From assembly GCA_041749335.1 (NCBI GenBank), contig JBGTBM010000003.1, positions 1 to 58,767 on the forward strand: a stretch of DNA of 58,767 nt, written 5' to 3'. Both the position numbers and the translations under genes were made by a program. The number at the start of each line of letters is the position of its first letter. Within the stretch, counting starts at the first letter, position 1. Below, piece after piece: positions 1-58,767 of the stretch. Source of the stretch: Patescibacteria group bacterium (lineage in GTDB: Bacteria; Patescibacteriota; JABMPQ01). The notes beneath the pieces were generated by a model. That model saw nothing but the letters and a program-made list of their open reading frames with translations, had not been told where the DNA came from and ran no database searches.

Positions 1-405
1 TAGTTTTTTTAAATTATCCGGAAAGAGATAATCGGTTCTTTCATTGCCGCTTTTATCTTTCAATGTTTTCTTTTTAATGCCGGACATTTCCAGATCTCCG
101 CCTCGGCCTTCTTCAATCATCATCTTGGCTTGAGCGTTCCAGTAGCTCTGAGGGATATCTGAAGCTTCAATGACATGCTTTTTATGGTAATGCCTTTTGA
201 TGCGCTCCATCACTCGAGGATCATCGCGATGAGTTAGATGGGTACGCTCCAGCACTTGCATAAAGTCCCGGATCATTTCTGGCGGTTTCTCGGTAAATAC
301 TTCGCCGGCGCGTTTTCTTCTTGCTTGTTCGTGCTTGACCGGAGCTGCTTTGTGCAGTTCGCGGTATTTTTGCTGGATGAATCTTTCGCCTGATCCTTCT
401 CCCAT
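1..405 (-). CDS. hypothetical protein, 3' part cut by window edge
   Basis: ATG at 405 (MGEGSGERFIQQKYRELHKAAP...). The frame stays open to position 1 (135 complete codons). No family recognised. Confidence 0.5.
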   Translation of the reverse strand, partial: MGEGSGERFIQQKYRELHKAAPVKHEQARRKRAGEVFTEKPPEMIRDFMQVLERTHLTHRDDPRVMERIKRHYHKKHVIEASDIPQSYWNAQAKMMIEEGRGGDLEMSGIKKKTLKDKSGNERTDYLFPDNLKKL

Positions 406-489
406 ATATTTGAATGATTATATTTATTATTTGCTTAAATCTTAACTAAACTTACCGAACCGGTCAAATGAAAAAACTTAAAAACAAAG

Positions 490-513
490 CAGGAGCACTA
501 GATTGCGCCCCTG
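490..513. repeat. stem-loop element CAGGAGC-N10-GCCCCTG; near-identical copy at 57538-57561
   Basis: About 60 nt around it (AAAGCAGGAGCACTAGATTGCGCCCCTGTTTTTATGTT) recurs at the other end of the window with a few substitutions. Confidence 0.6.
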
Positions 514-609
514 TTTTTATGTTTTCTTGTTTTAATGCTTTTGTGTTTTAATGCTGCCTGGAAAAATAATTGGAATAATGCTATATATTGATTAACTAAC
601 AATTAATTT

Positions 610-924
610 ATGGCAATTGATAAAAAATTTGTTGCGGTGGGCAATTTAATTGCAAAATCAATCAACAAATCCGGCATCGGCAGGCAAGTGGAAGCGGCCT
701 GTGTTTGCGATTATTACCATCGGGCTCTTGTGGAAACCGATATTAATAAAAAAGCTCTGGATCAATCCAAAGCAATTTATTATTCCCATAAAATATTAAC
801 GGTGGCGGTGCTGGGATCGGTTTGGGCGCAAGAAATTCAAGCGCGCCAGCATCTTATTATCAATAAAATAAACTCGCATTTCAATAAAGAAATAGTCAAT
901 CGCATCAACTTTAAAATCAGCTAG
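610..924 (+). CDS. DUF721/DciA-like small protein
   Basis: 104-aa ORF. Size and the pattern (G..V.....W..IVG / L.V.V.....A.EL) resemble DUF721. Assignment is by eye only. Confidence 0.45.
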   Translation: MAIDKKFVAVGNLIAKSINKSGIGRQVEAACVCDYYHRALVETDINKKALDQSKAIYYSHKILTVAVLGSVWAQEIQARQHLIINKINSHFNKEIVNRINFKIS

Positions 925-1256
925 ATTTTGATAAATTTCTCGGCTTTCACCACAAAAATTGTGGCGCCTCCCACCTGAATCTTAGTCTGCCCGTCCGGTA
1001 TCAGCATATCTCCCGGCTGGCCGGCAGTGAAGACCGGTTGGCCCACCACCTCTTCATAAGTTTTACACGTTTTTTTCACAATTGCCAAAACATCATCCAC
1101 TCTCTCATCTTCCACTCCCATTAAATATGTGGTGTTTTTTCGCTGTAAAAATCCGCCAGTTGTTTCCAATTTGGTAAAATGGTGCTGCTTTTCCACCAAC
1201 ACCTCTTCTAATTCTTTTGAATTTTCTTTGTGCGCGACAATAAATATTAATTTCAT
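921..1256 (-). CDS. darA: cyclic-di-AMP receptor, PII-like (DarA/PstA, YaaQ family)
   Basis: 111 aa. MKLIFIVAHKE...TKLETTGGFLQRKNTTYLMGVEDERVDDVL...GGATIFVVKAEKF matches the YaaQ/DarA pattern. Confidence 0.8.
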   Translation of the reverse strand: MKLIFIVAHKENSKELEEVLVEKQHHFTKLETTGGFLQRKNTTYLMGVEDERVDDVLAIVKKTCKTYEEVVGQPVFTAGQPGDMLIPDGQTKIQVGGATIFVVKAEKFIKI

Positions 1257-1321
1257 AATTTTATTTATTTTTATTATTATAGCATGTTAAAATTATTTGC
1301 TAATAACATTGTAAATTAAAT

Positions 1322-1347
1322 AAAATCCCTCTTTAAAAAGGGATTTT
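1322..1347 (-). terminator. rho-independent terminator downstream of the PBP gene
   Basis: AAAATCCCT / AGGGATTTT stem flanked by T-rich tracts on both strands. Confidence 0.6.
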
Positions 1348-1369
1348 ATATTTTTAAATTGTTTAATTT

Positions 1370-4177
1370 CTACTTTACGGTTACCGCAATTTCATCGCTG
1401 GTTCTGGATCTGCCCTCGCTATCGGTCGCAATCACATATAGTTGATAACTGCCGGCACCGGGATATTTCCAAGTCGCTTGATACAAACTGCCGCTGGATG
1501 GTTTGACCGTGGCGATTAACTCATCTTCTCCCGCTTCCGATTCATAAAACTTAACATTTTGCACACCGGCGCTGGCATAAACATCAACTTCAAGTAAAAG
1601 CGGAAAGTCGCTGCTGCTCAATTCGGTGTTCGCACTGGGATTTTTGAATTCTACCACCGGCGCGCGGTCTACTTTTATGTTAACCGAGATATTGGTTTCC
1701 GTACTGTTTTCGACGATATCATACGCGGTGGCGGTAAGCTTATGGATTCCATTGGAAACATTGGTTAGATTATAAACATAGGAGTAGGGGCCAGTATTAT
1801 CGGAGCCAAAGAGAATATTATCAATATAAAAATCAACTTTTTTGATGCCCAAAGGAGCACTTACTTCCACTCTCGCTTCCAATTTATTTTCTTCGATCAG
1901 TTCATTATTTGCGGGCATGATAATTTCAATTTTTGGCTGATTGGCCGCGGTATGCATGTCATCGGTTTCCGTAGGCGGATCTTCCGTGGCAAAATTTTGC
2001 CCCTTGGCCCAGGCAATCACTGGACCTTCCCAGCGCGCAAACTGTGGATCAACCTGGGGATTTTTCGGATAATCGCCTTGGGGATTATCTTTGTCTACGT
2101 AATATAGAATATTATGCACCCGCTTATAAGTTTTTTCTTCCAATAAGTGCTCCGGACAAAATTCGTTGGCCAGCTTCATGGAGGGCTTGCAAATTTTTAC
2201 AGTGGTTTCTTCCGCGGTTTTTCCGCTTAAAACCGCTTTTTTGGTAACAACCGGATTAGGCTTTTCAAAATATTTTACTTCGACTCCGGAAAGCACGTCA
2301 TTCATAAAAGCGTTCCATATCGGCGCAGCCACATAGATCCCGGCCGCCCCTCCAGCCATAGGAGAGTTATCATTATTGCCGGCCCAGACGCCAACTGCCA
2401 AGTTTGGAGTATAGCCAACGGCCCAGCCGTCTCGATATTCTTGCGTCGTTCCAGTTTTTATCGCAGCCGGCCTTGAGCCTAAATTCATTGCCGAATTTGA
2501 TCCGAAAGTTGGACTTCTGGCAGCATTATCAGATAAAATATCATTAATTTGACGCGCTACCTGTGAATCCAACACCCTGGTTCCTTCCGAAGAAGAGTTG
2601 TCTTCTAATAATTTTCCATTACCATCCACTACTTTCAAGATTGACCGTTTTTCATGCTTTTCTCCATCATTGGCAAAAACGGAAAAAGCCGCCGTTTCTT
2701 CCAGCAGCTTAACTTCGCCTCCTCCCAATACTAATGATAATCCGTATCTTTCCGGATCAGTTAAAGTTGAAATTCCCATTTCCTTGGCGAGCTCAATCGT
2801 GGCATCTACTCCGGCCAGATATAATGTTTTTACCGCGGTGATATTTTTTGAATTGGCCAAAGCGGCGCGCATCGTCATCGGTCCACCTTCGCCCAGATTA
2901 TAATTTTTAGGAATGTATCCTCCGCCAAAATCGGTAATCAAATCAAATAAAATGGTGTCGGGAGTGTAGCCTTTTTGAAAAGCCTTGGCATAAGCAAAGG
3001 GCTTAAATGAAGATCCCGGCTGGCGATTACTTAAAGCGACATTAACATTGCCGTCATTTTCTTTGTCCCAATAATCCTTGGATCCCTGCATGGCCAAAAT
3101 ATCCCCATTTTCCGGATCTATAGCAACCAGAGCCGCATTGGAAGCATTGTATCTTTTATTGCGCTCCACGCCTTCCGGTACAACTCTTTCGGCTGTGCGC
3201 TGCATATCCATATTCAAGGTGGTATATACCTGCAAACCGCCCTGCTCAACCATTTTCTCTCCATACTTTTCCACCAGCTGTTCCTTAACATAAATTACAA
3301 AGTGGGGAGCAATAATTCCGCCCTTTAATTCCTCAAATTTCAACTCTTCCGCTTTGGCATTTTCCGCTTCTTCCCCACTTATATAGCCTAAATCAAGCAT
3401 GCGATCCAGCACCCATTCCTGTCTGGTTTTCAATCCTTCTATATTAGTCCCGTAGGGAGAATAATAAGTCGGCGCCTGCGGCAGAGAAGCTAAAAGAGCT
3501 GCCTCCGCAAGAGTTAACTCGTTGGCATTTTTATCAAAAAAGGTTTTGGAAGCGGCTTGTACGCCATAGGCGTTAGATCCGTAGGGGATTTCATTTAAAT
3601 ACATCTGTAAAATATCGTCTTTTTCAAATTTCATTTCCACTTCCAAAGACAAAATCAGTTCTTTTAATTTGCGAGTATAAGTTTTTTCGGCAGTTAATAT
3701 CGAATTTTTGACAAATTGCTGCGTGATCGTGGAACCGCCCGGTTTTTCTCCGCTTGAAATGTTGGTAAATACCGCCCGCAATATTCCAACCGGATCAAAA
3801 CCAAAATGCTTATAAAAATGCTGGTCTTCAGCGGCGATGGTAGCCTCTCTAATATATTCACTCATTTGATCCAATGGCACGACCGTTCTTTTAACTTCTC
3901 CGTGAACCTCATAAAGCAAGGTATTGCCCGTCCGATCATATATCTTGGTGGACTGGGCGACATTGCGCAGATTTATTTTATCCGGACTGGGCAAATCTTT
4001 AGAAAGATATGCAAAAACGGCAATTACCGCTATTACAAAAAAGGCAAAAAACACAGCTATAGTCGCTAACAATTTTCGGCGGAATTTCTTGTTTTTTAAT
4101 TTTCTTCTAATTGCGCTCCAAAAAGTTTTATTCCTTTTAGATGCGCCACGAAAATTTCGATAAGATTTATCCAACAT
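1370..4177 (-). CDS. class A penicillin-binding protein (transglycosylase/transpeptidase) with C-terminal Ig-like domains
   Basis: GT51 motifs EDQHFYKHFGFD and GGSTITQQ. Transpeptidase motifs SSFKP and KTGTT. N-terminal TM anchor. Confidence 0.9.
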   Translation of the reverse strand: MLDKSYRNFRGASKRNKTFWSAIRRKLKNKKFRRKLLATIAVFFAFFVIAVIAVFAYLSKDLPSPDKINLRNVAQSTKIYDRTGNTLLYEVHGEVKRTVVPLDQMSEYIREATIAAEDQHFYKHFGFDPVGILRAVFTNISSGEKPGGSTITQQFVKNSILTAEKTYTRKLKELILSLEVEMKFEKDDILQMYLNEIPYGSNAYGVQAASKTFFDKNANELTLAEAALLASLPQAPTYYSPYGTNIEGLKTRQEWVLDRMLDLGYISGEEAENAKAEELKFEELKGGIIAPHFVIYVKEQLVEKYGEKMVEQGGLQVYTTLNMDMQRTAERVVPEGVERNKRYNASNAALVAIDPENGDILAMQGSKDYWDKENDGNVNVALSNRQPGSSFKPFAYAKAFQKGYTPDTILFDLITDFGGGYIPKNYNLGEGGPMTMRAALANSKNITAVKTLYLAGVDATIELAKEMGISTLTDPERYGLSLVLGGGEVKLLEETAAFSVFANDGEKHEKRSILKVVDGNGKLLEDNSSSEGTRVLDSQVARQINDILSDNAARSPTFGSNSAMNLGSRPAAIKTGTTQEYRDGWAVGYTPNLAVGVWAGNNDNSPMAGGAAGIYVAAPIWNAFMNDVLSGVEVKYFEKPNPVVTKKAVLSGKTAEETTVKICKPSMKLANEFCPEHLLEEKTYKRVHNILYYVDKDNPQGDYPKNPQVDPQFARWEGPVIAWAKGQNFATEDPPTETDDMHTAANQPKIEIIMPANNELIEENKLEARVEVSAPLGIKKVDFYIDNILFGSDNTGPYSYVYNLTNVSNGIHKLTATAYDIVENSTETNISVNIKVDRAPVVEFKNPSANTELSSSDFPLLLEVDVYASAGVQNVKFYESEAGEDELIATVKPSSGSLYQATWKYPGAGSYQLYVIATDSEGRSRTSDEIAVTVK

Positions 4178-4244
4178 ATAATTATTAATAAATTTTTAAC
4201 AGAGAACAAGACATTGATTGCTCGCTGTTTTCGCAATTTATTAA

Positions 4245-6929
4245 TTATTTAATAATTTTCTTGAAATTTTTTAAATCCACGACTCGGTTTGATTTTACCG
4301 TCCCTAAATCTTCCTTCTCATCTGATTTTCGCTTTGATTTTCGATTTATTTCCCGTTTAATACCCTGATAGATAAAGAAATTCACCACCAAAACCGACAA
4401 AACGACAATAAATGGCACGGCCCGATCATTGAATAGTCTTTTGCTGAATAACACCAGAGAGGCTTTTAATTTTTCATAGTATTTATCTGCCGAATTCTGA
4501 TAGTGCGCTACATTTTTATTTCCCGATAAAGATACCTTAAGATCATCGCTTCTAATGCTCTCATTACCCTTAAGATCATAAACCGACAGGCTGACATAAT
4601 AATTAAATCCATTTTCCAATCCTTTCAAGGAATGATTGATTTTGTCCGAGGAAACTTCTGCCACTTCGTAATAACCGCTTTCTTTTTTATAAAATATTTT
4701 ATAACCGGCGATGTCTTCCTCGCTGCCTTTCTCCCATTTTACAAATATTTCTCCATCCAAAGGAACAGCTTCAATCTGCGCCGGAATGACGGGAGCAATA
4801 TTATCTATGGTTTCCACCGCCACTATATTTGACAGCTCGGAATAATTTCCCGCTTCATCAATTGCGCGCGCCGCAATCGTGTATTTTTTCCCCGGATCCA
4901 ATCCACCCGCTTGCCAAGTTTGTTCCTGTAAGGATTCTAGGGGTTTGGGCGTATTTTCAAAACGCTTGGCTTCCGAAAAATTATTTTCATTGATTTCATT
5001 TTCTGAATATCTGATATCAAATTGATCGGCCGCGCCGGACAAATAATCATCCCCGGCATTGATCCAAGACAGGGTAGCAGAGGTTGCGTCTATTTCCAAG
5101 ACCTCTATATTATTGATGGTTCCCGGAAAATATTGATCTGAAGGAACTACGGATATTTCCGAGCTAGTTCTTAAAGCCAGTTCTTCCTTGCTCATTTCCG
5201 CCTCACTCAATCCTTCATTTCCGCTAAGCGCCATCAAAGAGAAATAGTAGGTTTTACCGTTATGCAAATTCTCGAAAGTATACTCGCTTTGATCATAAAT
5301 ATCAATATATTCTTCCTGCCACTCATCAGTGCTGTCAGCATAGCTATACTCGCCGCTTTTTATTTTTTCCAGTAATTCCTGCGCGGATAAATTTTCCAAG
5401 CTTTCATTGTCATCTTCTAAATCAAGGCCTTCTTTCTCCTTAATGGTTAAACGATATCCCTTAATGGCATCGTTATCCGCTTTATCCCACGTGATATATA
5501 TTGCTTCGTCCAAAGCCTGCGCCTTAATGCCTGTCGGCCGCCCCATCTTCTTGCCTAAATTTTCCCTTATAACCTCATAGTTTTGCGGATCTTCGCTGCC
5601 TAATCTCCAAATGGCAATACCGCCGATATTTAGTTCTTTCACGGCTTTAAGCTTTTCGTCAATGCTTTGATAATTTTCGTAATATACCGCTTTGGTATTA
5701 TTGTTGTCATCCACGTAAATAAACCAGGGGCTCTTGGCCATATCGTTCCATTCCAGCACGGGATCATACCGAGAAATAATATTCTGCACCCCATCCCAAG
5801 TCAGTCCTTTGCTTTCACAGCTATCAACTTCGCTGGTACACCATTGGTATGCGTAAGTTGGAATACCGGCAATAATTTTTTCTTCCGGAACTTTAGATTT
5901 CGCGTATTCCAAGACCTCCTTGAACCAATAAAGCGGGGCGATCGGTCCCGGGTCGGTATTAAGGCGAGAATAGTCATAAGTCATTATCCTGAATTGATCA
6001 GCCACCTGCCCCAATTTTTTAAAATTCAGCGCGCCCACTCCGTCCCAGATATTAGCATCGGATTTTTTAGCTTGGACGGTAACTGACAATAATTTTCCTT
6101 TTTCGTGCAATTTTTCCGCCAAGTTTTCAATAAAGTAAGTAAAATTGTCCTTTATCTCTATGCCAAGATTTTCGTAATCAATATCAATGCCCTCATAATC
6201 ATTAATCAAAACTTCATTGACAATATTTTCAAGATGTTGGCGTGTTTTCTCTTCATCTTTAAGCAATTCCGAAAGCTTTCCGTCCTCATCAAAATTATTG
6301 GTAATTGTGGGGATTATATTTATTTGTTTATTTTTAGCACTGGAAGCTACTTCTTCATTAATTATTTGTCCGCGTTTTTCCAGAGTTCCATCCGCTTGAG
6401 CTGAATACCAAAAAGGGCTTAAATCCGTAAAAACATCAGTATTGTCCATAAATGTTCTCTGAGCGTCATCCAGATCAGCAGTAGCCTGCATCCAACCGGC
6501 TACCTTAAAATTTTTGAGGTGGGAGCTATCCGGAGAAAAGCTGATTTCGTTGCTTTTTGGCCCAATGTTTTTTGATGTATCCTGGGCGGCTAAACTTATT
6601 TGGTAGGTTTTTTCCGGATTTAAATTTTCTAACAAATAATTATCGGCTTTACCGATAAAAATCGGCTCTTTCTCCGATTTACCTTCTTCGCGGACATACA
6701 ATAAATAAGAAAAAACGTCCGGCTCATAATTTTCCTTCCAGTTGAAATGGGCTGATTTTACACCAACCTTGATAGAAAAGTTTTGCGGGGCACGGGGCGC
6801 AAGTTGATCATATGGCTGCGATAAAACACGCAGATTGCTCCAGCCGGAAAATAAAAATATCAGCAAAAAAATAAAAACAAAAATAGCTGCCCCGGATAAT
6901 ATTTTTTTTCTTTTAAGTTTGTTTTTCAT
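4245..6929 (-). CDS. GH18 glycoside hydrolase (chitinase/YaaH-like) with fibronectin-III-like repeats
   Basis: GH18 catalytic motif GIDIDYE. N-terminal signal/TM and C-terminal TM. Repeated FN3-like blocks (Y.F.V.A.D..GN.S). Confidence 0.8.
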   Translation of the reverse strand: MKNKLKRKKILSGAAIFVFIFLLIFLFSGWSNLRVLSQPYDQLAPRAPQNFSIKVGVKSAHFNWKENYEPDVFSYLLYVREEGKSEKEPIFIGKADNYLLENLNPEKTYQISLAAQDTSKNIGPKSNEISFSPDSSHLKNFKVAGWMQATADLDDAQRTFMDNTDVFTDLSPFWYSAQADGTLEKRGQIINEEVASSAKNKQINIIPTITNNFDEDGKLSELLKDEEKTRQHLENIVNEVLINDYEGIDIDYENLGIEIKDNFTYFIENLAEKLHEKGKLLSVTVQAKKSDANIWDGVGALNFKKLGQVADQFRIMTYDYSRLNTDPGPIAPLYWFKEVLEYAKSKVPEEKIIAGIPTYAYQWCTSEVDSCESKGLTWDGVQNIISRYDPVLEWNDMAKSPWFIYVDDNNNTKAVYYENYQSIDEKLKAVKELNIGGIAIWRLGSEDPQNYEVIRENLGKKMGRPTGIKAQALDEAIYITWDKADNDAIKGYRLTIKEKEGLDLEDDNESLENLSAQELLEKIKSGEYSYADSTDEWQEEYIDIYDQSEYTFENLHNGKTYYFSLMALSGNEGLSEAEMSKEELALRTSSEISVVPSDQYFPGTINNIEVLEIDATSATLSWINAGDDYLSGAADQFDIRYSENEINENNFSEAKRFENTPKPLESLQEQTWQAGGLDPGKKYTIAARAIDEAGNYSELSNIVAVETIDNIAPVIPAQIEAVPLDGEIFVKWEKGSEEDIAGYKIFYKKESGYYEVAEVSSDKINHSLKGLENGFNYYVSLSVYDLKGNESIRSDDLKVSLSGNKNVAHYQNSADKYYEKLKASLVLFSKRLFNDRAVPFIVVLSVLVVNFFIYQGIKREINRKSKRKSDEKEDLGTVKSNRVVDLKNFKKIIK

Positions 6930-7074
6930 CTAATATCAAAATTGGGTATATGGGCTTGATAGTTATATAAATTATAACAAAAACAAAGTATTTTTAACAG
7001 ATAAATTTACAAAATACTAAAACAAAAAACCACCTTTTAAAAAGTGGCTTTTTGCTATATGTAAAATCTGATTA

Positions 7075-7359
7075 TTATCTGACTGAATCTTTCAAAGTTT
7101 TACCGGCAGTAAATTTAGGTACTTTCATGGCAGGAATGGTGATTTTTTCAGTTGGATTTTGTGGATTAACGCCCTGTCTTTCCTTGCGGTGTGAAATTGA
7201 AAAAGATCCAAATCCGGTAATGGTAACGGCTTTATCAACTTTAAGGTTATCGGTTATAACATCGATCAGAGAATTTAAAACTTTTTCCGCTTCAGATTTT
7301 GAAACCGCAGCCTTAGAAGCCAATGCCTCTACTAATTCCATTTTGTTCATTGTTTTCAC
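7075..7359 (-). CDS. hup: HU family DNA-binding protein
   Basis: MNKMELVEALA...FGSFSISHRKERQGVNPQNPTEKITIPAMKVPKFTAGKTLKD. Classic HU sequence. Confidence 0.9.
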   Translation of the reverse strand: MKTMNKMELVEALASKAAVSKSEAEKVLNSLIDVITDNLKVDKAVTITGFGSFSISHRKERQGVNPQNPTEKITIPAMKVPKFTAGKTLKDSVR

Positions 7360-7682
7360 CCCCTTTCGTTGATTTTTATTTTATAAATCATTTTTCCGTT
7401 TATGCTTTATTATTATATAGCAACTTGCTGTTTAGAAAATAATATTTTATCCACAGAAATATAATTTATCATAGCTTATTTAAGCGTAATTAACAATGTG
7501 TATAGTTTTTTTATAAGAAATCTTTACTATTTAGCCAATTTATATTTATTAACGCTGTTTATATTTTGCAGTGTTTATCAAAATAAAAATTGATGTTTTT
7601 TACGATTCGTGCAGTTAATTTCATCAGATAATATTGTTGCAATTGCCTTGAAATATGCTATATTGATTTACTATTTAAACTC

Positions 7683-7934
7683 ATGGATAAAAAAAATAAT
7701 TTTCAAAAAGTTACGCTAACGAAATTTGAAGGCGAATGTGCCGTCTTGAAGCTTAATAGCGGAGAAGAAATAAAGTGGCAAAAAAGCAAACTTCCTGATA
7801 ATCTTAAGATAGGAGATGTTTTTTATCTAATCGCCCAAGCAAATTTATTATCTGAAGAAAAAAATCAGCAGCAAATCGCCGCTCGCCTCCTAGAGGAAAT
7901 TTTAAATGGAAACGAAGAAAAAGAAAAATCATAA
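7683..7934 (+). CDS. DUF3006-like small protein
   Basis: 83 aa. The N-terminus FEGECAVLKL...LP..LKIGDVF resembles DUF3006. The 3' end overlaps the next gene. Confidence 0.4.
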   Translation: MDKKNNFQKVTLTKFEGECAVLKLNSGEEIKWQKSKLPDNLKIGDVFYLIAQANLLSEEKNQQQIAARLLEEILNGNEEKEKS

Positions 7935-9687
7935 ATTTATCCCAGCAATCGAAAGATTTTTAAGCCCTGTTTTTTTTATCATGCTTGTTATCATATTATA
8001 TCTGGGTATTTGCTTATTTTGCCTGGATTTTTTTTATAAAGCCAAATTTTTTCCGCACACTTATATCGTTAATGCTGATGTTTCAGGAAAAAGCAGGCTA
8101 GAGGCAAGAGACATGCTGCAAGCAAAGGTAGATACCTACAATCAAGGTCTGATATTTATAAAGGAAGGAATGGAAAAAAAATATCTTCCGCAGGATATTG
8201 GAATAAATATTAATGTGGAAAAAACATTAGCTCGATCTTATGAATTTGGGCGCGAACCGATGTCGATTAAGGCAATATTGGAAAAGTTTTCCTTATTCGG
8301 CAGTTATAAAAATTTTGATATTGCCTATACTGTCAACCAAGAGTTGCTGCAAAATTTTATTGATAACGAGTTTATTCCCGACAGCACTTCAAGAAATAGC
8401 TCATTAGAATTTAAGGACGATAAATTTAATTTTATTGAGGGACAAGAAGGCCAAGCCTTAAATAAAAAATATTTAGCGGCTCAAATTTCTCGCTCCATCA
8501 AAAATCTTTCTACTAAAAAAATAATTGCTCCTTTGGATAAAATTTCATCAACCATAACAGAGGATGAAACAGCCATCGCTAAAATTGAAGCCCGGCAACT
8601 ATTAAACAAAAAAATAAATTTAAAGTTTGAAGAGCGAGCATGGGCGATAAAAGAAGATAAAATTAAAAACTGGATAGACTTTACTCCCAAAGAGCATGAA
8701 CGGTTAACCACTAATCAATATTTAGCCGCCGACAATTATGATTTAGACAAATTTATTGCCGGAAGCTTGGGATTAAATAAGCTTAATGAAAATAACCATA
8801 ACCAAATTCTTACCGCCACTTTAAATAGAGAAGCGGTCGGGAAGTATTTACAAGAAATCGCGACAGGTATTAATATCAAGGCTCAAAACGCCAGATTTAA
8901 AATAAATAATGACAGCCTGGAATTGCTTAAGCCGGCAGAAAAAGGCCGAGAATTGCTAATTGATAAAAATCACGAGGGCATCATCAGCGCTATTTTTGCA
9001 AATGAAATGGAATTTGCGCTGATTACCAGAGAAACTGGAGCGGATATTACCGAAAACAATATCAATGATTTGGGCATAGTTGAAATTATTGCCGTTGGCG
9101 AATCAGATTTTTCCAATTCTCCTCAAAATCGCCGCCATAATATTGCCGTTGCCTCCGAAAAGTTAAATGGTATACTAATAAAACCCCGGGAGGAATACTC
9201 TTTGGTAGAAAATATTGGAGAAGTAAACGCAGAAACAGGCTATTTGCCCGAACTGGTCATTAAAGAAAATAAGACTATTCCGGAATATGGAGGCGGCCTT
9301 TGCCAAATTGCCACCACCAACTTCCGGGCAGCCGTTAACGCCGGCTTGGAAATTACTGAAAGAAAAAGCCATTCTTATGCCGTATCTTACTATAACCCTC
9401 AAGGCACGGATGCTACCGTCTACATACCCCGTCCAGATCTTCGCTTCATTAACGACACTCCGGGAAATATCTTAATCCAAACCAAAATTGAAGGCAATAA
9501 GTTGTATTTTGAATTTTATGGAACCAAGGATGGCCGTGAAATAGAATTGGAAGGGCCATATTATTGGGACAGAAGATCGGATGGATCTTTCAAAGCCAAA
9601 TGGATTCAAATCGTAAAAATAAATAACGAGATTATTAGACGACAAGAATTTATAAGTTTTTACGACAATCCGGCTAAATATCATTAA
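7906..9687 (+). CDS. VanW family protein
   Basis: N-terminal TM. VanW core GGGLCQIATTNFRAAVNAGLEITERKSHSY. Confidence 0.8.
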   Translation: METKKKKNHKFIPAIERFLSPVFFIMLVIILYLGICLFCLDFFYKAKFFPHTYIVNADVSGKSRLEARDMLQAKVDTYNQGLIFIKEGMEKKYLPQDIGININVEKTLARSYEFGREPMSIKAILEKFSLFGSYKNFDIAYTVNQELLQNFIDNEFIPDSTSRNSSLEFKDDKFNFIEGQEGQALNKKYLAAQISRSIKNLSTKKIIAPLDKISSTITEDETAIAKIEARQLLNKKINLKFEERAWAIKEDKIKNWIDFTPKEHERLTTNQYLAADNYDLDKFIAGSLGLNKLNENNHNQILTATLNREAVGKYLQEIATGINIKAQNARFKINNDSLELLKPAEKGRELLIDKNHEGIISAIFANEMEFALITRETGADITENNINDLGIVEIIAVGESDFSNSPQNRRHNIAVASEKLNGILIKPREEYSLVENIGEVNAETGYLPELVIKENKTIPEYGGGLCQIATTNFRAAVNAGLEITERKSHSYAVSYYNPQGTDATVYIPRPDLRFINDTPGNILIQTKIEGNKLYFEFYGTKDGREIELEGPYYWDRRSDGSFKAKWIQIVKINNEIIRRQEFISFYDNPAKYH

Positions 9688-9695
9688 AAAATAAA

Positions 9696-9717
9696 AAATG
9701 AGCAAATGAGCTCATTT
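9696..9717 (-). terminator. minus-strand terminator hairpin
   Basis: AAATGAGC / GCTCATTT stem. The T-run follows only on the minus strand (plus-strand A-run 9686-9698). Confidence 0.5.
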
Positions 9718-9726
9718 ACAAAAAAC

Positions 9727-9842
9727 CATGCTGCTACCGAGGGACCTGTAGGCAAAAAAACCTTTAGAGGGTGAAGAAAGCGGGCGCTGTCTTGCCCTTT
9801 CAAGACTTTCTTGCTGCCTACAGATCCCTAAGTACAAGCATG
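9727..9842 (-). ncRNA. unclassified structured RNA candidate (about 115-nt imperfect long hairpin)
   Basis: G+C-rich island between vanW-like gene and ruvB. CATGCTGCTACCGAGGGACCTGTAGGC pairs with GCCTACAGATCCCTAAGTACAAGCATG, with G-U-compatible changes. The apical part forms two further helices. A U-run and then a second terminator follow on the minus strand. Confidence 0.45.
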
Positions 9843-9939
9843 ATTACTTTAATAACAAGTTATCTTAACATATCTTACTTTCCTTGTCAATACTTTCTGA
9901 CAAATGCTCAAATTTTTTACATTTTTAGCTTAAATAAGA

Positions 9940-10971
9940 ATGATTGAAGATAAAAATCGTATCATCTCCACCAAACAAAATCCTGAAGATAAAAGTTTTG
10001 ATGTTACTTTGCGTCCCCAAAAAATGGCTGAATTCGTCGGGCAAGATAAGCTCAAAGACAGCTTGCATATTTTTATGGAAGCGGCCAAAAAGCGCAAGGA
10101 ACCGATAGAACACTTATTATTACACGGCCCCGCCGGCATCGGCAAAACCACACTGGCGAATATCATTGCTTCAGAAATGGGCGTTAATATCCGCACCACT
10201 TCCGGACCGGCCCTGGAAAAAGCGGGGGATGTTGCCGCCATTCTTACTAATTTGGTTGATAACGACATCCTTTTTATTGATGAAATTCACCGCATGAATA
10301 AAATCGTAGAAGAAGTGCTTTACCCGGCCATGGAAGACTATGCTTTGGATATTATCATCGGCAAAGGCCCCTCCGCCAAATCGCTGCGCCTTGATCTGCC
10401 TAAATTTACTATTATTGGCGCCACCACCCGCATGGGGCTGCTGTCTTCTCCGCTTAGAGACCGATTTGGTTCATTGCACCGCTTAAATTTTTATAAAGAA
10501 GAAGATATCATTAAAATTTTGCAAAGATCAGCAAATATTCTCGGAGTGAAAATCGACGGACCAGGCGCGGAAGAAATTGCCAAAAGGTCCCGTAAAACTC
10601 CCCGCATCGCTAATCGCTTATTGAAACGAATTAGAGACTATGCTCAAGTCAGAGCGGATGGTATAATTAATAAAGAAATAGCCGTCGCCGGACTTAATAT
10701 GCTTGAAATTGATTCTCTTGGCCTGGACGAAGTTGACCGCCGGATCCTGGAGAATATTATCAAAAATTACGGAGGGGGGCCGGTAGGCATCCAATCACTA
10801 TCCGCATCATCTTCGGAAGAGCCCGATACGATCGAAGAAGTTTATGAACCATTTTTAATGCAAATCGGATTTATCACTCGCACGCCCAAAGGCCGAGTAG
10901 CCACTAAAAATGCTTATCAGCATTTGGGACTTAAATACAATGAAGCTGAAGCCCAAAAAAAATTATTATAA
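9940..10971 (+). CDS. ruvB: Holliday junction branch migration helicase RuvB
   Basis: [12 protein letters not shown], Walker [15 protein letters not shown]; full-length RuvB pattern. Confidence 0.95.
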
Positions 10972-10975
10972 TTAA

Positions 10976-11254
10976 ATGAACATATTTTATATTTTAATCG
11001 GCTATTATATAATTTTAGGAATCTTGGCACTATTTAACATATTCGTCATTCTTCATATCGTTAAATATAAATACCTGGGCCCTTATTATAAAATTATTTT
11101 TATCGTTTATTTTATTTTAATGATGGGCATCCTCGGATTTACACATTTATTTATTTTTAAATTTGATTGGAACCAGCAAATTTATCTTCCCTCAATCTCG
11201 GATTTCACCGATGGCTTTGAAGGAAGCATTAATGTTCAATTAAATAATAGATAA
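10976..11254 (+). CDS. small membrane protein, hypothetical
   Basis: 92 aa, two or three hydrophobic helices, tightly packed after ruvB. Confidence 0.5.
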   Translation: MNIFYILIGYYIILGILALFNIFVILHIVKYKYLGPYYKIIFIVYFILMMGILGFTHLFIFKFDWNQQIYLPSISDFTDGFEGSINVQLNNR

Positions 11255-11257
11255 CCT

Positions 11258-11926
11258 ATGGCGCCAGACATTAATTTTCCGGGCAAATTAACGGACGAAC
11301 ATGTTAAGCTCTTGTTAAGAAGACATCCGTTTGTTTTGATCAGGCAAAATTTAATTTATATACTTTATTTCATTGTGCCGCCTATTTTATATTTTTTTGG
11401 AAAAACCTATTTTTCTTTTATTTTAAGTTTTCCAATTTATCCAGTATTTATTTTGCTTATTAGCTTGTATTACTCATTTTTCTTATTTTTTTTACTGGTT
11501 GAGTGGATAGACTATTATTTTGACGCCTGGATCGTAACCGACAGAAGATTAATCGACGTGGAACAGGTCGGATTGTTTAAAAGAACCGTTTCAGAGACCA
11601 GATTAGAAAAAATACAAGACGTAACTTTTGAAGTAAAAGGTATCTTTGGAACAATTTTTCACTATGGTTCAATCAATGTCCAAACGGCCGGAGCCGCCCA
11701 AAATTTTACCCTAAATCAAATTTCCGATCCCGCCGAAATTAAATCAGCGCTGCTTAATCTGTATGAAGAGCGCATTAAAACATCCGGCTTGGAAAATATT
11801 CCCCCAACGGCGCCTCAAGCTCCGGACAAATCAACCCCTACCGATAAATCTACGCCTTTATCCACTCCGCAAGCTCCCAGCGGACGTCCGCAAGGATCAA
11901 ATAATATTATTCAAGACATCAAGTAA
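11258..11926 (+). CDS. membrane protein with bacterial PH (bPH_2/YdbT-like) domain
   Basis: Two TM helices followed by WIVTDRRLIDVEQVGLFKRTVSETRLEKIQDV. Pro/Thr-rich tail. Confidence 0.55.
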   Translation: MAPDINFPGKLTDEHVKLLLRRHPFVLIRQNLIYILYFIVPPILYFFGKTYFSFILSFPIYPVFILLISLYYSFFLFFLLVEWIDYYFDAWIVTDRRLIDVEQVGLFKRTVSETRLEKIQDVTFEVKGIFGTIFHYGSINVQTAGAAQNFTLNQISDPAEIKSALLNLYEERIKTSGLENIPPTAPQAPDKSTPTDKSTPLSTPQAPSGRPQGSNNIIQDIK

Positions 11927-11958
11927 AATCTTATACTAACTAAAATAAACAAACTGCC

Positions 11959-12996
11959 ATGCGGTTAATTGATTTCGATTTTAATTTGCCTCAAAATTTA
12001 ATTGCGCAAAAGCCCGCTACTCCCCGAGATTCGGCGCGATTGATGGCATTAAATAGAAAAACCGGAATAATTGAGCATAAATTATTTTTTCAATTGCCAA
12101 ATTTTTTACAAAAAGGGGATTTGGTAATTTTTAATAACAGCAAAGTTATTCCCGCTCGACTTAGAGGAACAAGGGAAACCGGCGGTAAAATAGAAATCCT
12201 GCTTTTGCGGCAAGAAAATGCCAGCACTTGGGAAGCCCTGCTTAATAAAAAAGTGTTGCCGGAAAAAAAAATATTTTTGGCAAATAATTTCTGGGCCAAA
12301 ATAACCAAGCTTCCAACTGGTAATAAAAAATGGTTGATTAAATTCAATATTGAAGGCGCGCATTTTAAAAAAATGCTTAATAAATACGGCGAGATGCCGC
12401 TGCCGCCATATATTAAAAAATCCGAATATAAGGACAAAGAGGTAAAAAGGCAATATCAAACAATTTATGCCAAACCCACCCAAGACAAATCGGTAGCGGC
12501 TCCAACTGCCGGCTTGCATTTCACCAAGCGCTTGCTCACAAAGCTTAAGAAAAAAGGCATAGAGCTGGAATATATTACCCTGCATGTCGGCTTGGGAACT
12601 TTTATGCCAGTTAGAGCGCAAAACATTAAAGAACATAAAATGCACCCGGAACAAGTTGAAATAAAAAGCCAGGTGCTAAAAAAAATCAGGCAGGCCAAAA
12701 AAGAAGGGAGAAGAATAATCTCCGTCGGCACGACTGCCACTCGGGCGCTTGAATCATTGCCCAAAAATTTTAATGCCAACGAAGATTATCAAAGATGGAT
12801 AAATATTTTTGTATATCCGGGATATAATTTTAAATTTACCAACGGCATGATAACCAATTTTCATCTGCCAAAATCCACTTTGCTTATGATGGTCTCCGCC
12901 TTCGCCGGCTCCAAGATAATAAAAAAAGCATATGCTGAAGCGATAATAAATAAATATAAATTTTATAGCTTTGGCGACGCTATGCTTATCATTTAG
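11959..12996 (+). CDS. queA: S-adenosylmethionine:tRNA ribosyltransferase-isomerase
   Basis: FDFNLPQNLIAQKP...RDSARL, MPLPPYI, GTTATRALES, FYSFGDAMLI. Confidence 0.95.
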   Translation: MRLIDFDFNLPQNLIAQKPATPRDSARLMALNRKTGIIEHKLFFQLPNFLQKGDLVIFNNSKVIPARLRGTRETGGKIEILLLRQENASTWEALLNKKVLPEKKIFLANNFWAKITKLPTGNKKWLIKFNIEGAHFKKMLNKYGEMPLPPYIKKSEYKDKEVKRQYQTIYAKPTQDKSVAAPTAGLHFTKRLLTKLKKKGIELEYITLHVGLGTFMPVRAQNIKEHKMHPEQVEIKSQVLKKIRQAKKEGRRIISVGTTATRALESLPKNFNANEDYQRWINIFVYPGYNFKFTNGMITNFHLPKSTLLMMVSAFAGSKIIKKAYAEAIINKYKFYSFGDAMLII

Positions 12997-13050
12997 TTAA
13001 AATAGTATAAATTGTTAAAAAAAGCAGAAATTTTAATTCGGATTACCCGT

Positions 13051-14355
13051 TTAGTTAGCGGGTTTTTTATTTATCATTTCTTGATTGTTTAAAACTGTCA
13101 TAATAGCCAGCCAAATCCAAAATAAAATGGACAAATCATTTTTAAAATAGGGAACATCAACCAGGCCATATACCAAAATACAAACCATAACAGACAGCAG
13201 AGTAATTTTGTAACTGGTAATTTGTAATTTGTTGCTTTCTTTTTTTATACCCTTAAATCCCTGCCTGATATATTGAAATATTAATAGAAGAATGGCCAAG
13301 AGCCCCAATATTCCGGTTTCCGCCCAAAAATCAAGAAAGATATTGTGCGGATAGAGAGAAATTTCCGTATGCTTAGCCTCTTTATATTGAGCGTAAAGCG
13401 TTTGAAAACCGGAAAGCCCTGCCCCAAAGATCGGATGGTTTTTAATCAATCTCAAGGTGCCCTGCCAAATAGCCAGACGCACATCGCCGGAAACATCTTG
13501 AAAAGCAATAAGCGGAACAACATAATTTCGCGAAGCGGGAATCAACAATACCAATAGCGCGAGAATTAAAGATAAGGCGATTATTTTATAGCGATATTTG
13601 GTAAACATAAGAGTAAAAAATAGCGCCGCTATTGCACCCGCCCACGCCCCTTCCGCTCGAGAAAACAGCAAGGCCGCGCCCATAATTACCATGCCAATAA
13701 TAATTAGCCAATATTTCGCAAGAAACTTTCCGCCTTTGATTTTACTTATCGATATAATCAAAATTCCCGAGAGTAGAGAAAAAATCGGAGCGACGAAAAG
13801 CCCCAAAGCGGCCGGATATTGATATACCGATGTCGCTCTCCGCAGACCTTCGTGGCTATAAGTTACGGGAATTCCCCAACCGGTCAAAAATTGCAAAATC
13901 GCATAAGCGGAAACAGCGCAGGCTGCTATGCCCAAACCAGCCACCACCAGTTTTAATTCATTTTTAGTTTTTATAATATCAATTAAAACAAAGTACAATG
14001 CGATCGGCACAATAAAATACGCCTTCCAAATTCCCAAAGCGGATATTCGTTCCGCAGAAACAAAAATTGAGATAGTAGCTGCAATTAAAAACAATAAAAT
14101 CGGGATTATGAATTTATTGTTTTTTAATCCGCGCAGATAATCAATTAGTTCCCGATTGATTATTTTTTTTATAAACCAAACCAAGGCCAATATAATTATC
14201 AAGGCTTCCACGAAGGTAAAGGGGACTATTCCGATTTTAAAGCGGAGTAAATAACCGGGAAGCATCAAGGGTATTAAAAATAAAGCCCACTTCGGTTTTA
14301 TAATTGAGATAATTAAATAAAGAATCAAGAAAATTGTAATTATGATAATATTCAT
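13051..14355 (-). CDS. O-antigen ligase-like (Wzy_C) polytopic membrane protein
   Basis: 434 aa, more than 10 TM segments, with a central loop (SRAEGAWAG) typical of the O-antigen ligase family. Confidence 0.5.
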   Translation of the reverse strand: MNIIIITIFLILYLIISIIKPKWALFLIPLMLPGYLLRFKIGIVPFTFVEALIIILALVWFIKKIINRELIDYLRGLKNNKFIIPILLFLIAATISIFVSAERISALGIWKAYFIVPIALYFVLIDIIKTKNELKLVVAGLGIAACAVSAYAILQFLTGWGIPVTYSHEGLRRATSVYQYPAALGLFVAPIFSLLSGILIISISKIKGGKFLAKYWLIIIGMVIMGAALLFSRAEGAWAGAIAALFFTLMFTKYRYKIIALSLILALLVLLIPASRNYVVPLIAFQDVSGDVRLAIWQGTLRLIKNHPIFGAGLSGFQTLYAQYKEAKHTEISLYPHNIFLDFWAETGILGLLAILLLIFQYIRQGFKGIKKESNKLQITSYKITLLSVMVCILVYGLVDVPYFKNDLSILFWIWLAIMTVLNNQEMINKKPAN

Positions 14356-14510
14356 TTTATTTTATTATGTTTAATTTAAGTTAAGACCTAAAAATAATAT
14401 TTTAAATCTCTGCTCCTGAAACATCCTAATAAGATGCTATTATCTTGACACCTAAATTATATTTTATTAAATTCAATTAATCAAATCCGCACCTTAATTG
14501 AGGAGGGATA

Positions 14511-14705
14511 ATGCCCAAACAGCTTTTTGCCAAACGCTTTTACCCGATAAAAAGGGTAGCTCAAAACTTAACGCCAGAGCAATGTTTGGCGAATTTCGTA
14601 AATCGTCATCAATTGGATTTAAAAGATGTTACCATTTGCACCTTAGATAACAAGCCTTGTCTTTTTTACTGGTCCGAGAAAGAATTGGAAGAAAAATTAT
14701 TTTAA
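14511..14705 (+). CDS. hypothetical small protein
   Basis: 64 aa. GGAGGG Shine-Dalgarno 4 nt before the ATG. A terminator follows. Confidence 0.5.
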   Translation: MPKQLFAKRFYPIKRVAQNLTPEQCLANFVNRHQLDLKDVTICTLDNKPCLFYWSEKELEEKLF

Positions 14706-14723
14706 TTTGATCAAACAATAAAA

Positions 14724-14749
14724 AAACCGCCATGAAATTTAAGCGGTTT
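14724..14749. terminator. bidirectional terminator between convergent genes
   Basis: AAACCGC / GCGGTTT stem with an A-run before and a T-run after. Confidence 0.65.
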
Positions 14750-14770
14750 TATTTTTTTAAATATTAACTA

Positions 14771-16609
14771 CTATTTTAATTCAGCCGGAATGTTATAAAC
14801 CAAAATTGAACCGCCAATAATCTCAACCGGCTCATATTTTTCCAGCCAACGATAATCTTTTTCGCCGAAATTATCGGCATAATACTTGCTGTTTTGATAA
14901 TAGGTCGCCGAAACAGCCAGCCAGCCGGTAGTCTCGCCGTCATTAGATCGCCATTGCTGAAATCTATCGCCCAAATAATAAGCGGGAACCGATCCACCGA
15001 AATAATCAACTTTTATTTTTTTAATATCATTGTCTTTAACATATTTTACCAATCTTTTTAAATCCTGACCCCAATCTAAATTAGAATCCACCGTATATTT
15101 ATAGCCGTTATTGCGGCCGATCACTTCATTAAAATAAGCTAGATAATAGGGATAATTAAAGAGATTGGTAATCAGCAAATAGCCGGCCACGGCCGCAAAA
15201 AGAGCTTTGCGCATTAACGCCAGTCCTTGTGAGTCATATTGATGGCGGCGCACAAAACCGATAAAATACTTTGCGATTAGCATAAACATAAATGGATACA
15301 TCGGCAAAACGTGCCGCAGACCGATATTAAGATTGCTGGTAATTCCGGCAGCCATAAAAGTTATCATCACTGTCACAATAATTATTTCGGGAAGAAATTT
15401 CTCGGCCGTACCGGTTAGTTTGCCATAAAAAATTGCCCATTTCTTATTGGTAAATTTGATTTTCTCCCTTCTGAAGTTTCGATAAAAATCATAAACCAGA
15501 TACAGCAATGAAAAAAATAGTAGACCTAGCGTAGCCAACGGTGTTTTTATCAGAAAAGAAAGAGGATAATAATACCACCAAGACTGATTAGTGGTTTCGC
15601 CAAAGAAATAGGTAGTGTTCCCTCCCGCCACTCGCTGAAATACCATCTTGAGACCTAGGCCGTATTGAGCATAAGCCTTGCCCACCCAATTGCCACGTAT
15701 AGAATTTAACACGCTTCTTAAACCTTCATTGTCCGGCGAAGATAATATTTCATTAATCATTTTGCCCTGCACCTCGTCTGGCATTTTATAAACAAAAATC
15801 ATATATACCGCCCCCACCAAAATAAATCCAATTAACCAAATAACAAGTAGTGAAGCCGAAAGCGTCAAAGTCCGCTGCCAAAAATTGCTTTTTATTTTCT
15901 TAAGCCAGGGAAGCTTAAATTCAAACCGGCGGCGGCAAGCCAAAATTACCACGATTGTCAGCAAAATCAGATATATCACTAAAATAATATTAGAGAACTT
16001 GACCAGTTGCGCTATTCCGAACATCACCCCGGACCAGACCAAATATTTCCAGGAAGGCTGCTTGATAAATTTGTAAAAGAAATAAATCATGATAAAAAAA
16101 GATGCGGTTACTCCCAGATCCGTCGTAACATAGCGGGAGTGCGCCAAAATGTTAGGAGAAAAACAAAACAGAAAGAGGGCGAAAAGCCCGGCGCCTTTGC
16201 CAAAAAGTTCTCTTGTCCATAAATAAAGTGCGATGCCCAAAAGCAGAGCGTATAGCAAAATCGGCAACCGCGCCCAAAAAAACATCGCGTCAGGATTATT
16301 GCCATATTCATAAATAAATTTCCAGCCGGATTCCCATTGTCCGTTGACATCAGTCGTCCAAGCCGGCCGGTCATCGGGAAAATTCAAATTCATAAATAAC
16401 AGCGGGATGCCGGACAGCGCTTTCTGTAAGGGAGGATGCTCGGGATTTAAACGATAATCAAAATATTTCACGTAAGAATATCCCGCCGGAATATGAGCGA
16501 TTTCATCGGTAGTGCCGGAATCACCATCCAGACTGAAAAGTCCCAGCAAAAACATGCACAGGAGTATAAAGGCAGCTACCATGCCGGCGTTTTTCTTTAA
16601 AAATTGCAT
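14771..16609 (-). CDS. GT39/ArnT-like phospholipid-carrier-dependent glycosyltransferase
   Basis: 612 aa polytopic membrane protein. N-terminal DE..H.P loop motif (TTDEIAHIPAG) and a large C-terminal soluble domain. Confidence 0.55.
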   Translation of the reverse strand: MQFLKKNAGMVAAFILLCMFLLGLFSLDGDSGTTDEIAHIPAGYSYVKYFDYRLNPEHPPLQKALSGIPLLFMNLNFPDDRPAWTTDVNGQWESGWKFIYEYGNNPDAMFFWARLPILLYALLLGIALYLWTRELFGKGAGLFALFLFCFSPNILAHSRYVTTDLGVTASFFIMIYFFYKFIKQPSWKYLVWSGVMFGIAQLVKFSNIILVIYLILLTIVVILACRRRFEFKLPWLKKIKSNFWQRTLTLSASLLVIWLIGFILVGAVYMIFVYKMPDEVQGKMINEILSSPDNEGLRSVLNSIRGNWVGKAYAQYGLGLKMVFQRVAGGNTTYFFGETTNQSWWYYYPLSFLIKTPLATLGLLFFSLLYLVYDFYRNFRREKIKFTNKKWAIFYGKLTGTAEKFLPEIIIVTVMITFMAAGITSNLNIGLRHVLPMYPFMFMLIAKYFIGFVRRHQYDSQGLALMRKALFAAVAGYLLITNLFNYPYYLAYFNEVIGRNNGYKYTVDSNLDWGQDLKRLVKYVKDNDIKKIKVDYFGGSVPAYYLGDRFQQWRSNDGETTGWLAVSATYYQNSKYYADNFGEKDYRWLEKYEPVEIIGGSILVYNIPAELK

Positions 16610-16754
16610 ATTGGTTTTTTAATTTTATAAATGACTTTATTTCTTTAATTATACCATATTTTACTTAGACATTGGAAAAAATTTGAATAAAATATTATAG
16701 GTAAGAATCAATAAAGATGCCTAAATAAAAAAAGCTCGCTTTATGCGCGCTTTT

Positions 16755-17084
16755 TTAGTCCCGTGCATTTACTAAAAATCTGCATTGCCTTTTTTCGGCT
16801 TTCAAAACTATTAATTTTACTCCCAGCAAGGCGCTTATCAGCTTTACGATTCCGACCATTTGAGTATCTAAACGGCAACCCATGTAATAAAATTCTCTCT
16901 CGGTTTCTTTCTCGATATTTAGGTCAAAGCACAAAGCTTGATCATCGCGCTTTACCATAATATGGCCATCACAATCAATTTCCAAGATATCCCCGGGTTT
17001 TAATCTGGTAATATTTTTATCCGGGCATAATAGATTTAAAGTTATTGCCTGGCAAAGAGCTGGCTGTTGATGCGCTAACATCAT
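16755..17084 (-). CDS. hypothetical protein
   Basis: 109-aa ORF with GGAGGG upstream. No family recognised. Confidence 0.4.
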   Translation of the reverse strand: MMLAHQQPALCQAITLNLLCPDKNITRLKPGDILEIDCDGHIMVKRDDQALCFDLNIEKETEREFYYMGCRLDTQMVGIVKLISALLGVKLIVLKAEKRQCRFLVNARD

Positions 17085-17159
17085 TCCCTCCTGTAAATGT
17101 AGCTTTATAAATATAAAATTTAATAAAAAACGGTTAATTTTACAATACCTAATTTTTGC

Positions 17160-18284
17160 TTAATTCCACGCTTGTTTTATTTCACAAAATCTTTCAATCA
17201 GCTGTTTTTGAATTTTAGGATCTAATTCAATAAGCTTTTTTGAAGGATATTCTCTTTCCATCGCCAAACACATCGCTGAAAACATTAACGCGCGGGTAAG
17301 TTGAATTTTTGGGGGTGAAACGATATTTTTCTTTCCATCAAAATCCACGGGAAATCCACAATTTAGCAGCCATACATTGTTTACAAAAACATCTTCATGG
17401 CAATTTTCAATTTTAGGCACCTGTTTTCTCAAATTTACCGCAGAAAATTCTCGATCCGATAAAGAAGCACTGGCTAAAATCGTGTATTTTTTAAGTTTCT
17501 TACAAATTCTATCATTAAGGATTTCACTTCCTGAAGCGCCAATAATTAAATCAAAGTCGCAAATAATATTGTCCAATTCGGCCTGCCCAAATTCAGACAA
17601 GAGCCGGCGAACATCGTAAATATGTGTTTCAATCTTATTTTTCAATGAATTATGAATGGCTCTCCCAATTGATCCCGCCCCCACCACCAAAGCTCTTTGT
17701 GGTTTTAATTTAAGTTTTTCTACTGCAATATAAATATTTTCAATAACTTTTTCCGCGATAAAAGGAGATTCATGAACTAATTTTGCATCGGAGCGGGCGA
17801 CATTTATCACGGGAAATTTCAGCTTAATTTTTTTTATTTTGTTATATCCGGATGAAGTTTGTTCAATGCCGATAAAATTGGAAAAACTCTCAATTAAAGG
17901 ATTTTCACTATATAACAACATCGCGCCATCATCAACAATTAAAACCTTTTCATAATCTGCAAAATTCACCTTTTTTACAATAGTTTTGTAAAAGTCTTTA
18001 ATTTCTGATTCAAACTGGGAATCAAAAGATAAATGGCTGTTGAACTTTAGGCTGCCGTCGTGGACGTAAACGCCTTTTTTTTGAAATTTCTCCAAGATCT
18101 CTTTGTTGGTTGAATAACACTTGCCAAGTAAAAAAACGTTTTGCGGTTTAAGCCCCTTGGCAAACAAATATTCAAACATCACCAAATTCGTTTCTAAAAT
18201 ATGTTGGATGGCTATCAGCAACACATTATCAAAATTCGTTTTTTTGAAAAGCTCGGAAGTATAATCAAGCAGGGGGAGTTTCAT
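17160..18284 (-). CDS. S-adenosylhomocysteine-hydrolase-like NAD-binding protein, paralog A
   Basis: Start set at MKLPLLDY by comparison with paralog B. IEQTSSGY, PVINVARSDAKL and VVGAGSIGRAI resemble the SAHH motifs EETTTGV, INVNDSVTK and GYGDVGKG. Confidence 0.5.
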   Translation of the reverse strand: MKLPLLDYTSELFKKTNFDNVLLIAIQHILETNLVMFEYLFAKGLKPQNVFLLGKCYSTNKEILEKFQKKGVYVHDGSLKFNSHLSFDSQFESEIKDFYKTIVKKVNFADYEKVLIVDDGAMLLYSENPLIESFSNFIGIEQTSSGYNKIKKIKLKFPVINVARSDAKLVHESPFIAEKVIENIYIAVEKLKLKPQRALVVGAGSIGRAIHNSLKNKIETHIYDVRRLLSEFGQAELDNIICDFDLIIGASGSEILNDRICKKLKKYTILASASLSDREFSAVNLRKQVPKIENCHEDVFVNNVWLLNCGFPVDFDGKKNIVSPPKIQLTRALMFSAMCLAMEREYPSKKLIELDPKIQKQLIERFCEIKQAWN

Positions 18285-18622
18285 AAAAAAAATTTTATCG
18301 AGGCTAATAAAGTTTTTTAAAAGCGCCCGACCTAGAGCCGGGAACAATAAATTTCCATTAATTGCCGATTTTATTTCGATACTAATGAAGTTTTTATCTA
18401 GTTATAATTATACCATAAATGTAAAAAGCAGACAACAGAATGAGCAAGCTGAAAATTTTAATCAAAAACGTTTTTTGAATATAATTTCAAATATCCGGCT
18501 AAAAATATTTTTACCTTAAAGCAATAGTTAATTCCGAACCGATTTGCCCGGTCGCGCGGGTTACAATAATTTTTGCTATAAAGTTGATTTATTTTTTATG
18601 ATTTATAAAAAGCCAAGGCTAT

Positions 18623-21274
18623 TTAGCCTTCAATTGTTTTTATTTCTTTTTCTGTCAATCCATAGAGTTTGTAGATCGCTTCGTCAATATCTCGATCAAG
18701 TTTTTCTATTTCAAGCTTTAGCGAATTATGTTTGTCTGTGTTTTCGGAAGTTGCTTGCAGTTCTTTGTGAAGTTCGAGCAATTTTTGCACTTTTTTAGCA
18801 ATATTTTCTTGTTCTTCTTGTCTAGCGTTCGGTATTGGAATATTTTTCAAAAAATTTATTGGATATTTTAGTGAACCTTGGGGAATTCTAATAGAATAAA
18901 AAGTTTTCAAATGAAACCAATTTAATAAAGTTGAATTTATCAAGCCACATAAAAAATAAATGTTTAATTCTTTATTTGGAATTATCCCATGAACAGCAAC
19001 TAAAAGACCTGCACCCTTTTTGTCTACAATTACTGATAATCTCTTTGCAACACCCCTAATAATTAGTTTGGGTTTCTTTAAAAAGAAATCGATTGTATTT
19101 TTATTTAAATAATCTCCATCTTTTTTAATATAAGGTTTTAAATATTTTTTCTTGTACAAATTAATTTCTTCAATACCCCAAACATCTAAATAACGTCTTA
19201 TATTTCCATTAGTATAAATTCTTATGCTGTTCTTGACTTCTCCATCTGTAATTATCTTATTCATTTTCCAATACTCAAATCCCATTATTCCCGTTCTAAC
19301 ATTCGCTAACTGATAAAGTTTCCTATTTTTATTTATTTTGTCCAAAATTTCTTTTGCCTCTATGTCTTGATCGGTCTGTATTCTGCCCATTTCATCATAT
19401 AAGGATTCAAGTTGAAAAGATTTTTTATTTTTAATTATTTCAGTTTTTATTTTTTTGTCACCTTTTTTAATTTTTCTTATTATGATTACTACGGTTGAAA
19501 TGGCAGCATCAGCAAATACTTTTTCATCTTTTAAGTCCCATATTTTTAAAATCTCAATATTGCTATTCTGTAAATAATTTCTGATTTTCTTGCCATAATC
19601 CGCACCAAAAAATTTATTTGGGCAAATAAAACCTAAATAACCACCATCTTTAAGCAGTTTTAATGATTTTTCTATAAAAACAACATATAGATCTGCGCCT
19701 TGAGAAAATTTATATTCTCTTGAAACATAATCCCTAAATTTTATATCTTGTTTTTTTACTCCCACATACGGCGGATTCCCGATAATCACGTCAAAGCCGC
19801 CCTGTTCAAAAACTTTTTTATATTCTTCGGCAAAATTAAATGGCTTTTGTTCCCGCAACTTTTTACCAAAATACTTTTCTAACTCTTCGTTATTTCCCGA
19901 TACCAACGAATTTCCGACTCTAATATTATGTTGAAGTGTCGGTAATGGAGTTCGCTGAGTTAAAACTTTAAGCAATAAATTAAGCTGAGCGATTTCCACC
20001 GCTTGCGCATCAAGGTCAACGCCGAAAATATTTTCTTTTAAGATATTAAATTTGGTAAATAGAGAAGTTTGTGGATTTTGTTTTGTCAAAGTTTTTAAAA
20101 TTTTATCATAAGCGGCAATCAGGAAAGAGCCGGAACCACACGCCGGATCAAGCACCTTGATGTCTTTTATTTTTTTGGGCTTGGTCTTTTTCAAAACTTC
20201 GCCCAAAGTTTCTTTTACGATAAATTCAACAATATATTTAGGCGTATAATAAATTCCTTGCGACTTACGTTTGGATTTTTTTGCTTCTTCTTGTTTTCTG
20301 CCTTGCACAAAACTTAAATATTGCTCATAAATTCCGCCCAATACATCCGCGGAAATGACAGAAAAGTCATAGCGATAGCCGTCTGTGGTTTCGTATAAAC
20401 CTTTTAAAACCGCTTCTACGGTCATATCGTCCAATTTCCACTCTTCTGAGTAGTGGGGAGTAAATAATTTTGAATCAAATTCAATATCAAAATTACGGAA
20501 TATTTTCACAAGTTGTTTATAATAGCCATTTTTACCACCACGAGTAATACTTTCCAACACCCTATTTACAATATCTCGATCTTCAGCCGTACGGATAAAA
20601 ATAAGACGATCAAGAATTCTTTGTACTCCTTCGTCTAATTCTTCATCGGTTAAATCGTTTTGTTTTTTGAAATCTTTCGTTAGTAAATCACGCCAATCCT
20701 TAAAATCTTCAAAAAGTTTTTCACCGACTTGCTTTCTTTTGGTAAGCTTGCCCCACTTTTGCGCTTCTTTTTCTAAAAGCTTCTGTTCAAAGCCTTCTTT
20801 TGATAAAAGCCAGAGCTGATCAAAACGATCATTATATTCTTGGCACTTTAAATCAATAAATAGATTTTGCGATATGTTTTTGGGCGGCATTTCAGAATTT
20901 AATATTTTGATTCCTTCAAAATCTGTTAGCACCGCCCACGAAACGCCCTTATTCCAACTATAACTTATTGCCTGCTCGGCCCATTGCCATTTATCCAAAT
21001 CAACTTTCATCGCCTTTGCTTCTAAAAAGAAAACATAGATATTGCCAAGCTTGAAAGCTAAATCAACCCTTCCGCCGGTAACTCTTTCTTCTGTGGTTAC
21101 TTCATCTAAATTTTCAATATTTCTCATATCCCAGCCCAGATATTCAAATAGCGGATCAATAAAATCTTTTCTGGTTTGAGCTTCGTTATAAGATCTTATT
21201 TTTCCCTCATCTGCTATCTTTTGATATTTGTAAACCAGCTTTTGAATATTTTTTTTGGCTTCTTTTTTTGTCAT
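18623..21274 (-). CDS. type IIG restriction-modification enzyme (N-terminal PD-(D/E)XK nuclease + gamma-class N6-adenine methyltransferase + specificity region)
   Basis: Nuclease-like GGRVDLAF...FLEAKA. SAM-binding motif VLDPACGSGSFL. Catalytic motif IIGNPPY. Confidence 0.8.
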   Translation of the reverse strand: MTKKEAKKNIQKLVYKYQKIADEGKIRSYNEAQTRKDFIDPLFEYLGWDMRNIENLDEVTTEERVTGGRVDLAFKLGNIYVFFLEAKAMKVDLDKWQWAEQAISYSWNKGVSWAVLTDFEGIKILNSEMPPKNISQNLFIDLKCQEYNDRFDQLWLLSKEGFEQKLLEKEAQKWGKLTKRKQVGEKLFEDFKDWRDLLTKDFKKQNDLTDEELDEGVQRILDRLIFIRTAEDRDIVNRVLESITRGGKNGYYKQLVKIFRNFDIEFDSKLFTPHYSEEWKLDDMTVEAVLKGLYETTDGYRYDFSVISADVLGGIYEQYLSFVQGRKQEEAKKSKRKSQGIYYTPKYIVEFIVKETLGEVLKKTKPKKIKDIKVLDPACGSGSFLIAAYDKILKTLTKQNPQTSLFTKFNILKENIFGVDLDAQAVEIAQLNLLLKVLTQRTPLPTLQHNIRVGNSLVSGNNEELEKYFGKKLREQKPFNFAEEYKKVFEQGGFDVIIGNPPYVGVKKQDIKFRDYVSREYKFSQGADLYVVFIEKSLKLLKDGGYLGFICPNKFFGADYGKKIRNYLQNSNIEILKIWDLKDEKVFADAAISTVVIIIRKIKKGDKKIKTEIIKNKKSFQLESLYDEMGRIQTDQDIEAKEILDKINKNRKLYQLANVRTGIMGFEYWKMNKIITDGEVKNSIRIYTNGNIRRYLDVWGIEEINLYKKKYLKPYIKKDGDYLNKNTIDFFLKKPKLIIRGVAKRLSVIVDKKGAGLLVAVHGIIPNKELNIYFLCGLINSTLLNWFHLKTFYSIRIPQGSLKYPINFLKNIPIPNARQEEQENIAKKVQKLLELHKELQATSENTDKHNSLKLEIEKLDRDIDEAIYKLYGLTEKEIKTIEG

Positions 21275-21682
21275 TATTTTAATTTATCTGCAAAATTATG
21301 TTTTATAATTTATAAACTAATTTTATCAATTATTCATCTGTTATACAAACCTTAAATTAAAACAAAAAAGGCTTTGCGCCTTTTGAACTTAAATATTATA
21401 TTTAGCAGCCTTGATCGGAAATTAGATGAGATGATGGGGGATTAGATAAAATATACATTAGGCTGCCTTTTCAAAACGTCCTGATGGTTTAATTTTGAGA
21501 TGAATTTCACTTTTCCCAATTAACTATACAATAACAATTCTGCCCGATCTTAACTAAATTGTCGTTAATTAACTATGGGCTTTAATTATTGTTCTTAAAA
21601 AATTGGAAATAATAAGCGCCCAAACACCCAAACATCGCCGAGTTAATTTAAGCCTTGCAGATGATAAAAATACCATCAAGGT

Positions 21683-22804
21683 TTACTTAGATGCACTATC
21701 TATTTGGTTAAATTTTTCAACAATTACTTTTTGATATTTTGAATCCAGATCAATAAAATCATTTTTATATTTTTTTTCCATCGCTAAACATATGCCGGAA
21801 AGCATCAAAGCGCGCGTAAGCTGTATTTTTTCCGGCGGAGCGCTGTGCTTGCTTCCACTAAAATTTAAGGGAGAGCCGCAATTTAATAGCCAAATACTAT
21901 TTACAAAAAAGTCCTCATGGCAATCTTTGATTTTTGGCACTAGTTTTCTTAAATTTACAGCGCAGAACTCTCTATCAGACGAGGAGGCGCTAACCAAGAC
22001 CGCGCCATGCCTAATCTTGCTGTAAATATTTCGTTTTATTGTTTCAAATCCGGACGCCCCAATAATCAGATCAAAATTAGAAATAACATCTTCTAATTTA
22101 GCCTTACCAAAATCAGAAACTTGATATTTAACATCAAAAAGGTAAGTCTCTAGCTTGTCTTTTAATAAATAAAAAATTTCTTTTCCAATATAACCCGCGC
22201 CAACAACTAAAGCGCTCTTTGGTTTTAATTTATACAGTTTAATTTTTTTAAATAATTTTTCAACAAACAATTCGGCAATGAAGGGGGACTCATAGACTAG
22301 TTTTGCGTCGGAACGAGCGACATTTATTATCGGAAAATTTAATTTGATATCTTTGAGCATATGATATCCGCATGAAGTTTGTTCGACAGCAAAGACATTG
22401 GAGAAATTTTTAATTGATGAATTTGCTATATATATCAGCAAGCCGCCATCATCAACAAATAAAACTTTTTTATAATCCTCAAAATTTACTGTTGTTTTAA
22501 CATAATTAAGAAAATCTTTAACCTCTGTTCTGTATTGGCTATCATAAGCTAGGTGGCTGTCAAATTTTATACTTCCCGGATGCACATAAACGCCCTTGGC
22601 GCGAAATTTCTCCATCACTTCTTTATTCGTTGAGTAACTCTTACCGATTAAAAAAGTATTTTGGGGTTTAAGCCCTAAGCGAAATAAATATTCAAACATT
22701 GTTAGATTGGTTTCCAGGATGTGTTGAGCAGCAATTATTAAGACATTGCTAAGATTAGTTTTTTGAAACAACGTCAAGGTATAATCAAGCAAGGGCAGTT
22801 TCAT
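21683..22804 (-). CDS. S-adenosylhomocysteine-hydrolase-like NAD-binding protein, paralog B
   Basis: Collinear with 17160-18284 over the full length, roughly two-thirds identical by eye. VEQTSCGY, PIINVARSDAKL, VVGAGYIGKEI. Confidence 0.5.
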   Translation of the reverse strand: MKLPLLDYTLTLFQKTNLSNVLIIAAQHILETNLTMFEYLFRLGLKPQNTFLIGKSYSTNKEVMEKFRAKGVYVHPGSIKFDSHLAYDSQYRTEVKDFLNYVKTTVNFEDYKKVLFVDDGGLLIYIANSSIKNFSNVFAVEQTSCGYHMLKDIKLNFPIINVARSDAKLVYESPFIAELFVEKLFKKIKLYKLKPKSALVVGAGYIGKEIFYLLKDKLETYLFDVKYQVSDFGKAKLEDVISNFDLIIGASGFETIKRNIYSKIRHGAVLVSASSSDREFCAVNLRKLVPKIKDCHEDFFVNSIWLLNCGSPLNFSGSKHSAPPEKIQLTRALMLSGICLAMEKKYKNDFIDLDSKYQKVIVEKFNQIDSASK

Positions 22805-22994
22805 AGTTCGATAAATTATTTAATTAAATTTAAAAAACGCACCCACTATATAAGAATAGGCGGTCAAAGTTAATTAGTTCTAAAATAATTATAAACGATA
22901 CTATATTAAATTATAATATAAATGCAATAATTCGACAACAAAATGAGTAAAGCCGGAGGTAAATTTTTATTTTTTTGAATTATAGACCTATAGC

Positions 22995-23085
22995 CAAATC
23001 AACTCACCCACCGGAAGCTCTTTCTCGGTGGTTACTTCATCAAAACTTTCAATATTTCTCATCTCCCAGCCCAAAAATTCAAAAA
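22995..23085 (-). pseudogene. relic of the 5' part of a second type IIG R-M gene copy
   Basis: About 90 nt closely match 21058-21150 inside the intact R-M gene. The relic is fused to a second copy of the AAAAAAGGCTTTGCGCCTTTTGAAC element found at 21365-21390. Confidence 0.7.
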
Positions 23086-23125
23086 AAGGCTTTGCGCCTT
23101 TTGAACATAATGCATATTAAAAATT

Positions 23126-23200
23126 TGGTGGGCCCAGCAGGGATCGAACCTGCGACAAATCGGTTATGAGCCGAGTGCTCTACCGCTGAGCTATGGGCCC
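23126..23200 (-). tRNA. tRNA with CAT anticodon (elongator Met or lysidine-modified Ile2), CCA encoded
   Basis: GGGCCCATAGCTCAGCGGTAGAGCACTCGGCTCATAACCGATTTGTCGCAGGTTCGATCCCTGCTGGGCCCACCA folds as a cloverleaf. G1-C72 argues against an initiator. Confidence 0.9.
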
Positions 23201-23264
23201 GTGAATCATTAAATTTTGATCTCTAACTTATAATTATTATTTAAACTTGCAAACATACTTGAAG

Positions 23265-23336
23265 CAAATCGGTTATGCCCTGAAAACTTGCAGGGCTACC
23301 GCTTGAGCCCTGTCCGCCTTGGGCGGATATGGGCCC
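23265..23336 (-). other. degenerate tRNA-like fragment (5' half of the adjacent tRNA interrupted by two small hairpins)
   Basis: It shares GGGCCCATA, GCTCAAGCGGTAG and CATAACCGATTTG blocks with the tRNA. CCGCCCAAGGCGG and CCCTGCAAGTTTTCAGGG are inserted. The T-arm and 3' acceptor are absent. Confidence 0.6.
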
Positions 23337-23383
23337 GCAATTACTTTTATATATTACATAATATCTTGTATTTGTCTAGCGCA

Positions 23384-24847
23384 TCATTTCGCTGTACGGC
23401 AATATCTTTTTGGCAATTCTTTAACAAAAATTGACTCCATATCTTTTTCGGTAATAATGAATAATAATTTTTTGGCTCGAGTGATCGCTACGTACATACA
23501 GCGCCTTTCTTCTTCCAGACGATCGTTTTGACTTACATCTTTTACCAGTTTAATAATGTCATAATCGTCTTTGAGGCAGGGGAAACCGGAACGCCCCCGA
23601 TGCAGCCCCACCAAAAAAACCACATCGCTCTCCATGCCTTTGGCTCCATGGATTGAATTTATCTGCACACCCGCTATGTTGTTAGCCTGCAAGGCATCCC
23701 GGTATGCGTCTAAATTTTTCCAATTACGTCCCAGCAGCATAATTGATTGGGGAGCAATTCTGAACTTTAATAATTTTTTTATCGCGTCAAGCGTGAATCT
23801 AACTCCATCTTCTTCACTAATACTCCGATAAATTTTTATTTTTATTTTGCCCGGATGATACGCTTTGATTTTTTTGCTTTTTTGTTTTTTATTATGCTTG
23901 ATAAATTTGGCAGCGGCCTTAACGATATTTTCATCGCTGCGATAGTTGTAGGGAAGCACCACCGTTTCGCATTCGCCCGCAAACTCACGGCCAAAGTTTA
24001 AAATATATTTTACATCGCCGCCCCGGAAGCCGTAAATTGACTGCCAGTCGTCTCCCACGGCAAAAAGATTATTTGTGCGCCCGTTTAAAAGCTTCAAAAA
24101 TTTCATCTGCGCAAAATCAACGTCTTGAAATTCATCCACCAACAAGTATCTAAATCTTTGCTGATATTTCTGCCAGATCAATGGATCGCTCTTGAGTTGG
24201 CCGATCGCTTTTAATATTAAATCGGAAAAATCCAATAAATTTCCCGCCGCTAACATTTTTTCGTAATGATATTTAATAAAATAGAGCAGGCGATAGAATT
24301 CCCGTACATCCTCGTCTTTTTCCCGCCCGCATCTTGCAATAATCGACTTCAAGCTTATTGTCCGATTTTTACATTCTTTCAAAATTTTTTGCGCCTCTTC
24401 ATAAAATAAATAAAAGGGCCAATTGTTTTCTTCGCAGAAGCTATGTAAACGATAGCCAAAATCTTTTTCGCACGCTAAATGCTTTATAAGTCGCAGTAAA
24501 AGCTGGTCTTGTTTGCCTTCATCAATAATATTGAATTTTAGATTGGGATTTAATTCCCGCAGAATTTTATAGCAAGCGCTGTGAAAAGTGCAGCACCATA
24601 ATTTTTCCACTTCAATTCCCAGTTCTTGCAGACGCTCTTTCATTTCATTGGCGGCGTTGCGGGTAAAGGTAATTGTTAAAATGTTTTCTTCCTTAATATT
24701 CAATTTTTTTACTAAATAAAAAACACGAGTAGTAAGCACCCGCGTTTTTCCCGACCCTGCTCCCGCCAAACATAATATATTTTTTGCATTGGAAGTAGCG
24801 GCTTTTAACTGGCCGGGATCTAATTTTTCTAGTGGATTATGCGTCAT
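23384..24847 (-). CDS. UvrD/PcrA-family (SF1) helicase, short form
   Basis: Walker A AGAGSGKT, DEFQD, and the later motifs VGDDWQSIYGFRG and VAITRAK. Confidence 0.85.
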   Translation of the reverse strand: MTHNPLEKLDPGQLKAATSNAKNILCLAGAGSGKTRVLTTRVFYLVKKLNIKEENILTITFTRNAANEMKERLQELGIEVEKLWCCTFHSACYKILRELNPNLKFNIIDEGKQDQLLLRLIKHLACEKDFGYRLHSFCEENNWPFYLFYEEAQKILKECKNRTISLKSIIARCGREKDEDVREFYRLLYFIKYHYEKMLAAGNLLDFSDLILKAIGQLKSDPLIWQKYQQRFRYLLVDEFQDVDFAQMKFLKLLNGRTNNLFAVGDDWQSIYGFRGGDVKYILNFGREFAGECETVVLPYNYRSDENIVKAAAKFIKHNKKQKSKKIKAYHPGKIKIKIYRSISEEDGVRFTLDAIKKLLKFRIAPQSIMLLGRNWKNLDAYRDALQANNIAGVQINSIHGAKGMESDVVFLVGLHRGRSGFPCLKDDYDIIKLVKDVSQNDRLEEERRCMYVAITRAKKLLFIITEKDMESIFVKELPKRYCRTAK

Positions 24848-24873
24848 TTTATTTTGATATTGGTTTTAAAAAA

Positions 24874-24900
24874 GAAGCCTCTTTCTTCCCGCGAGGCTTC
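24874..24900 (-). terminator. terminator after rny
   Basis: GAAGCCTC / GAGGCTTC stem with U-runs on both sides. Confidence 0.65.
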
Positions 24901-24938
24901 TTTTAATACATATTCAGAAATTTAGTTTTTTATTAGTT

Positions 24939-26468
24939 TTATCTAGCAATTTCTATCGCTCGGGTTTCTCTAATTACATTTACTTTGATTTCACCCGGAT
25001 ATTTCAAATCATTTTCAACCTTGTCGGCAATTTTTTGCGCCAGCTTGGTGGCTTCCAAATCATCAATTTCTCCCGGTCTGACGAATACTCTCACTTCACG
25101 TCCCGCCTGAATCGCATAAGATTTTTCCACGCCCTCAAAAGAATTAGCGACATTTTCCAAATCTTCTAGGCGTTTTAAATAATTTTCATAGCTGTCCTTG
25201 CGCGCTCCCGGCCGAGCGGCAGATATCGCGTCTGCCGCGGTTACAATCATCGCCTCTACTGAATGCGGCTCGGTATCTCCGTGATGGCATTCCATGGCAT
25301 GAATCAGCTCTTCCGGCATGGCGAACTTTTTCAAAATATTCTTACCGATTTCAATATGGGTTCCTTCAATCTCGTGGTCTACCGCTTTGCCAATATCATG
25401 CAAAAGTCCCGCTTTCTTGGCCAATTGAACATTGGTTCCAAGCTGTGAAGCAATCAGGGCGGAAAAATTTGCCACTTGAATAGAATGGTCTAAAACATTT
25501 TGTCCATAACTGGTGCGGTATTTCAGCCGGCCTAAAAGCTGAATTAACTTGGGATCAAAGTCCGCGATTCCCAGCTCAAATACAGCCGTCTCTCCGGCTT
25601 CTTTGATTTCGGTCGCTAAAACTTTCTTGGCTTTCTGAACCGCTTCCTCAATTTTAGAAGGATGAATGCGGCCATCCAAAATTAAGCTCTCTAAGGCTAA
25701 TTTAGCCACTTGTCGACGAATCGGGCTAAACGCAGAAATAACGATTGCTCCGGGGGTATCATCTACGACCACTTCTACACCGGTTAACTCTTCAATCCTT
25801 TTAATATTTCTACCCTCGCGGCCAATTATTCTGCCTTTCATTTCATCAGATGGCAAAGCCACAGTCGAGGTAGTGGTTTCGGAGGCAACGGAAGCCGCGT
25901 ACCTTTGGATAGCGCTGCCGATAATATTTTGTGCGTTTTTATCCGCTTCTTCCTTCTCTAATTTCTTTAATTTCTCAATTCTTTCCAAGATTTTTTCTTT
26001 CATATCTCTTTCCACCATTTCTAAAAGCACTTCACGCGCCTTGGCTTGAGTTAATTTGGCAACTTTCTCCAGCGTAGTCAGCTGTTTCCGTCTGATTTCT
26101 GCCAATTCATTTTTTATTTTGCTTATTTTTGTTTTATCAGCTTCAAGAATGTTTTGCTTTTGCTCAAGCTGATCAAGTTTGTGGTCTAAATTTCTTTCGC
26201 GGTTAGCTAATCTCTCTTCCAGCTTTATTAATCTGTCTCTTCTTTCTTGCTCTTCTTTTTTGGCAGATTCTATGATGCTTAAGGCCTTATCCTTGGCCTT
26301 CAAATTCAGTTCTTTTTCTTTTCTTTTAGCTTCTTCGATTAATTCAATCGCCTTTGCTTCTGCCGTTTCTTTTTTTCGAGCCGCCAAGGTTTTTCTTAGC
26401 AGATAACCTCCGGCTCCACCGCAGCCTAAAGTAGCGATAAAAATCAGCGTCAGTGTAACAATATCCAT
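24939..26468 (-). CDS. rny: ribonuclease Y
   Basis: Start set at MDIVTL (GAGAGGA Shine-Dalgarno). N-terminal TM, coiled coil, KH domain (GRIIGREGRNIKRIE), HD domain (LLHDIGK). Confidence 0.9.
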   Translation of the reverse strand: MDIVTLTLIFIATLGCGGAGGYLLRKTLAARKKETAEAKAIELIEEAKRKEKELNLKAKDKALSIIESAKKEEQERRDRLIKLEERLANRERNLDHKLDQLEQKQNILEADKTKISKIKNELAEIRRKQLTTLEKVAKLTQAKAREVLLEMVERDMKEKILERIEKLKKLEKEEADKNAQNIIGSAIQRYAASVASETTTSTVALPSDEMKGRIIGREGRNIKRIEELTGVEVVVDDTPGAIVISAFSPIRRQVAKLALESLILDGRIHPSKIEEAVQKAKKVLATEIKEAGETAVFELGIADFDPKLIQLLGRLKYRTSYGQNVLDHSIQVANFSALIASQLGTNVQLAKKAGLLHDIGKAVDHEIEGTHIEIGKNILKKFAMPEELIHAMECHHGDTEPHSVEAMIVTAADAISAARPGARKDSYENYLKRLEDLENVANSFEGVEKSYAIQAGREVRVFVRPGEIDDLEATKLAQKIADKVENDLKYPGEIKVNVIRETRAIEIAR

Positions 26469-26751
26469 TTTTTTATTCCTCTCATCGCCTATAAGATTGC
26501 AACTAAAATATCTTCTGCAATTTTTCTGCAATAGTTATTCTCTTAAATTCTTAATGTGCAAAAGTATATATTTAGCTACATTTTTCTTTTTAACAATTAA
26601 TTTGCATTCTATTTCCCATTAGTTCCATATCATTCATTGCAACCGATATCAATTCTTATAGGTTTTAATTATTAATCAAATATTATGACTTGCGTCATTT
26701 GTAATTTATCATCTAAATAAATTTTTGACAAGAAAAAACCTAGTCTTATGA

Positions 26752-27930
26752 CTAGGTTTGAGGGAGCTGTTGCTTCTGGCTCCAAAAATAAAAAGGGTGC
26801 GAATAATTTAACCGATAAAATGTTTTGTGCGATCGGCCGTAGACGATCTTTTTTAAAACGCCCTGCCGCCGGAAAAAGGTCAGAATTTTCTCCAAGACCG
26901 GTAAACTCAGCCGCTCGGGAAAATCCTCCAGCTCAAACAGCAGAGTTTTAAGCGCTTTGAAATCTACATTGGCCTGGTTAATCTTAATTGTGCGATCCAT
27001 CTGATTAACCAAATACGCCATCAGGAGAATAAAGTCGTGAATCGTTTCGTCCGGATGTTCATAATCATCCGGGCCAAAATTCTTATCCAGCACCTTGAGC
27101 TCTTCGCCAGATTCCGGCTTAATTACCAGGACCTGGTCTGCCTGCTGCTGCAAGAGCGTGCCGCGATAGCGCCGCGCGGTCATCAGCACCACTTCCTTGC
27201 CATGATTCTTAAGTAATGCGAGGCAGGGTAGGAAGTCATGATCGGCCGTCGCCAGCACGACAGTGGTAATATACGGACAATAGGTGATGATCCAAAATAT
27301 TTTTCTCGTAATTACCGAGTCAACCACGTCTTTTGTATGGTCGGACTCGAAAAACATGCGCGGACAATCAATGATCTCATACCCGTAAGTATGAAGCTTA
27401 ACCCTTTCACTACGATCAATTCGTTGAGTATCAGTAAAAACCCAGGCGGCAGCCAAATCTCCCAGCGGCCGCACCAGATTGATAGCATTAAGCGGAGAAA
27501 AATTCTCTGCTAAATCGCTAAGTCCAATCTGGATATTGTCCCAATCAATCAGCAGCGCGATCTTTTTACCATTGGGCTTAACGCCGGGACAAACGTCCAC
27601 AAAGCGTGTTTCCAAGCCTAAACCGGGCTGCTTCTTATCTTCTCCGGTCAGAGTTAGCTTAATCTGATCGGGTAATTTTGCTTGATTGGGCGTGAGCCCG
27701 TATCCCCGGAAATTAGCTCCGGGCATAAAAAAAGTTTCCGGCTGTCTTGATCTAAGCTGCAATAAGCCCTTACTGACCAATTTTTTTCGAATAGCGGGGG
27801 AAAGTCCGAGAGACGTTATCACCTCGGAAAAATTATCTAATTTCCTTCCACCCTCCACTTCGACTCCCAGAGACCAAAGAATTTCCGCCACCTCTCTCCA
27901 TTCATGCTCTTTTTTCGCTGTTGCCAGCAC
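26752..27930 (-). CDS. NYN/LabA-like domain protein
   Basis: GTG start 5 nt after AGGAGG. KIALLIDWDNIQ ... VVLATADHDFLPCLALLKNHGKEVVLM fits the NYN (LabA-like) pattern. Noticeably G+C-richer than its neighbours. Confidence 0.55.
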   Translation of the reverse strand: MLATAKKEHEWREVAEILWSLGVEVEGGRKLDNFSEVITSLGLSPAIRKKLVSKGLLQLRSRQPETFFMPGANFRGYGLTPNQAKLPDQIKLTLTGEDKKQPGLGLETRFVDVCPGVKPNGKKIALLIDWDNIQIGLSDLAENFSPLNAINLVRPLGDLAAAWVFTDTQRIDRSERVKLHTYGYEIIDCPRMFFESDHTKDVVDSVITRKIFWIITYCPYITTVVLATADHDFLPCLALLKNHGKEVVLMTARRYRGTLLQQQADQVLVIKPESGEELKVLDKNFGPDDYEHPDETIHDFILLMAYLVNQMDRTIKINQANVDFKALKTLLFELEDFPERLSLPVLEKILTFFRRQGVLKKIVYGRSHKTFYRLNYSHPFYFWSQKQQLPQT

Positions 27931-28087
27931 ATTAACCTCCTTTGGATGCTAATGTTTAAATTTTCATAGAACAATCAAAAATAACGGTTTTACCGTCGTC
28001 TCAAAATAACATATAGTATAATAAATGTCAATGTTTGTGATAATGCGCCATAAAAAAACACCCTTAATCCGGGTGTTTAATGGCAAT

Positions 28088-28255
28088 TTAGCAAACTTCG
28101 GGCTCGGATTGAATATACAATATCAACGCCACTCTAAATCCGCTTCCGGCCTGGAGCTGCATTTTTTGGATATTGATACGGCGGTGTTTTAACCACTCAT
28201 TGATCATTTTTTCCAATTCTTCAGCCTTTGCCGCTTCGAAAATTTTTACCTGCAT
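28088..28255 (-). CDS. hypothetical 55-aa protein
   Basis: MQVKIFEAAKAEELEKMINEWLKHRRINIQKMQLQ... The start overlaps the stop of the upstream small ORF, suggesting translational coupling. Confidence 0.45.
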   Translation of the reverse strand: MQVKIFEAAKAEELEKMINEWLKHRRINIQKMQLQAGSGFRVALILYIQSEPEVC

Positions 28256-28449
28256 CGGTTTTCCTCTCCTGTTTCTATGCGCAAGACCGCCGTTACCACC
28301 ATTTCAATTCCAACGCCTATCGAGTAAACTTTTTCAACTTGATCGCCTAATGTTCGAAGATCAAGATTGACCATATCTTCAAACTCTTTTAGCTCCTCGC
28401 CACGGGCATAATTAGCTCGAGTATGCCAAATCCGAATTTGTTTTACCAT
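28246..28449 (-). CDS. hypothetical 67-aa protein
   Basis: Start set at MVKQIRIW, preceded by AAGGAGG. The longer ORF-track start lacks an RBS. Confidence 0.5.
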   Translation of the reverse strand: MVKQIRIWHTRANYARGEELKEFEDMVNLDLRTLGDQVEKVYSIGVGIEMVVTAVLRIETGEENRCR

Positions 28450-28613
28450 TTGTTCCTCCTTATGTTTTTTAAAGATCAATCTTATTGTTTGCGCCTTAAT
28501 AGGAAATAATAACAAAATATTATCGGACGTCAAGACGCGGATCAATTAATATCATTATATTGCTAAAAGTAAAATAAAAAAACGCTTAGTATAACCAAAC
28601 GTTTTTGTGAATT

Positions 28614-30251
28614 TTATATTATCTCTTCTCTTTTTTCCCGCACAAAACCCAGCCATTGTTCGCCCAATTCAATCAGCATTTTAAAAGGCGCTTCAATTAA
28701 AAAATCAAAAACAAAAACAAAAACGTTAATTTTGGAAAATTCCTGGGAAATCCAACGCCCCGCCCGAAGAATCGGCAAAGTATACAAATCGAAAAACAAG
28801 CGTAAAATGCTATCCTTGCGGGCCGGAATTGAATATTCTTTGGCGCCTTCACGCACACGGAAACCAAAGAAACTAACCAAAGTTAAAAACATAAAAAATA
28901 CTATAGCGGAAGCGACGTTAAAATCCAACCTATAAAGCACATATCCCACCAAACCAAATGACACTAAAAAAGTAATAAAATAGGAAAATTTAAAAAACCA
29001 GCTTAAAAATTTACTGCGCACATATGAGGAATGAGCATTGAAAATAATGGTTTGTTTGCGATCAGAATAGACAATGCTTTTTATGCCGTTAATAATGCGC
29101 TCGGTATTTTTCTTGCCCGGCACGCGGGTAAACAAAGCCACTATCAACATTATGAAAAGAGGGAAAGCGATATTGATCGCAATCGGCAGCCATTTTACTT
29201 CTTTTAACCAATAAAGATCAACCGGCACTTCAATAATAATCGCCAGCAACATTTTGGTAATAAATAAATAGATAATACTGCGCAAAGCGGCCCGGCGTAA
29301 ATTTGATTTAACTTCTTTATATTTTTGCTCGGCCTTTTTTTCGATTTCATTTTGAAAAGCGGCGGGATCATTTAAAAGTCCCTCAATGCCATCAATATTA
29401 TCGGCCACCACATCTCTAAGAATTAAAAACAGGGGGGTGTATGTTTTCATTAAGCGCTTAAAACGAAAAGACAGCTTATTATTAAGATACCCTTCAATTT
29501 CTTCCTGAATGTTTTTTATGTTGCGAGCGACATTTTCAATTTCTTGCTTAGTGCCTCCGAACCATTCGCGATAAGCCAGTTTAAACATAAAATATCTAAT
29601 GGTGGCCGGATCGGATTTGATCAAAGTGCGATGAATGGCAATATAACACAAGATTTTTTTAGTAGCGTCGTCTAATCTAATATCTTTAATCTTAAGTCGC
29701 GCATCCATCACCTGAAACATGGTTTCCACAATAGCACCCACCGACCGCAAGGATATTAAAACATCTTCTATTTCACAGGAGGCGACGCCTATCACCCAAT
29801 CAATAAATTTTCTTTTATCTCGACGCTTGGCATATGTGGTGGCACTGATTAAATTTAAATATTTATTAATAATGCTTTGCACCTCAAGAATTTTTGTTTC
29901 GGGCAATTTATTATTTTCCAAATATTTAGCCCAGATCAGCTCCTTGACTAAATTTTCAGCTATTTTCGCTTTATTTTTATCAATCGTTATCCGGCGGCGC
30001 AAAATTCTTTCTACCGCGCTGCGCCGCAATAAATGTTTATCTTTATAATCAACCACGTTGCGCAATTTTTCATAAAAAAAAGCCATCTGGCTGACAAAAT
30101 GATCCACTTTAATTTTGCTTACATCTTTGGGTATTTCGTCTTTTTGCGAAAATGAATGTATTAAGTTTTTGACCGGCGCTGAAATATAATAGCTCATGTG
30201 ATTTATTAGTAGTAATACTATTATGATAATTTCTACCCGCTTTATTGTCAA
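28614..30251 (-). CDS. hypothetical polytopic membrane protein
   Basis: 545 aa. N-terminal TM, a long soluble helical region, then a C-terminal cluster of TM helices. No family recognised. Confidence 0.6.
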   Translation of the reverse strand: MTIKRVEIIIIVLLLINHMSYYISAPVKNLIHSFSQKDEIPKDVSKIKVDHFVSQMAFFYEKLRNVVDYKDKHLLRRSAVERILRRRITIDKNKAKIAENLVKELIWAKYLENNKLPETKILEVQSIINKYLNLISATTYAKRRDKRKFIDWVIGVASCEIEDVLISLRSVGAIVETMFQVMDARLKIKDIRLDDATKKILCYIAIHRTLIKSDPATIRYFMFKLAYREWFGGTKQEIENVARNIKNIQEEIEGYLNNKLSFRFKRLMKTYTPLFLILRDVVADNIDGIEGLLNDPAAFQNEIEKKAEQKYKEVKSNLRRAALRSIIYLFITKMLLAIIIEVPVDLYWLKEVKWLPIAINIAFPLFIMLIVALFTRVPGKKNTERIINGIKSIVYSDRKQTIIFNAHSSYVRSKFLSWFFKFSYFITFLVSFGLVGYVLYRLDFNVASAIVFFMFLTLVSFFGFRVREGAKEYSIPARKDSILRLFFDLYTLPILRAGRWISQEFSKINVFVFVFDFLIEAPFKMLIELGEQWLGFVREKREEII

Positions 30252-30327
30252 TAAGGCAATTTTATTCTGAAAATATTTTATTAACAGCTGATTTTTTTAT
30301 TGAAAATATTTATGTTATAATAATGAT

Positions 30328-30478
30328 GCCCGTTCAGGCGGGCGAGCAGTCAGTCTATTTGCTAACAAAAAAGGTGCCCTCCAGATTAAGATTGTAGCCA
30401 AAACTTTAACGGCAAAAAGCCTTTAAAGCCCAGGGCACGGGAAGTTGCAATCTTAATCTATTAGCAAAAGCTGGCTGC
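30328..30478 (-). ncRNA. candidate cis-regulatory/structured RNA with pseudoknot potential, upstream of the 545-aa membrane protein gene
   Basis: G+C-rich island. Helices 30346-30365/30461-30478, 30374-30380/30432-30438, a perfect 12 bp 30384-30395/30448-30459, and a 10-bp hairpin 30404-30428. The second and third helices interleave (H-type). Confidence 0.4.
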
Positions 30479-30545
30479 TTTTAGTTAAGCAAATTTCACA
30501 CGAATATCTAAAATTATATTCTTAATAAACGCTTTAAATAAAAAA

Positions 30546-30571
30546 GGACGTAAGCTAGAAAACTTACGTCC
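30546..30571 (-). terminator. terminator ending the G+C-rich island operon
   Basis: GGACGTAAG / CTTACGTCC stem followed by a U-run on the minus strand. Confidence 0.75.
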
Positions 30572-30605
30572 AAAGAGATGAAGAACGATGACAGGAAGGA
30601 GATGG

Positions 30606-30866
30606 CTAGGCGGCGGCGAGGAACTCTTCGAGCTCCTGCAAGGCGACCGAGGTGTCGAAGCCGAGGCTGGTATCCGGGGGAAGATCGAAGATCAGATCCA
30701 GGCGCCCGGTGTCATCGAGGTCGTGGTACAGTCCGGTCTCTTCCATGAAGAGATCGGCAACCCGCAGCAGGCGATCCGAGGCCTCTTCGACGAGTTCGGG
30801 CCGTTCGCTTCCGGCGATGAACCGCGATCCGCGCTTGAAAACAGTCCGAAAATTCTCCACTGTCAT
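30606..30866 (-). CDS. hypothetical acidic 86-aa protein
   Basis: MTVENFRTVFKRG... preceded by AAGGAG. G+C-rich codon usage. The overlapping plus-strand ORFs lack RBSs. Confidence 0.6.
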   Translation of the reverse strand: MTVENFRTVFKRGSRFIAGSERPELVEEASDRLLRVADLFMEETGLYHDLDDTGRLDLIFDLPPDTSLGFDTSVALQELEEFLAAA

Positions 30867-30987
30867 GTCGCTTTCTCCTTTCTTCTGTTTGAGTAAAAGA
30901 TCTCTACAAAAACTACAATTAAAATAATTACAATCTTTGGTGGGAGCACGTTGTAGAAAACGTGCTGGTGAAAAGTTCAAAGAAGGG

Positions 30988-31209
30988 CTAGGCCAGGATG
31001 TCGGTGTTTTGCATCTGGAACATGATGTACAGATCGGGTCGACGGAAGGTGGCTCGGTACGGAATGCCAAGGCTCTGCATCTGCTCGTCGTGCAGGGCGA
31101 ACATCAGCTCCGCCGCCGTCTGCAGATTCATGATGAAATTTTGCAGCTGGATCTCGCCGGCGAACGGGCAGGAATTGAACAGCCTTTCCATCTCTTTTTC
31201 CCTGCTCAT
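30988..31209 (-). CDS. hypothetical 73-aa protein
   Basis: MSREKEMERLFNS... preceded by AGGAGG at good spacing. Confidence 0.6.
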   Translation of the reverse strand: MSREKEMERLFNSCPFAGEIQLQNFIMNLQTAAELMFALHDEQMQSLGIPYRATFRRPDLYIMFQMQNTDILA

Positions 31210-31360
31210 CTTTTTCTCCTCCTGGTTTAGATCTGTGATTGCGATTGAAAGAACTTTGTCTCTAACCAAGCAAACAATTTTTTACTTGCTTGGTTTGGGA
31301 CAAGGTTTTTAAGTCTACCTTGTCTTTTTGTATCTCCTTTTTTAAAAGAACGTTGAATGA

Positions 31361-31450
31361 TTACATCCGCCGCAGAATAGCGCGAGCGATCAGGTTGGCG
31401 GTGAACATGACAGAAATCGTTGCGATCGCGGGCAGCATGGCGCTCATCAT
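31361..31450 (-). CDS. 29-aa hydrophobic peptide (MMSAMLPAIATISVMFTANLIARAILRRM)
   Basis: Not in the ORF track because it is too short. AGGAGG lies 4-5 nt upstream of the ATGATG. One predicted TM helix with a basic C-terminus. Confidence 0.5.
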   Translation of the reverse strand: MMSAMLPAIATISVMFTANLIARAILRRM

Positions 31451-32880
31451 ACTTCCTCCTAAAAAAGATGCTCTGAAAAAAACTCTCCTAAACAAACGAT
31501 TTTAACGATCACTTGCTTGGGAAAGTGGACGCGGTGTGCAAACTCGAGATGAGCTTGCATGGATTGCACTGTGCGTGCAATGCGTCCAAGAATGCAAAGA
31601 GCAGCTGTAGAGAAAGGAACTCTGGCAAGAGTAGCGTAGAGTGATTGGGCACTGGCTCTTATAGAGACGATGCTTGGTCTAGTATGGCGTCGGTTGACGT
31701 CAGAGACCAACGCCGGCTGCCAAGCTACCGCGAGAGCTAGCTTATGCCTGCTCCCCTAAAGCATCTCACTCTAGGGGGCGATGGTCATGGGCCAGTCCAT
31801 CCCTTCCTCCTTTTGTTGTGTGCTGCGTCGTTGCGGTAACCACGTCGTTTGGCTCCGGCAATGATGGCAGCGGATGATCTGCTTGAAGCGATGGCGTCGT
31901 TCTCCGGTGAGTGGTGCAGCTTGCTTTACCTACGCACCAGCGCCATGCGATGCCGCATGTTGCGCTCCTCCTTTCTCCCAAGTGATTCATATCAGTGGGA
32001 TTAAATTCGGTTGGCTGCAGGTCTTAAGCTTGATCGCCTCGCTGACAGCGTGCTTGGGTGACGGAAGACAAGCAGATCTACGTCCAGGTCATTTTCCTCT
32101 TCCTTTCTTTTGGGTTGCTTGAGAGAGATAAAGATGGAGGCAAGGTATAGGTTTAACAAGGCGATATAATATATGTCCCTTGGGTCCCTATATTTGCCCA
32201 GCATCTACATCTCCCCCAAACTTTGTAATGTGCATTTTCTAAATCCATTTAAACTAAATGGATTTAGAAAAAGCAGGGAAGCAAAGATTTTGATCTCGCT
32301 TCCCCGATAAAACTTATGTAATGTACAAAGGGTTCTGCTTCCCCATGGCTCACCACGGATTAAGGTCTTCCATTAATGGGCAGGTGACTCCCGGCTTACA
32401 ATTGCTTGCGAGGCTGCGAGGTTGTAAGCACCCCCGGATAGCTTATGTATCCACGCCAGAACGCTATCTTAATCTCTGACGCTTCCTGGTCAACACTCGA
32501 ATCACCCAGCTCTTTCTTTTCCTTTGTGGAGTAGGGCGCTAGACTTTCCAGCGCTCGTTGAAAGTTCTGCCGACTACGAGATCAGGGCCAGGTCATATTG
32601 CTGTTTTTCCCTTTGTTCGATCAGCTTATGTTGTCAAAAGCTCAAAGATGAGTACAAAATCTACCGGCTTATCAGGATAACTATCAATGTTACTTCAACC
32701 CGAGTTTCAAGTATTTCTGTACGCATCTTTGATTCTTTGACTTGTGAAAGAAAGTGATAAGAGCGGGCATGAGTTTAACAGGGCTTAATATTTTTTGATC
32801 CCTGGATCCTCATTAGGCTCCTCTCACATCACACTCTTCCCCAAATTTATTTTTAATGTTCTTCGCTCTTTTTTGATTAT
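31451..32880 (-). other. ORF-poor G+C-rich transcribed region (large ncRNA, long leader, or decayed foreign DNA)
   Basis: It lies downstream of a consensus promoter. No ORF longer than 83 aa occurs in any frame despite high G+C. It carries many local helices, an internal terminator-like hairpin (32276-32304 plus U-run), and a perfect 14-bp hairpin at 32237-32269. Confidence 0.4.
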
Positions 32881-32886
32881 CAAAGT

Positions 32887-32915
32887 ATATTAGCATATTA
32901 TATAATTATTGTCAA
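32887..32915 (-). promoter_or_regulatory. sigma-70-type promoter reading into the G+C-rich island
   Basis: Minus strand reads TTGACA - 17 nt - TAATAT. Confidence 0.6.
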
Positions 32916-33171
32916 TACCTTTTGTCATATATTTTATTTACTAATGCTATATTGGCTTAATTATAAGGTTTTCTAGCTTATTATTTTTGTTATTTTTTTA
33001 TTACACTTATATAATTTTTGTTGCAAATTATTTAAAATAAAACTTTTTTGGGACGGAACTTTATAAAAAATATCAGTCAAATTTTTTTTAAAATAATTTT
33101 CCTTATTGACAAAAAACTTCACTCTTTTAAAATGACATATTAAGTACAGTATTTTTCAAATAAAAATTTTT

Positions 33172-33221
33172 TTATCCGCACTTCCGAAAAGTTGTCCCTA
33201 GCTGTCCCCAGATTTTGCACA
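33172..33221. promoter_or_regulatory. DnaA-box-like sites upstream of dnaA
   Basis: TTATCCGCA (one mismatch to TTATCCACA) and TTTTGCACA in an A+T-rich spacer. Confidence 0.5.
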
Positions 33222-33310
33222 CCTTATAAACATATATTTTATACTTTCAATAATTTATTTGAGGTACAATGGGGTCAATCTTGCTTTTACTAATTTAGGT
33301 AAAATAAAAA

Positions 33311-34723
33311 ATGACAAACGATCAAATCTGGCAGGCTGTCTTGGGCGAATTAGAGCTCACTCTCAGCAAAGCCAATTTTATTACCTGGTTTAAAAACACC
33401 TTTATCGCAGCTAAAAATGAAGGTGAATATGTTATCGGGGTACCCAATGCATTTACCCGAGAGTGGCTGCAAAATAAATATCACAAAAATATATCGCGCG
33501 CCCTACTAAGTGTAACCTCTGAACGCATTACCAAGATTGGCTATGAAATTCATAACCATCGACCCATCGGCCCCCAGAATTTGATTCAAGATATCGGCAG
33601 AAAACCAAACGGACAGCCGGTTCAGCCGGTGGTTGAATTAAAAGAACAGCGACCCGCCGCTCCTTCCGCCACCTTTGCAGTATCAACGGAAAATAAAAAA
33701 TTAAATCCCCGCTATTTATTTGATAATTTTGTTGTCGGCGCCAATAACGAACTGGCTCACGCAGCCGCCAAGGCAGTAGCCAAAAGCCCCGGCACCGCTT
33801 ACAACCCGCTATTTATTTACGGCGGAGTGGGTTTGGGAAAAACTCATTTAATCCAGGCGATCGGCAATACCCTTTGCGTTGAACAAGACAAAAAGATTGT
33901 CTATGTCACTTGCGAAGAATTCACCGAAGATTTCATTAATTACATTCAAAAAGGCAAAGACGGTGAATCGGCCTTTAAAAACAGGTATCGCCAATGCGAC
34001 GTGCTTTTAATTGATGACATTCAATTTTTATCCGGCAAAGAAAGAACTCAAGAAGAATTTTTTCATACTTTTAATTCACTTTACCAATCAAATAAACAAA
34101 TTGTGCTAACTTCCGACCGGCCTCCCAAAGCGATTGCCGCTTTGGAGGACAGGCTGGTATCGCGTTTTGAAGGCGGCATGATCGCAGACATCGGCCTTCC
34201 CGACCTGGAAACCCGAAAGGTGATTTTAGGACGTAAATGCAATGAAAAAGGCATCAATATGCCCGACGAAGTGCTAAATTTTATTGCTAGCAACATCCAA
34301 CACAACATTCGCGAACTGGAAGGAGCACTAAGCACGGTAATTGCCCATTGCCAGTTACACAATATTAATCCGACCGAAGAAACAGCCAAATCGGTATTAT
34401 CTAATATTTTAACCAATCCTAACAAGAAGGCGCTTACTCCCAAACATATCATTAATATCGTTTCAGATTTTTATGATATCCAGTCCCACGATATGCTGGC
34501 CAAAAATCGCAAGAAAGAAGTAGCCTGGCCCAGACAAATCGCCATGTTTTTAATGAGGCGGGAAGGCAAATCCAGCTATCCTTCTATCGGTAGAGAATTG
34601 GGAGGCAGAGATCACACCACCGCCATTCACGCTTATGAAAAAGTCAACAAAGAAGTAGCTAAAAATGACGATCTGCGGCAAGAGATTGAAATTATTAGGC
34701 AGAAGTTATATATGCCGCAGTAA
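33311..34723 (+). CDS. dnaA: chromosomal replication initiator DnaA
   Basis: N-terminus WQAVLGELE, AAA+ Walker A GGVGLGKTHL, C-terminal DNA-binding domain RDHTTAIHAYEKV. Confidence 0.95.
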   Translation: MTNDQIWQAVLGELELTLSKANFITWFKNTFIAAKNEGEYVIGVPNAFTREWLQNKYHKNISRALLSVTSERITKIGYEIHNHRPIGPQNLIQDIGRKPNGQPVQPVVELKEQRPAAPSATFAVSTENKKLNPRYLFDNFVVGANNELAHAAAKAVAKSPGTAYNPLFIYGGVGLGKTHLIQAIGNTLCVEQDKKIVYVTCEEFTEDFINYIQKGKDGESAFKNRYRQCDVLLIDDIQFLSGKERTQEEFFHTFNSLYQSNKQIVLTSDRPPKAIAALEDRLVSRFEGGMIADIGLPDLETRKVILGRKCNEKGINMPDEVLNFIASNIQHNIRELEGALSTVIAHCQLHNINPTEETAKSVLSNILTNPNKKALTPKHIINIVSDFYDIQSHDMLAKNRKKEVAWPRQIAMFLMRREGKSSYPSIGRELGGRDHTTAIHAYEKVNKEVAKNDDLRQEIEIIRQKLYMPQ

Positions 34724-34900
34724 TATTTTGCCCCTTGTTTTGTTGTCTTATTATTTTTTTAAAATAGTCCGGCACTTTCCAAACATAAAGAAGAAATAAA
34801 TCGCATCATCAATATTGTTGAGAGCAAAAATATCGCCAATTAAGATATTTTATGTAAACAAAGGCTGTGAATTAATTGTCGATAAAGGCCAGAATATCTA

Positions 34901-35076
34901 TGTGCACAAAAAGAAATGCAAACTGAACAAAAACTGGATAACTGCGACCTGCCATTAATTGTGCACATTTTATTAAAAACAATTAACAGCAATAATATTG
35001 GTTCGTCCACAGGATATCAGAACAATTTATTGCCTATCCTTGCCTTATATAAAACCAATTGGCATTTTATCAACAG
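34901..35076. promoter_or_regulatory. candidate oriC: DnaA-box cluster in the dnaA-dnaN spacer
   Basis: TGTGCACAA, CTGGATAAC, TGTGCACAT, TCGTCCACA and TTATCAACA lie within about 180 bp, next to A+T-rich DNA. Confidence 0.6.
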
Positions 35077-35155
35077 ATTTAAGGCTCTCTAATACTACTA
35101 CTTCTAATTTTAATAAATATATAATAATAACAATTAATAATAGGTATATAAAAAA

Positions 35156-36271
35156 ATGAAATTAACCTGCACTCAAGAAAATTTATCTAATGGATTATCA
35201 ATCGTGGGAAAAAGTATTGGTAAAGATTCAGCCTTACCAATATTAGCCAATGTACTTTTAACCACGGATAATAAAAGGCTAAAATTAACCACTACTAATT
35301 TAGAGATTGGCACTAGTTGTTTGATCGGCGCAAAAATTGAAGAGGAAGGAAAAATTACCGTACCGGCGCAGCTGCTGACAAATTATATAAACAACTTACC
35401 GGCCGATAAAATTGAAATTGAAGTGAAGGGTACGGATATGAAAGTTTCCGCCGGATCATATAAAGCAAACATTAAAGGAATTGATCACCAAGAATTTCCC
35501 TTGATACCAAAGATAGATAGCAAACCTTTTGCTAAGGTGTCGGGGCGAGAATTAAAAACGGCCTTGACGCAAATTATTTATGCGGCTGCGCATGATGAAT
35601 CTCGGCCGGAAATTGCCGGAGTATATTTAAGATCACAGAAAGAAAAAATGAAATTGGCCGCGACCGACAGTTATCGTTTAGCGGAAAAAGAGCTGGGGCT
35701 TTTGGAAGGCACTGGCGGAGATGAAGAAATGATTGTACCGATATCTGCCATGTTGGAATTAAACCGCATTCTTTCCGAACAAACTGAAATTGTTGAAATT
35801 TCCACTTCCGACAACCAGGTTAGATTTGCGTTTGGCGATATTGAATTGGTATCGCGCTTGGTTGAAGGCCAATATCCGGAATATCAAAGAATTATTCCAA
35901 AAGAATTTGAAACCAAGGCCCAATTGTCCAACAAAGAGCTGACCACTGCACTGCGCACTTCAAGCTTCTTTTCCAAAAAAGACATTGCCGAAGTTTTAGT
36001 TAAAACAGATTTAAAAAAAGGCGCGCTGGAAATAATTGCCGAATCGGGAGAAGTGGGAAAAAATGTTACTTTGGTCAAGGCGGAACATTTAGAGGGTAGC
36101 AATAAAGAAATATCTTTTAACCCGCAATATTTATTGGATTGTTTGCTAAACATTGGCACCAATTCCGTTAATCTAATGATCACCGCTGATGAAAAAGTGG
36201 GAGCATTGCAGCCGGTGGGAGAAGTGGAAAAAGACTATATTTATATTGTCATGCCGATCGTAAAAAAATAA
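35156..36271 (+). CDS. dnaN: DNA polymerase III beta sliding clamp
   Basis: 371 aa. MKLTCTQENL...LPILANVLL...ATDSYRLA pattern. Confidence 0.95.
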   Translation: MKLTCTQENLSNGLSIVGKSIGKDSALPILANVLLTTDNKRLKLTTTNLEIGTSCLIGAKIEEEGKITVPAQLLTNYINNLPADKIEIEVKGTDMKVSAGSYKANIKGIDHQEFPLIPKIDSKPFAKVSGRELKTALTQIIYAAAHDESRPEIAGVYLRSQKEKMKLAATDSYRLAEKELGLLEGTGGDEEMIVPISAMLELNRILSEQTEIVEISTSDNQVRFAFGDIELVSRLVEGQYPEYQRIIPKEFETKAQLSNKELTTALRTSSFFSKKDIAEVLVKTDLKKGALEIIAESGEVGKNVTLVKAEHLEGSNKEISFNPQYLLDCLLNIGTNSVNLMITADEKVGALQPVGEVEKDYIYIVMPIVKK

Positions 36272-36290
36272 TTCAATATTAAAATAAAAA

Positions 36291-36311
36291 AACCCTGTCA
36301 GGAGCGGGGTT
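36291..36311 (+). terminator. terminator after dnaN
   Basis: AACCC...GGGTT stem followed by TTTTT. Confidence 0.65.
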
Positions 36312-36347
36312 TTTTGATAAAAGAGCTCGGGTTATTTGGTAAATATT

Positions 36348-36875
36348 TCAATCAGGAAGGTGTCTGCTAAATGCAGTCTTAACCTCCAAAAATAAAGCGG
36401 TCCTTTGTATGCCAAATGTTAATGTGATGTGCTGAATCAGAGAAATTTCATCCCAATAGCCGGAAGTGATGATAATGCAGCCGGTGGGCTCAAAAGAAAA
36501 AAGCTTGGTGTCTTCCAACAAGTTGCACGGAGCGGTGCCTTCCCTTTTTATCATTTCTTCTAAGCCTAGACTAAGCGGACAGATGGAACAGAGTATGCGT
36601 CCGTAATTAATGCAGCAAAAGACCGCCAACATCTCTCGGTGCCAATCCTCGTAAGTTTTTTCTTCAGCCTCGAGCTTTTCTCCGGGCTGTAATAACTTAA
36701 ATCTCTTGCAGGTTTTGCAAATCAGCAGATCCAGATCTTTTCTGGCCTTTTCCGGACTAATCCGATAATTGTCTTTTCCACCTAAAGGAAAACGCAATTC
36801 GTCGGCATTCAAATATTTTTGCAGGATTGCAATTTGCAGCCACCGATCCAATTGGTCGTATAATATTGACTGCAT
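36348..36875 (-). CDS. hypothetical Cys-rich protein
   Basis: Start set at MQSILYD (GGAGGA upstream). Contains CKTCKRF and CSICP motifs. No family recognised. Confidence 0.5.
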   Translation of the reverse strand: MQSILYDQLDRWLQIAILQKYLNADELRFPLGGKDNYRISPEKARKDLDLLICKTCKRFKLLQPGEKLEAEEKTYEDWHREMLAVFCCINYGRILCSICPLSLGLEEMIKREGTAPCNLLEDTKLFSFEPTGCIIITSGYWDEISLIQHITLTFGIQRTALFLEVKTAFSRHLPD

Positions 36876-37177
36876 GACATCCTCCATTTGGAAAGAGCAA
36901 AAGATTTACTTGTGAATATAGCAAGAAAAAATAATTTGTCAAATGGCGGACAAGAATTTTATTCAATGAAGTTATCCAGATTGACCCCAAAATTTTTGCG
37001 AGTTATAATTCAAATATGAAAAGGGGGAAACAATTTATTATATTTTAAAGTCCATAAGTTCGGGCTTTTTATTTTGGAAAAATTTTATCCCGGAGCGAAA
37101 AATTAGTTGTAAATATAATTTAATCAACAAAAAACCAAGCAGCAATAAAGCAAACAAGATAATTAACTATAAAATCT

Positions 37178-37711
37178 ATGGCAAAAGAAAATAAAAAGAA
37201 AACAATCATGTGGCTTGCGATAATGGCCTTGCTGGCGGCGGCGATAATTATTGTTTGGGCCATTGCAACTCGGGAGACGGCTCAAGCGCCGGAAGCGCCG
37301 GAGGAGAATGAAGAAGTGAATATTGAAAAAGATGAAGATGATATGTCAGGATGGAAAACTTACGAGAATAAGGAATACGGTTTTAGTTTTAAATATCCGG
37401 GGGAGTGGGAAAAAATTGTAGAAAAAAATATTGATAAACCCGAAGGGTCAAAAATATATAAATCGATTCGCTTATTATCAAAAGCAGACAGTGATTATTA
37501 TATTCAATTTCAAATTGTAAAAATCGAAGATAAAAATAATGATTCGGTAATAGATTATCCCCATACTTTTATTGCCGAAGATACAAAATATGCTTTTTAT
37601 TATACCAGCAGCGGAGATTGTTTGGGGATGCCGGGGTGTGAAGATAAAAAATTTATAAAAATTCAAGAAGAAATTGAAAAAATTATCAGTACCTTCTCAA
37701 AAGAAATATAA
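37178..37711 (+). CDS. hypothetical membrane-anchored protein
   Basis: 177 aa. N-terminal TM, acidic linker, small globular domain. Confidence 0.55.
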   Translation: MAKENKKKTIMWLAIMALLAAAIIIVWAIATRETAQAPEAPEENEEVNIEKDEDDMSGWKTYENKEYGFSFKYPGEWEKIVEKNIDKPEGSKIYKSIRLLSKADSDYYIQFQIVKIEDKNNDSVIDYPHTFIAEDTKYAFYYTSSGDCLGMPGCEDKKFIKIQEEIEKIISTFSKEI

Positions 37712-37739
37712 GTCTCATAATTAATTAAAAGGAGGTTTT

Positions 37740-40700
37740 ATGAGAAAACATTTATGGTTTTTTTTGGTTCTTTTTTTGCTATCAATCAAAGTGGTAGAAG
37801 CGGCTAATTTTGGAGTTTCGATTGGCGAATATAAAGGTGTAACGGCTTTCTCGAATGGAGTAAGCCATGGCGTAAATGGCGATTATGAAGAATATGGTTA
37901 TCAATATCAATGTGTAGAGTATGTAAATCGCTTCTATGCTCAAGCCCTGAATTGGAAAAATATGAGGGGGTCTGGAAATGGAAAAGATTATTTTAATAAG
38001 GCAGATAAAAACGGCTTGCTTGCTTTTAAAAATGGAGGCACGGAAAAACCGCAACCTGATGACTTACTTACATTTGGAGGAGAACCCTATGGTCACGTTG
38101 CAATTATCTCCGAGGTCGGACATGATTATATAAAAATTATTGAACAAAATTGGAGTAGCGATAATTGTTGCAGAAAATTGAAAATGAAAGTGAATAAAAA
38201 TGAATATTATTTAGACTCTGGGGTAAATGAGCATTATATTCAGGGCTGGTTAAGGATTCCAGGCCATACAAACACAACCACAAATACAAAAACAATATCT
38301 TCTAATAATTATATATCAAATCCCATCACCTACTCTCTCGACCATTTGGGTTGGTTGGATGTTTTTAAGGATGGCGATCCTGCGACGAACAAGATAGCCG
38401 CCGGGAGTTTTGACGGCGGGAAAAGAAGCGGCCTGCATACTACTGCTGATACCAATGACGGCCATGTTTATTATCATGAAGTTTGGTGGGATAATAATGA
38501 GCGGGGAAACGGCGATATTTTAGATCGGCTTTATAAGCTTGATCCTCTGGGAAGCAGAGATAAAAAGATTTTAACGATGACAACCGGCAAATTTGGCGGA
38601 GAGGAAAATGATATTTTAGCTTTAACTTTCAAGGGAGATGATAAAGTCTATTTTTATCACAACAATCGGAACAGTAATCAGGAGTTGGGATTTTTGGATC
38701 CGCATCCCGACTCTCAAGAAATAAATACACTCGCAACCGGCGATATTGATAAAGACGGCCGGGATGAATTAATTCTTTCCGTCCCCTCCGACGATCACGT
38801 TTATATTTTTGATAATTGGAACGGTAAAACTTTTACCAATAAACTCGGATTTTTAAACGCGCATGATAACAATCCTGCGATTTCGGCGTTGGCGGCGATG
38901 GATATTGATGGTAACGGAAATGATGAGCTATTGGTAACAACAACGGCGGACGACCATATCTATGTTTATTATTTTGATAAATCCAAACTTAATAAATGGT
39001 GGCAGCCTTGGGATAAAAGCTTGGCGCAACCTTTTGTTAAGCAGGGATATATGGACGCGCACAGCGACGGAAATCCCGGCATTACCCATATTGCCGTGGG
39101 AAAATTTCAAGGAAGTACCGATCATTTGGCGGTAACCACCTCTTCCGACGATTATATCTATTTTTATTGGGGACGCAATTTAAATAATGCCTGGGGCGGA
39201 ATTTTTTCCGAAAAGCAAAGCAAAAATGCTTTTAGTTGGACGGAAAAATCGATCATTTCTGATTTGGCGGCGGGTGATTTTGATGATTCCGGCGATGACG
39301 AATTGGCGGTTGCGACTTACGGCGATGATCACATTAATTTTTTTGGACATGGCGATGGCAAAGGCTACGTCGGATATGGCGGAGGCAGCAGCTATTATCA
39401 GGCGCAATATTTAAGCCAGTCTTTCTCATCAATTGCTTTGCGGCCGGGGGAAGAAAAAGAAGTGTGGGTGGAATATCAAAACATCGGAGCCGCCGCTTGG
39501 TTTGCCAAATGCAAAAATAAAATTTCCCTTAGGTTGGATCCGCAAAACAGAAACTCAATTTTTTACACGTCAAGCTGGCAGCAAGAAAATATTCCGGCGG
39601 TATTAGAAAAAACCGAAGTGCTTACGGGTGATAAAATAAAATTTAAATTTAAAATCAGGGCGCCAAAATATTCCGGAAAATACACGGAAACTTTTGTCTT
39701 GTATTTAAATAATGATAAATTAAAATCCACTAATTTTATTCTTAATATTGTGGTGGACGGCGAAAAACCCGGCAAAATCAGCAATTTACGGGCTGATCTA
39801 AAAGAATCCAACTGGCAGGGAGTCTATACCAATGATGCTACCCCAGCGTTTTTATGGGATCCGGCTACAGATCGGTTGTCCGGCATTGCCGGGTACTATA
39901 TTGCGATTGATGACTACACGCCGGATGGAGGGTGGGGAAACGACTGGTGGATCGGCAATAGTATTTCCTGGACCGCGCCGGAAAAAATAAAAGACGGCTG
40001 GCATACCGTAGCGGTAACCGCCAAGGACCAATTGGGCAATTTGAATCCGAATAATTCCAATAAAGTCGGTGACGCGCCCTACTTGAAATTCATGGTAGAC
40101 ACAAAACTCCCAACCACTCCTGCTGATATCGGACCGAGCTTAAAATCCGCTTGGGATGAAAACATCAGCTTGGCGCGGCGCCCTTATTTTACCTGGGAGA
40201 ATTCCAAGGATCAGGGTTCGGGAGTTTTAAAATATTTAATTTCGGTGCAAAATTTATCCGGCACCGAAGTTAGCCAATTTGAAATTAGCGCAAGCAATTT
40301 TACGAAAGCCAAAAATATCTGGCAAGTTCCGGTGGACTTAACCGACGGCAATTATCAGCTAATAGTTCAAGCGCAAGATAAAGTTGGCAATTTATCATCG
40401 GCGGCAAAATATGCCTTTGCGGTAGATAGCGATCGGTCAGTCGCGCAGCTGATGAGCTTGGAGATAGATAAAAACTTATTGCTGGCGAATGGATTGGAGC
40501 AAGCGATTATGACGGCGACACTTTATAATCCCGATGGCTTGACCGGCGCGGAGCTTTCCGGAAAAGAAATAAAATTTACGATTAGCGATGACAACGGAAT
40601 CGCAACGGATACCGGATCAATTGGTATGGTAATGGATAATCATGACGGCACCTATTCCGTAATTTATACGGCAGCGACCAAGGTGGGCGATGGCCAAATA

Positions 40701-46408: not shown

Positions 46409-47299
46409 TTAAAGAGCTAAAAGTTTGACTTTACGGCCCTGGGTGTCAATGTAGCCGCTTTTGCGGTTATGATTTTGGACCGCTGCAATACCGCGATAAA
46501 AGGGATGAGTATATTTGTAGCCATCTGAATATATTCTCTCGCCCTTGCGATTGATGTGGAAATATTCGACTACCGAATCTCCATTATCATTGATTTTTCC
46601 GGCGGCGGGAGCCAGGTTTTCATGAAAATCTCCCACCCAATGAAAGGTTTCTAAATAGGGCTTATTGCCGGCATGATCAATGTGATAGGCCGTGCCGGTT
46701 TGTAATGTCACCGCCGCCAGTCCTTGTCGATAGGGGCGAGCTTCTTCGTATCTGCCGTCGCCGCGGGGATGGCCGTGATGATCAATGAAAAACATTTTAC
46801 CATCCGGCTTATCTTGCGCGACTGCTAGGCTTTCGCTGAATTCTGATACCTGATAATAGCGCGGGGTGTAAGCCGGCTGTCCATCGGGGAAGATATGCAG
46901 CATTTTGCTTTTGAAATTTCTGGCGGCCGCCAAGCCTTCATAAAACAATCCTACAAAAGCGTAGCGCTGATTGTAAGCGATGTGGCCGGATCTAGTAATA
47001 TGAAACATCTGGCCGTCGATGGCTGCCGGAGCCAATCCTTGATTAAAATCTCCCACCCAGTCATAGCGGGCGCGATAGGCCGGATTGAGCTCTTCGTCAA
47101 TGTGGCACCATTTGCCGGTGCTTAATTTAACCGCTGCCAAGCCTTCTTGGAAGGGGCTGCCTTCATCAAAGGCGCGCGAAGATTGACCGTTAAAAGGATG
47201 CACAAAAGAGATTGATCCCCCCGGCCAGATAGCGCTGGCAACGGACACGGATACTATGCCCATTTGGGCTGTTTTGCTTTTAAATTCAGTCTCAATCAT
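46409..47299 (-). CDS. WG-repeat (KWG-type beta-propeller-like) protein
   Basis: Start set at MIETEF (AGGAGG 7 nt upstream). Repeats of F.EGLA.V......W..ID..G occur about 8 times. Confidence 0.65.
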   Translation of the reverse strand: MIETEFKSKTAQMGIVSVSVASAIWPGGSISFVHPFNGQSSRAFDEGSPFQEGLAAVKLSTGKWCHIDEELNPAYRARYDWVGDFNQGLAPAAIDGQMFHITRSGHIAYNQRYAFVGLFYEGLAAARNFKSKMLHIFPDGQPAYTPRYYQVSEFSESLAVAQDKPDGKMFFIDHHGHPRGDGRYEEARPYRQGLAAVTLQTGTAYHIDHAGNKPYLETFHWVGDFHENLAPAAGKINDNGDSVVEYFHINRKGERIYSDGYKYTHPFYRGIAAVQNHNRKSGYIDTQGRKVKLLAL

Positions 47300-47440
47300 A
47301 ATTGATCCTCCTGTGTTGATTGACAAGGTACAGAACATAAATTTAACAAAAAATTTTTTATTCGGCAATAAGTTATTAATTAAAATATAAATTCAATAAA
47401 TATTTATATTTTGCTATAATTAACTAAATTAATAAAAAAA

Positions 47441-48298
47441 ATGAAAAACAAACATATTCTTTTAATTATTTTTTTGAGCGTAATATTTTTTACAAAAGCA
47501 TCCTGGGCCGCATCAGGCGTTGATTTACTTCAACCGGCCTCGGCTCTTATTTATAACGAAGATTTAATTGTTAATGGGGCGGGTAAATTTAAATCAATTA
47601 GAATCGGTGAAGAGGGAGTAGGCGGAGTAACTTATTTTAACGGCACAATTATTAATATTGGGGAAAAAGTTCCGGTTACTTTTGGCGATGACGTTCGTAT
47701 TGACGGCATGATATGGGGCGGGCCGGATAAGGGCAATGAGAATGACCAGGCCTTAAAAGTTGCGGATGCTCTACTGCCGGGAATTACCGATGTTAATAAT
47801 CTCGGGTCTGATGAATTTAGATGGAAAGATTTATATATCGGAGAAATACGTTTAAAAGGAAATATTATCCGAAGTAGCGCAGTTACAGAATATTTATCAA
47901 TTCCCGGAGCCGCCTGTAGCAGCGGCAGAACTTTTCCGATTTTAGGATATTGCGATAATAATTTGGGAGTAAGTTTCGTGATGAGCTGGCAGGTTAATTT
48001 GCCAGACAATGTTAAGATTAGCGAATTTGCCGGCAATCTGTACGATAACGCCGGAGGCAATATGGCCTGCAACGTCTGGAGAGTGGGACATGGAAATCCT
48101 CTGGAAATTAAAAATGTCGCATCGATAAATTTAACCAGTAAAAGTGTTGATTGGCGATGGCTGACCGATGATTCAATAAATTATGAAATGGTTAATAATT
48201 CTCAATATTCTTATCATATCGGCTGCAGCGGAAATGCTAGCGCAGATGTCAGAGCGGCTAATTTTCGCATTAGATATGAAAAATCACAGCTCGACTAA
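47441..48298 (+). CDS. hypothetical secreted protein
   Basis: 285 aa with a signal peptide (ILLIIFLSVIFFTKASWA). No family recognised. Confidence 0.55.
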   Translation: MKNKHILLIIFLSVIFFTKASWAASGVDLLQPASALIYNEDLIVNGAGKFKSIRIGEEGVGGVTYFNGTIINIGEKVPVTFGDDVRIDGMIWGGPDKGNENDQALKVADALLPGITDVNNLGSDEFRWKDLYIGEIRLKGNIIRSSAVTEYLSIPGAACSSGRTFPILGYCDNNLGVSFVMSWQVNLPDNVKISEFAGNLYDNAGGNMACNVWRVGHGNPLEIKNVASINLTSKSVDWRWLTDDSINYEMVNNSQYSYHIGCSGNASADVRAANFRIRYEKSQLD

Positions 48299-48316
48299 AA
48301 TATTGTTGTAAAACGC

Positions 48317-48345
48317 TTGACACTATTTATTATTTGATATATACT
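48317..48345 (+). promoter_or_regulatory. sigma-70-type promoter of a small G+C-rich cassette
   Basis: TTGACA - 17 nt - TATACT. Confidence 0.6.
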
Positions 48346-48398
48346 GCTGGCACAGGAAAATAAGTTCTTTCCATAAACCCCAAAACCCAGGAGTCTCC

Positions 48399-48611
48399 AT
48401 GAAATATTCCGAAATCCAGGAAAGCCTTCGGCGTGAAGGTAATGTGATCAAGCTTCCCGTAGTAACGCGCGGCTTCAACGATCTGCGCTGTCCCAAGTGC
48501 GGACGGTCCGTAGATATCATGAAGTTGCAGAGGCATTTCTGTGATTGGATATGTCATCACTGCGCTGGACTGATCCCGGATTCGGTGATTCCGCACGATA
48601 TCTGTGATTAA
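48399..48611 (+). CDS. hypothetical 70-aa zinc-ribbon-like protein
   Basis: AGGAG lies 5 nt upstream of the ATG. CPKC...CHHC motif. G+C-rich codons. Confidence 0.55.
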   Translation: MKYSEIQESLRREGNVIKLPVVTRGFNDLRCPKCGRSVDIMKLQRHFCDWICHHCAGLIPDSVIPHDICD

Positions 48612-48633
48612 TATAAACAGGATTCCCTAAGGA

Positions 48634-48816
48634 GTGTTGGTCAGTGAGAGGGTTCCGGTTTGGCCCACAGACTGGAAAGGCAGAGTACGTCAGTATCCCC
48701 TAGTCCCCGTCCCTCCTACTGACTGGGGAGAGCCGTATTACTCCTTTGGTGGATGGTGGTGTTGGGCGCAGACGAGTAAAAAGACCGTCTATAAAAAATC
48801 TATGCATTGTATCTGA
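48634..48816 (+). CDS. hypothetical Pro/Trp-rich 60-aa protein (uncertain)
   Basis: GTG/TTG start immediately after AAGGAG, so spacing is too short for the GTG. Contains a repeated PTDW motif. Confidence 0.3.
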   Translation: MLVSERVPVWPTDWKGRVRQYPLVPVPPTDWGEPYYSFGGWWCWAQTSKKTVYKKSMHCI

Positions 48817-49013
48817 AAAGGTACGCCGCAAAGATCAGTAGATGCTCGTCGGCACTCCCTGGGGAATTTTTTCGCTCTTTCACACAGCCTTGCTTTAAGC
48901 GGGGCTTTTTTATTTGACAAGGTAAAACGAATAAAGAATAATGAAGTAAGAAGTATGATGAAAAGATATTAGGATTACTAATTATTAATTTATAATTTTT
49001 AAATACTAATTTT

Positions 49014-49742
49014 ATGTCCGGTCACTCAAAATGGTCCACAATTAAAAGAAAAAAAGGAGCCTTGGACGCCAAAAGAGGGCAGGTTTTTACTAAAATGGCA
49101 AAGATGATTACCGTCGCTGCACGGCAGGGCGGAGGCGATCCGCAGATGAATATTAAGCTGCGCCTGGCGGTGGATAAAGCGCGGCAAGTTAATATGCCGG
49201 CGCAAAGCATTGAGCGCGCAATCAAAAAAGGCGCGGGTGAATTGCAGGGAGAGGCGGCGCTGGAGGAGCTAACCTATGAAGCTTATGGTCCCGGAGGAGC
49301 GGCCTTGATTATTGAAGCGGTTTCGGATAATAAAAATCGCACTACATCCGAGATTAAACATATTTTATCTGATAACGACGGTCGGCTGGGAGAAACCGGC
49401 AGCGTAAAATGGATGTTTAATAATACCGGAGTAATCAGAATCAGTAATATTAATAAGGCGGATCAAGATAAAATTGAGCTAGCGGCTATTGATGCCGGCG
49501 CCAATGATATTAAAGAAGAGGCGGGCTCTTTAGTAATTTTAACTGATGCCGGAAAGCTCATGGAAGTTAAAAAAGCTTTAGAAAATCAAAATATTCATTA
49601 TGATTCGGCCGAGCCGGAATTGATTCCGCAAAACCCTTTAAAAATTGAAGACCAAAATATTTTAAATCAGATGGAAAAATTAATGGAAGCGTTGGATGAA
49701 CAAGAAGATGTTAATGAAATTTATAGTAATTTGAGCGATTAA
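49014..49742 (+). CDS. yebC: YebC/PmpR family transcriptional regulator
   Basis: MSGHSKWSTIKRKKGALDAKRG... Canonical N-terminus and length. Confidence 0.95.
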   Translation: MSGHSKWSTIKRKKGALDAKRGQVFTKMAKMITVAARQGGGDPQMNIKLRLAVDKARQVNMPAQSIERAIKKGAGELQGEAALEELTYEAYGPGGAALIIEAVSDNKNRTTSEIKHILSDNDGRLGETGSVKWMFNNTGVIRISNINKADQDKIELAAIDAGANDIKEEAGSLVILTDAGKLMEVKKALENQNIHYDSAEPELIPQNPLKIEDQNILNQMEKLMEALDEQEDVNEIYSNLSD

Positions 49743-49743
49743 T

Positions 49744-50229
49744 ATGAAAATATTGGGATTAGATCCGGGAACCGCCATTACCGGTTTCGGGATTATTCAA
49801 AAAAGCAGCCAAGGAATTGATTATGTAAATTGCGGCTGCATTACCACTTGCGCCGGTGTTCCGATGCCGGAGCGGCTTAAGTGTATTTATGAAGATACCA
49901 GAAAATTAATTTTAAAATACCGACCCGACGCGGTGGCGGTAGAGGATCTTTTCTTTTTCCGCAATGTTACCACCGTGATCAAGGTTTCGCAGGCGCGGGG
50001 AGTCTTAATTCTAGCGGCGCAAAAATGCCATTTGCCGATTTTTGAATATAAGCCGCTGCAAATAAAAAGAGCTCTGACCGGTTACGGCCGAGCCGATAAA
50101 AATCAAATGCAGCAGATGGTAAAATCCATCCTTTCTCTAAACCGGATTCCAAAGCCCGATGATGCGGCTGACGCTTTGGCGGTCGCTATCTGCCATGCCA
50201 ATTCCGCGCAATTTTTAAAAGCTAAATAG
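49744..50229 (+). CDS. ruvC: Holliday junction resolvase RuvC
   Basis: ILGLDPGTAITGFG, VAVEDLFF, DAADALAVAICH. Confidence 0.95.
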   Translation: MKILGLDPGTAITGFGIIQKSSQGIDYVNCGCITTCAGVPMPERLKCIYEDTRKLILKYRPDAVAVEDLFFFRNVTTVIKVSQARGVLILAAQKCHLPIFEYKPLQIKRALTGYGRADKNQMQQMVKSILSLNRIPKPDDAADALAVAICHANSAQFLKAK

Positions 50230-50330
50230 ATTAAAATTCTAAAAATAAAATAAAAATTACATATTTAAATTTTGTTGAATATTTGCTAGTATAGGGTCAA
50301 TATTATTGGAATTTTGTTTAAAATAAAAAC

Positions 50331-51881
50331 ATGAAAAAAATCATTATTTTGGCGCTCTCTTGTTTGTTGATTTGGATTTTGCTGCCGGCCGCGTTATCTC
50401 ATGCTCAAGTTTTGGAAAGTGAGGAACAGGCGGAAACAGAGCCGGTGATAAAAACTCCGACTGCCAATGCCGGTCAGGATTTAGAGCAATTGGCGGGAAC
50501 TAAAATTAAATTTAGCGGAGCGCAGTCTATCAATCCCTTGGAGGGCGAGCTAAATTACAGTTGGGATTTCGGCGACGGGCAATTGGGAGAGGGCAAAGAA
50601 ATTACCCATGCTTACGATATGGCGGGAGATTATCGGGTAGCGCTAAATGTACGCAATAGCGAAGGGGCCGATCGAGCGGAAATTATTGTAAGAATATACG
50701 AAGATGTAATTACTTTGATAACAGATTTGCCGCCTGACGATGATGAGATTTTATCTCTGGAAAGATATTGCACGCGCGAGCGGGTTTATCTTGTTTTGAT
50801 ATCGCAGCCCGGATCCGATCCTGATTATTTAGTTGAGGCGGTATTGGTAGACGGCATGCTGGAAAAGCGGGAGGAAATTAAAAAATCTTCAGCTATCATT
50901 GCCTGGACTGACGGAAATATCGGATTGAACGCCTTGGCGAAATTTGCGCAGTCGGCGGGAGATGTTTCGGAATTAAATATGGCGCAAAAAGCAATAATTT
51001 ATGTTACCGAAGGCAGCTTTACGCAAACCGCGCGCTTGGCTCAATCCACTTTTGATATCTTAAAGCCGAAATATTTATTGCTGGCCAAAAAGACCGCGCT
51101 ATTTGCCGTGATTGACGCCAAATACGCTGATGAAATATTGAAAGAAGTAAGGGCTTCGGGAATTTCCCATAATCTGATTAGTTTTTACAGCGGCCGGGGC
51201 ATTAAAGAGCTGGGCGTGACAAATTTTATGAGCTACACCGTAAATTATTTAACCAATAAGGGGGTATCGACGGAAAATATTGTGCTGATGCTTATGCTGC
51301 CGATCATCGCGATGATCGTAGCTTTTTCTCGCCAATTTTTGGGCATTAAAACCTTTGGCATTTATACCCCGACTATTATCACTTTATCTTTTTTAGCTAC
51401 CGGGCTTAAATACGGACTGACGGTTTTCTTGGCGATATTGATTGTGGCGACGGTGGCGAGGCTGATCTTAAGAAAATTCAAATTATCTTATCTACCCAGA
51501 ATGGCGATCGTGCTGACGATCGTGGCTTTTGTAATTTTAACGATGTTCGTTGTGGCGGCGATTACCAATCGCGTCGGTTTTATTAGCATGTCTATTTTGC
51601 CGATATTGGTTTTGATTATTTTGGTAGAAAAATTTGTATCGATCCAGATTGAAAAAGGTCCGCGCACCGCCATCATGCTTTCTTTGGAAACAATCTTGGT
51701 ATCGGTAGCATGTTATTTTATCGCCAGCTGGAGCACGGTGACTACCTTTGTTTTGGCTTATCCCGAAGTGGTTTTATTGACTTTTGTCGTGAATATCTTG
51801 CTGGGCAAGTGGGCGGGACTGCGAATTTCGGAATATATTCGGTTTCGCCAAATTCGCCGACTGAAACAAAAAAATAAATAA
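50331..51881 (+). CDS. secreted PKD-domain protein fused to a 7-TM module (7TM_transglut-like)
   Basis: Signal peptide. PKD motif YSWDFGDG...HAY. C-terminal block of about 7 TM helices. Positioned directly upstream of an ATP-grasp ligase, as in known amidoligase neighbourhoods. Confidence 0.55.
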   Translation: MKKIIILALSCLLIWILLPAALSHAQVLESEEQAETEPVIKTPTANAGQDLEQLAGTKIKFSGAQSINPLEGELNYSWDFGDGQLGEGKEITHAYDMAGDYRVALNVRNSEGADRAEIIVRIYEDVITLITDLPPDDDEILSLERYCTRERVYLVLISQPGSDPDYLVEAVLVDGMLEKREEIKKSSAIIAWTDGNIGLNALAKFAQSAGDVSELNMAQKAIIYVTEGSFTQTARLAQSTFDILKPKYLLLAKKTALFAVIDAKYADEILKEVRASGISHNLISFYSGRGIKELGVTNFMSYTVNYLTNKGVSTENIVLMLMLPIIAMIVAFSRQFLGIKTFGIYTPTIITLSFLATGLKYGLTVFLAILIVATVARLILRKFKLSYLPRMAIVLTIVAFVILTMFVVAAITNRVGFISMSILPILVLIILVEKFVSIQIEKGPRTAIMLSLETILVSVACYFIASWSTVTTFVLAYPEVVLLTFVVNILLGKWAGLRISEYIRFRQIRRLKQKNK

Positions 51882-51895
51882 ACTTAATTAAATTT

Positions 51896-53338
51896 ATGGA
51901 TATTTTGGGGATCAACGAAAGAAATCTGGCCTTTCTGCGCTCTTACAATAAAAAAAGCGCGGTAAATTTGGCCGATGATAAAATTAGAACCAAAAAACTT
52001 TTGGTTAGAACCGGAATATCTTCTCCCCGGATGTACGGATCAATTGAGAGCTTTAAAGATCTGGAAAGTTTTGATTGGAATAAATTGCCCGGGAGCTTTG
52101 TGATAAAACCCAATAAAGGCTTTGGCGGAGAAGGCATATTGATTTTATCGCGGCGCGGAAAAAAAGAAAAATTTAACAAAACCGCACTGGATAAAAGAGT
52201 GTGGGTGACCAGCTCGGGGGATGAATATCCGCTCGAGAAGCTTAAATCGCATATCATGGATATTATTGATGGTAATTATTCTTTATCCGGACTGCCTGAC
52301 GCCGCTTTTATTGAAAGAAGATTAAATACCGATCCGGTTTTTAAAAGTTATACCCGCAAGGGCCTGCCTGATATTAGAGTGATAGTTTTTAATAAGGTGC
52401 CGGTGATGGCGATGCTGCGGCTTCCGACCGAAATTTCCAAAGGCCGGGCAAATATTTCGCAAGGAGCAATCGGCGTGGGCATTGATATCGGAACCGGCAT
52501 GACTACCACCGCCATGGTAAAAATTCCGTGGCATAAAATAATCGAAAAGCATCCCGACACCAATCAAGAATTAGCCGGACTTAAGATTCCATATTGGGAA
52601 AAAATTTTGGAGATGAGCGTAGAGATTCAAATCGCGTCCAATTTGGGATATTTGGGAGTTGATGTTGCGTTGGATAAAAAGCATGGTCCCGAAGTTTTAG
52701 AAATAAACGCGCGCCCAGGGCTGGATATTCAGCTGGCAAATTTGGAAGGCTTGGCCGGACGCTTGAAAAGAGTCAAGGGGCTAAAAATAAAATCGGTGTC
52801 GCATGGGGTGCGAATCGGCAAAGATTTATTTGGAGGCGATGTGGAAAGAAGAGTGGAGGAAATTTCCGGCTTGGAAGTCATTGGCATAATTGAAAAAGTT
52901 TCTATTTTAAATAAAAAAGGTTCAAAAAAAATATCGGAAAATGCCAAGGTGGATACCGGCGCAGGCATGACTGCAATTGGCCGAGATCTGGCGATTAAAT
53001 TAGGCTTTGCGGAGGCGATTGAGTTTTATGAAAAATTTAATATTAAAGACGTGATGGATAAAAGCGAAGTGGATCAGTTAAGCAAAAGAAAGGTATGGAA
53101 GCAAATAGTTAAGCATCCCGACATTGTTGAGGTGGCCAAAGTGGCGAGTTCGCACGGATTTTCCTATCGTATTGAAGTTCCGATAGTCTTTTATTTAGCC
53201 GGACAAAAAATTACCAGCCACGCGACTGTCAGCATGCGTAAAGAATTGGATTATCCGATGATTATCGGCCGGCGCGATTTAAAGAATTTTTTAGTGGATC
53301 CTTTTAAAAATCTACCCGCGAAAAAAAAGAAAAAATAA
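51896..53338 (+). CDS. alpha-L-glutamate-ligase-like ATP-grasp enzyme fused to a retropepsin-like (DUF785/Zn_protease) domain
   Basis: ATP-grasp N-terminal part (VIKPNKGFGGEGI, EINARPG). C-terminal AKVDTGAGMTAI...MIIGRRDL carries the DTGA aspartyl-protease signature. Confidence 0.65.
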   Translation: MDILGINERNLAFLRSYNKKSAVNLADDKIRTKKLLVRTGISSPRMYGSIESFKDLESFDWNKLPGSFVIKPNKGFGGEGILILSRRGKKEKFNKTALDKRVWVTSSGDEYPLEKLKSHIMDIIDGNYSLSGLPDAAFIERRLNTDPVFKSYTRKGLPDIRVIVFNKVPVMAMLRLPTEISKGRANISQGAIGVGIDIGTGMTTTAMVKIPWHKIIEKHPDTNQELAGLKIPYWEKILEMSVEIQIASNLGYLGVDVALDKKHGPEVLEINARPGLDIQLANLEGLAGRLKRVKGLKIKSVSHGVRIGKDLFGGDVERRVEEISGLEVIGIIEKVSILNKKGSKKISENAKVDTGAGMTAIGRDLAIKLGFAEAIEFYEKFNIKDVMDKSEVDQLSKRKVWKQIVKHPDIVEVAKVASSHGFSYRIEVPIVFYLAGQKITSHATVSMRKELDYPMIIGRRDLKNFLVDPFKNLPAKKKKK

Positions 53339-53480
53339 TATTTTCGGTCAATTAGTAATAATTAGTAAAATCAAATTTATTAAATTTTCGGCGTGGGAGG
53401 CGGCGGCACGTTCAATGGATTTTAATATTAATAAGCAACAATTTAGAGCAATTTAGCCATTATTTTTAATAAAATTATCT

Positions 53481-56039
53481 ATGTCTACAAAAGATCAGTA
53501 TTTGGTAAAAAAAAGTTGGTTTCTTGAAGGGAGCAATCGATATCTTAACTCTCCGGTATATCGAGCGGAAGTTCCTCTGCTAACCATTACTCCAAAAAAA
53601 GCTTTAAGCTTTATCAATAAAAAAAAGCTGCCAAAAAATCTGGTAAAATTAAACGCAGCGGAAAATATATCCACGTGGGAGATTGCCATAAAAGCGCTTC
53701 TTTTCTTGGCGAACGCCCCGCTGGTTTTTTACAAAGAAACGCCGGCGAATCCCGGCAATATTTATTCAATTTTTAATATTACTTCACAGGAGGCGGGGGA
53801 CGCTTTATTGAGCGAGGCGGCCAAGCTTGTTCAGTCAAAATTAAAAATGAAATTGAAAGATAGCGCGGCTAAAATAATAAGGATTAAAGATATATACGAA
53901 CCGGGTTCCATCAATAGCAGATATATTGAGGAGGCGAATAAAAGAAATATTCCCTACATTATATTAAATAAAGCGCCATTTATTTTGCAGCTTGGCTATG
54001 GTTCAAAGTCAAAAAAAACCTGGAGCGCTCTAACCAGCAAAACGCTTAGAATTGGAGCCAGGATCACTGCCAACAAATTTATTACCAGCAATCTTCTTAG
54101 GAAGGTGGACATTCCTGTTCCGCAGTCAGCGGTTATCAGCAATAAAAGCGAACTGCACAATTTGTTTGATAAATATTTAAAACCGGTTGTGATTAAGCCC
54201 GCTGATTCTACGGTCGGGAAGGGAGTCTCTATGAATATTGCCAGTTTATCGCAGGCGAAAAAGGCCTACGAAAAAGCTTTGGCAGTCAGTAAAAAAATTA
54301 TTATTGAAGAACAGATTAAAGGCTATTATTATCGGGTGACATTTGTAGATGGAAAAATGATTGCGTGCGCGAAAGCATTTCCGGCGCATGTAATCGGCGA
54401 TGGTAAGAGAAGGCTAAGAAGGCTTATTGATGAAGAAAATGACCGGCCTTATCGCCAAAAAATCGATAAAAACAAAGCTTTTTATAAAATTGAAATCAAC
54501 GAAAAAATAAAAAGAATTATCTCTTCACAAGGATACGCCTTAAATTCATTGATTAAAAAAGGAGAGAAGGTATTGCTTTCATTTTCCGGCGCTGATGGCG
54601 GGGAGTGGGTGGAGGATAATTCATCGGTTCATCCGGAGAATATTAAATTAATGGAGCGGGCCTTAAAGCTGGTGGGCTTAAATATTTCCGGTATAGATAT
54701 TTTATCTCCCGATATATCTGTTCCCTTTAAAGAAAATGGCGGGAAATTATTAGAAATCAATGCGGGCCCCGATATCAATATCCATGCTAATGTTAACCAA
54801 GGAAGAAAAATTATAGTAGAGCAGGCGATAATAAAAACATTATTTAAAGAAGGCGAGGATGGAAGAATTCCGCTGGTGAGCATTACCGGCACTAACGGGA
54901 AAACGACTACCTCGAAATTGATCGCGCATATGATAAACGATCCGGACAAGTGGGATGTTGGTTTAACGACATCGGAGAATAAATATATCAATGGAAAAAT
55001 TGTTGCCAAGGGAGATAAATCTGGATATTTAAGCGCGCAATCCCTGCTGATTAATCCTGATATTGACGTGGCGATTTTGGAAACGTGCCATATTCTGGGA
55101 GTGGACAGAAGAGGGCTGGGGTATGATTGGAGCGATGCGAGCGTTATCACTAACCTGACGGGAGATCACGTCGGAACTTTTTGCACCAGAACGGAAAAAG
55201 ATCTTTTTGATATAAAATCAGTGGTGGCAAGAAGAACCAAAAAAGACGGCTACATTATCCTTAACGCGGACGATTCCCAGGTAGTGAAGATGGCCAAAAA
55301 AACTAAAGCTAGGCTGGTATATTTTGGATTAGATCATCAAAATAAGTTTATTAAAAATAGCCGACGGGTGGGTTATCCGATTTATTATTATAATAATGGT
55401 GGCTTGTGGGAGGAAATAGGCGGGAAAAAGAAACTTTTGGCGAGCGTTAAAAATATCCCCATAACCTTCGGAGGAACCGCCGAGTTTAATGTTTATAATT
55501 GCTTGGCGGCTTTGGCCGTGGTGCGTTCAGTCTTCAATAGACAGAGCTTAAAACAGATACGAGAAAGATTAAAATCATTTGGAATAAGCCCCAAATCCAA
55601 TCCGGGGAGATTTAATATAATTAAGAAAGATAATTTTTCTGTGATAGTTGATTATGCGCATAACCCGGATGGATATGAAAAAGTAATAGCATTAGCGAAG
55701 AAAATTCCACACCGCAGATTAGTGGGGGTGATAAAATCGGCCGGAGACCGGCCCGATGATTTTATCAGAGAGCTGGGAAGGATCGCTGGCAATAATTTTG
55801 ATTATATTTATGCAAAAGATCCCTCCAGGGAAAAAATCAGGGGAAGGAAAGAAGGTAAAGTCGCAAAATTATTAAAAGACGGGGTTTTGGAAACAAAATT
55901 CTCCCCCAAAAATTTGAAAGTGATTTATAATGAGATAGACGCGGTCAAGCGCGCCTTAAAAAATGCGGAAAAGGGAGATCTGATATTGATATTCGCCCAT
56001 GAAATTGATCAAATAATTGAGTTGGTTGAATCTTTTTAA
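53481..56039 (+). CDS. cphA: cyanophycin synthetase-like enzyme (ATP-grasp plus Mur-ligase domains)
   Basis: 852 aa. ATP-grasp core (VVIKPADSTVGKGV, LEINAGPD) followed by the Mur-ligase P-loop ITGTNGKTTT and a C-terminal Mur domain. Confidence 0.8.
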   Translation: MSTKDQYLVKKSWFLEGSNRYLNSPVYRAEVPLLTITPKKALSFINKKKLPKNLVKLNAAENISTWEIAIKALLFLANAPLVFYKETPANPGNIYSIFNITSQEAGDALLSEAAKLVQSKLKMKLKDSAAKIIRIKDIYEPGSINSRYIEEANKRNIPYIILNKAPFILQLGYGSKSKKTWSALTSKTLRIGARITANKFITSNLLRKVDIPVPQSAVISNKSELHNLFDKYLKPVVIKPADSTVGKGVSMNIASLSQAKKAYEKALAVSKKIIIEEQIKGYYYRVTFVDGKMIACAKAFPAHVIGDGKRRLRRLIDEENDRPYRQKIDKNKAFYKIEINEKIKRIISSQGYALNSLIKKGEKVLLSFSGADGGEWVEDNSSVHPENIKLMERALKLVGLNISGIDILSPDISVPFKENGGKLLEINAGPDINIHANVNQGRKIIVEQAIIKTLFKEGEDGRIPLVSITGTNGKTTTSKLIAHMINDPDKWDVGLTTSENKYINGKIVAKGDKSGYLSAQSLLINPDIDVAILETCHILGVDRRGLGYDWSDASVITNLTGDHVGTFCTRTEKDLFDIKSVVARRTKKDGYIILNADDSQVVKMAKKTKARLVYFGLDHQNKFIKNSRRVGYPIYYYNNGGLWEEIGGKKKLLASVKNIPITFGGTAEFNVYNCLAALAVVRSVFNRQSLKQIRERLKSFGISPKSNPGRFNIIKKDNFSVIVDYAHNPDGYEKVIALAKKIPHRRLVGVIKSAGDRPDDFIRELGRIAGNNFDYIYAKDPSREKIRGRKEGKVAKLLKDGVLETKFSPKNLKVIYNEIDAVKRALKNAEKGDLILIFAHEIDQIIELVESF

Positions 56040-56216
56040 TTTACCGGGAAGATTGCCTTGATAAAAATTTGACGAAGGGCCAGCCTTCTTTTTTTATTTG
56101 GCTTATGGCGGTTTGGATTTTAATGAAAACCCGGCGGTTATTTTACTAAAAACGAAGCAATGGCCGCATGATCCCAGAAGTTTTTAAATTCCAATTAGAA
56201 ATTAATATTTAAAAAA

Positions 56217-57209
56217 TTATTTGAAAAGCATAGTGATAATGGCGCGCGCGGCGTTTCTCGGCTTTCCCTTGGTCGGCTGCAGGTGCAAGCTAATATCGGG
56301 CGCAGAGTTGATTTCGTTGATAACCCCGCCGTTTTTATTGTAAGGCTTGCTAATATCGGGAGAAATAAAATCTATTCCCGCCAAATTTAAATCAAGCGCC
56401 CGCGCTACTTGATTAAACATTAATTTATTTTTGAGATGAACGGAGTTGGTTGCGTCAATCCATTCGCCGCTGTCGGCTCCGGAAAAGCTTAGGATTACCT
56501 TTTTGCCTTTTGCCGGGATTGATTTGGAGCTTAGCCCCTGGCCGATAAGAAGGCGCCGCGCTTTAATATTTAATTTAATTTTTTGCAAGCGGCTTCCTTC
56601 GGCTCTTTGTGGATCGCAATTTTTAATTTTTACTAGCTCGGCGATGGAATGTTGTCCGTCGCCCGTGATTTTAGCTCCCACTGCCCGGGCGGCCGCGAAA
56701 TATTTACGATCAATAACTAAAATTCGATAATATATTCCCGGGCAATATTTTTCCACCATGATAAATTTATCATGGCGTTTGGCGATGCGAAAAGCTTTAA
56801 GAAGAATTGGTTCAGATTTAATATTTACCATTACCGCCTTTCCCTCTTGCCCGTTAAGCGGCTTTACCACTAAGGGGTAGCCTAGGATTTTAGCGGATTT
56901 TAGCAGCGTTTTTTCATTGCTAACGACCCGCCCTTCCGGCACGGGAATATTCATTAACGTTAAAAATTCTTTGGTAAAATATTTATTGCGAGCCAGAGCA
57001 GCAGCGGCGCGATTATCATCCGATGTGCGGCCGGCATAAAACCACTTTTTTACCGGCCCCTTGGCGAGTAACAGAAAGCTTTTTTGCGGGAAAATCTGAT
57101 AAACTGTAATATTTTTCTGCCAAGCCGCCGCGATGACGGCCTTGGTGACCGGCAAAAATTTATCAATTTCATCTTTTTTAATTTTATGCAATTTATTCAA
57201 TAAATTCAT
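56217..57209 (-). CDS. stand-alone ATP-grasp ligase resembling the cyanophycin synthetase G domain
   Basis: 330 aa. LVVKPLNGQEGKAV, ILSFSGADSGEW and VINEINSAPD parallel motifs in 53481-56039. No Mur-ligase domain. Confidence 0.65.
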   Translation of the reverse strand: MNLLNKLHKIKKDEIDKFLPVTKAVIAAAWQKNITVYQIFPQKSFLLLAKGPVKKWFYAGRTSDDNRAAAALARNKYFTKEFLTLMNIPVPEGRVVSNEKTLLKSAKILGYPLVVKPLNGQEGKAVMVNIKSEPILLKAFRIAKRHDKFIMVEKYCPGIYYRILVIDRKYFAAARAVGAKITGDGQHSIAELVKIKNCDPQRAEGSRLQKIKLNIKARRLLIGQGLSSKSIPAKGKKVILSFSGADSGEWIDATNSVHLKNKLMFNQVARALDLNLAGIDFISPDISKPYNKNGGVINEINSAPDISLHLQPTKGKPRNAARAIITMLFK

Positions 57210-57347
57210 TATGATTATTAATAAAATTATTATAAACCTGCTATAATAATATTATTATTTAATATTATGATAAATACTATTTTGACCGGAAATTTTTATG
57301 AAGGTTTAAAGCAATATAAAAAATTTAAATAAATAAAATAAATCAAT

Positions 57348-57503
57348 ATGCAAGACAAAGTAAAATTAATCTGTCCCAAATGCGGCGCGGAATTTGAGAG
57401 CGGACAAATTGAAGAAGATGGATTTGGATCCAGCGGTTTAACCAAACAAAAAACCAAATGTCCCGAGTGTCGAGCTTATACGAGGATGCAAAGAGGGCGA
57501 TAG
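57348..57503 (+). CDS. 51-aa zinc-ribbon protein (MQDKVKLICPKCGAEF...KCPECRAYTRMQRGR)
   Basis: Below the ORF-track size cutoff. Two CxxC pairs. A terminator follows. Confidence 0.45.
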   Translation: MQDKVKLICPKCGAEFESGQIEEDGFGSSGLTKQKTKCPECRAYTRMQRGR

Positions 57504-57537
57504 GGAAAATGGGAAACAGTAAAACACTGAAAAAAAG

Positions 57538-57561
57538 CAGGAGCACTATATTGCGCTCCTG
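57538..57561. terminator. bidirectional terminator; copy of the element at 490-513
   Basis: CAGGAGC / GCTCCTG stem with an A-run before and a T-run after, between convergent genes. Confidence 0.65.
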
Positions 57562-57596
57562 TTTTTATGTTATTTTGATTTAAGGCTTTAATGATT

Positions 57597-58767
57597 TTAT
57601 CTAATTTTCAAATTCGGATATTTTTTTCTTAATGCTTCTTTTTCATTTTCCGGTATTTTACCTAAATATATATCTCCGCCCACCGATTGTGGCAGCTTCA
57701 ATCCTTCGGCTGAGGCGAGGTCGCCTAGATCAAGATTTCCACCTACTGACTCCGGTAATGTAAGCCCTTCGGCTGAAGTGAGGCTCCCTAGAATAAGATT
57801 TTCGCCAACTGATTCCGGTAGTTTTAGCTCTTCGACTGAGGTGAGACTCCATAGACTAAGACTTCCGCCCACCGATTGTGGCAGCTTCAATCCTTCGGCT
57901 AAGGTGAGACCGCTTAGATAAAGATCTCCGCCCACCGATTCCGGCAGTTTTAATCCTTCGGCTGAACGGATGTTGTGTAGACTAAGACTTCCGCCCACCG
58001 ATTGCGGCAGTTTTAGTCCTTCGGCTGAAGTGAGGCTCCCTAGAATAAGATTTCCGCCAACTGATTCCGGTAGTTTTAGCTCTTCGGCTGAGGTGAGACT
58101 CCATAGATTAAGATCTCCGCCTACCGATTCCGGAAATTTCAATCCTTTGGCTGATTTAAGTCTGCTTAGGTCAAGATTTCCTTCCCAAACAACAATATTT
58201 GAAAGCAGATAATTTAAATCTTTTATTTTATCTCTCCCGGCTAGTATTTCCCCAATGCGGGGATCTTTTCGGTAGCCAAAACCTTCAATCCCACCATCAA
58301 TTTCATAAAAGAATCTAAGATCTTCTTTGGTTAGCTCTTCGCCGGCTTGGTGCAGCTTCTCAATAGCGGTTAAGCGCTTCATGTCTTGAACTTTCTTTTG
58401 GTATTTTTCTCCTTCTTGGCCGAATTCTTGCAGTTTTTGCTCGGCAATGTCTCCGATGTAGGGATCAAGGTTCTGGTCGGGAGCAATGCCCCGCACTTCA
58501 CCGATACTTCCACCTTGCATGCGGATCGCTACGCGAGGAATAGTAGCGTTGCCTTGGGGATCGTGCGAGTAGTAGACATGAAAGTCTCCCATATTAAGCT
58601 GCGCCTTGGCCGTTTCTTCACCGGCGGTGCACCAGCCGGTAGCGTGTCCCTGCAGGGATTTGACCAAAGGCATGTGGTCAGATTTTTGCTGGTATTTGAT
58701 CCATTCGCCGGCGGTAACTTTCAATTCGCTTTCTTGAGAGACTGTGACTTTTTCAATCGCCCAAGCG
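57597..58767 (-). CDS. hypothetical protein with C-terminal 21-aa tandem repeats, 5' part cut by window edge
   Basis: The frame is open from 58767, so the TTG at 58724 is an ORF-caller artefact. The N-terminal region has GHATGWCTAGEETAKAQL. The C-terminal half is LKLPESVGGxLxLxSLTSAEG repeats. Confidence 0.7.
   Translation of the reverse strand, partial: AWAIEKVTVSQESELKVTAGEWIKYQQKSDHMPLVKSLQGHATGWCTAGEETAKAQLNMGDFHVYYSHDPQGNATIPRVAIRMQGGSIGEVRGIAPDQNLDPYIGDIAEQKLQEFGQEGEKYQKKVQDMKRLTAIEKLHQAGEELTKEDLRFFYEIDGGIEGFGYRKDPRIGEILAGRDKIKDLNYLLSNIVVWEGNLDLSRLKSAKGLKFPESVGGDLNLWSLTSAEELKLPESVGGNLILGSLTSAEGLKLPQSVGGSLSLHNIRSAEGLKLPESVGGDLYLSGLTLAEGLKLPQSVGGSLSLWSLTSVEELKLPESVGENLILGSLTSAEGLTLPESVGGNLDLGDLASAEGLKLPQSVGGDIYLGKIPENEKEALRKKYPNLKIR
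57645..58184 (-). repeat. 63-bp (21-aa) tandem coding repeats, about 8 units
   Basis: LKLPESVGG(D/N/S)L.L.SLTSAEG recurs at both the protein and DNA level. Confidence 0.8.

What the first reader, a model, noticed from the sequence alone, without database searches (positions are those of the whole stretch)
30546..32915. G+C-rich island next to oriC: consensus promoter, ~1.4 kb of ORF-poor structured sequence, then SD-led micro-ORFs and small genes
Composition switches abruptly at about 32830 and about 30545.

On the minus strand, TTGACA-17-TAATAT (32887-32915) reads into about 1.4 kb in which no frame has an ORF longer than 83 aa. That is unusual for G+C-rich DNA.

About 600 nt in, there is a terminator-like hairpin plus U-run (32276-32304). 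A perfect 14-bp hairpin follows immediately (32237-32269). The first part (about 32270-32880) could therefore be a discrete RNA of about 600 nt, or an attenuator-controlled leader.

Further downstream there are five ORFs, each with a canonical AGGAGG-type Shine-Dalgarno:
- MRHRMALVRR (31926-31958)
- MDWPMTIAP (31771-31800)
- a 29-aa hydrophobic peptide (31361-31450)
- a 73-aa protein (30988-31209)
- an 86-aa acidic protein (30606-30866)

The unit ends at a strong terminator (30546-30571).

I cannot assign any part of this to a known family. The size class of the first segment is that of large ornate RNAs (OLE, ROOL, GOLLD), but I cannot verify similarity by eye.
Basis: partly seen in the sequence, partly recalled or inferred. 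Interest (0 to 1): 0.7.

Follow-up and report, generated by a model that had tools for sequence, protein, structure and literature searches.

The report
Conserved structured RNA islet beside dnaA
A 2.4-kb stretch of foreign-looking DNA next to the replication gene dnaA of an uncultured Patescibacteria (CPR) bacterium is one transcription unit, about 60% of it conserved non-coding RNA that matches no known RNA family, followed by small genes of unknown function.

Summary
Window 30546-32915 is a G+C-enriched islet read on the minus strand from a strong promoter to a strong terminator.

It is present in the only close relatives found: a 94.7%-identical strain, a lineage whose DnaA is 88% identical, and a 637-nt fragment from a third lineage. 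It is absent from relatives with 70-72% DnaA identity, where the flanking genes are about 500 nt apart.

The 1.4-kb ORF-poor part is neither decayed genes nor any Rfam family. Synonymous sites of the flanking genes are saturated (31-40% identity). The RNA modules keep 75-84% identity, with compensatory base-pair changes and no codon periodicity.

New features:
- Two paralogous copies of a novel ~105-nt hairpin, with 13 of 32 pairs covarying.
- A 108-nt hairpin.
- A highly conserved 3' domain closed by a terminator hairpin.
- Two conserved 4-codon mini-ORFs (MTWP, MTWT) and a 9-codon uORF conserved in position.
- A repeated hairpin ("E") that brackets a cargo gene differing between lineages.

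The 73-aa and 86-aa genes are real and have no detectable relatives of known function. MRHRMALVRR is not conserved.

Most likely the unit is a long modular ncRNA/leader plus small-protein operon on an acquired islet. Its cellular role is unknown.

The parts
32887..32915 (-). Sigma-70-type promoter, TTGACA-17-TGc-TAATAT.
   Evidence: Found. The -35 hexamer, the 17-nt spacing, the TGn and the -10 hexamer are conserved in L162 (TTGACA-17-TGa-TAGTAT).
32265..32885 (-). RNA1: a ~610-nt structured non-coding module, running from the presumed start to the terminator-type hairpin and U-run.
   Evidence: MFE z-score is -5.0. RNAalifold against L162 gives 131 pairs, 18 of them compensatory. Substitutions show no codon periodicity. 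There is no Rfam hit.
32740..32844 (-). H1: copy 1 of a new ~105-nt hairpin motif. It has a purine-rich 5' arm, a pyrimidine-rich 3' arm and a conserved internal loop, GAYC / UUAAA.
   Evidence: Alignment A4 of 2 copies x 2 species has 13 of 32 pairs with compensatory changes. Covariance model R1 scores it at 103 bits.
32634..32740 (-). H2: a 108-nt hairpin.
   Evidence: All 35 predicted pairs are kept in L162, 3 with compensatory changes (helices 4-7). A structure predicted from the window sequence alone keeps 9 of its 13 changed pairs in L162.
32582..32596 (-). Mini-ORF 1: AUG ACC UGG CCC UGA (MTWP*), within the box AUGACCUGGCCC.
   Evidence: It is conserved in L162 with the stop kept by a different codon (TAG). 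Conservation ends at the stop codon. Translation is inferred, not shown.
32474..32581 (-). Variable linker of RNA1.
   Evidence: It is 31% identical to L162, the same as saturated 4-fold sites.
32313..32446 (-). Highly conserved 3' domain of RNA1, with blocks such as CCGGGGGUnCUUACAACCUCGnAGCCUCGCAAGCA and GUGGUGAGCCnUGGGGAAGCAGAnCCCUUUGUAC.
   Evidence: Blocks 32446-32377 (82%) and 32360-32313 (77%) are conserved against L162. No conserved reading frame exists on either strand (sequence inspection).
32265..32306 (-). Intrinsic-terminator-type hairpin plus U-run.
   Evidence: Folded. It is kept in L162 with one compensatory C-G to U-A change, but with a weaker U-run.
32237..32269 (-). AU-rich near-perfect hairpin between a U-run and an A-run.
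   Evidence: Seen (repeat I5). L162 has a hairpin with the same outer sequence and a different inner sequence at the equivalent place (L162 8791-8829).
32116..32219 (-). U2: copy 2 of the 105-nt hairpin motif.
   Evidence: R1 scores it at 106.5 bits. It lies in the 84%-identical block 32220-32107.
32078..32092 (-). Mini-ORF 2: AUG ACC UGG ACG UAG (MTWT*), with an SD (GAGGA / AAGGAG in L162).
   Evidence: It is identical in L162, within the conserved block 32092-32065.
31830..32060 (-). Window-specific, G+C-rich 230-nt segment that holds MRHRMALVRR (31958-31926).
   Evidence: Absent from L162. It is not covered by L001.
31560..31830 (-). Conserved structured module containing a 9-codon uORF (31800-31771).
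   Evidence: SD, AUG, length and stop position are kept in L162 (MFRLKITAS). A hairpin spans the stop codon. Of 54 predicted pairs, 11 are compensatory.
31490..31520 (-). E hairpin, copy 1: CCAAGCAAGUGA...AUCGUUUGUUU, just upstream of the cargo SD.
   Evidence: The pattern occurs only twice in the 58.8-kb window, against 0 expected, and three times in the L162 islet. The copies are aligned in A5 and A11.
31361..31450 (-). Cargo ORF: a 29-aa hydrophobic peptide, MMSAMLPAIATISVMFTANLIARAILRRM, with an AGGAGG SD.
   Evidence: In L162 an unrelated 85-aa ORF occupies the same slot between two E hairpins.
31268..31293 (-). E hairpin, copy 2, downstream of the cargo ORF.
   Evidence: (repeat I4).
30988..31209 (-). 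p73: a conserved 73-aa protein gene.
   Evidence: L162 has the same length and 71% amino-acid identity. Changes are biased to the third codon position. GC3 is 0.81 against 0.37-0.44 in host genes. No family or fold match was found.
30880..30985 (-). p73-p86 intergenic element: two hairpins (AGCACGU..ACGUGCU, and a 14-bp stem that needs G-U pairs) plus the SD.
   Evidence: It is nearly invariant in four sequences, including the lineage whose p86 is only 48% identical. Fold z-scores are -3.4 to -4.4.
30606..30866 (-). p86: a conserved 86-aa acidic protein gene.
   Evidence: Homologues are P0001 (97%), the L162 copy (64%) and P0122 (48%). Codon periodicity has p = 0.0002. AF2 gives pLDDT 85 and three helices, with no Foldseek or PDB match.
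30546..30571 (-). Intrinsic terminator of the unit.
   Evidence: Found and conserved in four sequences with a compensatory change.

Best explanation
**What it is.** The region is a lineage-specific islet of about 2.4 kb with foreign base composition. It sits between a conserved small-RNA gene (30326-30486, plus strand) and the dnaA promoter of a Patescibacteria bacterium. It is a single minus-strand transcription unit.

**Order of parts**
1. A conserved strong promoter.
2. About 1.4 kb of non-coding RNA under purifying selection, built from modules:
   - hairpin H1;
   - hairpin H2;
   - the 4-codon mini-ORF MTWP;
   - a free-evolving linker;
   - a highly conserved 3' domain closed by a terminator-type hairpin;
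   - a second H1-like hairpin (U2) followed by the mini-ORF MTWT;
   - a module with a 9-codon uORF whose stop codon sits inside a hairpin.
3. A cargo gene bracketed by two copies of a short hairpin (E). The cargo differs between lineages. Here it is a 29-aa hydrophobic peptide.
4. Two conserved small proteins (73 and 86 aa), separated by an almost invariant double hairpin.
5. A terminator.

**How it most likely works (inferred).**
- Most transcripts end at the internal terminator (about 32270), giving an abundant ~610-nt structured RNA.
- The fraction that reads through is controlled step by step by ribosomes on the mini-ORFs and the uORF and by the RNA structures.
- That control sets the expression of the cargo gene, p73 and p86.

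**Shown:** the anatomy, the conservation, the covariation, the coding status of p73 and p86, the insertion status, and the absence of any known family.

**Inferred:** transcription itself, termination and read-through, translation of the mini-ORFs, and the cellular role.
For: **Insertion status.**
- The islet is present in L001 (94.7% nucleotide identity).
- It is present in L162 and L163 (DnaA 88% identical).
- It is partly present in L171.
- It is absent from L164-L168 and L170, where the 530-aa gene and dnaA lie about 500 nt apart.

**Selection on the non-coding part.**
- Identity at 4-fold sites of dnaA, dnaN and the 545-aa gene between the window and L162 is 0.31-0.40.
- The RNA1 linker is 0.31 identical, while H1, H2, the terminator hairpin and U2 are 0.75-0.84 identical.

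**Structure.**
- RNA1 has 131 consensus pairs, 18 of them compensatory. When the 3' partners are slid as a control, 0-2 remain.
- The H1/U2 motif has 13 of 32 pairs compensatory across paralogues and species.
- The uORF module has 11 of 54 pairs compensatory.
- Several helices need G-U pairs that exist only on the minus strand.

**Not coding.**
- RNA1 and the uORF module show no 3-nt periodicity in their substitutions, whereas p86 does (p = 0.0002).
- A six-frame protein search of 31210-32900 against 5.8 billion proteins found nothing at E <= 1.
- The longest ORF equals the random expectation.

**Transcription signals.** The promoter and both terminators are conserved.

**Small ORFs.** The mini-ORFs and the uORF are conserved in position, with their SD and stop codons.

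**Cargo cassette.** The cargo differs between the two E hairpins in the two lineages.

**p73 and p86.** They keep the same lengths, their changes are biased to the third codon position, and their GC3 is 0.76-0.81 against 0.37-0.44 in host genes.
Against: - Only two independent full-length sequences exist. RNAalifold on two sequences keeps only mutually compatible pairs, so the '100% paired' figure is by construction.
- The structure predicted for the central and 3' parts from one sequence is mostly not kept in the other (20 pairs kept against 46 broken among changed pairs).
- There are no expression data.
- The U-run after the internal terminator is weak in L162 (CCUUUCC). A discrete 610-nt RNA may therefore not be general.
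- No alternative (antiterminator) pairing was demonstrated.
- The conserved mini-ORF boxes could be RNA-level motifs rather than translated ORFs. A related box, GUCACCUGCCCA, has no AUG.
- Islet genes are slightly less diverged at 4-fold sites (0.50-0.58, small n). Part of the conservation could therefore reflect more recent exchange of the islet between lineages.
Confidence: 0.55

Rival explanations
1. The RNA is itself the product. In this reading, a large structured ncRNA of about 0.6-1.4 kb works as a ribonucleoprotein with the co-transcribed small proteins p73 and p86, and perhaps a membrane peptide. OLE RNA works this way with OapA, OapB and OapC. It would not primarily be a regulator of those genes.
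For: - The 3' domain has very high sequence conservation in stretches with few predicted pairs. That pattern is typical of tertiary or protein contacts.
- The 105-nt hairpins keep an invariant internal loop, GAYC/UUAAA, while their stems covary. This looks like a binding site.
- p73 and p86 are always linked to the RNA wherever sequence is available.
- The size class, the strong promoter and the adjacent small genes resemble the OLE-oapA arrangement (my own knowledge of OLE; not tested beyond Rfam).
Against: - There is no similarity to OLE or to any other Rfam family.
- p73 and p86 have no recognisable RNA-binding or membrane features.
- The structure is dominated by long simple hairpins, not by an ornate multi-junction fold.
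- The conserved SD-led mini-ORFs inside the RNA fit a leader better.
Confidence: 0.25
2. The islet is a remnant of, or a platform for, a mobile gene-capture element. In this reading the E hairpins are recombination sites (attC-like or repeat-mediated) that exchange cassettes. The structured RNA and the promoter are the element's own expression and regulatory apparatus. This reading does not exclude the best explanation.
For: - The islet has foreign composition, and it has a presence/absence polymorphism at a fixed site next to the 3' end of a small-RNA gene.
- The cargo between two E hairpins differs between lineages: a 29-aa peptide in the window, an 85-aa ORF in L162.
- L162 carries extra modules, namely a third E copy, a tRNA-Leu(UAA) and a tRNA-like element.
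- The window has a 13-nt perfect inverted repeat at both borders (repeat I2).
- A second G+C-rich foreign insert, an IS110-family transposase, lies in the same window.
Against: - None of the ORFs of 100 aa or more in the window that were scanned against Pfam matches an integrase, a recombinase or a reverse transcriptase. The exception is the IS110-family transposase 11 kb away.
- The E hairpins lack the integron GTTRRRY core (inspection).
- No direct repeats flank the islet, and the border inverted repeat is not clearly kept in L162.
- Neither the DNA nor p73 and p86 match anything in the phage, plasmid or IMG/VR collections.
Confidence: 0.3
3. The unit is a type I toxin-antitoxin-like module. 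In this reading the 29-aa hydrophobic peptide is a membrane toxin, and the long structured upstream RNA keeps it untranslated.
For: - The peptide is 29 aa long, with a single hydrophobic helix and a basic C-terminus. Those are typical type I toxin features (my own knowledge).
- It has a strong SD preceded by a hairpin.
Against: - The peptide is not conserved. L162 has an unrelated soluble 85-aa ORF in that slot, while the RNA, p73 and p86 are conserved.
- No promoter-like site for an antisense RNA lies near it.
- This reading does not explain the ~1.2 kb of conserved RNA further upstream.
Confidence: 0.08
4. The region is a pseudogene graveyard: the ORF-poor 1.4 kb consists of decayed genes from a high-G+C donor.
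For: The composition is foreign, and many short ORFs occur in all frames.
Against: - A six-frame search found no protein similarity at E <= 1.
- Substitutions show no codon periodicity.
- Blocks stay 75-84% identical while neutral sites are saturated.
- Base-pair changes are compensatory.
Confidence: 0.03
5. The element acts at the DNA level and is tied to replication, given its position near dnaA and oriC. Examples would be an auxiliary origin, a DnaA-titration site or a partition site.
For: Its position is immediately upstream of dnaA.
Against: - It is absent from close relatives with the same dnaA region.
- DnaA boxes are not enriched.
- The helices rely on strand-specific G-U pairs, and the promoter and terminators are conserved.
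- G+C-rich sequence is the opposite of an unwinding element.
Confidence: 0.03

Closest known systems
OLE RNA with OapA, OapB and OapC (Bacillota): a large, abundant structured ncRNA co-located with genes for small partner proteins
   Same: - A structured RNA of about 600 nt.
- A strong promoter.
- Strong sequence conservation.
- Small protein genes immediately downstream in the same orientation.
- A narrow phylogenetic range.
   Different: - It does not match the Rfam OLE model.
- p73 and p86 match no family in the four profile libraries searched, and p86 lacks the multi-pass membrane character of OapA.
- The fold is mainly long hairpins.
- It contains SD-led mini-ORFs and an internal terminator.
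- It lies on an acquired islet.
Leader-peptide (ribosome-mediated) transcription and translation attenuators, such as the trp, tna, erm and cat leaders
   Same: - Very short SD-led ORFs upstream of a terminator-type hairpin.
- A uORF whose stop codon lies in a hairpin.
- Trp and Pro-stop codons in the mini-ORFs, which recall sensing or stalling leaders (my own knowledge).
   Different: - It is far longer, at about 1.4 kb, and is multi-module.
- The first mini-ORF is about 280 nt from the terminator.
- No antiterminator alternative has been shown.
- The regulated genes have unknown function.
Integron cassette arrays, or CALINs
   Same: - One upstream promoter.
- Co-oriented small, SD-led, promoterless ORFs of unknown function.
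- Imperfect hairpin repeats at cassette borders.
- Cassette content that differs between close lineages.
   Different: - No IntI was found among the ORFs of 100 aa or more scanned in the 58.8-kb window.
- The E hairpins lack the GTTRRRY/RYYYAAC cores.
- Only one variable slot has been seen.
- Most of the unit is conserved non-coding RNA.
Genomic islets inserted next to tRNA, tmRNA or small-RNA genes
   Same: - Atypical G+C content and GC3.
- A presence/absence polymorphism at a fixed site just beyond the 3' end of a conserved small-RNA gene.
- The L162 copy carries a tRNA gene.
   Different: - No integrase.
- No flanking direct repeats.
- A very small size, 2.4-3.4 kb.

Membership tests
OLE, ROOL, GOLLD, HEARO and raiA large ncRNAs (Rfam) | A match to the family covariance model at or near its gathering score. 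| tested here: not met
   The whole window at gathering score gave only a tRNA at 23129-23200. E-value mode was run on 30200-33300, on RNA1 alone, and on the L162 orthologue. It returned only chance miRNA, snoRNA and sRNA hits of 25 bits or less.
Group I and group II introns | A covariance-model match (catalytic core or domain V), and for mobile group II introns an intron-encoded reverse transcriptase. | tested here: not met
   No Rfam hit. No ORF in the islet exceeds 93 aa on the minus strand, and none matched Pfam at relaxed thresholds.
Integron or CALIN cassette array | An IntI tyrosine recombinase with attI next to the array. | tested here: not met
   None of the ORFs of 100 aa or more in the window that were scanned against Pfam matches a tyrosine recombinase. 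The only transposition gene is the IS110-family transposase at 43406-44716. CALINs lack IntI by definition, so this test alone does not exclude a CALIN.
Integron or CALIN cassette array | attC sites: imperfect palindromes with R''/R' cores (RYYYAAC ... GTTRRRY) at each cassette border. | tested here: not met
   The E hairpins are imperfect palindromes at cassette borders. Their 3' ends read GUUUGYUUAGG or GGUUAGAG, which does not fit GTTRRRY (inspection). The dedicated attC covariance model of IntegronFinder was not available.
Integron or CALIN cassette array | Co-oriented promoterless cassettes whose content varies between strains. | tested here: inconclusive
   One slot between two E hairpins differs between the window (29-aa ORF) and L162 (85-aa ORF). 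Only two genomes are available.
Leader-peptide attenuator | A short translated ORF with an SD upstream of the regulated genes. | tested here: inconclusive
   MTWP*, MTWT* and the 9-codon uORF are conserved in position with their SD and stop codons. Translation was not tested.
Leader-peptide attenuator | An intrinsic terminator, or an SD-sequestering helix, downstream of the leader ORF. | tested here: met
   A terminator-type hairpin at 32306-32265 is conserved with a compensatory change. A hairpin spans the uORF stop codon, and a predicted helix pairs the uORF's SD with a downstream CU-rich stretch.
Leader-peptide attenuator | Mutually exclusive terminator and antiterminator structures coupled to ribosome position. 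| not tested
   No conserved alternative pairing was established. Inspection showed only a near-duplicate of the terminator's 5' arm (GGGGAAGCAGA) about 35 nt upstream.
Type I toxin-antitoxin | A small hydrophobic toxin conserved with its locus, plus a cis-encoded antisense RNA. | tested here: not met
   The 29-aa peptide is absent from the L162 islet. No plus-strand promoter-like site lies near 31361-31450.
Horizontally acquired genomic islet | Atypical composition together with absence from related genomes at a conserved site. | tested here: met
   GC3 is 0.76-0.81 against 0.37-0.44 in host genes. Empty sites exist in L164, L167 and L170.
Horizontally acquired genomic islet | An integrase and flanking direct repeats (att sites). 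| tested here: not met
   No integrase was found. The only flanking direct repeat is a 12-mer at chance level that belongs to promoter -35 contexts (repeat D10).

The most novel reading that the evidence does not exclude
The islet would represent a new class of RNA-centred genetic element in CPR bacteria. It would be a large modular structured RNA, with repeated 105-nt hairpins and translated 4-codon mini-ORFs. This RNA would act as both the sensor and the expression platform for an exchangeable gene cassette delimited by dedicated hairpin repeats. In effect this would be an integrase-less, integron-like capture-and-control device carried with two dedicated small proteins, p73 and p86.
Probability: 0.12. 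Interest if true: 0.8.

Novelty: new variant of a known kind. Interest (0 to 1): 0.6.

Why it matters
Large, conserved non-coding RNAs are rare in bacteria, and each class found so far has opened new biology. CPR/Patescibacteria are uncultured, have reduced genomes, and their RNA biology is almost unknown.

Here about 1.4 kb of non-coding sequence is retained under clear purifying selection in a very small genome. It combines several features not described together before:
- a repeated hairpin motif supported by covariation;
- four-codon ORFs conserved down to the stop codon;
- a cargo slot bounded by hairpins.

If the RNA proves to be a ribosome-sensing leader, it gives a compact natural example of multi-stage attenuation. 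If it is a ribonucleoprotein with p73 and p86, it defines a new RNA class and two new protein families.

The practical limit is the very narrow known distribution: two full copies and two fragments.

Tried and rejected
- **Rfam.** Searches at gathering and E-value thresholds on the window, on RNA1 alone and on the L162 orthologue gave no family.
- **Nucleotide search of the islet.** blastn against plasmids and phages gave nothing.
- **BLASTX-style search.** A concatenated six-frame query plus p73 against 5.8 billion proteins gave nothing at E <= 1. The caveats are that the search depends on a word index and uses an unusual concatenated query. It also missed p73 orthologues, because gene callers had mis-called them.
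- **Exact look-ups.** DnaA and p86 of the window are not on record.
- **dnaA-anchored scans.**
  - Scans of GTDB genomes and JGI metagenomes returned only relatives with DnaA 55% identical or less. None had the islet.
- **Covariance model R1 (H1/U2).** It found no further copies in 170 loci totalling 2.5 Mb.
- **IMG/VR.**
  - Three RNA patterns gave no hits.
  - The E-hairpin pattern gave four hits, judged to be chance matches.
  - Profiles of p86 and p73 gave nothing.
- **Protein families and folds.**
  - Pfam, PHROGs, NCBIfam and PADLOC gave nothing for p86, p73 and p29.
  - The L162 cargo ORFs and the L162 copies of p73 and p86 were run against Pfam, and the two cargo ORFs also against PADLOC. 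The only result was a sub-threshold zinc-ribbon match for the 84-aa L162 ORF.
  - AF2 plus Foldseek against the PDB, and PDB sequence profiles, gave no meaningful match.
- **Ideas considered and dropped.**
  - RNase P, SRP, 6S and tmRNA. A few short motif resemblances seen by eye were not conserved in L162, and neither Rfam nor ARAGORN gave a hit.
  - Terminal inverted repeats of a transposon. The 13-nt border repeat in the window is not kept in L162.
  - The 12-nt direct repeat D10 as an att site. It is at chance level and belongs to promoter -35 contexts.
  - Short conserved reading frames inside the 3' domain. They are interrupted in one or the other species.

Full report
**Context**

The window comes from a Patescibacteria (CPR) bacterium.
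- DnaA (33311-34723, plus strand) and DnaN follow the finding.
- The best DnaA matches in GTDB genomes and JGI metagenomes are only 53-55% identical, and most of the top matches are CPR MAGs.
- The large protein collection holds closer relatives: 88-89% identical (unnamed) and 70-73% identical. The named ones among the latter are labelled Patescibacteria or Parcubacteria group.
- The window mean G+C is 39.5%.

**Observation**

- G+C rises to 0.36-0.58 between about 30550 and about 32830, with very AT-rich flanks.
- TTGACA-17-TAATAT with a TG extension lies at 32915-32887 on the minus strand.
- No ORF exceeds 83 aa in 31451-32880.
- A terminator-type hairpin with a U-run is directly followed by a near-perfect AU-rich hairpin.
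- The five SD-led ORFs are there.
- A strong terminator lies at 30571-30546.

One correction is needed. An 83-aa longest ORF is exactly what shuffled sequence gives (88 +/- 22). The stretch is therefore 'ORF-poor' only in the sense that it is non-coding.

**Relatives and insertion status**

- p86 has one close homologue, on a 2.6-kb Logan contig (L001). The contig is 94.7% identical to window 28577-31137.
- The 88%-identical DnaA lies on an 89.5-kb ENA contig (L162, with an identical Logan copy L163). There, 3.85 kb separate the orthologue of the 545-aa membrane-protein gene from dnaA. The islet is present and partly alignable.
- In relatives with 70-72% DnaA identity (L164-L168 and L170), the same two genes are about 500 nt apart.
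- Aligning these empty sites shows a conserved plus-strand small-RNA gene (window 30326-30486, promoter TGTTATAAT) followed almost at once by the dnaA promoter. The islet lies between the two.
- A 637-nt ENA contig (L171) from a third lineage carries a 48%-identical p86, the same upstream double hairpin and the same terminator.

The unit is therefore a lineage-specific insertion.

**Is the non-coding part functional?**

- Between the window and L162, 4-fold degenerate sites of dnaA, dnaN and the 545-aa gene are 31-40% identical, which is saturation.
- Inside the islet, a 108-nt linker (32581-32474) is also 31% identical.
- The modules around it are far more conserved: H1 77%, H2 75%, the mini-ORF box 81%, blocks of the 3' domain 77-82%, the terminator hairpin 76% and U2 84%.
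- Substitutions in RNA1 and in the uORF module show no 3-nt periodicity, whereas those in p86 do (p = 0.0002).
- A six-frame protein query covering 31210-32900 found nothing at E <= 1 in 5.8 billion proteins.

The pseudogene-graveyard alternative is therefore rejected.

**RNA structure**

- RNA1 folds with z = -5.0 against shuffles.
- With L162, RNAalifold gives 131 pairs, 18 of them with compensatory changes. Structures with slid partners give 0-2.
- With two sequences this is partly by construction. I therefore also projected the single-sequence MFE structure onto the other species.
  - H1 and H2 hold: 6 pairs kept against 4 broken, and 9 kept against 4 broken, among changed pairs.
  - The predicted pairing of the central and 3' parts does not hold: 20 kept against 46 broken.
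- The best evidence comes from a paralogue. The block downstream of the internal terminator (U2, 32219-32116) is a second copy of H1. The four sequences (2 copies x 2 species) share one fold, with 13 of 32 pairs covarying and an invariant internal loop GAYC/UUAAA.
- A covariance model of this motif finds only these copies in the window, in L162 and L163, and in 2.5 Mb of other dnaA loci.
- The module at 31830-31560 has 11 of 54 pairs compensatory.
- The AU-rich hairpin at 32269-32237 is replaced in L162 by a hairpin with the same outer sequence and a different, still complementary, inner sequence.
- Several helices need G-U pairs that exist only in the minus-strand transcript.
- The promoter is conserved in its -35, its 17-nt spacing, its TGn and its -10.

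**Small ORFs**

- p86 and p73 keep their exact lengths in L162 (64% and 71% amino-acid identity). Their changes are biased to the third codon position. GC3 is 0.76-0.81 against 0.37-0.44 in host genes. They are real genes with foreign codon usage.
- The p73-p86 spacer (two hairpins plus the SD) is almost invariant in four sequences. It is more conserved than p86 itself.
- MDWPMTIAP has a positional counterpart of the same length in L162 (MFRLKITAS), with the SD, and with its stop codon inside a conserved hairpin.
- MRHRMALVRR lies in a 230-nt segment that L162 lacks.
- The 29-aa hydrophobic peptide is replaced in L162 by an unrelated 85-aa ORF.
The boxes AUGACCUGGCCC-UGA (32596-32582) and AUGACCUGGACG-UAG (32092-32078) are SD-preceded 4-codon ORFs (MTWP*, MTWT*). 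One follows each 105-nt hairpin. Both are conserved in L162, and the first keeps its stop through a TGA-to-TAG change, after which conservation ends.

**Cassette-like slot**

- A short hairpin (E: CCAAGYAARYRA-loop-AUYGUUUGYUU) occurs twice in the window and nowhere else in its 58.8 kb, against 0 expected. It occurs three times in the L162 islet.
- In both genomes the variable cargo ORF lies between two E copies.
- L162 additionally carries a tRNA-Leu(UAA) and a tRNA-like element after its second E copy.
- None of the ORFs of 100 aa or more scanned in the window matches an integrase or reverse transcriptase. The only mobility gene is an IS110-family transposase in a separate 60%-G+C insert at 43406-44716.

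**Comparison with known systems**

- No Rfam family matches in either orthologue. The islet is therefore not a member of OLE, ROOL, GOLLD, HEARO, raiA or the group I/II introns.
- p73, p86 and the cargo ORFs match nothing in the profile libraries each was run against. All three were tried against Pfam and PADLOC, and p73, p86 and the window's 29-aa cargo also against PHROGs and NCBIfam. The sole exception is the sub-threshold zinc-ribbon match of the 84-aa L162 ORF.
- p73 and p86 also match nothing in the phage, plasmid or IMG/VR collections.
- p86 gives no PDB sequence-profile match, and the AF2 models of p73 and p86 give no meaningful Foldseek match against the PDB.
- Functionally, the nearest analogies are:
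  - OLE-type 'large RNA plus small partner proteins' loci;
  - multi-stage leader-peptide attenuators;
  - for the E-bounded slot, integron-like cassettes.

**Interpretation**

The best-supported reading is an acquired islet that encodes a long modular structured RNA. It is probably made both as a ~610-nt terminated species and as a read-through leader. Ribosomes on the mini-ORFs, together with the RNA structures, would set expression of the downstream cargo, p73 and p86.

Transcription, termination, mini-ORF translation and the cellular role are all inferred. The main weakness is the tiny number of homologues. Those scans did deliver the decisive presence/absence evidence.

Noticed in passing
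window 30326-30486 (+), promoter 30313-30321: A conserved small-RNA gene of about 160-200 nt on the plus strand, with a TGTTATAAT promoter. Its core is a long helix, AGAUUAAGAYUGUAAC / GUUGCAGUYUUAAYCU, with some covariation. It lies between the 530-aa membrane-protein gene and dnaA in every relative examined, with or without the islet (L162, L164, L167, L169 and L170). No Rfam family matches it. The islet is inserted just beyond its 3' end.
   Followed up: partly
window 43406-44716 (-): A second G+C-rich patch (60% G+C) encodes a 436-aa IS110-family transposase (PF02371). A long antisense ORF is also open. No gene of this kind was called in the corresponding part of L162. It shows that high-G+C foreign DNA enters this genome.
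   Followed up: partly
L162 7760-7841 (-) and about 7665-7752 (-): The L162 copy of the islet contains a tRNA-Leu(UAA) gene. It is followed by a tRNA-like element with a 7-bp acceptor stem and a T-arm identical to that of the tRNA-Leu, but an aberrant middle. Neither ARAGORN nor Rfam calls it.
   Followed up: partly
L162 6652-6906 (-): An extra AT-rich 84-aa ORF with two CxxCxGxG zinc-ribbon motifs lies between the islet terminator and the small-RNA gene, in L162 only. It gives sub-threshold hits to Anti-TRAP and the DnaJ central domain.
   Followed up: no
window 30551-30563 and 32968-32980: A 13-nt perfect inverted repeat, TAAGCTAGAAAAC (28 nt at 79%), sits at the two borders of the islet. 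One arm lies inside the end terminator and the other about 55 nt upstream of the promoter (repeat I2). It is not clearly kept in L162, and its meaning is unknown.
   Followed up: partly
window 32596-32585, 32092-32081, about 32392-32381, and 31800-31789: A recurrent box, (A/G)U(G/C)ACCUG(G/C)(C/A)C, occurs three to four times in the RNA. Two copies form the 4-codon mini-ORFs. One copy (GUCACCUGCCCA) has no AUG and resembles the 3' end of 16S rRNA (UCACCUCC). One copy starts the 9-codon uORF. The box may be an RNA-level motif rather than, or as well as, a coding one.
   Followed up: no
window 26752-27930 (-): A gene for an NYN-domain (RNase-like) protein also has raised G+C (0.46-0.51) relative to its neighbours.
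   Followed up: no
window 18623-21274 (-) and 42440-42826 (+): A type IIG/Eco57I-like fused restriction-modification methylase and a DUF559 (Vsr-like endonuclease fold) gene lie in the window. These are ordinary defence and mobile-DNA context.
   Followed up: no
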